Origin: an uncultured Planctomycetia bacterium | GTDB taxonomy: Bacteria; Omnitrophota; Gorgyraeia; Duberdicusellales; 4484-171 | Assembly (NCBI GenBank): GCA_964536865.1 | Contig: CAZHYN010000011.1 | Location: forward strand, 15,248 to 47,247 | DNA: 32,000 nt | Direction: 5' to 3' | Part shown: one piece after another, positions 1 through 32,000 of the stretch | How positions within the stretch are numbered: position 1 is the first letter of the stretch | How the letters are laid out: each line of letters opens with the position of its first letter | Made by a program: the position numbers and the translations under genes | The notes under the pieces: model-generated | Database searches by the model: none | Told to the model about the DNA's origin: nothing | Seen by the model: only the letters and a program-made list of their open reading frames with translations

Positions 1-2
1 AT

Positions 3-569
3 GGAGATATAAATTTACAGCCTGAAGAAAGCAGAAGTTTTGATATCGGCTATGAACAGAATTTTCTGGATAATAAGTTATCTTTAAATTTAGTTTATTT
101 TCATAATAAAATCAAAAATCTAATTCAATTTGATATGTCTACCTGGAAGTATAAAAATATTGGAAAGGCAAAGACCAAAGGAGTAGAGACAGGATTTAGT
201 TTTAGCCCTTCTGAAGACTTAAAGGTCGGCATTAACTATACTTACTTAGATTGTAAGAATGAAATTACAGGGAAAAAATTAGCCCGTAGACCTGAAGATG
301 AAATTTCTTTAAACATAAATTACAGATTTTTAGATAGAGGGAATCTTAATATTTCCACAAGTTATGTTGGCTGCCGCTGGGATGATAGTGCAAATACAAA
401 GAAATTAAAACGATATGCTAAGGTTGACCTTACAGTTACTTATGATTTGGCAAAGAATTTTCAAATTTTTGCCAGGGCAGAGAATTTGTTTGATAAGGAT
501 TATATGCAAATCCGGGGATACAAAATGCCTAAAGCATCCTTCTATGCTGGAGTAAAGAGAACTTTTTAA
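3..569 (+). CDS. TonB-dependent outer-membrane receptor, C-terminal part (5' end lies outside the window)
   Basis: Frame 3 is open from nt 3 (GDINLQPEESRSFDIGYEQNF...), upstream of the first Met given in the track. The sequence shows an alternating beta-strand pattern (KGVETGFSFSP, VGINYTYLD, LNISTSYVG) and ends in ...FYAGVKRTF with a terminal Phe, typical of OM beta-barrels. It is followed by exbB-exbD-tonB. Confidence 0.8.
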   Translation, partial: GDINLQPEESRSFDIGYEQNFLDNKLSLNLVYFHNKIKNLIQFDMSTWKYKNIGKAKTKGVETGFSFSPSEDLKVGINYTYLDCKNEITGKKLARRPEDEISLNINYRFLDRGNLNISTSYVGCRWDDSANTKKLKRYAKVDLTVTYDLAKNFQIFARAENLFDKDYMQIRGYKMPKASFYAGVKRTF

Positions 570-705
570 ACTCAAGATAAAAAATTATATAGAGCAAGGA
601 GTCTACTTCTGTTAAAGAATCTATAAGGTTTTATTTAATAACAACTTTGTCCGAGTGTGTAAAGTTTATGCCACATATTCTGGTTTCTCAACAAGAAAGG
701 AGTAA

Positions 706-1329
706 TTGATGTTTGAATTCTTCTTAAAAGGTGGCTTTTTAATTTGGCCAATTCTTTTATGCTCAGTGATAGCTTTTGCTATTGTTTTAGAGAGACTGTG
801 GTATTTTCACCGGATAAACACCAATGTAGGTAATCTAACTGCTCAGGTAAAGAAATTATTGCTGGAAAGCAAATTAGAGGAAGCAGAAAAGTTATGTAAA
901 GAATCAAGAAGTCCTGTAGCACATATTTTAGGAGTAGGTATTCATATCCATAAAAGAGCTTATCCTGAGAAAGAAAAGATAGTCTCAAGAGCTGGTTCAA
1001 AAGAGTTAAGAAAATTGGAGAAAAATTTAAGGGGTTTAGGAATTATTGCTCATATATCACCTCTTTTAGGTCTTTTAGGCACAGTTACAGGGATGATTAA
1101 ATGCTTTATGAAGATACAGGAGTTAGGAGGAAGGGTAGATGCACAAGTTTTAGCAGGAGGAATCTGGGAAGCTTTAATTACTACAGCAGCAGGATTATCT
1201 GTAGCAATTCCAGCAATAATTTTTTACCACTATTTTGAAGGAAAGATAGACAATTTTTCTCATCAGATGAAGGATGCAGCAGAGGAAATTTTAGAGCACC
1301 TGAGCACCAGCACACCAGAGCGCCAGTAG
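706..1329 (+). CDS. exbB: ExbB (MotA/TolQ/ExbB proton-channel family)
   Basis: Three TM segments and family motifs LGLLGTVTGMI and AGGIWEALITTAAGL. The SD AAAGGAG sits about 6 nt before ATG 709 (the track start at 706 is TTG). Located between a TBDR and exbD/tonB. Confidence 0.88.
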   Translation: MMFEFFLKGGFLIWPILLCSVIAFAIVLERLWYFHRINTNVGNLTAQVKKLLLESKLEEAEKLCKESRSPVAHILGVGIHIHKRAYPEKEKIVSRAGSKELRKLEKNLRGLGIIAHISPLLGLLGTVTGMIKCFMKIQELGGRVDAQVLAGGIWEALITTAAGLSVAIPAIIFYHYFEGKIDNFSHQMKDAAEEILEHLSTSTPERQ

Positions 1330-1333
1330 GAAA
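1294..1333 (+). repeat. Period-8 tandem array GAGCACCT GAGCACCA GCACACCA GAGCGCCA GTAGGAAA spanning the exbB stop codon and ending in the exbD SD
   Basis: Read directly from the sequence. The exbB stop TAG is at 1327-1329 and the exbD ATG is at 1336. Confidence 0.7.
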
Positions 1334-1335
1334 GT

Positions 1336-1761
1336 ATGGAATTTGAAAGGGGAAAGAGAATAAGAATACATTTAGATATTGCTCCTTTAATAGATATAGT
1401 CTTATTACTTCTGGTCTTTTTTATGCTCACATCAAACTTTATTATGCAACCAGGAATAAAGATAACTTTACCTAAAGCAAAAATCTCCAAACCCCAGGAA
1501 GAAGAAAATATTATTGTATTTATAACCAAAGACAACAAAATATACCTTAACGATAGAGAAATAAGTATTGATGAGTTAAAGGATGCTTTGGAGGAGAAAC
1601 TAAAAACAGCTCAAAAAAAGATCGTGGTTCTAAAAGCCGATGAGAAGATTAACCTTGGTCTGGCGGTAAGAGTGATGGATATTGCAAAAGAAGCAAAAGC
1701 AGAAAACTTGATAATTTCAACCGAAATGGAGTACCAGCACAATAGAGCACCAGAGCACTAG
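1336..1761 (+). CDS. exbD: ExbD/TolR biopolymer transport protein
   Basis: N-terminal anchor IDIAPLIDIVLLLLVFFML followed by a periplasmic domain (KIYLNDREISIDEL, VVLKADEKINLGLAVRVMD). Lies 6 nt after exbB. Confidence 0.88.
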   Translation: MEFERGKRIRIHLDIAPLIDIVLLLLVFFMLTSNFIMQPGIKITLPKAKISKPQEEENIIVFITKDNKIYLNDREISIDELKDALEEKLKTAQKKIVVLKADEKINLGLAVRVMDIAKEAKAENLIISTEMEYQHNRAPEH

Positions 1762-1784
1762 AGCACCAGCGCACCAGTAGGAGA
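1729..1784 (+). repeat. Second period-8 array GAGTACCA GCACAATA GAGCACCA GAGCACTA GAGCACCA GCGCACCA GTAGGAGA spanning the exbD stop codon
   Basis: Read directly from the sequence. The exbD stop TAG is at 1759-1761. The last unit, GTAGGAGA, parallels GTAGGAAA at the end of the first array. Confidence 0.7.
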
Positions 1785-1802
1785 ATAACTGGTAACTGGT
1801 GC
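1771..1802 (+). promoter_or_regulatory. Putative RNA hairpin GCACCAGT (1771-1778) / ACTGGTGC (1795-1802) enclosing AGGAGA, just upstream of the tonB ATG
   Basis: Perfect 8-bp complementarity. A second ACTGGT at 1788-1793 offers an alternative pairing register. The tonB ATG (1806) has only a weak GGTG nearby, while AGGAGA lies 22 nt upstream inside the loop. Confidence 0.35.
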
Positions 1803-1805
1803 ACT

Positions 1806-2504
1806 ATGAAGCAACCTGTGTCAGAAGACAGAGTAATAAAAATTACCTTCATAATTTCACTTACAGCCCATTGTCTGTTTTTAGGAGCGCCTGGATTTAA
1901 TTCAAACAGGCGTCAACCTGAGAATTCCGAGAAAATATCTGTTCAGATTGAAATAGAAAAGCCACCTCTTTTGCCTAAAATAGATGTAATGGGAGAGGAG
2001 AAAAAGCTTCCGCCCGAGGCGGATCCGCCCTCCGTGGAGAAAAAGATAGTGAAGGAAGAAAAGCTACTCGAGCCAAAATCTCAACCCGAAGAAGAAAAAA
2101 TTGTGAAAGAGCCAGAGCCACAACCCAAAAAGCAGATAAAAGATATAAAAGTAGAACAACCCCAGCCAGAACCAGCTCAAGAAATTGTAGAGGTTATAAA
2201 CCCTCAAAAAGAGGCAATGCTCAGGTATCAGGATATGATTAAACAGAAGATTGAATCTCATCGTAAATACCCTCCTTGGGCAAAGAAACATGGAATTGAG
2301 GGAACAGTCCATCTTAAATTTACAATTTTATCTACAGGTTTTGCCAGAGATATTAAAATTATAAAGTCATCAAGTTTTAATATCTTAAATAAAGAAGCAA
2401 TCTCTACAGTAAAAAGAGCTCAACCTTTTCCACCTATTCCTCCTGACATAAATACCTCTTCTCTTTCAATGGAGGTTTCTATCGTCTTTACATTGCAATA
2501 TTGA
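1806..2504 (+). CDS. tonB: TonB energy transducer
   Basis: N-terminal TM anchor, a Pro/Glu/Lys-rich spacer (EPKSQPEEEK, EPEPQPKK, QPQPEP), and a C-terminal TonB_C pattern YPPWAKKHGIEGTVHLKFTI...SSSFNILNKEAISTVKRAQPFPPIP. Confidence 0.88.
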   Translation: MKQPVSEDRVIKITFIISLTAHCLFLGAPGFNSNRRQPENSEKISVQIEIEKPPLLPKIDVMGEEKKLPPEADPPSVEKKIVKEEKLLEPKSQPEEEKIVKEPEPQPKKQIKDIKVEQPQPEPAQEIVEVINPQKEAMLRYQDMIKQKIESHRKYPPWAKKHGIEGTVHLKFTILSTGFARDIKIIKSSSFNILNKEAISTVKRAQPFPPIPPDINTSSLSMEVSIVFTLQY

Positions 2505-2517
2505 AAAGAAAAAAGCA

Positions 2518-2652
2518 GGTGGCCTTAAAGTAAATGAGCATTTAACTTTGAGCCCTGATTTGCAGGTTATCTTGAACCCGTATGATGAAGATGCGATAAA
2601 TGGAGATAAAATCATTGCTATTGTTGGCTTAAGGGCACAGGTTGATTTTTAA
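2518..2652 (+). pseudogene. Relic of the C-terminal end of an OprB-like/carbohydrate-type porin (no start codon, about 44 codons)
   Basis: The frame reads GGLKVNEHLTLSPDLQVILNPYDEDAINGDKIIAIVGLRAQVDF*. The P-D-L-Q-x-I-x-N-P motif and the GLR..V.F terminal Phe resemble the last strands of OprB-family porins. There is no ATG or upstream body; the frame runs back into tonB. Confidence 0.4.
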
Positions 2653-2799
2653 AGATTATTTTGCGGTTTTTCATCACTAAAATTTTGCTTCTCTGTATTA
2701 TCAAAACGAGCAATTCATATCTTTGTTTTAAAAACAATGAGAATTTTCATATATCACCAATAAATGAATATGCAGCGAACTTTTATTTTCTCAAAAAGG

Positions 2800-2828
2800 T
2801 TGACAAGAGAATAGTGATTTGGTATTCT
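2800..2828 (+). promoter_or_regulatory. Sigma70-like promoter of the fur-family gene: TTGACA, 17-nt spacer, TATTCT
   Basis: TTGACA at 2800-2805, a 17-nt spacer, and TATTCT at 2823-2828. Lies 39 nt upstream of ATG 2867. Confidence 0.5.
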
Positions 2829-2849
2829 AAATGAAACAGATTTCTATTT
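2829..2849 (+). promoter_or_regulatory. Putative Fur-family operator (dyad AAATGAAACAGATTTCTATTT)
   Basis: Starts right after the -10 element and ends 18 nt before the fur ATG. It matches the dyad at 3307-3327 at 16 of 21 positions by my count. Confidence 0.45.
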
Positions 2850-2866
2850 AGATTTAAGGTGTTATT

Positions 2867-3283
2867 ATGAAAGATATGAAAGAATCATACTTAAATAAAT
2901 TAAGAAAGAATAAGCTTAAACTGACTCCTAAACGAAGAGCGATTATAGATTTCTTTCTATATAAGGACCGATATTTAACTCCTCAAGATCTCTGGAGAGG
3001 ATTAAGGAAAGAGTTTGTCCACCTTGGTTTGCCCAGTATTTACAGAAATTTGGAAGCATTTTCTAAATGCGGAATATTGACAAAAATTCAAAGGCCTGAT
3101 AGAAGGCTCTATTATGGACTATGTAAATCTGAGAATAAGCATCACCACCATATAATTTGTATCAGATGTGGTAAGGTTAGAGAATTTTCTGATTGTGATT
3201 TATTCAAGAAGAAAACTATTAAAGGGTTTAAGGTAATAAGCCATTCTTTGCAGATAGAGGGTATATGCTCTAATTGTAGATAA
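2867..3283 (+). CDS. Fur-family metalloregulator (Fur/Zur/PerR subtype not resolvable)
   Basis: Winged-helix N-terminus (LKLTPKRRAIIDFF, YRNLEAFSKCGIL), metal-site block HHHHIICIRCGKVREF, and a second CxxC (CSNC) at the C-terminus. Confidence 0.85.
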   Translation: MKDMKESYLNKLRKNKLKLTPKRRAIIDFFLYKDRYLTPQDLWRGLRKEFVHLGLPSIYRNLEAFSKCGILTKIQRPDRRLYYGLCKSENKHHHHIICIRCGKVREFSDCDLFKKKTIKGFKVISHSLQIEGICSNCR

Positions 3284-3306
3284 GCAGCTAATTTTTTTTA
3301 TTTATT

Positions 3307-3327
3307 AAATGGAAATGATTTTCATTT
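3307..3327 (+). promoter_or_regulatory. Fur-box-like dyad AAATGGAAATGATTTTCATTT
   Basis: Near-palindrome. Its core AATGATTTTCATT compares with the classical AATGATAATCATT. Ends 18 nt before ATG 3345, the same spacing as the site upstream of fur. Confidence 0.5.
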
Positions 3328-3344
3328 AAGGTGAGGAGGTAAAA

Positions 3345-3935
3345 ATGTTTAAGCAAATATTGAAAGAATTAAGAAGGCACGCTCCCTTTACCAGTTTAGG
3401 AGCCTTTACTGGTATTATTATCATGATAATCTCCTATAAGCTCCCTGCCAGGACTTCTTATAATATCTTTTATATACTTCATCCTCTCCATGTTCTTTTA
3501 AGCGCATTAGTCACTGCTTCTATGTATAAACTTTATAAAGATAAGGCTAAATTCTGGAATCTAATCTTAATTGGTTATGGGGGTTCGGTTGGTATAGCTA
3601 CATTGAGCGATTGTGTAATTCCTTATTTGGGTGAGATATTATTAAATCTGCCTAATAGAGGTATTCATTTGGGATTTATTGAAAAATGGTGGTTAGTAAA
3701 TCCTTTGGCATTTATAGGTATTGCTGTAGCTTATTTTAAGCCAACAACCAAATTTCCTCATTCCGGTCATGTTCTCTTAAGCACCTGGGCATCCCTATTT
3801 CATATTATTATGGCAATAGGGCAGACTCTGAACTGGTTTTCTTATATAGTTGTCTTTTTATTTTTGTTTCTTGCGGTGTGGTTTCCTTGTTGTTTAAGCG
3901 ATATCATATTTCCCTTATTGTTTGTGAGAAAATGA
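3345..3935 (+). CDS. Uncharacterised polytopic membrane protein with His motifs (candidate metal transporter; family not recognised)
   Basis: About 6 hydrophobic helices and His clusters HPLH, FPHSGH and LFH. Strong SD GAGGAGG 5 nt before the ATG, with the Fur-box-like dyad immediately upstream. Confidence 0.7.
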   Translation: MFKQILKELRRHAPFTSLGAFTGIIIMIISYKLPARTSYNIFYILHPLHVLLSALVTASMYKLYKDKAKFWNLILIGYGGSVGIATLSDCVIPYLGEILLNLPNRGIHLGFIEKWWLVNPLAFIGIAVAYFKPTTKFPHSGHVLLSTWASLFHIIMAIGQTLNWFSYIVVFLFLFLAVWFPCCLSDIIFPLLFVRK

Positions 3936-4039
3936 AAAGCATTATTAGAATAGGACGAATTCTAAGTATTACCATATTTATAAGTGGTGTGGCTTTTTAT
4001 CTTTTGTTTGCCATCATCCACCTCTCGGGTGAATATTAG
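3932..4039 (+). CDS. Possible 35-aa single-TM mini-protein (MKSIIRIGRILSITIFISGVAFYLLFAIIHLSGEY), ATGA-coupled to the preceding gene
   Basis: The ATG at 3932-3934 overlaps the stop TGA at 3933-3935. The protein has a hydrophobic core with a basic N-terminus. It falls below the length cut-off of the ORF track. Confidence 0.3.
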   Translation: MKSIIRIGRILSITIFISGVAFYLLFAIIHLSGEY

Positions 4040-4143
4040 GCTTTTTTGCAAAATAGCCTTATTCTCTGGAGAGCAAAAGCCTTTTAAAATTAAGAGTGTT
4101 TTTCCTCACCAAATTTACCTTACACTTCTCTCTTTTATCCCAA

Positions 4144-4226
4144 AAATTTACCCCCAACCACAGAAAGCCATCCCTCTTTTAAGGAAAGGGCGGGGTAAGC
4201 CCGTGGTTCGGGGTTTACTTAAATTT
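4144..4226. repeat. Inverted repeat of a G/C-run motif (AAATTTACCCCCAACCAC ... GTGGTTCGGGGTTTACTTAAATTT) inside a roughly 300-nt non-coding gap
   Basis: Arms at 4144-4161 and 4203-4226 are complementary (CCCC-AACCAC with GTGGTT-GGGG, plus AAATTT ends) around a 41-nt spacer that can itself fold (CCCTCTTT/AAAGGG). A third copy lies at 12803-12823. Confidence 0.45.
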
Positions 4227-4281
4227 ATTTTGCAATAACATTTAACACTTTATTGTTGTAGCAGCAAAGGAAGGAAAAGTA

Positions 4282-4309
4282 TTGACGCATTCTTTTATTA
4301 TGATATAAG
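4282..4309 (+). promoter_or_regulatory. Candidate promoter of arsR-def: TTGACG, 16-nt spacer, TATAAG
   Basis: TTGACG at 4282-4287 and TATAAG at 4304-4309. An imperfect AT-rich inverted repeat (TTATTATGATAT ... ATATACATATAATAA) overlaps the -10 region and could be the ArsR operator. Confidence 0.35.
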
Positions 4310-4336
4310 AATATATACATATAATAAGGAAGGAGG

Positions 4337-4627
4337 ATGTCTATGATAGATTATAGAAAGATAGCTGATTTTTTTGATGCCCTTTCTCATCCTATTCGGC
4401 TAAGAATAGTAGTGGAGTTACTGAGAGGTAGAAGGTGTGTGGGAGATATAAGAGAGTTAGTAGAGACTAAACAACCAAATGCCTCTCGTCACCTCTTACT
4501 TTTGAAGTTTAACGGTATTGTAGACTGGAGACAGGAGGGACGGATGAAGTGTTACTTTTTAAGGAGTCCTCAATTAATAAAAGATATTTTAAAAGTATTG
4601 GAGAAAAACAAACTAAGTAAGCTTTAG
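4337..4627 (+). CDS. ArsR/SmtB-family transcriptional regulator
   Basis: HTH pattern FDALSHPIRLRIVVELLRGRRCVGDIRELVETKQPNASRHLLLLKFNGIV...GRMKCYFL. The SD GGAGG abuts ATG 4337, so ATG 4343 may be the true start. Confidence 0.85.
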   Translation: MSMIDYRKIADFFDALSHPIRLRIVVELLRGRRCVGDIRELVETKQPNASRHLLLLKFNGIVDWRQEGRMKCYFLRSPQLIKDILKVLEKNKLSKL

Positions 4628-4659
4628 ATAGAAAATACTCGGTATAACTTTAACTCAAA

Positions 4660-5154
4660 ATGAAAAAAAACAGAGAGCAGTTCTTAGAGATTAGGAAGTA
4701 TCCAGACAAGATTTTAAGAGAGAAATGTCAACCTGTGGAGGAGATTACATCGAGAGAGAAAGATATATTTACAAATATGCTTTTTACTATGAAATATTTT
4801 AGAGGAATAGGCTTAGCTGCTCCTCAGGTAGGGATTCTTAGAAATTTAATTGTAATAGATATTGGAGAGGGAATTATAAAATTAGCAAATCCCAAAGTTA
4901 TTAAGAGAAAGGGCGAAGAGGAGGAGATGGAGGGTTGCTTAAGTATTCCTGGCACAGGGGTTAGTGTAAAGAGATCTTATGAGATTGTGGTAGAGGCTTT
5001 AAATCAAGAAGGTAAGCTTATAGAGGTAAAGGCAAAGGGTCTTCTAGCAAGAGTATTACAACATGAGATAGATCATTTAGAAGGGAAGTTAATTATAGAT
5101 TATTTACCATTTTTAGAGAAGATAAAATTTAGATTAAAGAGAAGGAATAGATGA
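4660..5154 (+). CDS. def: Peptide deformylase
   Basis: All three signature motifs are present: GIGLAAPQVG, EGCLSIPG and HEIDHLEG. Confidence 0.95.
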   Translation: MKKNREQFLEIRKYPDKILREKCQPVEEITSREKDIFTNMLFTMKYFRGIGLAAPQVGILRNLIVIDIGEGIIKLANPKVIKRKGEEEEMEGCLSIPGTGVSVKRSYEIVVEALNQEGKLIEVKAKGLLARVLQHEIDHLEGKLIIDYLPFLEKIKFRLKRRNR

Positions 5155-5184
5155 CTCCTAATAAAAATAACAAAGGAGTAAAAG

Positions 5185-6240
5185 ATGTTAGTGGATGGAA
5201 GGACAAGAGATTTATTGAGAGAAAAGTTTGATCAAGAATTGGAAGAGAAAGTAGATATTAAAGTTTTTACTCGTTCAATTATCATTGATAGTGAAAGCTT
5301 AGAGAGTGCTAGATTAGCTGAAAGTTTAGTAAGAGAACTTTCTCAAATTAGTAGTAAGATAATACCAGAATTTATGAGTTTAGAAGACAATTTAGCTAAA
5401 GAGCTAAATCTATCAGTTTCTCCTACAATTCTAATAGGAAGGGATAAAGATTATAATATTCAATTTTGGGGAAATTCTTTCATTTGGATACCTCAGGTAT
5501 TTATTGAAACAATATCTTTGGTATCTCAAGGAAAGAGCAAGTTAGAGTCGAAGTTAGTTAGTAAGTTAAGGAATATAGATAGGGAACTTCTTGTGGATAT
5601 ATATTTTAATCGTCAATTACTCATTTCTAATTCATTAGGACTATTAGCCATTAGGATAGCAGTGGAATTTCCTAAAATGATTAAAGTACGGTTTAGAGGG
5701 GAACAAAAAACTGAAGATAGAATAGGGAAGCTAGCTTTATTAAAATTACCAGCTATCTTGATAAACGGTGAAAGAGACTCCTTACTTACACCTCCTATCT
5801 CGGAGACTGAGTTTATAAAGAGGCTTATTTTATATGGAGCTCCCCATAGGAAGGAGCTTATTGTTGAATTAGAGGAAGAGGAGAAGAAGAAGTTTGAATT
5901 GGTAGATAATCCAGACTCTCCTATTTTACTTTCTCATAAGAATTTTGATGAGGCAGTAAGAAGGTATGTTATTCTTGTAGTAGACTTCTGGGCACAGTGG
6001 TGTGCTCCCTGTTTGATGTTGGCTCCCATAATAGAGAGATTGGCGAAAAAGTATAAAGGGAAGATAGTTTTTGGAAAGTTAAATATAGAAGAGAACCAAG
6101 AGATAGCTTCTCGTTTTGGGATAATGTCTATTCCTACCTTAATTATCTTTAAAAAAGGTAATATTATGGATACTCTTATTGGAGTAATGCCGGAGTCTAC
6201 ATTGGAGGAAAAATTCAATATGTATTTAGAGAAAAGATAA
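5185..6240 (+). CDS. Fusion protein: Cys-less PDO/AhpF-N-terminal-like double thioredoxin-fold module plus a C-terminal thioredoxin (WCAPC)
   Basis: The C-terminal 110 aa form a typical Trx (VVDFWAQWCAPCLMLAPI...KLNIEENQEIASRFGIMSIPTLIIFKKG). The N-terminal 230 aa align by eye with archaeal protein-disulfide-oxidoreductase units (PTILIGRDKDYNIQFWG, LRNIDRELLVDIYF, LPAILINGER), but both CxxC positions lack Cys. Confidence 0.75.
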   Translation: MLVDGRTRDLLREKFDQELEEKVDIKVFTRSIIIDSESLESARLAESLVRELSQISSKIIPEFMSLEDNLAKELNLSVSPTILIGRDKDYNIQFWGNSFIWIPQVFIETISLVSQGKSKLESKLVSKLRNIDRELLVDIYFNRQLLISNSLGLLAIRIAVEFPKMIKVRFRGEQKTEDRIGKLALLKLPAILINGERDSLLTPPISETEFIKRLILYGAPHRKELIVELEEEEKKKFELVDNPDSPILLSHKNFDEAVRRYVILVVDFWAQWCAPCLMLAPIIERLAKKYKGKIVFGKLNIEENQEIASRFGIMSIPTLIIFKKGNIMDTLIGVMPESTLEEKFNMYLEKR

Positions 6241-6264
6241 AAACTAGATAAGAAAATTGATAAG

Positions 6265-6360
6265 ATGAGAAAGGATGAACAAATAGAAAGGATAATTCAA
6301 GGAAAGCTGGAGAGGTATTGTTTGATAGATTGTAGAGATTCCAAAGGAGGGATGGTATGA
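6265..6360 (+). CDS. Speculative 31-aa ORF (MRKDEQIERIIQGKLERYCLIDCRDSKGGMV) ending in an ATGA overlap with the DUF59 gene
   Basis: The stop TGA at 6358-6360 overlaps ATG 6357-6359. Contains a CxxxC pair. No convincing SD upstream. Confidence 0.15.
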   Translation: MRKDEQIERIIQGKLERYCLIDCRDSKGGMV

Positions 6361-6653
6361 AGATGCAGGAGAGGATTGAGAAAGCTCTAAAGAGTATAGA
6401 GCATCCTGAAATTGCATATACTCTTTGGGAATTAGGAATGCTTGAAGGGATTGTTGTTAAAGAAGATAAGGTGTTAGTTACTTTGAAACTTCCTAGAGTA
6501 GGTGTGCCCATTCGAGAACAATTGATAGAGAGTATCAAGAGTGCTGTGAAAAATGAAAATGTTCATATAGATGTTAAGATAAGTATAAAAGAAATGAGTG
6601 ATGAGGAACGTATAAGATTTATGAAGATGGCCCAAGAAGCATGGAAAGGATAA
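6357..6653 (+). CDS. DUF59/MIP18-family (Fe-S cluster assembly/carrier-like) protein
   Basis: Pattern ALKSIEHPEIAYTLWELGMLEGIVVKEDKVLVTLKLP is typical of DUF59 (SufT/PaaD-like) proteins. SD GGAGGG upstream. Confidence 0.65.
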   Translation: MKMQERIEKALKSIEHPEIAYTLWELGMLEGIVVKEDKVLVTLKLPRVGVPIREQLIESIKSAVKNENVHIDVKISIKEMSDEERIRFMKMAQEAWKG

Positions 6654-6654
6654 A

Positions 6655-7611
6655 ATGAGTTCTTTTGAGAAAAATGAAAAAATAGAACGGAAAGAGGTAT
6701 TAATAATTGGAGGTGGTCCGGCAGGACTTAGTGCAGGAATCTACGCTGGATATTTTGGAATTGAGGCATTAATTCTTGAGAAGGGAATCTTGGGAGGCGT
6801 AGCGGGAGAAATTCCTCTGTTAGAGAACTATCCTGGGATTGAGAGTAAAATTACAGGTAGAGATTTAATAGAAAGAATGGTGAGAAGATGTGATGAGGTA
6901 GGAGTAGAGAGGCATCAGTTTGAAGAGGTTGTTAAATTACAACTTAAAGATACACCTAAAGTAGTGGAAACAGATAAGTCTAAATATCTTGCTGATAATG
7001 TAATTATTGCCTCAGGAAGAGCTCATAGAACATTGGGGGTAGTAGGAGAGGAGGAGTTTAGGGGAAGAGGAGTAAGCTACTGTGCTGTGTGTGATGGAGC
7101 TTTCTTCAAGAATAGGAAAGTGACAGTAATAGGAGAAAGTTTTCCTGTTGTAGAAGTTGCTTTATATTTTTCTAATTTAGCATCGGAAGTAGTTCTAGTG
7201 TATTTAGGTTCTAAAATAGATATAGAAAAGAGTTTAATCACTAGATTAGAAGAAAAGAAAGTAAAACTTCTAAAAAACGTAGAGGTGAAGGAGATTAAAG
7301 GAGAAGTTAAAGTAAGAAGTGTGGTTGTAGGGGATAAAAAAACACACGTTACTAAGGAGATAGACACCGATGGTGTATTCTTTCAGGTAGAGGGAATTCC
7401 CCAGAGCAGACTAGCGAAAGAGGCAGGGGTGAGGGTAGACAAAGAAGAATATGTGATTATAGATGAAAAGATGAGAACCAATATTAAAGGAGTGTATGCT
7501 ATCGGCGATGTTACTAGTTGTGAAGTTAAACGGATAATTACTGGAGTTGCTCAGGCTTTAGTAGCCATCACGGATATATTTAGGGAGAAAGCCGGATATG
7601 TTACAAAATAA
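6655..7611 (+). CDS. Thioredoxin-reductase-like flavoprotein lacking the NADPH-binding signatures
   Basis: FAD motif IIGGGPAGLSAG, redox-active CAVCDG, and distal GVYAIGDV. The second dinucleotide motif reads VTVIGESFPVVE instead of GGGxxA, and the HRRxxxR position reads VYLGSKID. Confidence 0.85.
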   Translation: MSSFEKNEKIERKEVLIIGGGPAGLSAGIYAGYFGIEALILEKGILGGVAGEIPLLENYPGIESKITGRDLIERMVRRCDEVGVERHQFEEVVKLQLKDTPKVVETDKSKYLADNVIIASGRAHRTLGVVGEEEFRGRGVSYCAVCDGAFFKNRKVTVIGESFPVVEVALYFSNLASEVVLVYLGSKIDIEKSLITRLEEKKVKLLKNVEVKEIKGEVKVRSVVVGDKKTHVTKEIDTDGVFFQVEGIPQSRLAKEAGVRVDKEEYVIIDEKMRTNIKGVYAIGDVTSCEVKRIITGVAQALVAITDIFREKAGYVTK

Positions 7612-9382
7612 TCCAGAAAAGCGAATAGGTATTTTTGTTTGTCATTGTGGTAAGAATATCGCAGGAGGAGTAGATGTTCAAGGGTTAGTTGAATTTTCAA
7701 AACATCTTGAGGGTGTAACTTTTGCTACAGATAACAAATTCTGTTGTTCCCAAGAGGGACAGATTATTATTCAAAAAGCGATAAAAGAGAATAATCTAAG
7801 TAGATTTATTGTAGCTGCCTGTAGTCCCAATCTTCATTTAGGGACATTTCAGAGATGTGGTAAAGAAGTAGGGGTAGAGGAAGCATTCGTTGACCTAATT
7901 GATATTAGGAAATGGACTATGTCTGGTAGTCCCTACAAAGTCAATCCTCAAGAAGCTTTTGAGAATTCTAAGAAGCTTATTAGTCAGGCAGTAAAAAGAA
8001 TGCGTCTTAAGCGATTAATTCCTAAAGTTAATGTGAAAGTTGAACAATCAGTATTGGTCATTGGAGGAGGTATAGCAGGTTTAGAGGTAGCTTTGGACTT
8101 AGGAGAGAAGGGGTATAAAGTTTACATTGTAGAACGTCTTCCTACCATTGGAGGCAAGATGGCTTTGCTCTATAAGGTTTTTCCTACAAATGATTGTGCA
8201 CCTTGTATACTAGCGCCTAAGACTGCTTATGCCAACATTCATCCTAATATAGAGATCTTTACTAATGCAGAAGTTACCAATGTGAAGGGATATATAGGGA
8301 ATTTTGAGGTTACAATTACTCAGAATCCTCGCTATGTTGATGAGAGTAAGTGTACAGGATGTGGAATATGTGTAGATAAGTGTCCTGTGGAGGTAATAGA
8401 TAAGGAATTTTCAGGAGGGTTGGGAAAACGGAAAGCAATATATATCCCTTACGAACAAGCAGTTCCTAAGAAAGCCACTATTGACTCTCAAAATTGTCTC
8501 TACTTTAGAAAGGGTATTTGTAAGGTGTGTGAAAAAGTTTGTCCTCAGAATGCTGTAGATTTTCATCAGCAGACTAAAACAGTAACATTAAAGGTAGGGA
8601 GTATAGTTGTGGCTACAGGTTTTGATGAATACGAGCCTACCAAGAAAGTAGAGTATGGATACACTCGGTATAAGGATGTTATTACCCAGTTTCAATTAGC
8701 TCGGCTTTTAGATATAGATGGACCTACAAAGGGGAGACTTATAAGACCCAGCGATGGAAAAGAGCCAAAGAGGATTGCTATGATTCAGTGTGTGGGGTCG
8801 CGAGATGAAAATGCAAATAAGTATTGTTCTTCTGTTTGCTGTATGTATGCTTTAAAGCATGCCCAAATAATAAAAGAGATGATTTCCTCTGATATCGAGA
8901 TTTATATTTGTTATATAGATATGCGAACACCAGGAAAAGGATTTGAGGAATACTACCGACAGACAAGAGAGTTAGGAGTTAATTTTATTCATGGTAGACC
9001 AGCAGAGGTAATAGAAAACTTTGATAAGAAGAATTTTATTTTAAAAGTTGAAGATAAAGATATAGGAGCACTTCTTAACTTGGAAGTAGATCTAGTGGTA
9101 TTGTCTTGTGCTATAGTTCCTTCAAAAGGAGCTGAGCGTCTTTCGGAAATTTTGCACATAAATTTGGATGAAAATGGTTTCTTTCAGGAAGTCCATCCTA
9201 AACTTAGACCGGTAGAGACAAATATAAGAGGAATCTACATCTGTGGATGTGCCCAAGGACCAAAGGATATTCCCGACTCTATTACTCAAGCCAAGGCTGT
9301 TGCCTCTTGTATAGACAGTGAATTGAGAAAAGGAAGTATAGAACTTCCTGAGTTTATGATAAAGGCAGAGAGACCAAATTAG
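7598..9382 (+). CDS. hdrA: HdrA-like FAD/Fe-S flavoprotein (heterodisulfide reductase subunit A family), without the C-terminal ferredoxin domain
   Basis: GIFVCHCGKNIAGGVDV...CC...AACSPN; FAD fold VLVIGGGIAGLEVALDLGEKGYKVYIVE; inserted ferredoxin CTGCGICVDKCP and CKVCEKVCP; CVGSRD...CSSVCCMY; GCAQGPKDIP. Overlaps the preceding gene by 14 nt. Confidence 0.88.
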   Translation: MLQNNPEKRIGIFVCHCGKNIAGGVDVQGLVEFSKHLEGVTFATDNKFCCSQEGQIIIQKAIKENNLSRFIVAACSPNLHLGTFQRCGKEVGVEEAFVDLIDIRKWTMSGSPYKVNPQEAFENSKKLISQAVKRMRLKRLIPKVNVKVEQSVLVIGGGIAGLEVALDLGEKGYKVYIVERLPTIGGKMALLYKVFPTNDCAPCILAPKTAYANIHPNIEIFTNAEVTNVKGYIGNFEVTITQNPRYVDESKCTGCGICVDKCPVEVIDKEFSGGLGKRKAIYIPYEQAVPKKATIDSQNCLYFRKGICKVCEKVCPQNAVDFHQQTKTVTLKVGSIVVATGFDEYEPTKKVEYGYTRYKDVITQFQLARLLDIDGPTKGRLIRPSDGKEPKRIAMIQCVGSRDENANKYCSSVCCMYALKHAQIIKEMISSDIEIYICYIDMRTPGKGFEEYYRQTRELGVNFIHGRPAEVIENFDKKNFILKVEDKDIGALLNLEVDLVVLSCAIVPSKGAERLSEILHINLDENGFFQEVHPKLRPVETNIRGIYICGCAQGPKDIPDSITQAKAVASCIDSELRKGSIELPEFMIKAERPN

Positions 9383-9395
9383 GAGGTGGTAGAGT

Positions 9396-9665
9396 ATGGC
9401 TGAGATCTATATAGAAGAATTTATGTCACCAGGATGTGTAGGTTGTCCAGCGGTAAAACAGATGCTTGAAGAGTTAGTAAAGGAGTTAGATGGGGAGATT
9501 ACTATAGAGGAGGTGGATATAAGTGTCGATAGTGCAAGAGCTATTCAGTATGGGGTGATGTCCGTTCCAGCTATAGCTATTAACGGAATATTGAAATTCA
9601 TAGGTGTCCCAAAGAAAGAAGATTTAAGGAAAGCCTTGGAGGAGGAGTTAAAAAAGGATGGATAA
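9396..9665 (+). CDS. Small thioredoxin-fold protein (glutaredoxin-like/Thioredoxin_3 type), active site CVGC
   Basis: 89 aa with SPGCVGCPAVKQMLEEL...VMSVPAIAINGILKFIGVP, resembling archaeal mini-thioredoxins. SD GGAGGTGG upstream. Confidence 0.8.
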   Translation: MAEIYIEEFMSPGCVGCPAVKQMLEELVKELDGEITIEEVDISVDSARAIQYGVMSVPAIAINGILKFIGVPKKEDLRKALEEELKKDG

Positions 9666-10188
9666 GAAGGAGCTATTTAGCCAACCTATTTCAAACGTTA
9701 ATTTCGATCCTACTTTTGAAGCTGAAGTTATAGCTCATGAGGAGGCTAAAGATTTGAAGGCTTGTTTTAACTGTGGAGCTTGTACAGCAGGATGTCCTAT
9801 TCATGAAGTATTTCCTGAGTATGATCCTAAGAAGTTAGCTAAGATGGTAAGGTTAGGAATGAGAAAGGAGGTATTAAGTAGTCCTTATATTTGGTATTGT
9901 GCTACTTGTCACAACTGCGAACAACGTTGTCCTCAGAATGTTAAGTTTTTCAATGTTTTAAACGTCTTAAAGAATATGGCAGCTAAGGAAGGATATGCTC
10001 CTTCTGTATGGGTTGATCAGATAAAACATGTTATTAAGACAGGAATAATATTCCCCCCCCAAGAGAGTTGGATTAAAAGAAGGGAGAAGCTTTCTCTCCC
10101 CCCTTTAAGGTTGGAGGAGAGAGAAGAAATAAAAAAGATAATTGAACTGGAGGAGATTGATAGGTTAAGTAAGGATAAGAGTGAGTGA
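9658..10188 (+). CDS. hdrC: HdrC-like 2x[4Fe-4S] subunit
   Basis: CFNCGACTAGCP and CATCHNCEQRCP motifs with HdrC-like spacing. Overlaps neighbours by 8 nt on each side. Confidence 0.82.
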   Translation: MDKKELFSQPISNVNFDPTFEAEVIAHEEAKDLKACFNCGACTAGCPIHEVFPEYDPKKLAKMVRLGMRKEVLSSPYIWYCATCHNCEQRCPQNVKFFNVLNVLKNMAAKEGYAPSVWVDQIKHVIKTGIIFPPQESWIKRREKLSLPPLRLEEREEIKKIIELEEIDRLSKDKSE

Positions 10189-11056
10189 GTATGCTTTATT
10201 TTTAGGATGTACTACTCCTACAAAAGCTGTTCAATATGAGCTTGCTTCAAGATGGGTCTGCAGGCATTTAGAAATTAACCTAGTAGATATTAAAGATTTT
10301 TTTTGTTGTGGGATAAATCACGTTAATTTGGATAGAGAGACAGCACTTCTTATGGCAGCAGCAAACTTAGCTTATGCTGAAGCCAAAGGATTAGATATAC
10401 TTACTCTCTGTGCCGCTTGTACAGGAGCGCTTTCCGAAGCAATAGAGAAGTTAGAGAATTTCCAGATAAGAGAAAGGGTAAATGAAAAGTTACATAGAAT
10501 AGGCATAGAATATAAAGGAAAAGTTAGAGTAAAACATCTCTCTAGAGTTCTTTACGAAGATATAGGAGTAGAGAGATTGAGAAGAAGTATAAAAAGAGAT
10601 CTTTCTCAGCTCAAAGTAGCTCCCCATTATGGATGCCATTACTTGAAACCAAAAACTGCCCTAAGAGGAGTCGATGAGCCAGATAATCCTACAACATTAC
10701 ATGCTCTTATATCTGCTATAGGAGCTACTCCCGTAGAATATGAAACACTTAATCTTTGTTGTGGGGGTAAGGTATTTCCTGTTTCTGGAGAGTTAGCCCA
10801 TTCATTAATCCAGAAGAAGCTGGATAATTTGAAGGAGAAGGAAGTAGATGCAATGGTTCTTCAATGTCAGACTTGCTATCTTATGTATGGGGAAGAACAA
10901 AAGGAAATAGAAGGAAAGAGTGGTAAGAAATACAACCTACCAGTTATTTTTTACCCCCAACTCTTAGGAGTGGCTTTAGGAGCAGATCCTATAAAAGATT
11001 TAGGGTTTAATTTTCATACTATTTCTGTGGATGGTCTTTTAAGTAAAGTGAGATAG
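10181..11056 (+). CDS. hdrB: HdrB-like subunit with two complete CCG domains
   Basis: Domain 1: LGC...FFCCGINH...LCAACTG. Domain 2: HYGCHYLKP...LCCGGKV...LQCQTCYL. Both show the Cx(n)CCGx(n)CxxC pattern. GTG start overlaps the hdrC stop. Confidence 0.85.
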   Translation: MSEYALFLGCTTPTKAVQYELASRWVCRHLEINLVDIKDFFCCGINHVNLDRETALLMAAANLAYAEAKGLDILTLCAACTGALSEAIEKLENFQIRERVNEKLHRIGIEYKGKVRVKHLSRVLYEDIGVERLRRSIKRDLSQLKVAPHYGCHYLKPKTALRGVDEPDNPTTLHALISAIGATPVEYETLNLCCGGKVFPVSGELAHSLIQKKLDNLKEKEVDAMVLQCQTCYLMYGEEQKEIEGKSGKKYNLPVIFYPQLLGVALGADPIKDLGFNFHTISVDGLLSKVR

Positions 11057-11065
11057 GAAGTTTCG

Positions 11066-11650
11066 ATGTATTCTAAAGTAAGAAAGTGGTTGGAGGAGGA
11101 TGGAGAAAAATTCTTAAGGAAAGTTGGACTTAGGAGGGGGCAAATAGTGTTAGATTTTGGATGTGGAGAAGGACATTATACTATTCCTGCAAGTAAAGTA
11201 ATTGGGGAAAAAGGTAAGGTCTATGCTTTTGATAAGGATGCTTATATACTAGAGAGACTAAGAAGATTAGCCGAAGAAGAAGGATTAAGCAACATAGAGA
11301 TAATTAAAGGGGATACCAAGATTCCTTTAGAAGATAACTCTATTGATGTAGTTCTCTGTTATGACGTTATCCATTATGAAAAATATAGAGAGAGGATTTA
11401 TAAAGAAGTCTTTCGTATTTTAAAATCAGAGGGCTTCTTTTCTCTTTATCCTAAGCACTATAGAGATGATTATCCTCTGATGGAGTTAGCATCTTTAGGA
11501 TTGGAAGAAGTAATAAAAGAAGTAGAGAAAGTTGGTTTTACTTTACAAGAAAAATTGTTCTATCAGTGTCTTCATGATGAATATTACAATGAGTGCTGTA
11601 TATTAAATTTTATTATTTCTGAAGAGAAAAAGGAGGAAAGTAGTGTTTAA
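11066..11650 (+). CDS. Class I SAM-dependent methyltransferase
   Basis: Motif I VLDFGCGEGHYT, post-I acidic residue (YAFDKD), and motif II/III-like IDVVLCYDVIHY...ILKSEGFF. Confidence 0.8.
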   Translation: MYSKVRKWLEEDGEKFLRKVGLRRGQIVLDFGCGEGHYTIPASKVIGEKGKVYAFDKDAYILERLRRLAEEEGLSNIEIIKGDTKIPLEDNSIDVVLCYDVIHYEKYRERIYKEVFRILKSEGFFSLYPKHYRDDYPLMELASLGLEEVIKEVEKVGFTLQEKLFYQCLHDEYYNECCILNFIISEEKKEESSV

Positions 11651-11936
11651 AGTAGATGAGAAAAAGTGTATCGGATGTGGAGCTTGTATAAATGTTTGCC
11701 CTGTTGGCGCAATATCAATGAAGGATGGAAAAGCTAAGATTGATGTAAAGAAATGTTTAAACTGTGGGAAGTGTGCTCAAGTTTGTCCTCAAGAAGCGAT
11801 CTATTCTGAGTCAGGTGAATTCCAAAGTAAATTTATTCCTAGACCAGGTTTTAATTTCTTTACTTTTAGTAGAGGGAGAGGTATGTCTGGAAGGAGAAAG
11901 AAAGGTTTTGGTAGGGGAAGAGGAGGGAGGTGGTGA
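11643..11936 (+). CDS. 2x[4Fe-4S] ferredoxin with an Arg/Gly-rich C-terminal tail
   Basis: CIGCGACINVCP and CLNCGKCAQVCP, then a tail SRGRGMSGRRKKGFGRGRGGRW. GTG start overlaps the methyltransferase gene by 8 nt. Confidence 0.8.
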   Translation: MFKVDEKKCIGCGACINVCPVGAISMKDGKAKIDVKKCLNCGKCAQVCPQEAIYSESGEFQSKFIPRPGFNFFTFSRGRGMSGRRKKGFGRGRGGRW

Positions 11937-12105
11937 GAGAATTTTTATTAATGAACTCTCTAAGAGCATAAGAGGGTTATAATTTCCCTCGGAGTTTTCT
12001 TAGTAGAGGAGGAGGCCTTATAGAATTATTTAGAAAGGCTTGGAAGGATAATTTTATTGAATTTAGGTGTGGAGCAAAAATTGAGATTTAATTCTGGAGG
12101 TAATT

Positions 12106-12750
12106 ATGAAGATTACAATAATTTCTGATAATACCATTTATAATAAAGAGTTAAGGAGTGAATGGGGCTTCTCTTGTTTAGTAGAAATAGAAAATTTACC
12201 TAAGATTCTATTTGACACAGGAGCAAGTGGAGAGGTTTTATTGGGGAATATGGAAAAGTTAAAAATTCGTCCTGAGGAGATTACAACTATTTTTATTTCC
12301 CACGATCACTGGGATCATACAGGAGGGTTGAGCAGTTTTTTAAAAATTAATAACAGAATTAAACTTTATGTTCCTGAGTCATTTTCTTCTCATCCCGAAG
12401 TGAAAGAATTTATCAAAGTGAGAGATTCTATAGAAATTTTTGATAATGTTTTTTCTACGGGAGAATTACTGGGAATAGAACAATCTCTAATAGTAAAATT
12501 AAGAAAGGAAGTAGTTGTGATTGTAGGGTGTTCCCACCCAGGAGTAAAAAATATTTTAAAGGAAGCTTCTAAGTTTGGAAGAGTTATTGCCTTAATTGGA
12601 GGTCTGCATGGATTTAGAGAATTCGATTTGGTTAAGAATTTAGATTTTATATGTGCTACACATTGTACCCAGTATAGAGAGGAAATAAGAAGATTGTATC
12701 CAGGTAAATTTATAGAAGGAGGTTCAGGCAAGCTAATAAAGATAGAATAG
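12106..12750 (+). CDS. MBL-fold metallo-hydrolase
   Basis: ISHDHWDHTGG (HxHxDH) motif. N-terminus ITIISDN...EWGFSCLVE...ILFDTGASG resembles the small MBL family often annotated as dihydropterin-derivative synthase-like. SD GGAGG upstream. Confidence 0.8.
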   Translation: MKITIISDNTIYNKELRSEWGFSCLVEIENLPKILFDTGASGEVLLGNMEKLKIRPEEITTIFISHDHWDHTGGLSSFLKINNRIKLYVPESFSSHPEVKEFIKVRDSIEIFDNVFSTGELLGIEQSLIVKLRKEVVVIVGCSHPGVKNILKEASKFGRVIALIGGLHGFREFDLVKNLDFICATHCTQYREEIRRLYPGKFIEGGSGKLIKIE

Positions 12751-12802
12751 AGATATATAAGGCAGAAATCAGAAGATTAAAAGAGAGAGGGGAGGGATAG
12801 CG

Positions 12803-12823
12803 TTTAATTTACCCCCGAACTAC
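12803..12823. repeat. Third copy of the TTTACCCCC(G/A)A(A/C)C(T/C)AC motif seen at 4144-4226
   Basis: TTTAATTTACCCCCGAACTAC. Its reverse complement GTAGTTCGGGGGTAAATTAAA closely matches GTGGTTCGGGGTTTACTTAAA at 4203-4223. Intergenic. Confidence 0.4.
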
Positions 12824-12905
12824 GCATATGAGTAATCTAGTTTATCTTTATGGAATTCTTTTTTAATGTCCTTAAAAAATATACTGACAGAGAAGTTATA
12901 GCAGT

Positions 12906-13385
12906 ATGGAAAGAGAAGAGGCATTGCGTCTGTTAGAGAGTAATCTCAAAAATAAGAACTTGATTAACCATAGTTTAGCAGTGGAAGCCTGTATGGGGAA
13001 GTTGGCACAAAGTCTTAACGAAGATGAGAAGAGTTGGGCTTTAGCCGGGCTTCTCCATGACTTAGATTATCAGGAGACAAGGGGAGATTTTTCTAGACAC
13101 GGATTTGTTACTGCGGAAATTTTGAAGGAAAAGGAGGTGGATGAAGAGATAATCGAAGCTATAAAGGCTCATCCTGGTCATATTGAGAGGAAGACAAAGA
13201 TGGCTAAGGCTTTATATGCTGTTGATCCTTTAACGGGATTAATCATAGCATCTGCTTTAATGCATCCTCAGAGGAAATTAGAAGCTTTGGATACTCGGTT
13301 TGTTATGAATAGATTTAAAGAAAAAAGTTTTGCTAGAGGAGCTAATCGAGAACAGATAAAAAGCTGTGAAGAGTTAGGGCTCTAA
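12906..13385 (+). CDS. HD-domain phosphohydrolase; the apparent 3' frameshift leaves the conserved C-terminus (to 13453) in another frame
   Basis: HSLAVEACM...LLHDLDY...KAHPGH motifs. The frame stops at ...CEELGL*. The +2 frame from 13385 continues with SLEEFIDICLEAMREIKEDLGL*, which looks like the family's usual C-terminal helix. Confidence 0.8.
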   Translation: MEREEALRLLESNLKNKNLINHSLAVEACMGKLAQSLNEDEKSWALAGLLHDLDYQETRGDFSRHGFVTAEILKEKEVDEEIIEAIKAHPGHIERKTKMAKALYAVDPLTGLIIASALMHPQRKLEALDTRFVMNRFKEKSFARGANREQIKSCEELGL

Positions 13386-13659
13386 GTTTGGAGGAATTTA
13401 TAGACATTTGCTTGGAGGCAATGAGAGAGATTAAAGAAGATCTTGGATTGTAAGAATAGAGATTCTGTAATGAAGAGTACAGGTAAGGAGATAAGTGTTA
13501 ATTTTAAGCAAAAAAGGATTTAGATTCTAAATGTGATGCAAATTATGGATGGGTAGACACTTTAAAGGGTAACAAAGAGCATCTTCTTCTTCATATTAAA
13601 GAAATTCCCCATGATTGTTGAATACTACATTTGTGTTTCTTAAAGGTAAGAAAGGAGGG

Positions 13660-13980
13660 ATGATGGAGGTTAGAGTGGATGATACAAATTTCCAGCAGGA
13701 AGTATTAGAGTCAGATATTCCAGCTTTAGTAGATTTTTGGGCTCCTTGGTGTATGCCTTGTCATATAGTTGCTCCTATTCTTTCTGAGATTGCTATAGAG
13801 TATGAGGGAAAGTTGAAGGTATGTAAGTTAAATGTTGACGAAGCTCCTAATATCGCTTCCCGGTATGAAGTAATGAGTATACCTACCTTGGCACTGTTTA
13901 AAAAAGGTGAAATGGTAGACAAAATTATTGGTGCTGTTGGTAAGCCCGAATTAGAAAATATGGTTAAATATTATATTTGA
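13660..13980 (+). CDS. trxA: Thioredoxin (active site WCMPC)
   Basis: FQQEVLESDIPALVDFWAPWCMPCHIVAPIL...KLNVDEAPNIASRYEVMSIPTLALFKKGE. SD AAAGGAGGG immediately precedes ATG 13660; the track start at 13615 is a TTG with no SD. Confidence 0.92.
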   Translation: MMEVRVDDTNFQQEVLESDIPALVDFWAPWCMPCHIVAPILSEIAIEYEGKLKVCKLNVDEAPNIASRYEVMSIPTLALFKKGEMVDKIIGAVGKPELENMVKYYI

Positions 13981-14031
13981 GGAATAAAAGTGAGATATAG
14001 AATTGGAAGATACAATTTATTGATTAATTTG

Positions 14032-14060
14032 TTGACATTTGGGAAAGAGAAAAATAAAAT
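14032..14060 (+). promoter_or_regulatory. Promoter of tRNA-Glu: TTGACA, 17-nt spacer, TAAAAT
   Basis: TTGACA at 14032-14037 and TAAAAT at 14055-14060. The tRNA 5' end lies 13 nt downstream. Confidence 0.65.
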
Positions 14061-14072
14061 ATGAGTGCATCT

Positions 14073-14150
14073 GGCCCCATCGTCTAGCCCGGTTAAGGAT
14101 ACGTGGTTCTCAGCCACGAGGCACGGGTTCAAATCCCGTTGGGGCTGCCA
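14073..14150 (+). tRNA. tRNA-Glu (anticodon CUC), CCA encoded
   Basis: Manual cloverleaf: acceptor GGCCCCA/TGGGGCT (G1-U72), D stem GTCT/GGAT, anticodon stem CGTGG/CCACG with loop TTCTCAG, T arm ACGGG-TTCAAAT-CCCGT, discriminator G, then CCA. A T-run follows. Confidence 0.9.
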
Positions 14151-14276
14151 CTTTTTTATCTTTCTAAAAATTTCCTCTTCTATTTTTTAACCCAGAGAAG
14201 GTCTTTTCAGTATTTTTCTCTGAGTGAAGACTTGAAAATTGCATATTTATATGTTATATCTCAACTGCTGAGCAAG

Positions 14277-14561
14277 ATGGAGGATAGAGGGAATAAGAAA
14301 GTTAAAATATGCAAAATATGCAATGAGGAATTTATTCCTGACAAATTTCATCCTTATCAGGAAGTTTGTTCAAAGCCCCAATGCCAAAAGGTAAGGCAAT
14401 TAGAAAATCAAAAGAGATGGCGACTTAAAAATCCTGATTATTTTAAATACAAGAGTAAAAAAACTCCTTGGGAGAGAAGACGTTGGGAATACCTTAAGAG
14501 GTGGAGAGAAACCCATAAGGACTATTTTAAATTGTATAGAAGAAAGAAAAAATTAAGTTAG
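14277..14561 (+). CDS. Orphan zinc-ribbon protein with a Trp/Arg/Lys-rich repeated tail (94 aa)
   Basis: CKICNEEF...CSKPQC (CxxC...CxxxxC), then two similar segments QKRWRLKNPDYFKY and LKRWRETHKDYFKL. The SD is weak. Residues upstream in the track ORF overlap tRNA-Glu and are not coding. Confidence 0.5.
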   Translation: MEDRGNKKVKICKICNEEFIPDKFHPYQEVCSKPQCQKVRQLENQKRWRLKNPDYFKYKSKKTPWERRRWEYLKRWRETHKDYFKLYRRKKKLS

Positions 14562-14623
14562 AGAGAAACGGAAGTTAAATCTAAAGTATCATATCTAGAA
14601 CCTCCTAAGGAAAAGTAGACAAG

Positions 14624-14653
14624 ACTCCTTAATATACGAGGAGTTTAAATATT
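14624..14653 (+). terminator. Weak candidate intrinsic terminator (ACTCCTT-aatatac-GAGGAGT then TTAAATATT)
   Basis: 7-bp stem including one G-U pair and a 7-nt loop. The trailing tract is A/T-rich rather than a clean U-run. Confidence 0.25.
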
Positions 14654-14845
14654 GGAAAGAAAATTCTCTGTAATTAGCTATCTATTTCTCTATAATTTCT
14701 TTGAGAACCTAATTCCTCGAGGCTGAAAATTTTGCTCAAGAGTTCCCTTATCTTCATTATCTTCTCATCAATATAAAATTAAGAAGTAACAAAAATAATA
14801 AAAAGATAAATTCTGTTCTCTCATAGTTTAATTATAGGATATTTA

Positions 14846-14854
14846 TGGTATAAT
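14846..14854 (+). promoter_or_regulatory. Extended -10 element TGgTATAAT upstream of hisI, flanked by the inverted repeat ATAGGAT/ATCCTAT
   Basis: TATAAT at 14849-14854 with TG at 14846-14847. The dyad arms sit at 14834-14840 and 14853-14859. Lies 35 nt upstream of ATG 14889. Confidence 0.4.
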
Positions 14855-14888
14855 CCTATTATATAATGAGAACGTTGGGAGGTATAAT

Positions 14889-15221
14889 ATGAAAGTAAAT
14901 CTAAGGAGGATACCTAAATTACGGTTTGATAAGAGAGGATTGATCCCAGCAATTATTCAGGATAGAAAGACTAAGGAAGTTCTCATGCTTGGTTATATGA
15001 GTAAGGAGTCCTTGAAAATTACTCTTAAAGAGGGGAGAACTTGTTTCTACTCTCGCTCACGAAGAGTTCTATGGCGAAAAGGAGAAACCAGTGGTAATAT
15101 TCAGAAGGTAAGAGAGATTTACTACGATTGTGATAAAGATGCCTTACTTATTAAAGTAGAGCAAGTAGGTGTTGCTTGTCATACAGGCAATAGGAGCTGT
15201 TTTTATAGAAGATTAATATAG
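14889..15221 (+). CDS. hisI: Phosphoribosyl-AMP cyclohydrolase (monofunctional HisI)
   Basis: GLIPAIIQD...[12 protein letters not shown]...[22 protein letters not shown]...[26 protein letters not shown]. Confidence 0.92.
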
Positions 15222-15224
15222 AAA

Positions 15225-16703
15225 ATGATTGTAAATCCTTCCTTAAGCGAATTTTTAAAACTTCCCCTGAAAAAGAATTTAGTTGTTTTCTCTTATAGGT
15301 TCCATTGCGACTGGCTTACTCCCCTTTCTATTTACTATAACTTAAGGGAATATATAAAAGGGGAGAGTTTCCTTCTCGAATCTGTTGAGGGAGAAGAAAA
15401 GATTTCTCGTTACTCCTTTTTAGGATTTAAGCCTCTGGCAGTGTTTATGAGTCAGAAGAATAATGTATGGTATACCTACCATGGTAAGAAGATAAGAAAG
15501 ATCTTACAGAGAAAAGATCCTTTGGATGAATTGAAAAAGTTAATGTCTAAGTTTAAGGTATGGCCAAAAAAGAATTTAAGGTTCTTTGGGGGATTTGTGG
15601 GTTATTTAGGCTACGACTTTGTAAGATTCTGTGAACCGATAGGGGAAGAGCTACCTGACAGGATTGGCACGCCTGATTGTTATTTTATTTTACCTAAATA
15701 CTTGATTATATTTGACCATCTTAAGAGGGAGATTGAGATACTGTTGTTCTCTTCTCTAAGAGGTAAACCTACTCCCACCTTCTATTGGAAGGAATTAAAA
15801 GAGTTAAAAAAAATAGTAAAACGTATCTCTAGTTTTAAAGCATTACCATTACTTAATCTGCAAAAGAAGACCCATCTTAAGTTTAAGTCAAATTTCACTA
15901 AGAGAGATTTTATAAAAGCAGTAAAAAAAGTAAAAAAGTATATAAGAGAAGGAGAAATTATCCAAGTGGTTCTTTCTCAACGGTTAGAAATAGAGTTTAA
16001 AAAAGACCCTTTTCTGGCCTATCGCTATTTAAGACTACTTAATCCCTCTCCTTATATGTACTATTTAGATTTTGGTAGACTAAAGATAGTAGGAGCTTCT
16101 CCAGAGATGCTCTTAAGATGTGAAAGGCAAGTTCTTACTACTCGTCCCATTGCAGGAACAAGAAGAAGAGGGAGGACTGAGGAAGAAGATAAGAGATTAG
16201 AAGGAGATTTGCTTTCTGATGCTAAAGAGAGAGCAGAACATTTAATGCTTGTAGACTTAGCAAGGAACGATTTAGGGAGAGTAGCTTCTTCAGGTAGTGT
16301 AGGAGTTCCTATCTTTATGAGTATAGAGAGATTTTCTCATGTCATGCATATTGTAAGTGAGGTACAAGCAGGATTAGATAGGAGATTTAATATCTTTGAT
16401 GCATTGAAAGCTTGCTTTCCTGCGGGGACAGTTAGCGGTGCTCCCAAGGTTAGAGCTATGCAGATAATTAATGAATTAGAACCTGATAGGAGAGGAATTT
16501 ACGCAGGATGCGTAGGATATTTTTCGTTTACAGGAGCCTTAGATACTTGTATAATAATCCGCACCATTGTTTTCAAAGAAGGTCGTGCTTACGTTCAGGC
16601 AGGAGCAGGGATTGTCGCTGATTCTAAACCAGAAAGGGAGTTTAAAGAGATACTCAATAAAGCTAAAGCCCAAATTTTAGCGTTGAGGATAGCCAATCAG
16701 TAG
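15225..16703 (+). CDS. trpE: Anthranilate synthase component I (TrpE; PabB not fully excluded)
   Basis: [19 protein letters not shown] (TrpE-type LLES...RYS block), chorismate-binding core [61 protein letters not shown]. Confidence 0.85.
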
Positions 16704-16719
16704 GAGCCAAGGAGGAGAT

Positions 16720-16968
16720 ATGCTAAAGATTAGGCTAAGGAAGCCAGGAAAGCCTGTAAAGAGAAGACACCACTTTAAGATTATAGTATGTGAAGCAAGG
16801 ACTCCTCGAGAGTCAAAATTTGTGGAGGAATTAGGTTACTATGATCCTTCACGAAACTTACTAAAAGTTGATCTTTCCAAGTATGAGGAATGGTTAAAAA
16901 AAGGCGCTAAACCTACGGAGACGGTAGCAAGTCTGGTTAAGAAGTATAGAAGACAAAGTAGTAAGTAA
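16720..16968 (+). CDS. rpsP: 30S ribosomal protein S16
   Basis: MLKIRLRKPGKPVKRRHHFKIIVCEARTPRESKFVEELGYYDP. SD AAGGAGG upstream. Confidence 0.95.
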   Translation: MLKIRLRKPGKPVKRRHHFKIIVCEARTPRESKFVEELGYYDPSRNLLKVDLSKYEEWLKKGAKPTETVASLVKKYRRQSSK

Positions 16969-16991
16969 TTATAAAGCCAAGGAGGTCGGTT

Positions 16992-17276
16992 ATGGAGCAA
17001 AGTCAGCCTACGGCTTTAGTACAGCTTCTTCCTCTCATCTTTCTCTTTGTTGTTTTCTATTTTCTTCTTATTCGACCTCAGAGAAAGAAACAGATAGAAC
17101 ATCAAAAGATGATCGAAAGCCTTAAGAAGAATGATGAGGTAGTAACTGTAGGAGGTATTCATGGCACAATTATAAATGTTAAAGAGAAGACATTTATTAT
17201 AAGAGTTGATGATAATGTTAAAATTGAAGTAGATAAGTCCAGTGTAGCTTACGTAAAGAAGCAGAGAAAAGAGTAA
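16992..17276 (+). CDS. yajC: Preprotein translocase subunit YajC
   Basis: Single TM followed by LIRPQRKKQIEHQKMIESLKKNDEVVTVGGIHGTI. Lies upstream of secDF. Confidence 0.9.
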   Translation: MEQSQPTALVQLLPLIFLFVVFYFLLIRPQRKKQIEHQKMIESLKKNDEVVTVGGIHGTIINVKEKTFIIRVDDNVKIEVDKSSVAYVKKQRKE

Positions 17277-17308
17277 ACCGATTTCAACGTTTTGATTAGC
17301 AAAAATTT

Positions 17309-19489
17309 TTGGTTATGATTAAACCCAAAGATTTTAAGTTAAGATTAACAATTATTTTAGGGATAGTCCTACTGAGTTTTTTCTATATTTTGCCTCTTAA
17401 TACCAAGATAAATTTAGGTCTGGATTTAAAAGGAGGGATGTATGTAGTTCTAAAAGTGGACACCTCTAAGGTTCCTAAAGAGAAAGTATCTCAGGCAAGC
17501 GAGGTGGCTTTGGAAGTAATAAGGAATAGAATAGATGAGTTTGGAGTAAAAGAGCCGAATATTCAAATCCAGGGAAAAGATTCTATTTTAGTTCAACTCC
17601 CGGGAGTAGTGGATAGAGAGAGAGTTTTAAAGATAATCGGTCAAACTGCTTTTTTAGAGTTTAAATTAGTAGAAGATGATGAGAAGAAGCTAAAGCAGGC
17701 TTTGGAAGGCAATATCTTTGAGGGTTATGAGTTGAAATATCTTGATGAGAAACCTCTTCTTTTAAAGAGTGAAGCTTCTATTAAAGGTTCAGATTTAGCC
17801 ACTGCTACTTCTACTTTTGATTCTAATATGTTTCCTATTGTTACTCTGAAGTTTAATAGCGAAGGTACCAAGAGGTTTGCTAAAATCACCAAAGAGAATG
17901 TAGGAAGAAGGTTAGCTATTGTTTTAGATGGAGTAGTAAAAAGTGCTCCCGTAATTAGAGAGCCGATTTTAAGTGGCGATGCTCAGATAACTGGAGATTT
18001 TACTGTTCAAGAAGCTCGTGATTTAGCTTTGGTTTTAAGAGCAGGGGCCCTCCCAGCCCCCCTAAAGATAGAAGAAGAAAGGACAGTTGGTCCTCTTTTG
18101 GGTAGTGATTCCATAAGGAGAGGATTACTTTCTATAGTTATTGGAGCAATATTGGTAGTTATTTTTATGGGTAGTTACTATTTTATAGGAGGATTAGTAG
18201 CCTTTATATGTCTTATTCTTGATTTAGTTTTTGTTTTAGCAGGACTCAGTTTGTTGAGAGCAACGTTGACTCTCCCGGGAATTGCAGGGATGATTCTAAC
18301 CTTAGGAATGGCTGTTGATGCTAATGTGTTGGTTTTTGAGAGAATTAGAGAGGAGCTTAAAGTAAATAAACCTTTGAGTTTAGCAGTGAAAAATGGATTT
18401 GATAAAGCAAAGAGAACTATTTTTGATGCTAATATTACTACCTTAATTGCCGCTCTTTTCCTCTTTATCTATGGGACCGGTCCTATACGAGGTTTTGCTA
18501 CTACTTTATCTTTAGGAATAATAGCAAGCATCTTTACCTCTCTTTTTGTGGGGAGAACTATTTTTTATATATTCCTCAGCATAGGTTTAAAGAAATTCAG
18601 AATGGTCGAATTAGTTAAGTCACCTAATATTAATTTTGTGAAGTTTAAAAATATTTGCTTTATTATTTCTTTAGTATTGATAGGTATAGGTTTTTTTAGT
18701 TTTAAATCGAGAGGAGAAAGAATATGGGGCATAGATTTTAAAGGAGGTCAGCTTCTTCAGTATAAACTTCAACCCCCCTCTAAAATCGAAAAGGTAAGAA
18801 GAGTTTTAGAGGAAGGAGGAGTTAAGAATATAATCTTGCAGGAGTTTAAAGACATTAAAGGAGGTGTTCTTATAAAAAGTAAGAGTGACATTACCCAAAA
18901 AGTAGAAGATATCTTAAAAAAGAACTTTGGTAAAGTAATTAGACTAAAAATAAACACTATCGGACCAACAGTAGGAGCAATTTTAAGAAAAAAAGCTATT
19001 CTTGCTGTAAGTATGTCTCTTTTAGGTATACTTATTTATGTTGCCTTCAGATTTAAACATCTGGATTTTGCTATAGCAGGGATAATTGCTCTTTTTCATG
19101 ATGTTTTAATAAGTATAGGTTTCGTCTGTTTATGGGGATATGAGATTAGTCTTTTAGTTGTTACTGCTATTTTAACTATCGCAGGATACTCTATAAATGA
19201 TACTATTGTAATTTATGACCGTATAAGAGAGCTGAGCCCTCGAATGCATAAGGTATCTTTGAGAGAGATAATAAATTCTGCTATTAATCAAACTCTCTCT
19301 CGGACAATTATTACATCTTTTACTACTATCCTTGTGGTTATGTGTATTTTTACTCTGGGTGGAGAAGCATTGAAGAGCTTTTCTTTTACTCTCTTGGCAG
19401 GGTTTATTGCGGGAACATATTCCTCAATATATATAGCCTCTCCGTTAGTTTTAGCCTTTCGTAAGTTTTCTTCTTTATCTACTAGATAA
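17309..19489 (+). CDS. secDF: Fused protein-export membrane protein SecDF
   Basis: SecD part: LGLDLKGG, IDEFGVKEPNIQ, LEFKLV, LAIVLDG, ALVLRAGALPAPL, VDANVLVFERIREE. SecF part: GIDFKGG, FHDVLISIGF, GYSINDTIVIYDRIRE. The likely start is ATG 17315. Confidence 0.92.
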   Translation: MVMIKPKDFKLRLTIILGIVLLSFFYILPLNTKINLGLDLKGGMYVVLKVDTSKVPKEKVSQASEVALEVIRNRIDEFGVKEPNIQIQGKDSILVQLPGVVDRERVLKIIGQTAFLEFKLVEDDEKKLKQALEGNIFEGYELKYLDEKPLLLKSEASIKGSDLATATSTFDSNMFPIVTLKFNSEGTKRFAKITKENVGRRLAIVLDGVVKSAPVIREPILSGDAQITGDFTVQEARDLALVLRAGALPAPLKIEEERTVGPLLGSDSIRRGLLSIVIGAILVVIFMGSYYFIGGLVAFICLILDLVFVLAGLSLLRATLTLPGIAGMILTLGMAVDANVLVFERIREELKVNKPLSLAVKNGFDKAKRTIFDANITTLIAALFLFIYGTGPIRGFATTLSLGIIASIFTSLFVGRTIFYIFLSIGLKKFRMVELVKSPNINFVKFKNICFIISLVLIGIGFFSFKSRGERIWGIDFKGGQLLQYKLQPPSKIEKVRRVLEEGGVKNIILQEFKDIKGGVLIKSKSDITQKVEDILKKNFGKVIRLKINTIGPTVGAILRKKAILAVSMSLLGILIYVAFRFKHLDFAIAGIIALFHDVLISIGFVCLWGYEISLLVVTAILTIAGYSINDTIVIYDRIRELSPRMHKVSLREIINSAINQTLSRTIITSFTTILVVMCIFTLGGEALKSFSFTLLAGFIAGTYSSIYIASPLVLAFRKFSSLSTR

Positions 19490-19490
19490 A

Positions 19491-20012
19491 ATGGTTGTAC
19501 TTAATCAAGAGGAGATAAAAAAATTAATTTTAGAAGAAGAGCTCATTAGAGAATACATTGATCTAGATATTCAGCTCACTCCCAATGGTTTTGATTTTAC
19601 TGTAGAGAAAATATTCAAGTTTAAAGGGGAGGGAGCAGTGGATTTCTCCAACACTGAGAGGGTACTTCCCCCTACTGAAGAGGCCCCCTTTATGGAACCA
19701 ATCCCTCCTGATAAGAGGGCATGGTGGTGGTTGCCTAAAGGGGTATATAAGGTGAGAACAAATGAAGTGGTCAATCTTCCTATAGATCTAATAGCTTTAG
19801 CCTTTCCTAGAAGTTCCCTCTTAAGAATGGGGGTTTACACTCACAATGCTGTGTGGGATGCTGGGTTTAAAGGCAGAAGTGAATTTCTCTTAGTTGTGGA
19901 GAACTCCCAGGGGGTAAAGATAAAACAAAACGCAAGGTTAATTCAGGTAATCTTTATTAGAATCAATAAGCCATCTTATGGATATCAAGGAATCTATCAG
20001 AACTATAAGTAA
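19491..20012 (+). CDS. dut: dUTPase of the dCTP-deaminase-like (archaeal-type) trimeric family
   Basis: IQLTPNGFDFTVEKIFKFKGEGAVDFSN...AFPRSSLLRMGV...AVWDAGFKGRSEFLLV...RLIQVIF resembles archaeal-type Dut/Dcd family proteins. Confidence 0.7.
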   Translation: MVVLNQEEIKKLILEEELIREYIDLDIQLTPNGFDFTVEKIFKFKGEGAVDFSNTERVLPPTEEAPFMEPIPPDKRAWWWLPKGVYKVRTNEVVNLPIDLIALAFPRSSLLRMGVYTHNAVWDAGFKGRSEFLLVVENSQGVKIKQNARLIQVIFIRINKPSYGYQGIYQNYK

Positions 20013-20060
20013 CCTAAAATATTTAAGAGATTTTTCCTTCTTGGGTAGATAAAAATAGAT

Positions 20061-21956
20061 ATGTTTCCCACTTTAAAAATATACACTCACAAGGAAGAGA
20101 GTCTTTCCCAAATAGTAAATAAGATAGCAGAGCTTGGCTATCACAGAGTAGATGAAGTATTAGAAGAAGGAGACTTCTCCCTTAAAGGTGACATTCTGGA
20201 AATTTTTCCTGTAAATTTTAATTTTCCTGTAAGGATAGAGTGGGAGTTCGAAGTAATTAGAGAAATTTATAGTTTTGATAAGACTATTAATAAAAAGATA
20301 ATGGGATACAATTTCCTTATTCTTCTCCCTTATAGGAAAAAGAAACCAAAAAGATACTCAGAAGAAATGCCTTTAGATATTGTCTTAAAAATAAATAAAG
20401 GAGACTATGTAGTTCATACTCGCTATGGTATAGGTAAATTTTTAGGAACAAAGAGATTGGAAGTAAGAAGTAAGGAAGGATACTATTTTGAAATAGAGTA
20501 TGCTAATCAAGATAAGCTCTATGTATCGGTAGAAGAAGCTCACTTGATTCAAAAATACATAAGTTTTTCTCCTAAACCCCCCAAACTTTCTCGCCTTGGC
20601 TCAAGAGAGTGGCTTCGTACTAAAGAGAGAGTAGAGCAAGGGATAAGAAGTTACGCCTTAGAACTTTTAAGAATTCAAGCTCAACGGACACTATTGGGAG
20701 GATTTAAGTTTTCTCCTGATAGTGAATGGCAAAAGATTTTTGAAGAAAAGTTTCCTTACCAGGAAACAGAGGATCAGATTAAAGCTACTTACGAAGTAAA
20801 AAGAGATATGGAACAGAAGCAGTGTATGGATAGGTTAGTCTGTGGAGATACTGGCTACGGTAAGACCGAAGTGGCTATGCGGGCAGCATTTAAAGCAGTG
20901 ATGGATGGGAAGCAGGTAGCATTTTTAGTGCCTACTACTATTCTGGCATATCAGCACTATAAGAATTTAGTAAAGAGGGTAGAAGACTTCCCTGTGGTAG
21001 TAGAATTACTCTCTCGGTTTAGAACTAAGCATCAACAGGAGGAGGTTGTAAGAAGACTGAAGGAGGGTAAAATTGATATAGTGGTAGGAACACATCGACT
21101 TCTTTCTCAGGATGTAGAGTTTCATGATTTGGGGCTTCTTATTATTGATGAAGAACAGAGATTTGGAGTTAGAGCTAAGGAGAAATTAAAGAAGTTAAAA
21201 TTAGGAGTAGATGTCCTTACTTTAACCGCTACTCCTATTCCTCGTACCCTCTATATGGGACTTATAGGGATAAAGGAAATATCTTTGATAAGAACCCCTC
21301 CTAAAGAAAGATTGGCGGTAAGGACAAAAGTAGCAGAATTTTCTCCTCAACTTCTTAAAGAAACAATAACTAAAGAGGTAAACAGAGGAGGGAGTGTATT
21401 TTTTATCCATAACCGAATTCATACTTTAGATAGAATACTTAAGATTTTAAAGAGGGTTCTTCCCTCTCATATTAGGATAGGAGTGGTTCATGGAAAGATG
21501 CCTTCCTCTTCTATAGAAAAAGTAATGTTAGATTTTATTGAGAAAAGGATTGATTGTCTTCTTACTACGGCGATTGTAGAATCAGGCATAGATATTCCTC
21601 ATGCCAATACTATTATCGTTAACGATGCTCACACTTTTGGTTTAAGTGACTTACACCAGTTACGAGGGAGAGTAGGTAGGTTTAATATTCAAGCTTATGC
21701 TTATTTCTTGGTTCCAAAATTTTCTTCTATATCTAGTGAGGCTAAAAAAAGATTGAAGCTTTTAGAGGAGTTTTCTCATTTAGGTGCAGGTTTTGAGATC
21801 GCTATGAGTGATTTGGAGTTAAGAGGAGCGGGCAACCTCTTAGGTGTCCAACAACACGGGTTTGTTTGGATGATTGGGTTTGATCTTTACTGCCGTCTTC
21901 TTAAAAAAGAGATAGAATATTTAAAAGAAGCATTCAAGATTGAAATAGGAGGTTAA
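20061..21956 (+). CDS. mfd: Transcription-repair coupling factor, minimal form (631 aa)
   Basis: Short UvrB-like segment LGYHRVDEVLEEGDFSLKGDILEIFP...VRIEW...FD; RNAP-interaction (CarD/TRCF) motif GDYVVHTRYGIGKFLG...IEYANQDKLYV; SF2 motifs GDTGYGKTEVA, IIDEEQRFG, TATPIPRT, GRVGR; and GAGNLLGVQQHG. The protein ends about 15 aa after GFDLYCRLL. Confidence 0.85.
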   Translation: MFPTLKIYTHKEESLSQIVNKIAELGYHRVDEVLEEGDFSLKGDILEIFPVNFNFPVRIEWEFEVIREIYSFDKTINKKIMGYNFLILLPYRKKKPKRYSEEMPLDIVLKINKGDYVVHTRYGIGKFLGTKRLEVRSKEGYYFEIEYANQDKLYVSVEEAHLIQKYISFSPKPPKLSRLGSREWLRTKERVEQGIRSYALELLRIQAQRTLLGGFKFSPDSEWQKIFEEKFPYQETEDQIKATYEVKRDMEQKQCMDRLVCGDTGYGKTEVAMRAAFKAVMDGKQVAFLVPTTILAYQHYKNLVKRVEDFPVVVELLSRFRTKHQQEEVVRRLKEGKIDIVVGTHRLLSQDVEFHDLGLLIIDEEQRFGVRAKEKLKKLKLGVDVLTLTATPIPRTLYMGLIGIKEISLIRTPPKERLAVRTKVAEFSPQLLKETITKEVNRGGSVFFIHNRIHTLDRILKILKRVLPSHIRIGVVHGKMPSSSIEKVMLDFIEKRIDCLLTTAIVESGIDIPHANTIIVNDAHTFGLSDLHQLRGRVGRFNIQAYAYFLVPKFSSISSEAKKRLKLLEEFSHLGAGFEIAMSDLELRGAGNLLGVQQHGFVWMIGFDLYCRLLKKEIEYLKEAFKIEIGG

Positions 21957-21958
21957 GG

Positions 21959-22855
21959 TTGAAAAGAAAGATTAAATTAGTATGGATAGTAATCTTCGCT
22001 GTAAATTTCCTTTTTCTGGATAAGTGTTTAGCAATAGAAGCGGAATCAGTAAGTAGAATAATTGCTAATGTCAATGGAGAGGTAATCACCTCCAAAGACT
22101 TAGATAATTATTGTAATTTTTTAAAGTATAAAAATCCAGAAATTGAGATTAACGAGGAGTTCAAAAAAAATCTACTCCAGAGACTTATCGAGGATAAATT
22201 GATAATCTCTCAGGCTAGGAGAGAAAAAATTGAGGTTCCTTCCAGTTGGATAAAAGATCGAATGCAGGCATTTATCTCCTCTTATCCATCCTATGAGGCT
22301 TTTCAAGCTTCTTTAATAAAAGAAGGATTAACTATTACTGCTTTAAAGGAAAAGTTGAAAGAGCAATATTTAACTCAAAAAATTATTGATGAATATGTGC
22401 GTTCAAAAATAAGCATTTCTCCCCAGGAGATAACTGATTTTTATAACAGTAATAAGGAAATTTTTAGAGAGCCTAAAAAGTACATAATTTGGATGGCAAA
22501 GGTGGATAGTGAGGAAAAAGCGGAGGAATTAAATAATAAACTAAAAGCTGAGGGGATAAATTCTTTGGATAAGGAGAGTTATGGATTAGTGAGATTAGAA
22601 GTTGAAGAGAAGAGTTTGAAGGAGGAAGTGAGAGCAGTGGTTACCACTTTAAAAGAAGGGGAGTCAAAAATACAAAAGTCCTCCGATTTTTATTATCTGA
22701 TATATCTAGAGAAGGTATTTCCTTCTAAGATAGTTCCCTTAGAAAAAGCTAAAGAGGAGATACATTCCTATCTCTGGGAAAAAAAATTTAAAGAGGAGTT
22801 TACTAGATGGATAAATAAGTTAAAAGAGAAAGCATTAATAAAAATCTATGATTAA
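21959..22855 (+). CDS. SurA/PrsA-like periplasmic chaperone (SurA N-terminal domain plus a degenerate parvulin-like domain)
   Basis: Signal peptide, then ANVNGEVITSKDLD...LLQRLIEDKLIISQA. Sits in the conserved surA-pdxA-ksgA order. TTG start. Confidence 0.7.
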   Translation: MKRKIKLVWIVIFAVNFLFLDKCLAIEAESVSRIIANVNGEVITSKDLDNYCNFLKYKNPEIEINEEFKKNLLQRLIEDKLIISQARREKIEVPSSWIKDRMQAFISSYPSYEAFQASLIKEGLTITALKEKLKEQYLTQKIIDEYVRSKISISPQEITDFYNSNKEIFREPKKYIIWMAKVDSEEKAEELNNKLKAEGINSLDKESYGLVRLEVEEKSLKEEVRAVVTTLKEGESKIQKSSDFYYLIYLEKVFPSKIVPLEKAKEEIHSYLWEKKFKEEFTRWINKLKEKALIKIYD

Positions 22856-23780
22856 AAAGGTAGTGATTACTATTGGGGATCCTGCAGGGTGTGGTCCGAT
22901 TATAACATTGAAAGCTATAGAAAATATAGGGAGGAAGGATTTAACATTTATCGTTGTAGGTGATAGAAAAGTCCTGGAAGAAATTCCTACATTCAGGCGG
23001 ATTAGAAAGAAAATAGAGCTGATAGACTTAAACACTAAAGGTATTTCTAAGCTTAAGAAAGGAAGAGTAACTAAACTAGGAGGAATTGCTTCCATTTCCT
23101 ATCTTAATAAAGCCTTAGAAATTGTTACTAAGAGAAAAATTCCCTCTTTAGTCACTGCACCATTATCTAAAGAAGCAGTAAGATTATCTTTTCCCAACTT
23201 TTTGGGTCATACCGAATATTTAGCCAATTACTTCGGGATAAAGAGATTTGCTATGATGATGGTATCCAGAAATTTTAAAGTAGTTCTTTTCACTCGTCAT
23301 ATAGATTTTAAGGAGGTGCCTCTACAGATTAAGAAAAAAGAATTGGTAGAGCATTTTCATCTCATTTACTCTTTCTTAAAAGAAAGATTTAAGGTTGATA
23401 CTCCTAAGATAGGAGTATGTAGCCTAAATCCCCATGCAGGGATAGATACTTACTTAGGGGAGGAAGAGAAAGTAATAAAGGAAGCAATAGATAGTTCTTT
23501 GCTACCCTTAAGAGGGCCGTACCCTGCTGATACAATCTTTATACCTACAAATATGAAGAAATTTCACTGTATAATAGCCCTTTACCATGATCAGGGAATG
23601 ATACCCTTTAAGCTCCTCTCTTTTAAGGAGGGAGTGAATTTGACAGTCGGTCTTCCCATAATAAGGACTTCTCCCGCCCATGGCGTGGCATTTGATCGGG
23701 TAAGAGAAGGTAAATATCTTGTTTTTTCGTCTATGGTGGAAGCAATGCGCTTGGGAGCTTTCTTAAGTTACTCTTCTTAA
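22848..23780 (+). CDS. pdxA: 4-hydroxythreonine-4-phosphate dehydrogenase
   Basis: ITIGDPAGCGP, GHTEYLA, NPHAG, YHDQGMIPFKLL, RTSPAHGVAFD. Confidence 0.92.
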   Translation: MIKKVVITIGDPAGCGPIITLKAIENIGRKDLTFIVVGDRKVLEEIPTFRRIRKKIELIDLNTKGISKLKKGRVTKLGGIASISYLNKALEIVTKRKIPSLVTAPLSKEAVRLSFPNFLGHTEYLANYFGIKRFAMMMVSRNFKVVLFTRHIDFKEVPLQIKKKELVEHFHLIYSFLKERFKVDTPKIGVCSLNPHAGIDTYLGEEEKVIKEAIDSSLLPLRGPYPADTIFIPTNMKKFHCIIALYHDQGMIPFKLLSFKEGVNLTVGLPIIRTSPAHGVAFDRVREGKYLVFSSMVEAMRLGAFLSYSS

Positions 23781-23790
23781 ATATCCTTTT

Positions 23791-24561
23791 ATGAAATTCA
23801 GTAAGGAGTTAGGGCAAATATTTTTAAGAGATAGAAGATATGTAAAGAAAATAATAAGTTCTATGGATATAGAAGGGAAGGAGGTCTTGGAGATAGGAGC
23901 AGGTAAAGGAGAGTTAACTCAATATTTACTGAAGAAGGTAAAAAAAATATGGTGTGTTGAGTTTGATTCTCGATTAGTAGAAATTCTTAATAAAAGATTC
24001 TCATCTTTTTCTAATCTAGAAATTATAAACGAGGATATTTTAAAGGTAGATTTAAGTTCCTTTGGAGGAGAGTTGATAGTGTTTGGGAATATTCCCTACT
24101 ATATAAGTAATAAGTTTATAAGATACATTGTGAGCCAAAGAAAGTGGATTAAAGAAGTATACGCTTCTTTTCAAAAAGAATTTGCAGAGAAACTCACCGC
24201 TCATCCCAGAGAAAAAGCTTATAGTTTCTTGACTTGCTATATACAATATTTCGCTATACCTGAGATTATCTTCCATATCCCTAAACAGGCTTATTGGCCT
24301 CAGCCGAGAGTAGATTCTTCCTTTGTGAGGATAAAGTTTTTGCCAGCTCCTCCTCATCCTGTTAGGAACGAGAAGAAGTTGTTTAAAGTTATAAAAGTTG
24401 CCTTTCAGGGAAGGCGGAAGAAGATTATAAATTCCTTATCTTCTCTTTATTCTAAAGGGAAGATAAAGGAAGTATTAGAAGGTGTAGGAATAAGCGAAGA
24501 ACAAAGACCAGATTCTCTATCATTGGAGGATTATTGTAAAATTGCTGATTATTTAGCTTAG
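23791..24561 (+). CDS. rsmA: 16S rRNA (adenine1518/1519-N6)-dimethyltransferase
   Basis: LGQIFLRD, EIGAGKGELT, GNIPYYIS, PRVDSSFVRI, FQGRRKKI. Confidence 0.92.
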   Translation: MKFSKELGQIFLRDRRYVKKIISSMDIEGKEVLEIGAGKGELTQYLLKKVKKIWCVEFDSRLVEILNKRFSSFSNLEIINEDILKVDLSSFGGELIVFGNIPYYISNKFIRYIVSQRKWIKEVYASFQKEFAEKLTAHPREKAYSFLTCYIQYFAIPEIIFHIPKQAYWPQPRVDSSFVRIKFLPAPPHPVRNEKKLFKVIKVAFQGRRKKIINSLSSLYSKGKIKEVLEGVGISEEQRPDSLSLEDYCKIADYLA

Positions 24562-24573
24562 TTGATTTATGAG

Positions 24574-24602
24574 TTGACACCTATGTGGGAGGGTGGTAGA
24601 AT
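24574..24602 (+). promoter_or_regulatory. Promoter of the glucan operon: TTGACA, 17-nt spacer, TAGAAT
   Basis: TTGACA at 24574-24579 and TAGAAT at 24597-24602. SD AAAGGAGG precedes ATG 24629. Confidence 0.6.
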
Positions 24603-24628
24603 TCTTTCTGTCCTAAAAGGAGGTAAAG

Positions 24629-25702
24629 ATGAAAAAAAATACAAGAAAGAAAAAAATATCTTCTACTTCTACAAAGAAAAAAAGGACAGTTACCCAGAGA
24701 GTAAAAACTCGAGTTAGGACCTTAAAGAGAAAGATCGAAAGGATTAGAAAGAGAAGAACCTCTTCCCTCTATAAGAAAAAAGAAAAATTACCCAAGTTAA
24801 AAACTCCTCTTCCTACCCCACAAGAAAGAATTAGCGCAGATAAGGAGAAAGTAGAAGTCTCTAAATTCGTGAGACTTAAAGAACCTCAACTTGTTTCTCA
24901 AGAGATAGGAGAAGTTAGTTTACCTCAAAAATATTACGATAATAGGATTACTCTCTTGCCCAGAGATCCTTGGTGGCTACATACCTATTGGGATATTAGT
25001 GAGACGAAAATTAGTGAAGTTGTTTCCTCTATACCTATATACGAGAGAGGAAATCTAAGATGGATTTTAAGAGTTTATGACGTTACAGGGGTAAAAGATT
25101 TTAGAGGAGACAATGCAAATTCTTTTTTTGATATCGATATTCATTTTGAGGCGGGTAACTGGTATATAAATGTAGATAGACCAGAAAGGGAGTGGTGTGT
25201 AGAGATTGGATTTAAGAATCCTTATGGTAAGTTTTTCCCTTTAGTGCGTTCAAATATAATTAAAACTCCTTGCTTTGGGGTTTCTAGCATGGTAGATGAG
25301 GAATGGATTCTGGGCGAGGAGGATTATTATAAGATTTTGGGGATTTATGACTTAGGTAAAAGTTCTCTAGAGAGACGAAGGAAGTTAGAAGAGATTATAA
25401 AATACCAGATTTCTAGTGGAGCATTTTCTGGAGGGATAAGCAGTCTCTTTTCTTTTGCGAAGAAGGAGGAGGCACGGAAATTTTTCTTAGAGGTATGGAC
25501 GGAGCTTATTATTTACGGAAGAACTCATCCTAAAGCTACAGTAGATGTAGAAAAGAGACGTGTTAACTTAAGAAGCGATGGAACATTCTCTTTAAGATAT
25601 GCCTTACCGGAAGGGAACTTTGAGTTTAAGATAGTGGCTACTTCGCCTGATAAAAAAGAGACAATAAAGCTTACCCCTACTATTAAGAGAGGTACAAAGT
25701 GA
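24629..25702 (+). CDS. DUF4912-family protein with a highly basic N-terminal extension
   Basis: Core block DNRITLLPRDPWWLHTYWDISE...LRVYDVTG...FDIDI is characteristic of DUF4912, a frequent neighbour of GH57 branching enzymes. By my count about 28 of the first 60 residues are K/R. Confidence 0.75.
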   Translation: MKKNTRKKKISSTSTKKKRTVTQRVKTRVRTLKRKIERIRKRRTSSLYKKKEKLPKLKTPLPTPQERISADKEKVEVSKFVRLKEPQLVSQEIGEVSLPQKYYDNRITLLPRDPWWLHTYWDISETKISEVVSSIPIYERGNLRWILRVYDVTGVKDFRGDNANSFFDIDIHFEAGNWYINVDRPEREWCVEIGFKNPYGKFFPLVRSNIIKTPCFGVSSMVDEEWILGEEDYYKILGIYDLGKSSLERRRKLEEIIKYQISSGAFSGGISSLFSFAKKEEARKFFLEVWTELIIYGRTHPKATVDVEKRRVNLRSDGTFSLRYALPEGNFEFKIVATSPDKKETIKLTPTIKRGTK

Positions 25703-25703
25703 T

Positions 25704-27284
25704 ATGGAGAAAGGATATTTGGCGCTAATCTTACATGCCCACCTTCCTTTTGTACGTCATCCAGAGTATGAAGAGTTTTTAGAGGAACGTTGGTTTTTTG
25801 AAGCATTGACTGAGACTTATATTCCTCTCTTAGAGATTTTCGAGAGGCTGGATAATGACAGAGTAGATTTTTCTCTCACCCTTAATCTTTCGCCTACTCT
25901 ATGTAGTATGATGGACGACCAACTTCTTAAGGAAAGGTATGTTAGATACTTAGATAAAATGATCGAACTCTGTGAGAAAGAGATAGAGCGTACAAGATTT
26001 TCTCCTTCTTTCCATAAGTTGGCACTGATGTATTATTATCGCTTCAGAAGAACAAAAGATAAATTCTGCTACCATTACAATCAGAATCTTTTGAGAGAAT
26101 TCAAAAAATACCAGGACAAAGGATTTTTGGAGATAATAACCTGTGCAGGTACGCATGGTTTTTTACCTCTTCTTATAAGTAAAGAGGCAATAAAAGCGCA
26201 AATTCAGGTAGGAGTAAGTTCTTATATTAAATACTTTTCTTCCCATCCTAAGGGGATGTGGCTTCCCGAATGTGGTTACTTTGAGGGATTAGATAAGTTT
26301 CTAAAAGATGTGGGGTTGAAGTATTTTATCTTAGAGACTCACGGAGTACTTTTTTCTAGGCCACGTCCTAAGTTTGGAGTTTATTCCTCTTATTATACCA
26401 AGAGAAGGATAGCAGTCTTTGGTAGAGATCCTGAGTCTTCTAAGAGCGTTTGGTCTTCAATCGAAGGCTATCCTGGAGATTACAATTATCGGGAGTACTA
26501 TCGAGATATTGGCTTTGATTTAGATTATGATTATATAAAGCCTTATATATCCCCCTCTGGAGCAAGAATATTTACAGGGATAAAGTATTATAAGATCACC
26601 GGTCCTACCCCTTATAAACAACCTTACCTCCCTGAGGAGGCAAAGAAGAAAGCTGCTGAGCATGCAGGAAACTTTATGTTTAATAGAGAGAAGCAAGCAG
26701 AGTATCTTTTCGGAGTATTAAGGAGAAAGCCTATTATAGTAGCTCCTTATGATGCAGAATTGTTTGGTCACTGGTGGTTTGAGGGAATAGATTGGCTCGA
26801 GTTTCTAATAAGAAAGATAAGATATGATCAGGAGAATATAAAACTTATTACTCCCTCCCGTTACCTTAAACTCTATCCTAAAAATCAAGTGATAAATCCT
26901 GCTCCCTCCAGCTGGGGATGGAAGGGTTACTATGAGGTTTGGCTCAATGGTTCAAATGATTGGATTTATCCTCACCTTCATCGTGCTCAAGAAGCAATGG
27001 TCAAGTTAGCTAATAGGTATAAAAATAGTGATGGCCTAAAGAGACGGATTCTTAATCAGATGGCTAGGGAAGTTCTCTTAGCCCAGTCTAGTGATTGGGC
27101 ATTTATGATGAAAACAAACACTTTTAGTGAGTATGCTAGAAAAAGGATAGTTGTCCATCTTGAGCGTTTTCATCTCTTAAAAAATTATTTAGAAAAAAAC
27201 TTCTATAATTTTGAAGTCCTTGAGGATATAGAGAGAAAAGATAACCTCTTTCCCGATATAGAATTTTCCATATTCCAATCCTGA
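25704..27284 (+). CDS. GH57-family 1,4-alpha-glucan branching enzyme (DUF1957 type)
   Basis: GYLALILHAHLPFVRHPE, GMWLPECGYF (nucleophile region), APYDAELFGHWWFEG (acid/base region), QSSDWAFMM. Confidence 0.85.
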   Translation: MEKGYLALILHAHLPFVRHPEYEEFLEERWFFEALTETYIPLLEIFERLDNDRVDFSLTLNLSPTLCSMMDDQLLKERYVRYLDKMIELCEKEIERTRFSPSFHKLALMYYYRFRRTKDKFCYHYNQNLLREFKKYQDKGFLEIITCAGTHGFLPLLISKEAIKAQIQVGVSSYIKYFSSHPKGMWLPECGYFEGLDKFLKDVGLKYFILETHGVLFSRPRPKFGVYSSYYTKRRIAVFGRDPESSKSVWSSIEGYPGDYNYREYYRDIGFDLDYDYIKPYISPSGARIFTGIKYYKITGPTPYKQPYLPEEAKKKAAEHAGNFMFNREKQAEYLFGVLRRKPIIVAPYDAELFGHWWFEGIDWLEFLIRKIRYDQENIKLITPSRYLKLYPKNQVINPAPSSWGWKGYYEVWLNGSNDWIYPHLHRAQEAMVKLANRYKNSDGLKRRILNQMAREVLLAQSSDWAFMMKTNTFSEYARKRIVVHLERFHLLKNYLEKNFYNFEVLEDIERKDNLFPDIEFSIFQS

Positions 27285-27286
27285 AG

Positions 27287-28849
27287 ATGAAAACTCCTAC
27301 GGAAGTTCTATTCTTATGGCATATGCACCAGCCTTTCTATAAGCTTCCCTTCCATCGGGATTATTACTTAGGATGGGTACGTTTACATTGTGTGAAGGAT
27401 TACTATTCTATGGTAAAGATGCTCTATAAATTTGATAAAGTAAAGGTAACTTTTAACTTTAGTGGTGCACTTTTGGCTCAAATACTCGACTACGCTCATA
27501 ATAAGGCTAAGGATTACTATCTTACCCTTACTCTAAAGGATCCTAAGAGTTTAACCAAGAGAGAAAGAGAATTTATTCTGGATAGATTTTTCTCCGTAAA
27601 CTTTGAAAGAATAATAAAACCTCACAGACGCTATCTTCAACTTTATCAGAAGAAGATTTCTAAGAGGAAATTTTTACCTCAAGATATATTAGACTTGCAA
27701 GTTCTTTTTAACTTAGCGTGGTTTTCACCATATAGTTTCAAAGAGGACAAAGGTCTAAGGGAACTGAAGAAAAAAGAAAAAAATTATACTCAAATAGATA
27801 AACGTTATATCATAGAGAAGCAATATCAAATAATATCTGTTACTTTACCTCTCTATAATCGGCTACTTAGAGACAAAAGGATTGAAATTTCTGTTTCTCC
27901 TTTTTACCATCCTATTCTTCCCTTAGTATATGATACCGAAATCCTAAAAGAATTCCCTCACCTTAAAAAACCTGTTTTGAGATTTTCTCATCCTGAGGAT
28001 TGTCGGTATCAGCTTCGTCGTTCCAAAGAAATCTTTAAAAAAATTTTTAAGAAAGAAGTGGAGGGGAGTTGGCCTTCCGAAGGTAGTATTTCTGAAGAGG
28101 TAGTAAATATATATAAAGAGGAAGACTTTAGTTGGATTGCTTTAGATGAAGGAATTCTTTTTAAGAGTTTAACTACCGAGTACGTATCCTACGATTTGAT
28201 AAAAAATCAGAGACATCTTATCTATAAACCCTATCAGTTCTCTGGTGTAAATATCTTCTTTAGGGATAGGAACTTATCCGATGCTATAAGTTTTATCTAT
28301 CAAGGATGGGAGGATCCAGTTTTTGCGGGTTATGACTTATTAGAGCATTTCAAGCGAATTCACTATTATACCCAAGGGATGTTAAAGAACCGAGTAATTA
28401 CTATCACAATGGATGGAGAGAACGCTTGGGAGTACTATCCTAACAACGGAGTGGATTTTTTAGAGACTGTATACTCTGCGCTAGAGAAGAGTCACATTCT
28501 TACTACTACCTTACCCAGCGAGTTTCTTAAGAAGGTGTATCCTAAAAGGTTGGAGAGGCTTAGCCCGGGATCATGGATCAACGCGGATTTTGGAGTTTGG
28601 GTTGGTTCTAAGGAGAATAATCTGAATTGGTACATTCTAAGAAGAGTGAGGGATTTAATAGAGAAAAGTAAAGACAAAGTTAAGAATCCTGATAAACTAA
28701 GAGAATACTTTTATATTCTAGAAAGTAGCGATTGGAATTGGTGGAATACTTTTCGTGAGCCAACAGGAGATTTTAAAAAGTTGTTTACTTCCTATGTTAA
28801 GGAGATTTTTCGAATGTTAAAGAAGAAGCCTCCCAGCTACATTAAGTAA
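27287..28849 (+). CDS. GH57-family glycoside hydrolase (second paralogue; specificity unknown)
   Basis: LWHMHQPFYK, SPFYHPILPL, GSWPSEGSISEE, ITMDGENAWEYY, ESSDWNWW. Confidence 0.82.
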   Translation: MKTPTEVLFLWHMHQPFYKLPFHRDYYLGWVRLHCVKDYYSMVKMLYKFDKVKVTFNFSGALLAQILDYAHNKAKDYYLTLTLKDPKSLTKREREFILDRFFSVNFERIIKPHRRYLQLYQKKISKRKFLPQDILDLQVLFNLAWFSPYSFKEDKGLRELKKKEKNYTQIDKRYIIEKQYQIISVTLPLYNRLLRDKRIEISVSPFYHPILPLVYDTEILKEFPHLKKPVLRFSHPEDCRYQLRRSKEIFKKIFKKEVEGSWPSEGSISEEVVNIYKEEDFSWIALDEGILFKSLTTEYVSYDLIKNQRHLIYKPYQFSGVNIFFRDRNLSDAISFIYQGWEDPVFAGYDLLEHFKRIHYYTQGMLKNRVITITMDGENAWEYYPNNGVDFLETVYSALEKSHILTTTLPSEFLKKVYPKRLERLSPGSWINADFGVWVGSKENNLNWYILRRVRDLIEKSKDKVKNPDKLREYFYILESSDWNWWNTFREPTGDFKKLFTSYVKEIFRMLKKKPPSYIK

Positions 28850-28850
28850 A

Positions 28851-30884
28851 ATGGGTAAGACTTACTTTCTCTTTGGTGTACATAATCATCAGCCCGTAGG
28901 TAACTTTCCTCACATCTTTGAAGAAGCTTATCAGAAATGTTATCTTCCCTTCCTTACTCTCTTGGAGGCCTATCCTAAAGTAAAATGTAATTTTCATATA
29001 AGTGGACCTCTCTATGATTGGATCTTGGATAATCACAGAGAGTATATTTCTAAGCTAAGGATGTTGGTAGATAGAGGGCAAATAGAGATCATAAGTGGGG
29101 CTTACTATGAACCTATTCTTCCTTTGATAGCTGACGAAGATAAACTCTCTCAGATAAAATTTATGAATGGATTTATTAAAGAGAAGTTTTCTGTTACTCC
29201 TAAGGGGATTTGGGTAGCAGAAAGGGTTTGGGAACCTTATTTGGCACGAATAATAAATTTGGCTAATCTAAAGTATACCTTTTTGGACGATACGCATTTT
29301 CGTTACGCAGGTTTAAGTCGGAAAGAATTTACAGGGTATTATCTCACGGAAGATAACTATCTCCCTATTTATATTTTTCCCATAAGCAAGTCTTTAAGGT
29401 ATAAGATTCCCTTCTCTCTAGCAGATGAAGCTATAGATCTTCTTAAGAGTTTTTCAGCAAGAGGGGATATTCTTGTGACTCTCTTCGACGACGGAGAAAA
29501 GTTTGGCCTGTGGCCTTATACCTTTGATTGGGTTTATGGTAAAGAATGGCTTAGACAGTTCTTTGAGTTACTTACACAAAGCATAGACAAGATAGAGACT
29601 ATCACAGCCTCTGAAGCTTTAGAGCAGTTTCAACCCCAAGAGATAGTTTACTTACCTTGTGCCTCCTATCAAGAGATGGGAGAATGGGTCCTTGAACCAG
29701 AAACTTTCTCCATCTATCAAGATTTACAGAATTTCCTTAAGAAATCGCCTCATCATCAGGCGTTTCATAATTTCGTAAGGGGAGGATTTTTTAGAAATTT
29801 TTATACTAAGTATCCTCGTCTGAATTATATGCATAAACGGATGCTTTCCTTGAGCAAGAAAATTAATGTTCACACAACTCCTGAGAAAAATAAGAGAGTT
29901 TTCTGTTTCTTATGGAAGGCTCAGTGTAACTGTGCCTATTGGCATGGTATCTTTGGAGGATTTTATCTTCCTCATATAAGAGATGCCGTTTATTATAATC
30001 TAATAAAGGCTGAAGAAGAATTTGATAAAAAGTATGTTAAGGTTCCTTTGATTGCAGAGGAAATGGATATAGATTTAGATGGTAATCAAGAAATAATTCT
30101 AAAGAATAGAGAATTAACTTGTATATTTACCTCTAGAGGAGGGAGTTTGATAGAATTGAGTATGCGTAGCAAAGGATTCAATTTATTGAATACTATAACT
30201 AGGAGAGAGGAATCGTACCATAGCAAAATTAAAGAAAAGAGTTTTTCTTTACCAAAACGCACTGCTACTATCCATGACATTATTCAAAGTAAAGAGAAAG
30301 ATTTGGAGAGCTATTTGATTTATGATAGCTATGAAAAAGTAGGATTGGTAGATCACATATTATCTAATGATATAGATATCAGGAATTTTAAGAAAGGAAA
30401 AGGATTTACTACCTTAGGGAATCAGCTCTATGATCTCAACGTTAAGAAGAGGGAGGAGAAGATAGATATTTGTTTTTCTTCTCCCGATAAGAAATTTACG
30501 AAAATAGTTTCTTTTAGTAAGGAAAGTGAATTTTTAGTTATCTACGAGTTTAAAGACGATCGCTTATGGAGGAATAATCTTTTAGGAGTAGAGTGGAATC
30601 TATTTTTTCCTTCATGGCAAGATATAAAGATTAACGGTCAAGAATTTAATTTGGGAGAGATAGGATTGACAGAAAAAACTTCTTTATTGATTTCTGATTT
30701 TTACAAAAGAATAACAGTTGAATTTACGTTTGATAAGGCGGATTTATTTATTCTCCCGGTTTATTCGGTTTCCTCTTCCGAGTCAGGATTTGAGAAGGTT
30801 TTTCAGCAATTATGCCTTCTATTTATTAGAAAGATAGAAAATGATAGATTTCACTTGGCTTGTTTTCTAAAAAAGGAGGAATAA
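28851..30884 (+). CDS. GH57-family 4-alpha-glucanotransferase/alpha-amylase-like enzyme with a C-terminal beta-sandwich extension
   Basis: FGVHNHQPVGNF, GAYYEPILPL, GIWVAERVWEP (nucleophile Glu), TLFDDGEKFG (catalytic Asp). At 677 aa it resembles Thermococcus-type 4-alpha-glucanotransferases. Confidence 0.85.
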   Translation: MGKTYFLFGVHNHQPVGNFPHIFEEAYQKCYLPFLTLLEAYPKVKCNFHISGPLYDWILDNHREYISKLRMLVDRGQIEIISGAYYEPILPLIADEDKLSQIKFMNGFIKEKFSVTPKGIWVAERVWEPYLARIINLANLKYTFLDDTHFRYAGLSRKEFTGYYLTEDNYLPIYIFPISKSLRYKIPFSLADEAIDLLKSFSARGDILVTLFDDGEKFGLWPYTFDWVYGKEWLRQFFELLTQSIDKIETITASEALEQFQPQEIVYLPCASYQEMGEWVLEPETFSIYQDLQNFLKKSPHHQAFHNFVRGGFFRNFYTKYPRLNYMHKRMLSLSKKINVHTTPEKNKRVFCFLWKAQCNCAYWHGIFGGFYLPHIRDAVYYNLIKAEEEFDKKYVKVPLIAEEMDIDLDGNQEIILKNRELTCIFTSRGGSLIELSMRSKGFNLLNTITRREESYHSKIKEKSFSLPKRTATIHDIIQSKEKDLESYLIYDSYEKVGLVDHILSNDIDIRNFKKGKGFTTLGNQLYDLNVKKREEKIDICFSSPDKKFTKIVSFSKESEFLVIYEFKDDRLWRNNLLGVEWNLFFPSWQDIKINGQEFNLGEIGLTEKTSLLISDFYKRITVEFTFDKADLFILPVYSVSSSESGFEKVFQQLCLLFIRKIENDRFHLACFLKKEE

Positions 30885-30885
30885 G

Positions 30886-31110
30886 ATGGCAAAAGCTAAT
30901 TTTCCAAAGGAGAAAAGTAAAAGAGAGAATTTCAAAAGAAGGTCTTCAAGGAAGCTTCCTCTTTCCTCTTTAACTTTAGAGAAACTCTCCAAATGGATAA
31001 GAGAAAGAGCTTACTATCTTTGGGAAGAGGAAGGAAGACCTCAAGGTAAAGATCTAGATATTTGGGTTAAAGCAGAAAGAGAGGTTTTCTCTCAATTAAT
31101 AAAAAAATAA
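30886..31110 (+). CDS. DUF2934-family small protein
   Basis: IRERAYYLWEEEGRPQGKDLDIWVKAERE is the DUF2934 signature. Starts 1 nt after the preceding stop. Confidence 0.75.
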   Translation: MAKANFPKEKSKRENFKRRSSRKLPLSSLTLEKLSKWIRERAYYLWEEEGRPQGKDLDIWVKAEREVFSQLIKK

Positions 31111-31183
31111 GAAGCTATTTTTCAAGATAAGGAAGATAGTGTATAATTTTATATTGAGAAAGGGTAAGTAACAAGGAGGAGGG

Positions 31184-31387
31184 ATGAGAAAAGATTATCC
31201 ATTGGGAGGGGATATTTTTCTTGCTACTGCTTTTGTGCTGTTTGTATCTGCTATCTTTTTTCGTCTTCTAGGGATATTTCATCTATTCTTAGGCATCACT
31301 ATATATGGGTTTCTGAGAGTTGCAGAAATGTGTTTACTTTTTAGTATCGCCATAAGTTTAGTAGATATCAGCCGTAAGATTAAATAG
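31184..31387 (+). CDS. Hypothetical small two-TM membrane protein (67 aa)
   Basis: Two hydrophobic helices. Strong SD AAGGAGGAGGG immediately upstream of the ATG. Confidence 0.55.
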   Translation: MRKDYPLGGDIFLATAFVLFVSAIFFRLLGIFHLFLGITIYGFLRVAEMCLLFSIAISLVDISRKIK

Positions 31388-31421
31388 GTTCAATTTCATT
31401 CCTCAAATTATCTTTCCTTGA

Positions 31422-31513
31422 GGAGGGGTGCGAGAGTTTGGCTTAATCGGCACGACTGGAAATCGTGTATCCTGCCAAAAGCGGGATCGAGGGTTCAAAT
31501 CCCTCCCCCTCCG
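31422..31513 (+). tRNA. tRNA-Ser (anticodon GGA), class II with long variable arm, CCA not encoded
   Basis: Manual cloverleaf: acceptor GGAGGGG/CCCCTCC, D stem CGA/TCG, anticodon stem CACGA/TCGTG with loop CTGGAAA, variable arm ATCCTGC-CAAAA-GCGGGAT, T arm GAGGG-TTCAAAT-CCCTC, discriminator G. Confidence 0.92.
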
Positions 31514-32000
31514 GTTATACTTAGAATTAGAAAACTCTCAGGTTAAATAAAGGAGGGCTGAGATTAGATTGATAAGCTATTTTGGACCCAACAAGAAAAA
31601 GACTCCGACTTCGTGGGAGGTTGGGTTCAAATCTCTATTCCATTGGTTATATTTAAAATTAAAAAGCTTTCAGATTAAATAGATGATGGTAGATATTAGA
31701 TTGCTAAGCTATTTTGGACCCAACAAGAAAAAGACTCCGACTTCGTGGGAGGTTGGGTTCAAATCTCTATTCCATTGGTTATATTTAAAATTAAAAAGCT
31801 TTCAGATTAAATAGATGATGGTAGATATTAGATTGCTAAGCTATTTTGGACCCAACAAAAAAAGACTCCGACTTCGTCGGAGGTTGGGTTCAAATCTCTA
31901 TTCCCTTGGTTATATTTAAAATTAAAAAGCTTTCAGGTTAAATGGATGATAGTAGATATTAAATTGTTAAACTATTTTGGACCCAACAAAAAAAGACTCC
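31514..32000 (+). repeat. Tandem array (at least 3.7 copies, truncated by the window end) of a 131-132-nt unit derived from the 3' part and 3' flank of tRNA-Ser
   Basis: Units at 31514-31645 (132 nt), 31646-31777 (132), 31778-31908 (131) and 31909-32000 (partial). Units 2 and 3 differ at 3 positions. Each unit ends in GGGTTCAAATCTCTATTCC(A/C)TTG, aligned with the tRNA end GGGTTCAAATCCCTCCCCCTCCG, and starts with GTTATATTTAAAATTAAAAAGCTTTCAGATTAAAT, aligned with the tRNA flank GTTATACTTAGAATTAGAAAACTCTCAGGTTAAAT. Confidence 0.9.

Follow-up and report, generated by a model that had tools for sequence, protein, structure and literature searches.

In the Hdr complexes of methanogens, electrons enter from MvhD via the C-terminal ferredoxin domain of HdrA. 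Glu356 has been proposed as a hallmark of the bifurcating HdrA flavin (the roles of HdrA residues are treated in PMC12054007), and a recent proposal places a thiol relay at Cys/Sec197 beside that flavin. Among thioredoxin reductases, the FFTRs offer a precedent for NADPH-independent TrxRs that are fed by ferredoxin, and the electron donor of DvTRi was still unknown in 2017. The locus described here lies in a 32,000-nucleotide window, the whole stretch of DNA that was analysed, and brings a TrxR-like flavoprotein, thioredoxins and Hdr subunits together. An earlier note on this DNA knew of no characterization of this combination, and we likewise found no published description of a TrxR-HdrA-Trx-HdrCB module in the open-access literature.

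Gene content of the locus

All eight ORFs that the earlier note had assigned to the system were recovered on the plus strand from the ORF list of the window with exactly the coordinates it gave, and Pfam and NCBIfam profiles bore out each of its domain assignments (Table 1). The genes are tightly packed, with gaps of 1 nt between the DUF59 and TrxR-like genes, 13 nt between hdrA and the mini-Trx gene and 9 nt between hdrB and the methyltransferase gene, and with overlaps of 14 nt (TrxR-like/HdrA) or 8 nt (mini-Trx/HdrC, HdrC/HdrB and methyltransferase/ferredoxin). Junctions with 2-nt gaps or 4-14 nt overlaps suggest that the genes are translationally coupled. The PDO-like::Trx fusion gene upstream and trxA downstream are also present. 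All NCBIfam scores of the Hdr-type subunits fall below the equivalog cutoffs of characterised Hdr.

The conserved unit is smaller than the eight-gene system first envisaged. It consists of the five genes for the TrxR-like protein, HdrA, mini-Trx, HdrC and HdrB (window positions 6655-11056), whereas the DUF59, methyltransferase and ferredoxin genes are variable accessories outside it. The methyltransferase gene is often translationally coupled to hdrB, and the C-terminal Cys residues of its product are not conserved. The accessory ferredoxin, a candidate redox partner, occurs mainly in an Omnitrophota-like subclade and its gene is missing from many loci. In L161 and L169, the core has a gene for a MrpORP/ApbC Fe-S cluster carrier a few genes upstream. 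In the translation of the fusion protein, the PDO-like part is free of Cys and WCAPC is confined to the C-terminal Trx domain; the fusion recurs downstream of hdrB in four loci (L001, L011, L163 and L164).

Table 1. Features of the locus, with positions in the window.
Feature	Class	Position	Strand	Basis or remark
Promoter/operator-like region upstream of arsR	Conserved	4282..4336	+	Motif elements
ArsR/SmtB-family HTH protein	Probable regulator	4337..4627	+	Two invariant Cys, in 'KCVxDI' and 'KCYFL'
PDO/AhpF-N-terminal-like double Trx fold fused to WCAPC thioredoxin	Accessory	5185..6240	+	Pfam/NCBIfam
DUF59/FeS_assembly_P	Accessory	6357..6653	+	Pfam; in only 3 loci
TrxR-like flavoprotein, 318 aa	Core	6655..7611	+	Pfam/NCBIfam, AF2, Foldseek
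HdrA, 594 aa	Core	7598..9382	+	NCBIfam HdrA2 model, alignment to 5odc_A
MJ0307-type mini-thioredoxin, 89 aa	Core	9396..9665	+	Pfam/NCBIfam, 84 bits
HdrC, 176 aa, 2x[4Fe-4S]	Core	9658..10188	+	Pfam/NCBIfam, 100 bits
HdrB, 291 aa, two CCG domains	Core	10181..11056	+	Pfam/NCBIfam, 248 bits
Small SAM methyltransferase	Accessory	11066..11650	+	Pfam/NCBIfam; about 10 loci
2x[4Fe-4S] ferredoxin, Gly/Arg-rich C-terminal tail	Accessory	11643..11936	+	Pfam/NCBIfam; about 8 loci
Canonical thioredoxin TrxA, WCMPC		13615..13980	+	ORF list

Distribution and synteny of the core

The order of the five core genes is shared by 35 loci from bacteria and archaea, as found from three independent anchors: HdrA (L001-L024), the TrxR-like protein (L081, L082 and L161-L166) and mini-Trx (L167-L169). 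All 35 loci come from MAGs or metagenomes, and the module occurs in many uncultivated anaerobes. Where the contig was long enough, all 21 related loci had the TrxR gene upstream of hdrA, and 22 of 23 had the mini-Trx gene downstream of it. Ordinary TrxRs of 33-41% identity had no Hdr neighbour (0 of 78), and HdrAs of 50% identity or less lacked neighbouring TrxR and Trx genes, save in L045. Mini-Trx, with the motifs SPGCVGCP and SVPA (the latter with the cis-Pro), forms a discrete family of 68-82% identity across phyla. The eight Cys of HdrC are invariant, as are all ten CCG Cys of HdrB (18 of 18 orthologues), and every bacterial locus retains HdrBC with its active site intact. In the archaeal variants L018 and L045, only the TrxR, HdrA and Trx trio is present and HdrBC was not found nearby. 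The link between HdrA and TrxR/Trx therefore seems to have HdrBC only at its periphery, and the proposal of the earlier note that HdrBC reduce or oxidize a Trx-type disulfide gains no support.

Chance is far from explaining this arrangement, and the genes form a conserved system. The coincidental juxtaposition that the earlier note had kept as its alternative would mean that a Trx system and a stand-alone HdrABC are two independent, co-regulated systems that share a stress operon with no functional coupling. Unrelated redox genes are often gathered in stress operons, the accessory content varies, and a search for natural fusions of TrxR or Trx to any Hdr subunit found none. We nevertheless consider independence very improbable, given the strict reciprocal co-occurrence from three anchors, the position of the mini-Trx gene between hdrA and hdrC, and a core order that bacteria and archaea share although horizontal spread is evident. 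The TrxR and HdrA distance matrices also correlate (r = 0.87-0.91) about as tightly as those of HdrB and HdrC (0.88-0.92), and both flavoproteins carry the clade-specific, complementary losses described below.

Complementary losses in the two flavoproteins

The TrxR-like protein keeps the FAD-binding GxGxxG, the redox-active CAVC and the Trx-docking FF motif and has lost both NADPH motifs, with 'VIGESFPVVEVA' in place of GGGxxA and 'YLGSKIDIEKS' in place of HRRxxxR. It scores 278 bits against TIGR01292, under the cutoff of 343, and its AF2 model (pLDDT 84.5) has the low-Mr TrxR fold in the FO state (Foldseek TM 0.80-0.85), with 3cty as the best match by E-value. Judged from these motifs, the protein is probably unable to bind NADPH. 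The earlier note had stated this as a fact; the degeneracy of the motifs holds in the bacterial copies, but Bathyarchaeia orthologues retain GGGNSA and HRRxxxR. In the tree, the Hdr-linked copies form a separate, monophyletic clade, within which the Bathyarchaeia orthologues branch basally to every bacterial copy without the motifs. The association of TrxR with HdrA therefore predates motif loss, and the motifs could have been given up only with HdrA as the source of electrons. This order of events supports the direction of electron flow proposed below.

HdrA keeps its FAD fold and Fe-S motifs, as the earlier note had reported, but is not complete. It consists of an N-terminal cluster domain, an FAD domain of TrxR fold and the inserted ferredoxin domain. 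Its alignment covers positions 1-569 of 777 of the best NCBIfam model, HdrA2 (701 bits, missing the 1100-bit cutoff), and residues 3-575 of 654 of 5odc_A (E 8.5e-180). It stops short of the C-terminal ferredoxin domain, which is therefore missing along with the two clusters of that domain. Among the aligned HdrAs, this domain is lost only in the linked clade. Lys409 (K420 here), both Fe-S output chains and the CAPC pair equivalent to Cys194/197 are conserved, CAPC being invariant among linked HdrAs. The position of Glu356 is occupied by Ala368, and it is Ala throughout the linked clade and Glu in 52 of 55 other HdrAs. The two flavoproteins thus changed in complementary fashion, the one losing its NADPH motifs and the other its input domain.

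Possible routes of electron flow

The explanation that we favor, tentatively and with a little less than even confidence, is that the module encodes a disulfide-reductase complex driven by ferredoxin and independent of NAD(P)H, with the TrxR/Trx couple in the place of the usual Hdr input module. The five core subunits would form one soluble iron-sulfur/flavin complex, and the input replaced would be a hydrogenase, formate dehydrogenase or Flx together with MvhD and HdrA's C-terminal ferredoxin domain. Reduced ferredoxin may load the clusters of the inserted ferredoxin domain and the FAD of HdrA, from where electrons would pass to the FAD/CAVC center of the TrxR-like protein and on to thioredoxins. 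Alternatively, thioredoxins may be reached by a thiol relay through the HdrA CAPC pair and mini-Trx. In a parallel branch, HdrC may carry electrons to HdrB, whose two non-cubane clusters would reduce a second substrate, possibly a low-molecular-weight disulfide or a per/polysulfide. Such a module may show how uncultivated anaerobes keep protein thiols reduced without NADPH.

We counted in favor of this model that ferredoxin genes are frequent accessories and that no other conserved electron-input module was found at the loci, as well as the Ala at Glu356 and the two archaeal trios. The specific, conserved synteny, the co-divergence and complementary losses of the two flavoproteins, the gene junctions, the stress-type neighbors and the FFTR precedent were counted on the same side. 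Counted against it were the absence of TrxR/Trx-Hdr fusions, the many loci without a ferredoxin gene and the canonical TrxR-TrxA pair beside the module in L167, and the TrxR-like protein has no Fe-S cluster to link its FAD with HdrA. Moreover, a route from ferredoxin to Trx has no need of HdrBC, yet bacteria retain it, which suggests three-way coupling, and the retained Lys409 means that the HdrA flavin could still bifurcate.

These last points lead to the main rival, a three-port mechanism of flavin-based electron bifurcation or confurcation; the earlier note had suggested bifurcation or confurcation as a possibility. The HdrA flavin would have the Trx(SH)2/TrxS2 couple, reached via the TrxR-like protein, as its two-electron partner at mid potential, with ferredoxin as the partner at low and the HdrB substrate as that at high potential. 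In one direction, reduced Trx would reduce ferredoxin and, coupled to this, a high-potential disulfide; in the confurcating direction, reduced ferredoxin and a weak thiol donor would jointly reduce two Trx. All three canonical Hdr ports are present with the donor port alone exchanged, both output chains and the ten HdrB Cys are kept, and the invariant CAPC is the equivalent of the proposed Cys/Sec197 relay. Potentials are about -270 mV for Trx, about -450 mV for ferredoxin and about -140 mV for a CoM-S-S-CoB-like disulfide; because Trx lies between the other two, the energetics would be roughly balanced. We know, however, of no candidate high-potential disulfide in these bacteria, the trio-only variants do without HdrBC, and a setting among stress genes fits net Trx reduction better than the conservation of energy. 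The uniform loss of Glu356 and of the C-terminal input domain in the linked clade further weakens bifurcation, which we regard as unlikely while treating it as a serious contender.

Regulation and gene neighborhood

On the ferredoxin-driven reading, the module would be part of a thiol- and sulfur-stress gene island under a 2-Cys ArsR-type repressor. In L001, L006, L010, L165, L166 and L169 the arsR gene is found upstream of the core, and in several loci it heads the operon. It is preceded by a region with a -35 TTGAC, an extended -10 TGATATAA and an AT-rich inverted repeat ahead of the RBS; no enrichment of this promoter-like motif was seen elsewhere in the window. Neighbors across the loci include TrxA (close upstream of the core in eight related loci), Trx-Grx fusions, AhpD-like CMD, a CoADR-like flavoprotein, DsrE, TauE, def, Fur and ArsR, and they fit a role in thiol or sulfur stress. 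In L167 a canonical NAD(P)H-type TrxR-TrxA pair adjoins the module, which is thus not needed merely for having a Trx system.

It is possible, though rather improbable, that the module is a reactive-sulfur reductase, a substrate-level variant compatible with a ferredoxin-driven or a bifurcating mechanism. Its HdrBC part would split per/polysulfides, either of low molecular weight or bound to DsrE, and its Trx would remove persulfides from proteins. In L161, L162 and L169 the gene directly upstream of the TrxR gene is DsrE/TusD-like; TauE, MBL-fold proteins and a flavoprotein resembling CoA-disulfide reductase turn up repeatedly nearby; and the best specific match of the regulator is BigR, a weak one (43 bits against a cutoff of 155). 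Sulfur-type neighbors are nonetheless confined to a minority of loci, the window itself holds no DsrE, TauE or CoADR-like gene, and LbpA, TusA and rhodanese were not seen.

A maintenance or regulatory role, in which the TrxR-like protein and mini-Trx exchange no catalytic electrons with HdrA, seems less probable again. They would re-reduce the Hdr CxxC pair or oxidized cluster ligands after damage, or act as a redox on/off switch. The invariant CAPC pair and the neighboring oxidative-stress genes would agree with this role, as would the discrete and unusually conserved mini-Trx family, which fits a dedicated protein client. It would, however, leave the reductant of an NADPH-less TrxR unexplained and Hdr without any electron donor module, and it offers no reason for the loss of the HdrA input domain in this clade only.

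Comparison with known systems

HdrA is a close homologue of that in the MvhADG-HdrABC and FdhAB-HdrABC complexes of methanogens (5ODC, 7BKB, 8RVU), with which the module shares the N-terminal cluster domain, FAD domain, Lys409, Cys194/197 and inserted ferredoxin domain, the eight Cys of HdrC and the two complete CCG motifs of HdrB. Unlike these complexes, it has no MvhD, Glu356 or HdrA C-terminal ferredoxin domain, and no hydrogenase, FDH or Flx partner was found at the loci, in keeping with the earlier note. In addition, TrxR-like and Trx genes lie within the operon and the hosts are mostly bacteria. Bacteria as a rule do not make CoB.

The FlxABCD-HdrABC complexes of sulfate reducers and HdrA2B2C2 of Methanosarcina likewise have an Hdr that accepts an alternative input module. 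Their partner is an NADH or F420H2 dehydrogenase, whereas here it would be a disulfide oxidoreductase couple; flx genes and a fused MvhD are absent, and the HdrA2 cutoff was missed. The sHdr system (HdrAB1C1B2C2 with LbpA, DsrE and TusA) is also a bacterial Hdr-like system, and some relatives have a DsrE/TusD-like neighbor, a type of partner that the earlier note had listed as absent from the window. The module differs from sHdr in its single HdrB/HdrC pair, the absence of LbpA and TusA, and a full-size HdrA, sHdrA having about 350 aa (6tjr matched residues 332-570 only).

On the TrxR side, DvTRi of Desulfovibrio vulgaris, the TrxR of Thermoplasma acidophilum (3CTY) and the F420-dependent DFTR of M. 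jannaschii have also lost the NADPH motifs and kept the CxxC and Trx-docking residues. DFTR pairs with an MJ0307-type Trx, the group to which mini-Trx belongs. None of the three has a reported Hdr linkage, and the clade described here is separate from them. The FFTRs of Clostridium pasteurianum (6GNA) and Gloeobacter (5J60) share the low-Mr TrxR fold, the CxxC, the lack of functional NADPH motifs and, presumably, an Fe-S protein as electron source. The TrxR-like protein is not of their lineage (E 1.9e-29 to 6gna and 3e-37 to 5j60, versus about 1e-53 to ordinary NTRs; Foldseek TM 0.54 to 5j60), and whereas FFTR is a free homodimer that uses soluble ferredoxin, the TrxR-like gene is locked to hdrA.

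Gene content of the window

An earlier note had placed eight forward-strand ORFs in one tight run, with gaps of 1–13 nt and overlaps of 8–14 nt. All eight lie at the coordinates given there, the spacing proved correct, and the identities proposed for them were upheld by Pfam and NCBIfam (see table). Every Hdr and TrxR score, including those of HdrA, HdrB and HdrC individually, fell below the curated NCBIfam equivalog cutoff, and these proteins are therefore divergent paralogues of the characterized enzymes. The reported absence of known Hdr partners was likewise borne out: the window encodes neither Mvh, Fdh or Flx nor LbpA, DsrE or TusA.

Features of the window and of related loci (L-numbers), with coordinates
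Feature	Coordinates	Strand	Basis
Six-helix membrane protein, 196 aa	3345-3935	+	
Promoter/operator-like sequence ahead of arsR	4282-4336		
arsR	4337-4627		
def (peptide deformylase)	4660-5154	+	
PDO-like::Trx fusion	5185-6240	+	
DUF59/FeS_assembly_P	6357-6653	+	Pfam/NCBIfam
Low-Mr TrxR homologue	6655-7611	+	Pfam/NCBIfam
HdrA, 594 aa	7598-9382	+	Pfam/NCBIfam
MJ0307-type thioredoxin (mini-Trx), 89 aa, CVGC	9396-9665	+	Pfam/NCBIfam
HdrC	9658-10188	+	Pfam/NCBIfam
HdrB, two CCG domains	10181-11056	+	Pfam/NCBIfam
Small SAM methyltransferase	11066-11650	+	Pfam/NCBIfam
2x[4Fe-4S] ferredoxin	11643-11936	+	Pfam/NCBIfam
MBL-fold protein, 214 aa	12106-12750	+	
HD-domain protein	12906-13385	+	
152-aa ORF 3' of trxA	14103-14561	+	
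Trio-only cluster (Bathyarchaeia)	L018 7064-10138		
Trio-only cluster (Thermoplasmata)	L045 7995-11427		
Canonical TrxR and TrxA	L167 10759-11999	-	
113-128-aa protein	L003 4414-4797		
113-128-aa protein	L005 4552-4938		
113-128-aa protein	L007 6818-7168		
113-128-aa protein	L009 13710-14048		
113-128-aa protein	L169 11118-11486		

The remainder of the window consists of ordinary chromosomal housekeeping genes. Database proteins with 98% or full identity to products of window genes bear the label Candidatus Omnitrophica. All credible genes between positions 1 and 32000 lie on the forward strand, and the GC skew is positive nearly throughout, with a cumulative skew that climbs almost monotonically, as would be expected of a long leading-strand stretch of co-directional genes. 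The window shares the gene order mfd-surA-pdxA-ksgA with L165, a related locus in which it is inverted relative to the window. A promoter and terminator scan to delimit the transcript gave counts at or below the shuffle expectation and was uninformative.

A five-gene core is conserved across phyla

A scan for HdrA with one genome per species yielded 80 loci, against which 16 window proteins were searched by tblastn. In all 24 loci with an HdrA of 63–75% identity, a TrxR homologue lies directly upstream of HdrA and the mini-Trx directly downstream, followed by HdrC and then HdrB wherever the contig extends that far. TrxR was upstream in 21 of 21 loci and the mini-Trx downstream in 22 of 23, the lone exception being a masked N-run at that position. 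Once HdrA identity falls under roughly 52%, neither TrxR nor Trx is present and the order is HdrC-HdrB-HdrA. The reciprocal picture came from a TrxR-anchored metagenome scan, which, owing to the dominance of a shared CDGAFFKN pattern, returned mostly generic TrxRs; these were used as a negative control. Only the two matches with at least 48% identity were in the cluster, and none of 78 ordinary TrxRs (33–41% identity) had an Hdr neighbor. Three more TrxR-clade proteins and three mini-Trxs on long contigs all reside inside the same five-gene core.

Clustering of all neighbors showed that these five genes alone are near-universal. Of the eight genes in the earlier note, five form the conserved core; the methyltransferase, ferredoxin, DUF59 and PDO::Trx genes are variable, as are ArsR and others. 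Neither the window nor any related locus with examined neighbors has a hydrogenase, FDH, MvhD or Flx module. No fusion of TrxR or Trx to an Hdr subunit was found among 120 TrxR-clade clusters or 227 mini-Trx relatives, nor in an exhaustive search of 1.84 billion representatives. The pairwise-distance matrices of TrxR and HdrA correlate with r = 0.87–0.91, no less tightly than those of the known partners HdrB and HdrC (0.88–0.92).

Every core locus found comes from a MAG or metagenome and none from an isolate genome. The labels, which are uncertain for binned MAGs, cover Omnitrophota, Auribacterota, 'Planctomycetia', Aminicenantes/Acidobacteriota, Gemmatimonadota, Desulfobacteraceae, Eubacteriales, Methanobacteriota and Bathyarchaeia. 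Two archaeal variants, L018 and L045, have the TrxR, HdrA and mini-Trx trio only, and no CCG-domain gene was found near either. The L045 trio is strongly divergent, with a CASC-type TrxR at 33% identity, a CQDC Trx and Ile at the HdrA position equivalent to Glu356 of the methanogen enzyme; the L018 trio adjoins a DUF438-hemerythrin-PAS sensor.

The TrxR-like protein has lost its NADPH motifs in bacteria

The TrxR-like protein retains an invariant FAD GxGxxG motif ('IIGGGPAG'), the redox center CAVC (53 of 53 TrxR-clade sequences examined) and an invariant Phe-Phe pair, F150 and F151, for Trx docking; the roles of the CxxC and of the Trx-docking Arg/Lys and Phe-Phe residues in TrxRs are taken from published work. 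Loss of the NADPH motifs, as claimed earlier, holds for the window copy ('GESFPV' for GGGxxA and 'YLGSKIDIEK' for HRRxxxR) and for every bacterial orthologue, in which GGGxxA is degenerate (e.g., GEGSPA, GGNSRA) and HRRxxxR absent, but not for three Bathyarchaeia orthologues (L018–L020), which keep canonical GGGNSA and HRRxxLR. In a midpoint-rooted neighbor-joining tree without support values, the Hdr-linked TrxRs form one clade separate from ordinary TrxRs, and the Bathyarchaeia copies with NADPH motifs are the basal sister to all motif-less bacterial copies. By this tree, the TrxR-HdrA association is older than the loss of the NADPH site.

The TIGR01292 score of 277.9 bits is below the 343.45-bit equivalog cutoff. 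An AF2 model (pLDDT 84.5) has the normal two-domain TrxR fold in the flavin-oxidizing (FO) conformation, and Foldseek gave TM scores of 0.80–0.85 to FO-state TrxRs. The nearest structure by E-value was the non-NADPH TrxR of T. acidophilum, and FFTR and DTR were not close. Assignment of the protein as an FFTR was considered and rejected, since NADPH-dependent TrxRs are closer to it in sequence than 6gna and 5j60 are, and its TM score to 5j60 is 0.54.

HdrA has lost its input domain and HdrBC are intact

The family assignment of HdrA and its FAD and Fe-S motifs were upheld, but, in a correction to the earlier note, the C-terminal ferredoxin domain is missing. The window HdrA aligned to M. thermolithotrophicus HdrA (5odc_A) over residues 3–575 of 654 only and therefore lacks this domain, and all 26 HdrAs linked to the core (window copy included; 590–624 aa) lack it as well, given their length of about 594 aa. 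Non-linked HdrAs are mostly about 655–700 aa or longer and keep the domain, which according to published work is the electron route of MvhD to the flavin. A second change lies beside the flavin, where Glu356 holds Lys409 at N5, a pair proposed to tell bifurcating from non-bifurcating enzymes (PMC12054007). The Glu356 position is Ala in 25 of the 26 linked HdrAs, including that of the window, and Gly in the other, and Glu is retained in 52 of 55 non-linked HdrAs; Lys409 is conserved in the linked proteins within a CCMYALK motif.

Methanogen HdrA is published as three-ported, with an input, a high-potential output through HdrC to HdrB and a low-potential output through the N-terminal cluster and inserted ferredoxin domain to ferredoxin. 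The N-terminal cluster Cys, the CAPC equivalent to Cys194/Cys197 and the eight Cys of the inserted ferredoxin domain are invariant in linked HdrAs. HdrB was correctly credited with both CCG domains; each of its 10 Cys is kept in 18 of 18 orthologues, as is each of the eight HdrC Cys in 20 of 20. CoM-S-S-CoB is unlikely as an Hdr substrate in bacteria.

In the linked clade, then, only the input port of HdrA was removed, a TrxR/Trx couple was added, and the bacterial TrxR is without a donor site of its own, so that the parsimonious placement of TrxR/Trx would be in the vacated port of HdrA. Coincidental juxtaposition of independent redox genes, the alternative named in the earlier note, would mean two independent systems that are merely co-regulated. 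This is hard to square with synteny that holds in both directions, with the complementary losses in TrxR and HdrA and with their co-divergence, and we consider it the least probable of the explanations weighed here.

Mini-thioredoxin and accessory genes

The mini-Trx orthologues keep SPGCxxCP and a cis-Pro, with CVGC and SVPA invariant, and are 68–82% identical across phyla. The window protein scored 83.9 bits against TIGR00411 (MJ0307 family; cutoff 92.75). The mini-Trxs fall into a single 50%-identity representative well apart from other small Trxs, and form a discrete cluster (P0241, 113 bits) whose next full-length relative, a generic small Trx, scored 68 bits.

The PDO-like::Trx fusion is present as described in the earlier note, but only its C-terminal part is an active thioredoxin (WCAPC). 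The PDO-like N-terminal two-thirds are without any Cys and thus are a redox-inactive double Trx fold, like the AhpF N-terminal domain or the PDI b-domain. The same architecture (349–351 aa) occurs 3' of hdrB in L001, L011, L163 and L164.

The ferredoxin carries a Gly/Arg-rich tail in its C-terminal third (…SRGRGMSGRRKKGFGRGRGGRW), and ferredoxins linked to the cluster in L003, L005 and L009 have similar tails. L007 and L009 encode a second type of ferredoxin, whose tail is a coiled coil, and L169 has a DUF5320 gene. A protein of 113–128 aa unmatched in Pfam and NCBIfam lies near cluster-linked ferredoxin genes in five loci, directly 3' of the ferredoxin in L003, L005 and L169, and is not in the window. 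Two ideas on accessory genes were set aside. That the operon ferredoxin is a split-off HdrA C-terminal ferredoxin domain gained no specific support, as it scored 44 bits with the HdrA2 model and 55–61 bits with generic ferredoxin models. The methyltransferase as a redox client of HdrB/Trx through a C-terminal C-x8-CC was dismissed since those Cys occur in the window copy only.

Neighborhoods and regulation

Thiol or sulfur redox chemistry is the consistent theme of the genes around the core. Among these are TrxA, Trx-Grx fusions, Cys-free PDO-like::Trx, an AhpD-like CMD, a CoA-disulfide-reductase/Nox-family flavoprotein, DsrE/TusD-like, TauE and MBL-fold proteins, peptide deformylase, a Fur-family regulator, and MrpORP or DUF59 Fe-S carriers. 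A per- or polysulfide as the substrate, a variant at the substrate level, would suit the DsrE, TauE and CoADR-like neighbors of some relatives; these genes are absent from the window and DsrE is confined to L161, L162 and L169 among core loci, and we judge such a substrate decidedly unlikely.

The first operon gene is often an ArsR/SmtB regulator with two invariant Cys. A promoter/operator-like sequence ahead of arsR is conserved in L001, L006, L009, L010, L165 and L169, with the consensus -35 TTGAC, a T-rich spacer, TGATATAA, an inverted repeat CATATTC-N8-GAATATG and then an RBS; the window version is a variant with inverted repeats of its own. Further copies of the consensus were not enriched in the window (3 matches; 2.2 expected).

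In L167, a canonical NAD(P)H-type TrxR ('GGGNHA', 'HRSKQFR') and a 108-aa TrxA follow directly after the Hdr-linked cluster on the opposite strand. The core module is therefore an additional Trx system there, and with both systems side by side one organism has both kinds.

Several other genes were noted around the cluster. In the window, just 30–32 nt separate def from arsR on one side and from the PDO-like::Trx gene on the other, and L023 and L169 likewise have a def gene close to the cluster. Such a site is unusual for a housekeeping gene, and the placement may stem from the oxidation sensitivity of its metal-cysteine site. MBL-fold and HD-domain genes lie downstream of the cluster; in L163 and L164 the core is likewise flanked by genes for an MBL (212 aa) and an HD protein, and L009 has an HD homologue with 69% identity. 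The 152-aa ORF 3' of trxA is rich in Lys/Arg and Cys and has no Pfam match. The six-helix membrane protein, immediately 3' of the Fur-family gene, had no match in Pfam or NCBIfam and no PDB structural relative by Foldseek (best E 2.5; AF2 pLDDT 78.5). Its 7,901 homologues, 70–77% identical across phyla, are all named 'hypothetical' and share the invariant motifs LHPxH, PHxGH and WxPCCxSD, and in L009, L011 and L016 the protein is again encoded close to the core. It looks like a large unannotated family and is probably metal-binding.

Discussion

What is the route of electrons through this module? Sequence, synteny and published structures are the grounds on which we infer that a complex forms, what its donor is, which way electrons flow and what HdrB reduces. 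The reading that we favor, tentatively and at just short of an even chance, is that reduced ferredoxin would pass electrons through HdrA to the TrxR-like protein and on to Trx, with HdrC/HdrB as a second branch that may reduce a disulfide or persulfide. The ferredoxin-HdrA-TrxR/Trx route is preferred because TrxR and HdrA were associated before the NADPH site was lost and because FFTR offers a precedent, being an NADPH-less TrxR that still reduces Trx from another donor. This scheme fits the replacement of Glu356 by Ala, the existence of trio-only variants, the surrounding stress genes, the frequency of ferredoxin genes among the accessories and the lack of another input module. A Cys/Sec197 thiol relay next to the flavin of HdrA was put forward in a recent structure paper, and the mini-Trx may thus exchange directly with the HdrA CAPC.

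Alternatively, Trx, ferredoxin and the HdrB substrate could be the three partners of a true bifurcation or confurcation, to which the intact HdrBC strictly kept in all bacterial loci and the conserved Lys409 point; we regard it as doubtful. At its most ambitious, the module would be the first bifurcating or confurcating flavin enzyme with a protein dithiol as its mid-potential two-electron substrate, in which the mini-Trx would shuttle electron pairs between CAVC and the HdrA CAPC, so that the redox state of Trx would be coupled energetically with ferredoxin and with a disulfide or persulfide bound to HdrB. We think this proposal unlikely, but, were it true, the thioredoxin pool of many uncultivated anaerobes would be tied directly to low-potential energy metabolism. 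The role of Trx might instead be to maintain or regulate Hdr, a reading of the same gene association that we hold to be very improbable.

The ferredoxin-driven, NAD(P)H-independent scheme that we favor bears on two gaps. Several TrxRs of anaerobes have lost NADPH binding, and for some of them, such as DvTRi, no electron donor had been named as of 2017. HdrABC-like complexes are widespread in bacteria, and only a minority of their partners and substrates are known. The module would supply a specific candidate on both counts that lends itself to testing, with an HdrA-type Fe-S flavoprotein as redox partner of the TrxR and a TrxR/Trx couple plugged into Hdr. Automatic annotation currently calls the core genes 'thioredoxin reductase (NADPH)' and 'CoB-CoM heterodisulfide reductase', and both names are probably misleading. 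Uncultivated lineages of sediment and groundwater, Omnitrophota, Auribacterota, Aminicenantes and Bathyarchaeia among them, commonly have the module, so their thiol redox homeostasis and ferredoxin economy would be reconstructed differently from genomes.

No description of a TrxR-Hdr cluster was found in the open-access full-text literature. Like low-Mr TrxRs, the TrxR-like protein has the fold, FAD motif and CxxC, but the NADPH motifs are gone in the bacterial copies, and it stands outside the FFTR lineage in both sequence and structure. With methanogen HdrABC the module shares the intact HdrB and HdrC Cys sets, but not the full five-domain HdrA, the Glu356 signature or the Mvh/Fdh partners. 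Unlike FlxABCD-HdrABC, it has no flxABCD genes, which encode an NADH dehydrogenase module, among its conserved neighbors. The sHdr system has a duplicated HdrBC, a short HdrA, LbpA, DsrE and TusA, whereas here there is a single HdrB/C pair with a full-size HdrA, and LbpA and TusA were not seen in the core loci examined. The parts are members of known superfamilies (low-Mr TrxR, MJ0307-like Trx and HdrABC), and the module lacks defining features of each characterized system considered. The TrxR-like protein would represent a new lineage among the TrxRs independent of NADPH, and one for which a partner can be proposed. Hdr has been published to accept differing input modules, and the TrxR/Trx couple is predicted to be a new one.

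Follow-up and report, generated by a model that had tools for sequence, protein, structure and literature searches.

The window, a stretch of 32,000 nucleotides of DNA from a member of the Omnitrophota, ends within a repeat array that lies directly behind an intact serine tRNA gene. This gene, tRNA-Ser(GGA), occupies positions 31422-31513 of the forward strand, was recognised by both ARAGORN and Rfam (49.8 bits) and has no encoded CCA. It is 96.7% identical to the corresponding gene of a sister species, and its last 23 nt, GGGTTCAAATCCCTCCCCCTCCG, are the sequence found copied at the unit ends of the array. Adjoining the tRNA on the same strand is an ORF for a hydrophobic protein of 67 aa (31184-31387), which served as a marker for the orthologous locus; among 5.8 billion sequences it is represented by just two protein clusters, the window's own and that of the sister species, which are 87% identical. 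Upstream of the ORF we noted a promoter-like site, TTTTCA-17-TATAAT (31119-31147, forward strand), which is a consensus match only, at 10 of 12 positions. No terminator-like site was found on the forward strand from this site (31119) to the array, and judging by its sequence it may drive the 67-aa ORF, tRNA-Ser and the array as one transcript.

TRF detected a single array at 31513-32000 (period 132, 3.7 copies, 93% matches, score 815); the window thus holds at least 3.7 units, the fourth being cut by the window end at 32000. The tandem periods of 132, 132 and 131 nt directly after tRNA-Ser that had been read from the sequence by eye in the initial annotation were confirmed by TRF and by the unit coordinates. 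Unit 1 (31514-31645, 132 nt) has a variable segment, AAAGGAGGGCTGAGATTAG, that is unlike those of the other units; unit 2 (31646-31777, 132 nt) carries a 'B-type' variable segment; unit 3 (31778-31908, 131 nt) has a perfect inner hairpin and an A-rich linker shorter by 1 nt; and unit 4 (31909-32000) is incomplete. All lie on the forward strand, and CM R1 scored them at 89.6, 89.6, 92.2 and 26.1 bits respectively, the last being a 3'-truncated match. The hexamer GGTTAT recurs, as had been described, at 31513, 31645, 31777 and 31908, placing the array in phase with the 3' end of the tRNA, and GGGTTCAAATC occurs at 31491 inside the tRNA and then at 31623, 31755 and 31886. Units 2 and 3 do differ at 3 positions, and units 1 and 2 at 13. 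An 11-mer, AGATTAAATAG, had been reported both in every unit and at the stop of the upstream ORF; the upstream copy is real, but starts at 31377 and not 31376, and within the array the 11-mer is found in units 2 and 3 only (31672 and 31804). We treated its occurrence at the ORF stop as chance, because it is out of phase and missing from units 1 and 4.

An array of this kind could also have been written by an assembler that cycled round a repeat and added surplus copies. The window stops within the array, the independent Logan assembly L001 reproduces unit 1 and breaks at its end, and two MAG contigs break within units, all of which would fit such an artefact. However, no two of the four window units are identical, and arrays of one and two units, including those of the sister species, are flanked by unique DNA in several independent assemblies. 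We therefore do not regard the array as an assembly artefact, by which the initial annotation had thought it might be undone, and consider this explanation highly improbable.

The repeated unit is a gene-less element of approximately 130-145 nt, present in some Omnitrophota, which we refer to as the tRNA-tail element. Each copy begins right after the discriminator base of a class-II tRNA gene, and consists of an AT-rich leader, a variable segment, a two-part hairpin and then a tRNA-end copy; the 3' strand of the hairpin continues into a copy of the preceding tRNA's final 18-23 nt, beginning from inside the T-loop. In unit 1 the tRNA-end-like block (GGGTTCAAATCTCTATTCCATTG, 31623-31645, forward strand) is made up of an 11-nt exact match and a T-enriched remainder, and its equivalents in units 2 and 3 lie on the same strand at 31755-31777 and 31886-31908. 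At locus 1, the tRNA-Ser(GGA) locus, the tRNA-end block matches the tRNA at 19 of 23 positions, and on either side the tRNA end forms the exact border of the inserted block. The tRNA end and the unit end match at 21 of 33 positions, and our recount of the copied tRNA flank gave 29 of 35 matches where 28 had been claimed. At junctions inside the array the tRNA end is degraded (CTCTATTCCATTG), and the internal unit end TATTCCATTG may be either a C-to-T-decayed acceptor strand or a homologue of TATTCTTGTTGG, the leader of the element in the distant relative L012.

One suggestion made at the outset was that the array is a decaying array of tRNA genes. The accompanying statement that the units are not functional tRNA genes was borne out, as ARAGORN reported none and the Rfam tRNA covariance model (RF00005) gave no match to the units even at E<=10. 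In shuffle tests, however, significant similarity to tRNA was limited to the last ~23 nt of the unit (5' part, p 0.01-1.0; hairpin region, p 0.19-0.92), leaving the idea of tRNA decay unsupported for most of the unit; the hairpin that had been taken for a remnant of the variable arm has no significant tRNA similarity. The T-loop-like sequence is indeed present in the units, but it belongs to a conserved 12-bp helix, of which it forms the 3' strand, and not to a T arm. Pairing of the acceptor-like 5' and 3' segments, another of the proposed tRNA features, was not significant when RNAduplex was compared with shuffles (p 0.03-0.67), and A-type units do not conserve it. In four unit types the variable segment also looked able to pair with the tRNA-end copy before or after it; this idea was discarded since the pairing did not rise above shuffles. 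In Rfam 15, no RNA family reached the gathering score except the tRNAs. Sub-threshold matches to sX4 and Plastid-psbl-rps4 are explained by tRNA-Ser itself; the sX4 model (RF02223) includes tRNA-Ser(CGA) together with its trailer, and the paper on sX4 assigns no function.

The conserved hairpin is composed of a 12-bp outer helix, an unpaired linker and a 7-bp inner hairpin. In unit 1 (core 31581-31631) the outer helix is formed by TTTGGACCCAAC (31581-31592) with GTTGGGTTCAAA (31620-31631), an A-rich bulge of 10 nt comes after the 5' strand, and the inner hairpin lies at 31603-31619. The outer helix of unit 2 (core 31713-31763) joins 31713-31724 with 31752-31763 around an inner hairpin at 31735-31751, and that of unit 3 (core 31845-31894) joins 31845-31856 with 31883-31894 around an inner hairpin at 31866-31882, all on the forward strand. 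The hairpin CTCCGAC-TTC-GT(G/C)GGAG had been identified correctly and was found at 31603, 31735 and 31866; in units 1 and 2 it has a central G.G mismatch. Across the hairpin alignment 97.9% of cells are paired and compensatory changes, with both sides altered, occur in 9 of the 19 pairs, a degree of pairing reached by none of 500 shuffles (slid controls were 21-55% paired). The two-part hairpin was also predicted independently by RNAalifold. For the 59-nt core the folding energy is -25.5 kcal/mol (z -5.9), and unit 3 as a whole has an MFE of -33.3 kcal/mol (z -3.6). The left half folds differently from one unit type to another, the only conserved hairpin being the one near the right end. Over all inter-species unit pairs the hairpin core is 95.5% identical, as against 67-78% for third codon positions and 79-86% for intergenic spacers, and it is conserved between species about as well as the tRNA itself. 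Based on this comparison, which covers two lineages and about a dozen element copies, the hairpin appears to be the part of the unit that is under selection. Its G.U pairs favour the forward strand, the tRNA's own, which in the window family folds 4-8 kcal/mol more stably than the minus strand.

On the minus strand, unit 3 contains an intrinsic-terminator-like site (31856-31882), CTCCGAC-GAA-GTCGGAG followed by TCTTTTTTTG; the motif is also present in units 1 and 2, with a stem mismatch, and in the sister species the site faces a convergent permease gene. With its 7-bp GC-rich stem and a U run on the minus strand, the hairpin of the window family is similar to a bidirectional intrinsic terminator. 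Unlike a terminator, however, the L012 element has no hairpin-adjacent U tract on either strand, yet it keeps the hairpin and the extra 12-bp outer helix; and in contrast to terminators between convergent genes, the next gene at a second locus (locus 2, described below) is co-oriented. Since L012 lacks the U tract, termination is not the conserved role of the hairpin, and we rejected the view that the unit is merely a terminator, the U tract being lineage-specific.

Each 132-nt unit can also be read as one small-protein gene, a 43-codon ORF running from ATG to TAG. The ORF at 31683-31814 is exactly one unit long with its stop abutting the next ATG, and gene callers had placed ORFs of 43 aa in L007 and L010, two of the related loci. 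On the other hand, the A-rich linker measures 8, 9 or 10 nt among the units and the reading frame therefore differs from copy to copy; a frameshift affects unit 3, stops interrupt the frame of unit 1, the L012 copy lacks an ORF, and a search with six-frame unit peptides found no protein family. As the frame is not conserved, a coding role of the unit is effectively refuted, and we give tandem small-protein genes hardly any credence.

A search of relatives, which the initial annotation had called for, found the unit in the sister species as well as in a distant lineage, with compensatory changes. In the sister species, a Candidatus Omnitrophota MAG, the tRNA-Ser(GGA) locus has one or two units with unique DNA around them. 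Besides the window, L007, L005 and L002 have the element behind tRNA-Ser(GGA); L007 and L002 have two units and L005 one, with unique DNA on both sides. Copy number at this locus is thus polymorphic (1, 2 or at least 3.7 units, including a recombinant single unit) and the units are mosaics, which bears out the ongoing duplication or homogenisation that had been proposed. Distal to the array, L007 and L005 contain a decayed relic copy, which CM R1 scores at 22 bits as compared with 66-99 bits for live copies; its tRNA-end copy has six transitions and it no longer folds. At locus 2, represented by L010, two units lie behind tRNA-Ser(CGA), between the tRNA and a co-oriented gene, and the last 23 nt of the terminal unit match the tRNA end perfectly; L003 and L010 show alternative unit ends at one shared site. 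The distant relative L012 has a copy behind tRNA-Ser(CGA) whose last 18 nt are identical to the tRNA end of that lineage. Another L012 copy has a different tRNA end, Leu-like and with A73, and is probably located behind a tRNA-Leu (Leu-CAG). The L012 element is single-copy and has the same architecture as the window units. Empty sites with the same synteny were observed in L024, L015, L017, L019 and L011, and in empty-site relatives the co-oriented gene of locus 2 is only ~20 nt from the tRNA. The downstream genes encode a permease at locus 1 and a CPBP protease at locus 2. No integrase, transposase or other mobility gene was found in the window or beside any array, the flanking genes all being housekeeping genes.

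In three AT-rich phage contigs the tRNA-Ser(GGA) end is present as an identical 27-nt block without a tRNA, ~50 nt upstream of a tyrosine integrase gene. Going by this identity, the tRNA-Ser(GGA) end is a live att site. The phage att flanks showed no similarity to the unit body. Two scans of viral contigs for the unit core gave 0 matches, as did a scan for the L012-type tRNA end; a generic hairpin pattern gave 4 matches in viral contigs, all of them chance, being in coding regions or having the outer helix unpaired. Blastn of the unit against phages and plasmids returned only AT-rich chance matches (E about 0.1), and these searches found no full-length parent element.

Elements with tyrosine integrases are known to leave partial tRNA genes as attL/attR, with the T-loop as a sublocation (Reiter 1989 and Williams 2002, cited in PMC9897764), and tycheposons offer a comparison system for integration at tRNA genes (bioRxiv 10.1101/2020.12.28.424599). 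Like such att sites, the loci described here pair an intact tRNA on one side with, on the other, a partial copy that covers its 3' portion from the T-loop onwards; copies are stacked at one tRNA, with the older ones distal and decayed, and relatives have empty sites. The perfect tRNA-end blocks of 18 nt (L012) and 23 nt (L010), together with the empty sites, are what is expected of att sites. Unlike them, the segment between copies is only ~110 nt long and has neither integrase nor cargo; we found no integrase gene within or beside the bounded segment and no conserved ORF in the units. The unit itself, moreover, is conserved and structured, and is present at several tRNAs in distant lineages. 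A further parallel is the site-specific accretion of ICEs and IMEs, and of CIMEs. The latter are kilobase-long, gene-less, cis-mobilizable decayed ICEs or IMEs bounded by att sites, which can stack in tandem at tRNA genes and are thought to be moved in trans by the integrase of a related element. The unit shares with them its lack of genes, its att-like boundaries and its ability to stack at a tRNA, and differs in being ~130 nt long with a selected hairpin; we know of no helper element for such a unit.

Integron cassettes are tandem units ending in attC hairpins, in which pairing is kept while the sequence varies. Similarly, the hairpin of the unit is defined by its structure and spans the unit junction, and new units would enter beside a fixed site, displacing the old ones distally. 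The window family also has integron-like boxes, RYYYAAC (ACCCAAC) and GTTRRRY (GTTGGGT), which lie beside the inner hairpin and not at its base. In contrast to integrons, these boxes are missing from both L012 copies, the boundaries fall at the tRNA 3' end rather than between G and TT, the linker is one-sided (10 nt vs 0), and the block common to the units is 18-23 nt of tRNA rather than a 7-nt core; there is no intI nearby and no recombinase gene in any locus. An integron attC was rejected, its consensus being present in one lineage only and the boundaries being wrong. Other candidates were also set aside: a MITE, since no terminal inverted repeat exceeded shuffles (p 0.6-0.96) and the duplicated block is 18-23 nt where a MITE would have a short target-site duplication; an IS200/IS605-type element, for want of a second, similar subterminal hairpin; and a type III toxin-antitoxin (ToxI-like) system, whose repeats are 34-45 nt as opposed to 131-132 nt and precede a gene for a toxin endoribonuclease, the downstream gene here encoding a permease or CPBP protease. 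PBS-like, guide-RNA-like (omega-RNA/homing crRNA) and split-tRNA readings were dismissed on account of the absence of a CCA complement, the absence of associated genes and the bacterial host.

Taken together, the element is probably a new small insertion element or a tRNA-linked RNA that sits behind serine, and probably leucine, tRNA genes in a few Omnitrophota. Site-specific recombination at a tRNA gene classically leaves a block of identity that extends from the T-loop to the 3' end, which is why we tentatively read the unit as a non-autonomous, gene-less integrative element with the tRNA end as its att-like core, and give this reading, drawn from sequence comparison, a probability of about 0.45. 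Arrays would expand and contract through recombination between the tRNA-end cores, either by integrase-mediated accretion and excision or by unequal crossing-over, and distal copies would decay; the hairpin would probably be a cis-acting site and, in the window lineage, probably a terminator for convergent transcription as well. The reading is supported by the presence of copies at several tRNA genes, each with the end of its own tRNA, by the empty sites in relatives, and by the copy-number polymorphism, limited tRNA similarity, selected hairpin, above-neutral conservation and relic. Integrase phages with the tRNA-Ser(GGA) end also support it, and the one-unit and two-unit alleles of L005 and L007 are compatible with excision and integration, though unequal crossing-over could yield them too. 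Against it stand the lack of any mobility gene or parent element and the dissimilarity of the phage flanks to the unit body. A 130-nt circle is an awkward recombination substrate; the degraded CTCTATTCCATTG, acting as attP with a crossover in the T-loop, would break the tRNA; and the copy behind the putative tRNA-Leu cannot arise by Ser-type core homology. The pile-up of att-like sites suggested in the initial annotation comes closest to the insertion element that we favour, the difference being that what is repeated is a discrete conserved element and not a bare scar.

Compensatory changes in the hairpin and G.U pairs on the forward strand are also what would be expected of a functional RNA, and purifying selection on an RNA could explain the high identity between species just as well. 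The main rival to the insertion element, though we consider it unlikely, is a structured RNA, in line with the read-through RNAs suggested in the initial annotation: the units would be co-transcribed with tRNA-Ser as a 3' trailer and, as no CCA is encoded, released by RNase Z at the tRNA 3' end, the hairpin serving, for instance, as a stability or processing module or as a small regulatory RNA, and the array merely multiplying the RNA dose. The independent RNAalifold prediction, the more stable forward-strand fold of the window family, a unit start at the exact RNase Z cut point and the lack of a forward-strand terminator between the tRNA and the units all agree with it, as does a core conserved between species as well as the tRNA; read-through would be expected at locus 2, where the units lie ahead of a co-oriented gene that in empty-site relatives is so close to the tRNA. 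A known RNA from the trailer (3' external transcribed spacer) of a tRNA operon is 3'ETS-leuZ of E. coli. Such trailers are single and lineage-specific, are not tandemly repeated and have no terminal tRNA-end copy; the units resemble them in being non-coding, directly 3' of a tRNA, probably co-transcribed and open to release by 3' processing, whereas they differ in being tandem, each with a tRNA-end copy at its end. A trailer RNA leaves unexplained why each copy ends in the 3' end of the preceding tRNA, and why homologous copies lie behind three tRNA genes with empty sites in close relatives. Nor does any Rfam family match, two of the four window units have a G.G mismatch in the inner stem, and the acceptor-like pairing that tRNA-like 3' processing would use is not significant.

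Partial tRNA copies beside tRNA genes are usually taken as scars of large integrating elements. Plain scars would arise here if islands or prophages had repeatedly integrated at tRNA-Ser and then been deleted, leaving attL/attR remnants, with the units having no identity of their own; integrase phages with exactly the tRNA-Ser(GGA) end do exist, and partial tRNA 3' fragments are a known footprint (PMC9897764; bioRxiv 10.1101/2020.12.28.424599). Independent deletions, however, would not give one ~130-nt architecture at four loci in two distant lineages, the hairpin is kept by compensatory changes with units 95% alike across species, and the units are unlike phage att flanks with no gene fragments between copies, all of which makes plain scars rather improbable. 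We hold a similarly low opinion of neutral local duplication, marginally the better of the two and equivalent to the decaying tRNA gene array of the initial annotation, by which tRNA-Ser and its spacer (92 + 40 = 132 nt) were copied in tandem without function or mobility, the extra copies decayed, and likeness was kept only by concerted evolution. It accounts for the period and for unit ends that decay from C to T, as expected at 35% GC; locus 2 is readable as three [tRNA-like 92 nt + 40-nt spacer] repeats with a partial unit last, ahead of the next gene, and a whole-unit profile weakly matches the spacer-plus-tRNA region (E 0.035). Yet neither the first (5') two-thirds of the unit nor the 'variable-arm' hairpin has significant similarity to either tRNA-Ser, a distant lineage has the same architecture in single copy and with compensatory changes, and the core is conserved far above neutral sites while the true relic has decayed. 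Neither does duplication predict a block at locus 1 bounded exactly by the tRNA end on both sides.

A bolder form of the insertion-element reading, which we think doubtful, is that the units are undescribed, hairpin-defined, gene-less cassettes inserted site-specifically into the T-loop of class-II tRNA genes. Each cassette would bring its own copy of the tRNA tail, so that the tRNA stays intact; an integron-like array would dock at the tRNA gene, with its new cassettes closest to the tRNA and its old ones decaying farther away, and recognition would depend on the hairpin, in a fold of either single-stranded DNA or RNA. Structured trailer RNAs that are released by RNase Z and spread between tRNA genes would be an equally novel alternative.

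The Omnitrophota, a phylum about which little is known, are very small bacteria. What lies between the tRNA-end copies here is a tiny, gene-less unit under clear selection, which recurs behind different tRNA genes and in distant lineages, and stacks into arrays. If mobile, it would be a counterpart of MITEs in the world of integrases and a compact docking module, and would show the sequence and structure that a tRNA-targeting recombinase needs; if an RNA, it would represent a new family of tRNA-linked non-coding RNAs in the Omnitrophota. In practical terms, short-read assemblies break at tRNA genes that carry such arrays, whose units are annotated by gene callers as 43-aa 'proteins'.

Immediately behind the tRNA-Ser(GGA) gene of the window, which two tools located at 31422-31513 on the plus strand, a tandem array runs along the same strand from 31513 to 32000; TRF reported a period of 132, 3.7 copies, 93% matches and a score of 815. 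The initial annotation had the coordinates and motifs of this array right, apart from small corrections. The copy of the tRNA 3′ flank that it described exists, with 29 of 35 positions matching where it had counted 28, and its 11-mer does recur upstream, starting at 31377 and not 31376, and is present in units 2 and 3 only rather than in each unit. Its view that the units are not functional tRNA genes was borne out, as neither ARAGORN nor Rfam gave a tRNA match in them. The unit was also rejected as a recognisable tRNA pseudogene: judged against shuffles, only its last ~23 nt (GGGTTCAAATC and the acceptor 3′ strand) significantly resemble either tRNA-Ser. The acceptor-like pairing noticed earlier is not significant, and the T-loop-like sequence taken for a tRNA remnant is the 3′ strand of a conserved 12-bp outer helix. 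No terminal inverted repeats are present, which rules out a MITE, and no Rfam family matches the unit. Sub-threshold Rfam matches were seen at window 31406-31563 and, on the contig L012 of a distant relative, at 180-316 and 227-278. RF02223 (sX4) holds a complete tRNA-Ser(CGA), which explains the weak sX4 matches, and RF04351 (Plastid-psbl-rps4) matches the antisense of tRNA-Ser; both models give sub-threshold matches on tRNA-Ser genes in general.

All copies fold as a two-part hairpin. A 12-bp outer helix (UUUGGACCCAAC pairing with GUUGGGUUCAAA in the window and its sister species) encloses an inner hairpin of 7 bp whose loop has 3-4 nt, and on the 5′ side an unpaired linker joins the two. 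For the 59-nt core the folding energy is -25.5 kcal/mol (z -5.9), and RNAalifold, unaided, gives the identical structure. In an alignment of the window and sister-species copies with two copies from L012, 97.9% of cells were paired and both partners had changed in 9 of the 19 pairs; no shuffle out of 500 did as well, and slid controls were 21-55% paired. The first hairpin pair changes in step with the T-loop base that comes from the target (U-A with CAAA, C-G with CAAG), while one position is invariably G.U or G.A. Identity of the 61-nt core over all unit pairs between the window and the sister species is 95.5%, against 67-78% for third codon positions, 79-86% for intergenic DNA and 96.7% for the tRNA. 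The units are mosaics, their leader and variable-segment types being common to both species. In these two species the hairpin and an A-run form a predicted intrinsic terminator on the minus strand, a lineage-specific feature.

When GTDB genomes were scanned for the unit's pattern, just one MAG contained it (Candidatus Omnitrophota bacterium B7_G16, from Guaymas), and the two contigs bearing it both break inside units; further contigs were obtained by a metagenome scan and by look-ups with neighbouring proteins. In the sister species, the 67-aa neighbour protein is 87% identical to that of the window, and DNA identity between the genes is 84-88%. Behind its tRNA-Ser(GGA), two of its contigs (L007 and L002) carry two units, A and B, and a third (L005) a single A/B recombinant, with unique DNA on both sides in each case and a convergent permease gene after the array. 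A covariance model of the core retrieved one extra copy, a relic 12 nt after the terminal unit (L007 10606-10676, equivalent to L005 2143-2213 on the minus strand). Its score is 22 bits, where live copies reach 66-99; it lacks the leader and variable segment and has lost the fold, and its copy of the tRNA end, CAAATTCTTTCTCTTCCA, is six transitions away from that end.

A second sister-species locus (L010) has two units between tRNA-Ser(CGA) and a downstream CPBP protease gene. The final 23 nt of the last unit reproduce the tRNA end without a mismatch, a 40-nt partial unit comes next, and L003 carries an alternative end at the same site. The CPBP gene start there (ATGAGATAT) and the preceding 40 nt (L010 381-430, L003 88-135) are homologous to the unit leader and the unit's ATGAGGATT, so that the native spacer between tRNA and CPBP would have been copied into the element, or the other way round. 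This start has no preceding Shine-Dalgarno sequence.

L012 appears, from protein similarity and synteny only, to come from a member of the Omnitrophota: its CPBP protein shows 34% identity, and it shares the CPBP-M48-PRTase synteny. One 143-nt element lies behind its tRNA-Ser(CGA); the last 18 nt of this element match the tRNA end of its own lineage perfectly. A second copy, cut by the start of the contig, closes with another tRNA end, one that has A73; as the gene order in relatives is tRNA-Leu(CAG), tRNA-Ser(CGA), CPBP, this copy probably follows tRNA-Leu(CAG). Upstream of the real tRNA-Ser(CGA) by 84 nt, GGAGAGGTGGTCGAGCTTGGTT... (L012 107-138) resembles a tRNA-Ser 5′ end (acceptor strand and D arm) and may be a fragment left by another rearrangement. 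An 82-aa GIY-YIG nuclease-domain ORF, missing from the window lineage, lies between the element and the CPBP gene, whose start it overlaps (L012 570-818, L013 107-355); it may be linked to the element. Five other relatives have empty sites at these tRNAs, and no mobility genes were found near any array examined.

Three AT-rich phage contigs from IMG/VR carry, with no tRNA, a 27-nt block identical to the 3′ end of this tRNA-Ser(GGA) (L026 14580-14601, L027 2228-3378, L030 13339-13360). About 50 nt downstream of the block comes a divergent tyrosine integrase (no Pfam match; PHROG_1 at E 1.6e-5), adjoined by portal and tail genes. These contigs indicate that the tRNA-Ser(GGA) end is a live att site, and this Omnitrophota lineage could be the phages' host. 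The att flanks of the three contigs are unrelated to the unit. Repeats resembling GGGGAATTATGGGGGAA flank the fragment on both sides and may be arm sites.

The occurrence behind different tRNAs, tails that match each copy's own tRNA from the T-loop, empty sites, polymorphic copy number, recombinant units and a distal relic all point to a history in which the element would have inserted at a tRNA att site, with later recombination between repeated cores. Given these hallmarks and the live att site, we favour the reading that the unit is a non-autonomous integrative element that has no genes and whose hairpin is under selection, tentatively and with a probability of about 0.45; in it we infer the element's mobility, the enzyme responsible and the role of the hairpin. 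This and the competing readings draw on roughly a dozen copies, which come from two lineages. The strongest rival, a structured trailer RNA co-transcribed with the tRNA, would account for the hairpin covariation and the G.U pairs on the plus strand, but leaves the target-matched ends and the patchy distribution unexplained, and we hold it to be unlikely.

Neutral duplication is improbable, and that the units are bare integration scars is less probable still. A coding role is scarcely credible: one unit amounts to one 43-codon ORF, but copies differ in the length of their A-rich linker (8, 9 or 10 nt), so the reading frame shifts from one to another, and the distant copy has no ORF. An assembly artefact is equally hard to credit, since all four window units are distinct from one another and an independent Logan assembly recovered unit 1, its contig ending where that unit ends.

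The window itself (GC 35%) is a bacterial chromosome segment with all genes on the plus strand. All have housekeeping functions: TonB/ExbBD, Fur, Def, thioredoxins, TrpE, SecDF, an Mfd-like helicase, SurA, PdxA, KsgA, DUF4912, DUF2934 and three glucan enzymes of family GH57. At 24629-30884, the DUF4912 gene precedes three successive GH57-family genes (branching-enzyme-like, GH57 only, and amylase/4-alpha-glucanotransferase-like), a cluster kept in the sister species. No element lies behind the window's tRNA-Glu(CTC) (14073-14888 region), which has an encoded CCA followed by a T run; tRNA-Ser(GGA) has no encoded CCA. After tRNA-Glu come ~740 nt of poorly coding DNA with a Cys-rich small ORF at ~14278-14561. 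The Mfd-like ORF (20061-21956) has only 631 aa, with equal length in the sister species; helicase, UvrB-interaction and CarD/TRCF RID domains are present. Pfam gave no significant match in the C-terminal ~30 aa, the part in which Mfd has its C-terminal domain. Finally, the 8-nt AGAGCACC occurs in four tandem copies at the 3′ ends of the adjacent ExbB-like and ExbD-like ORFs (1293-1326 and 1744-1777).
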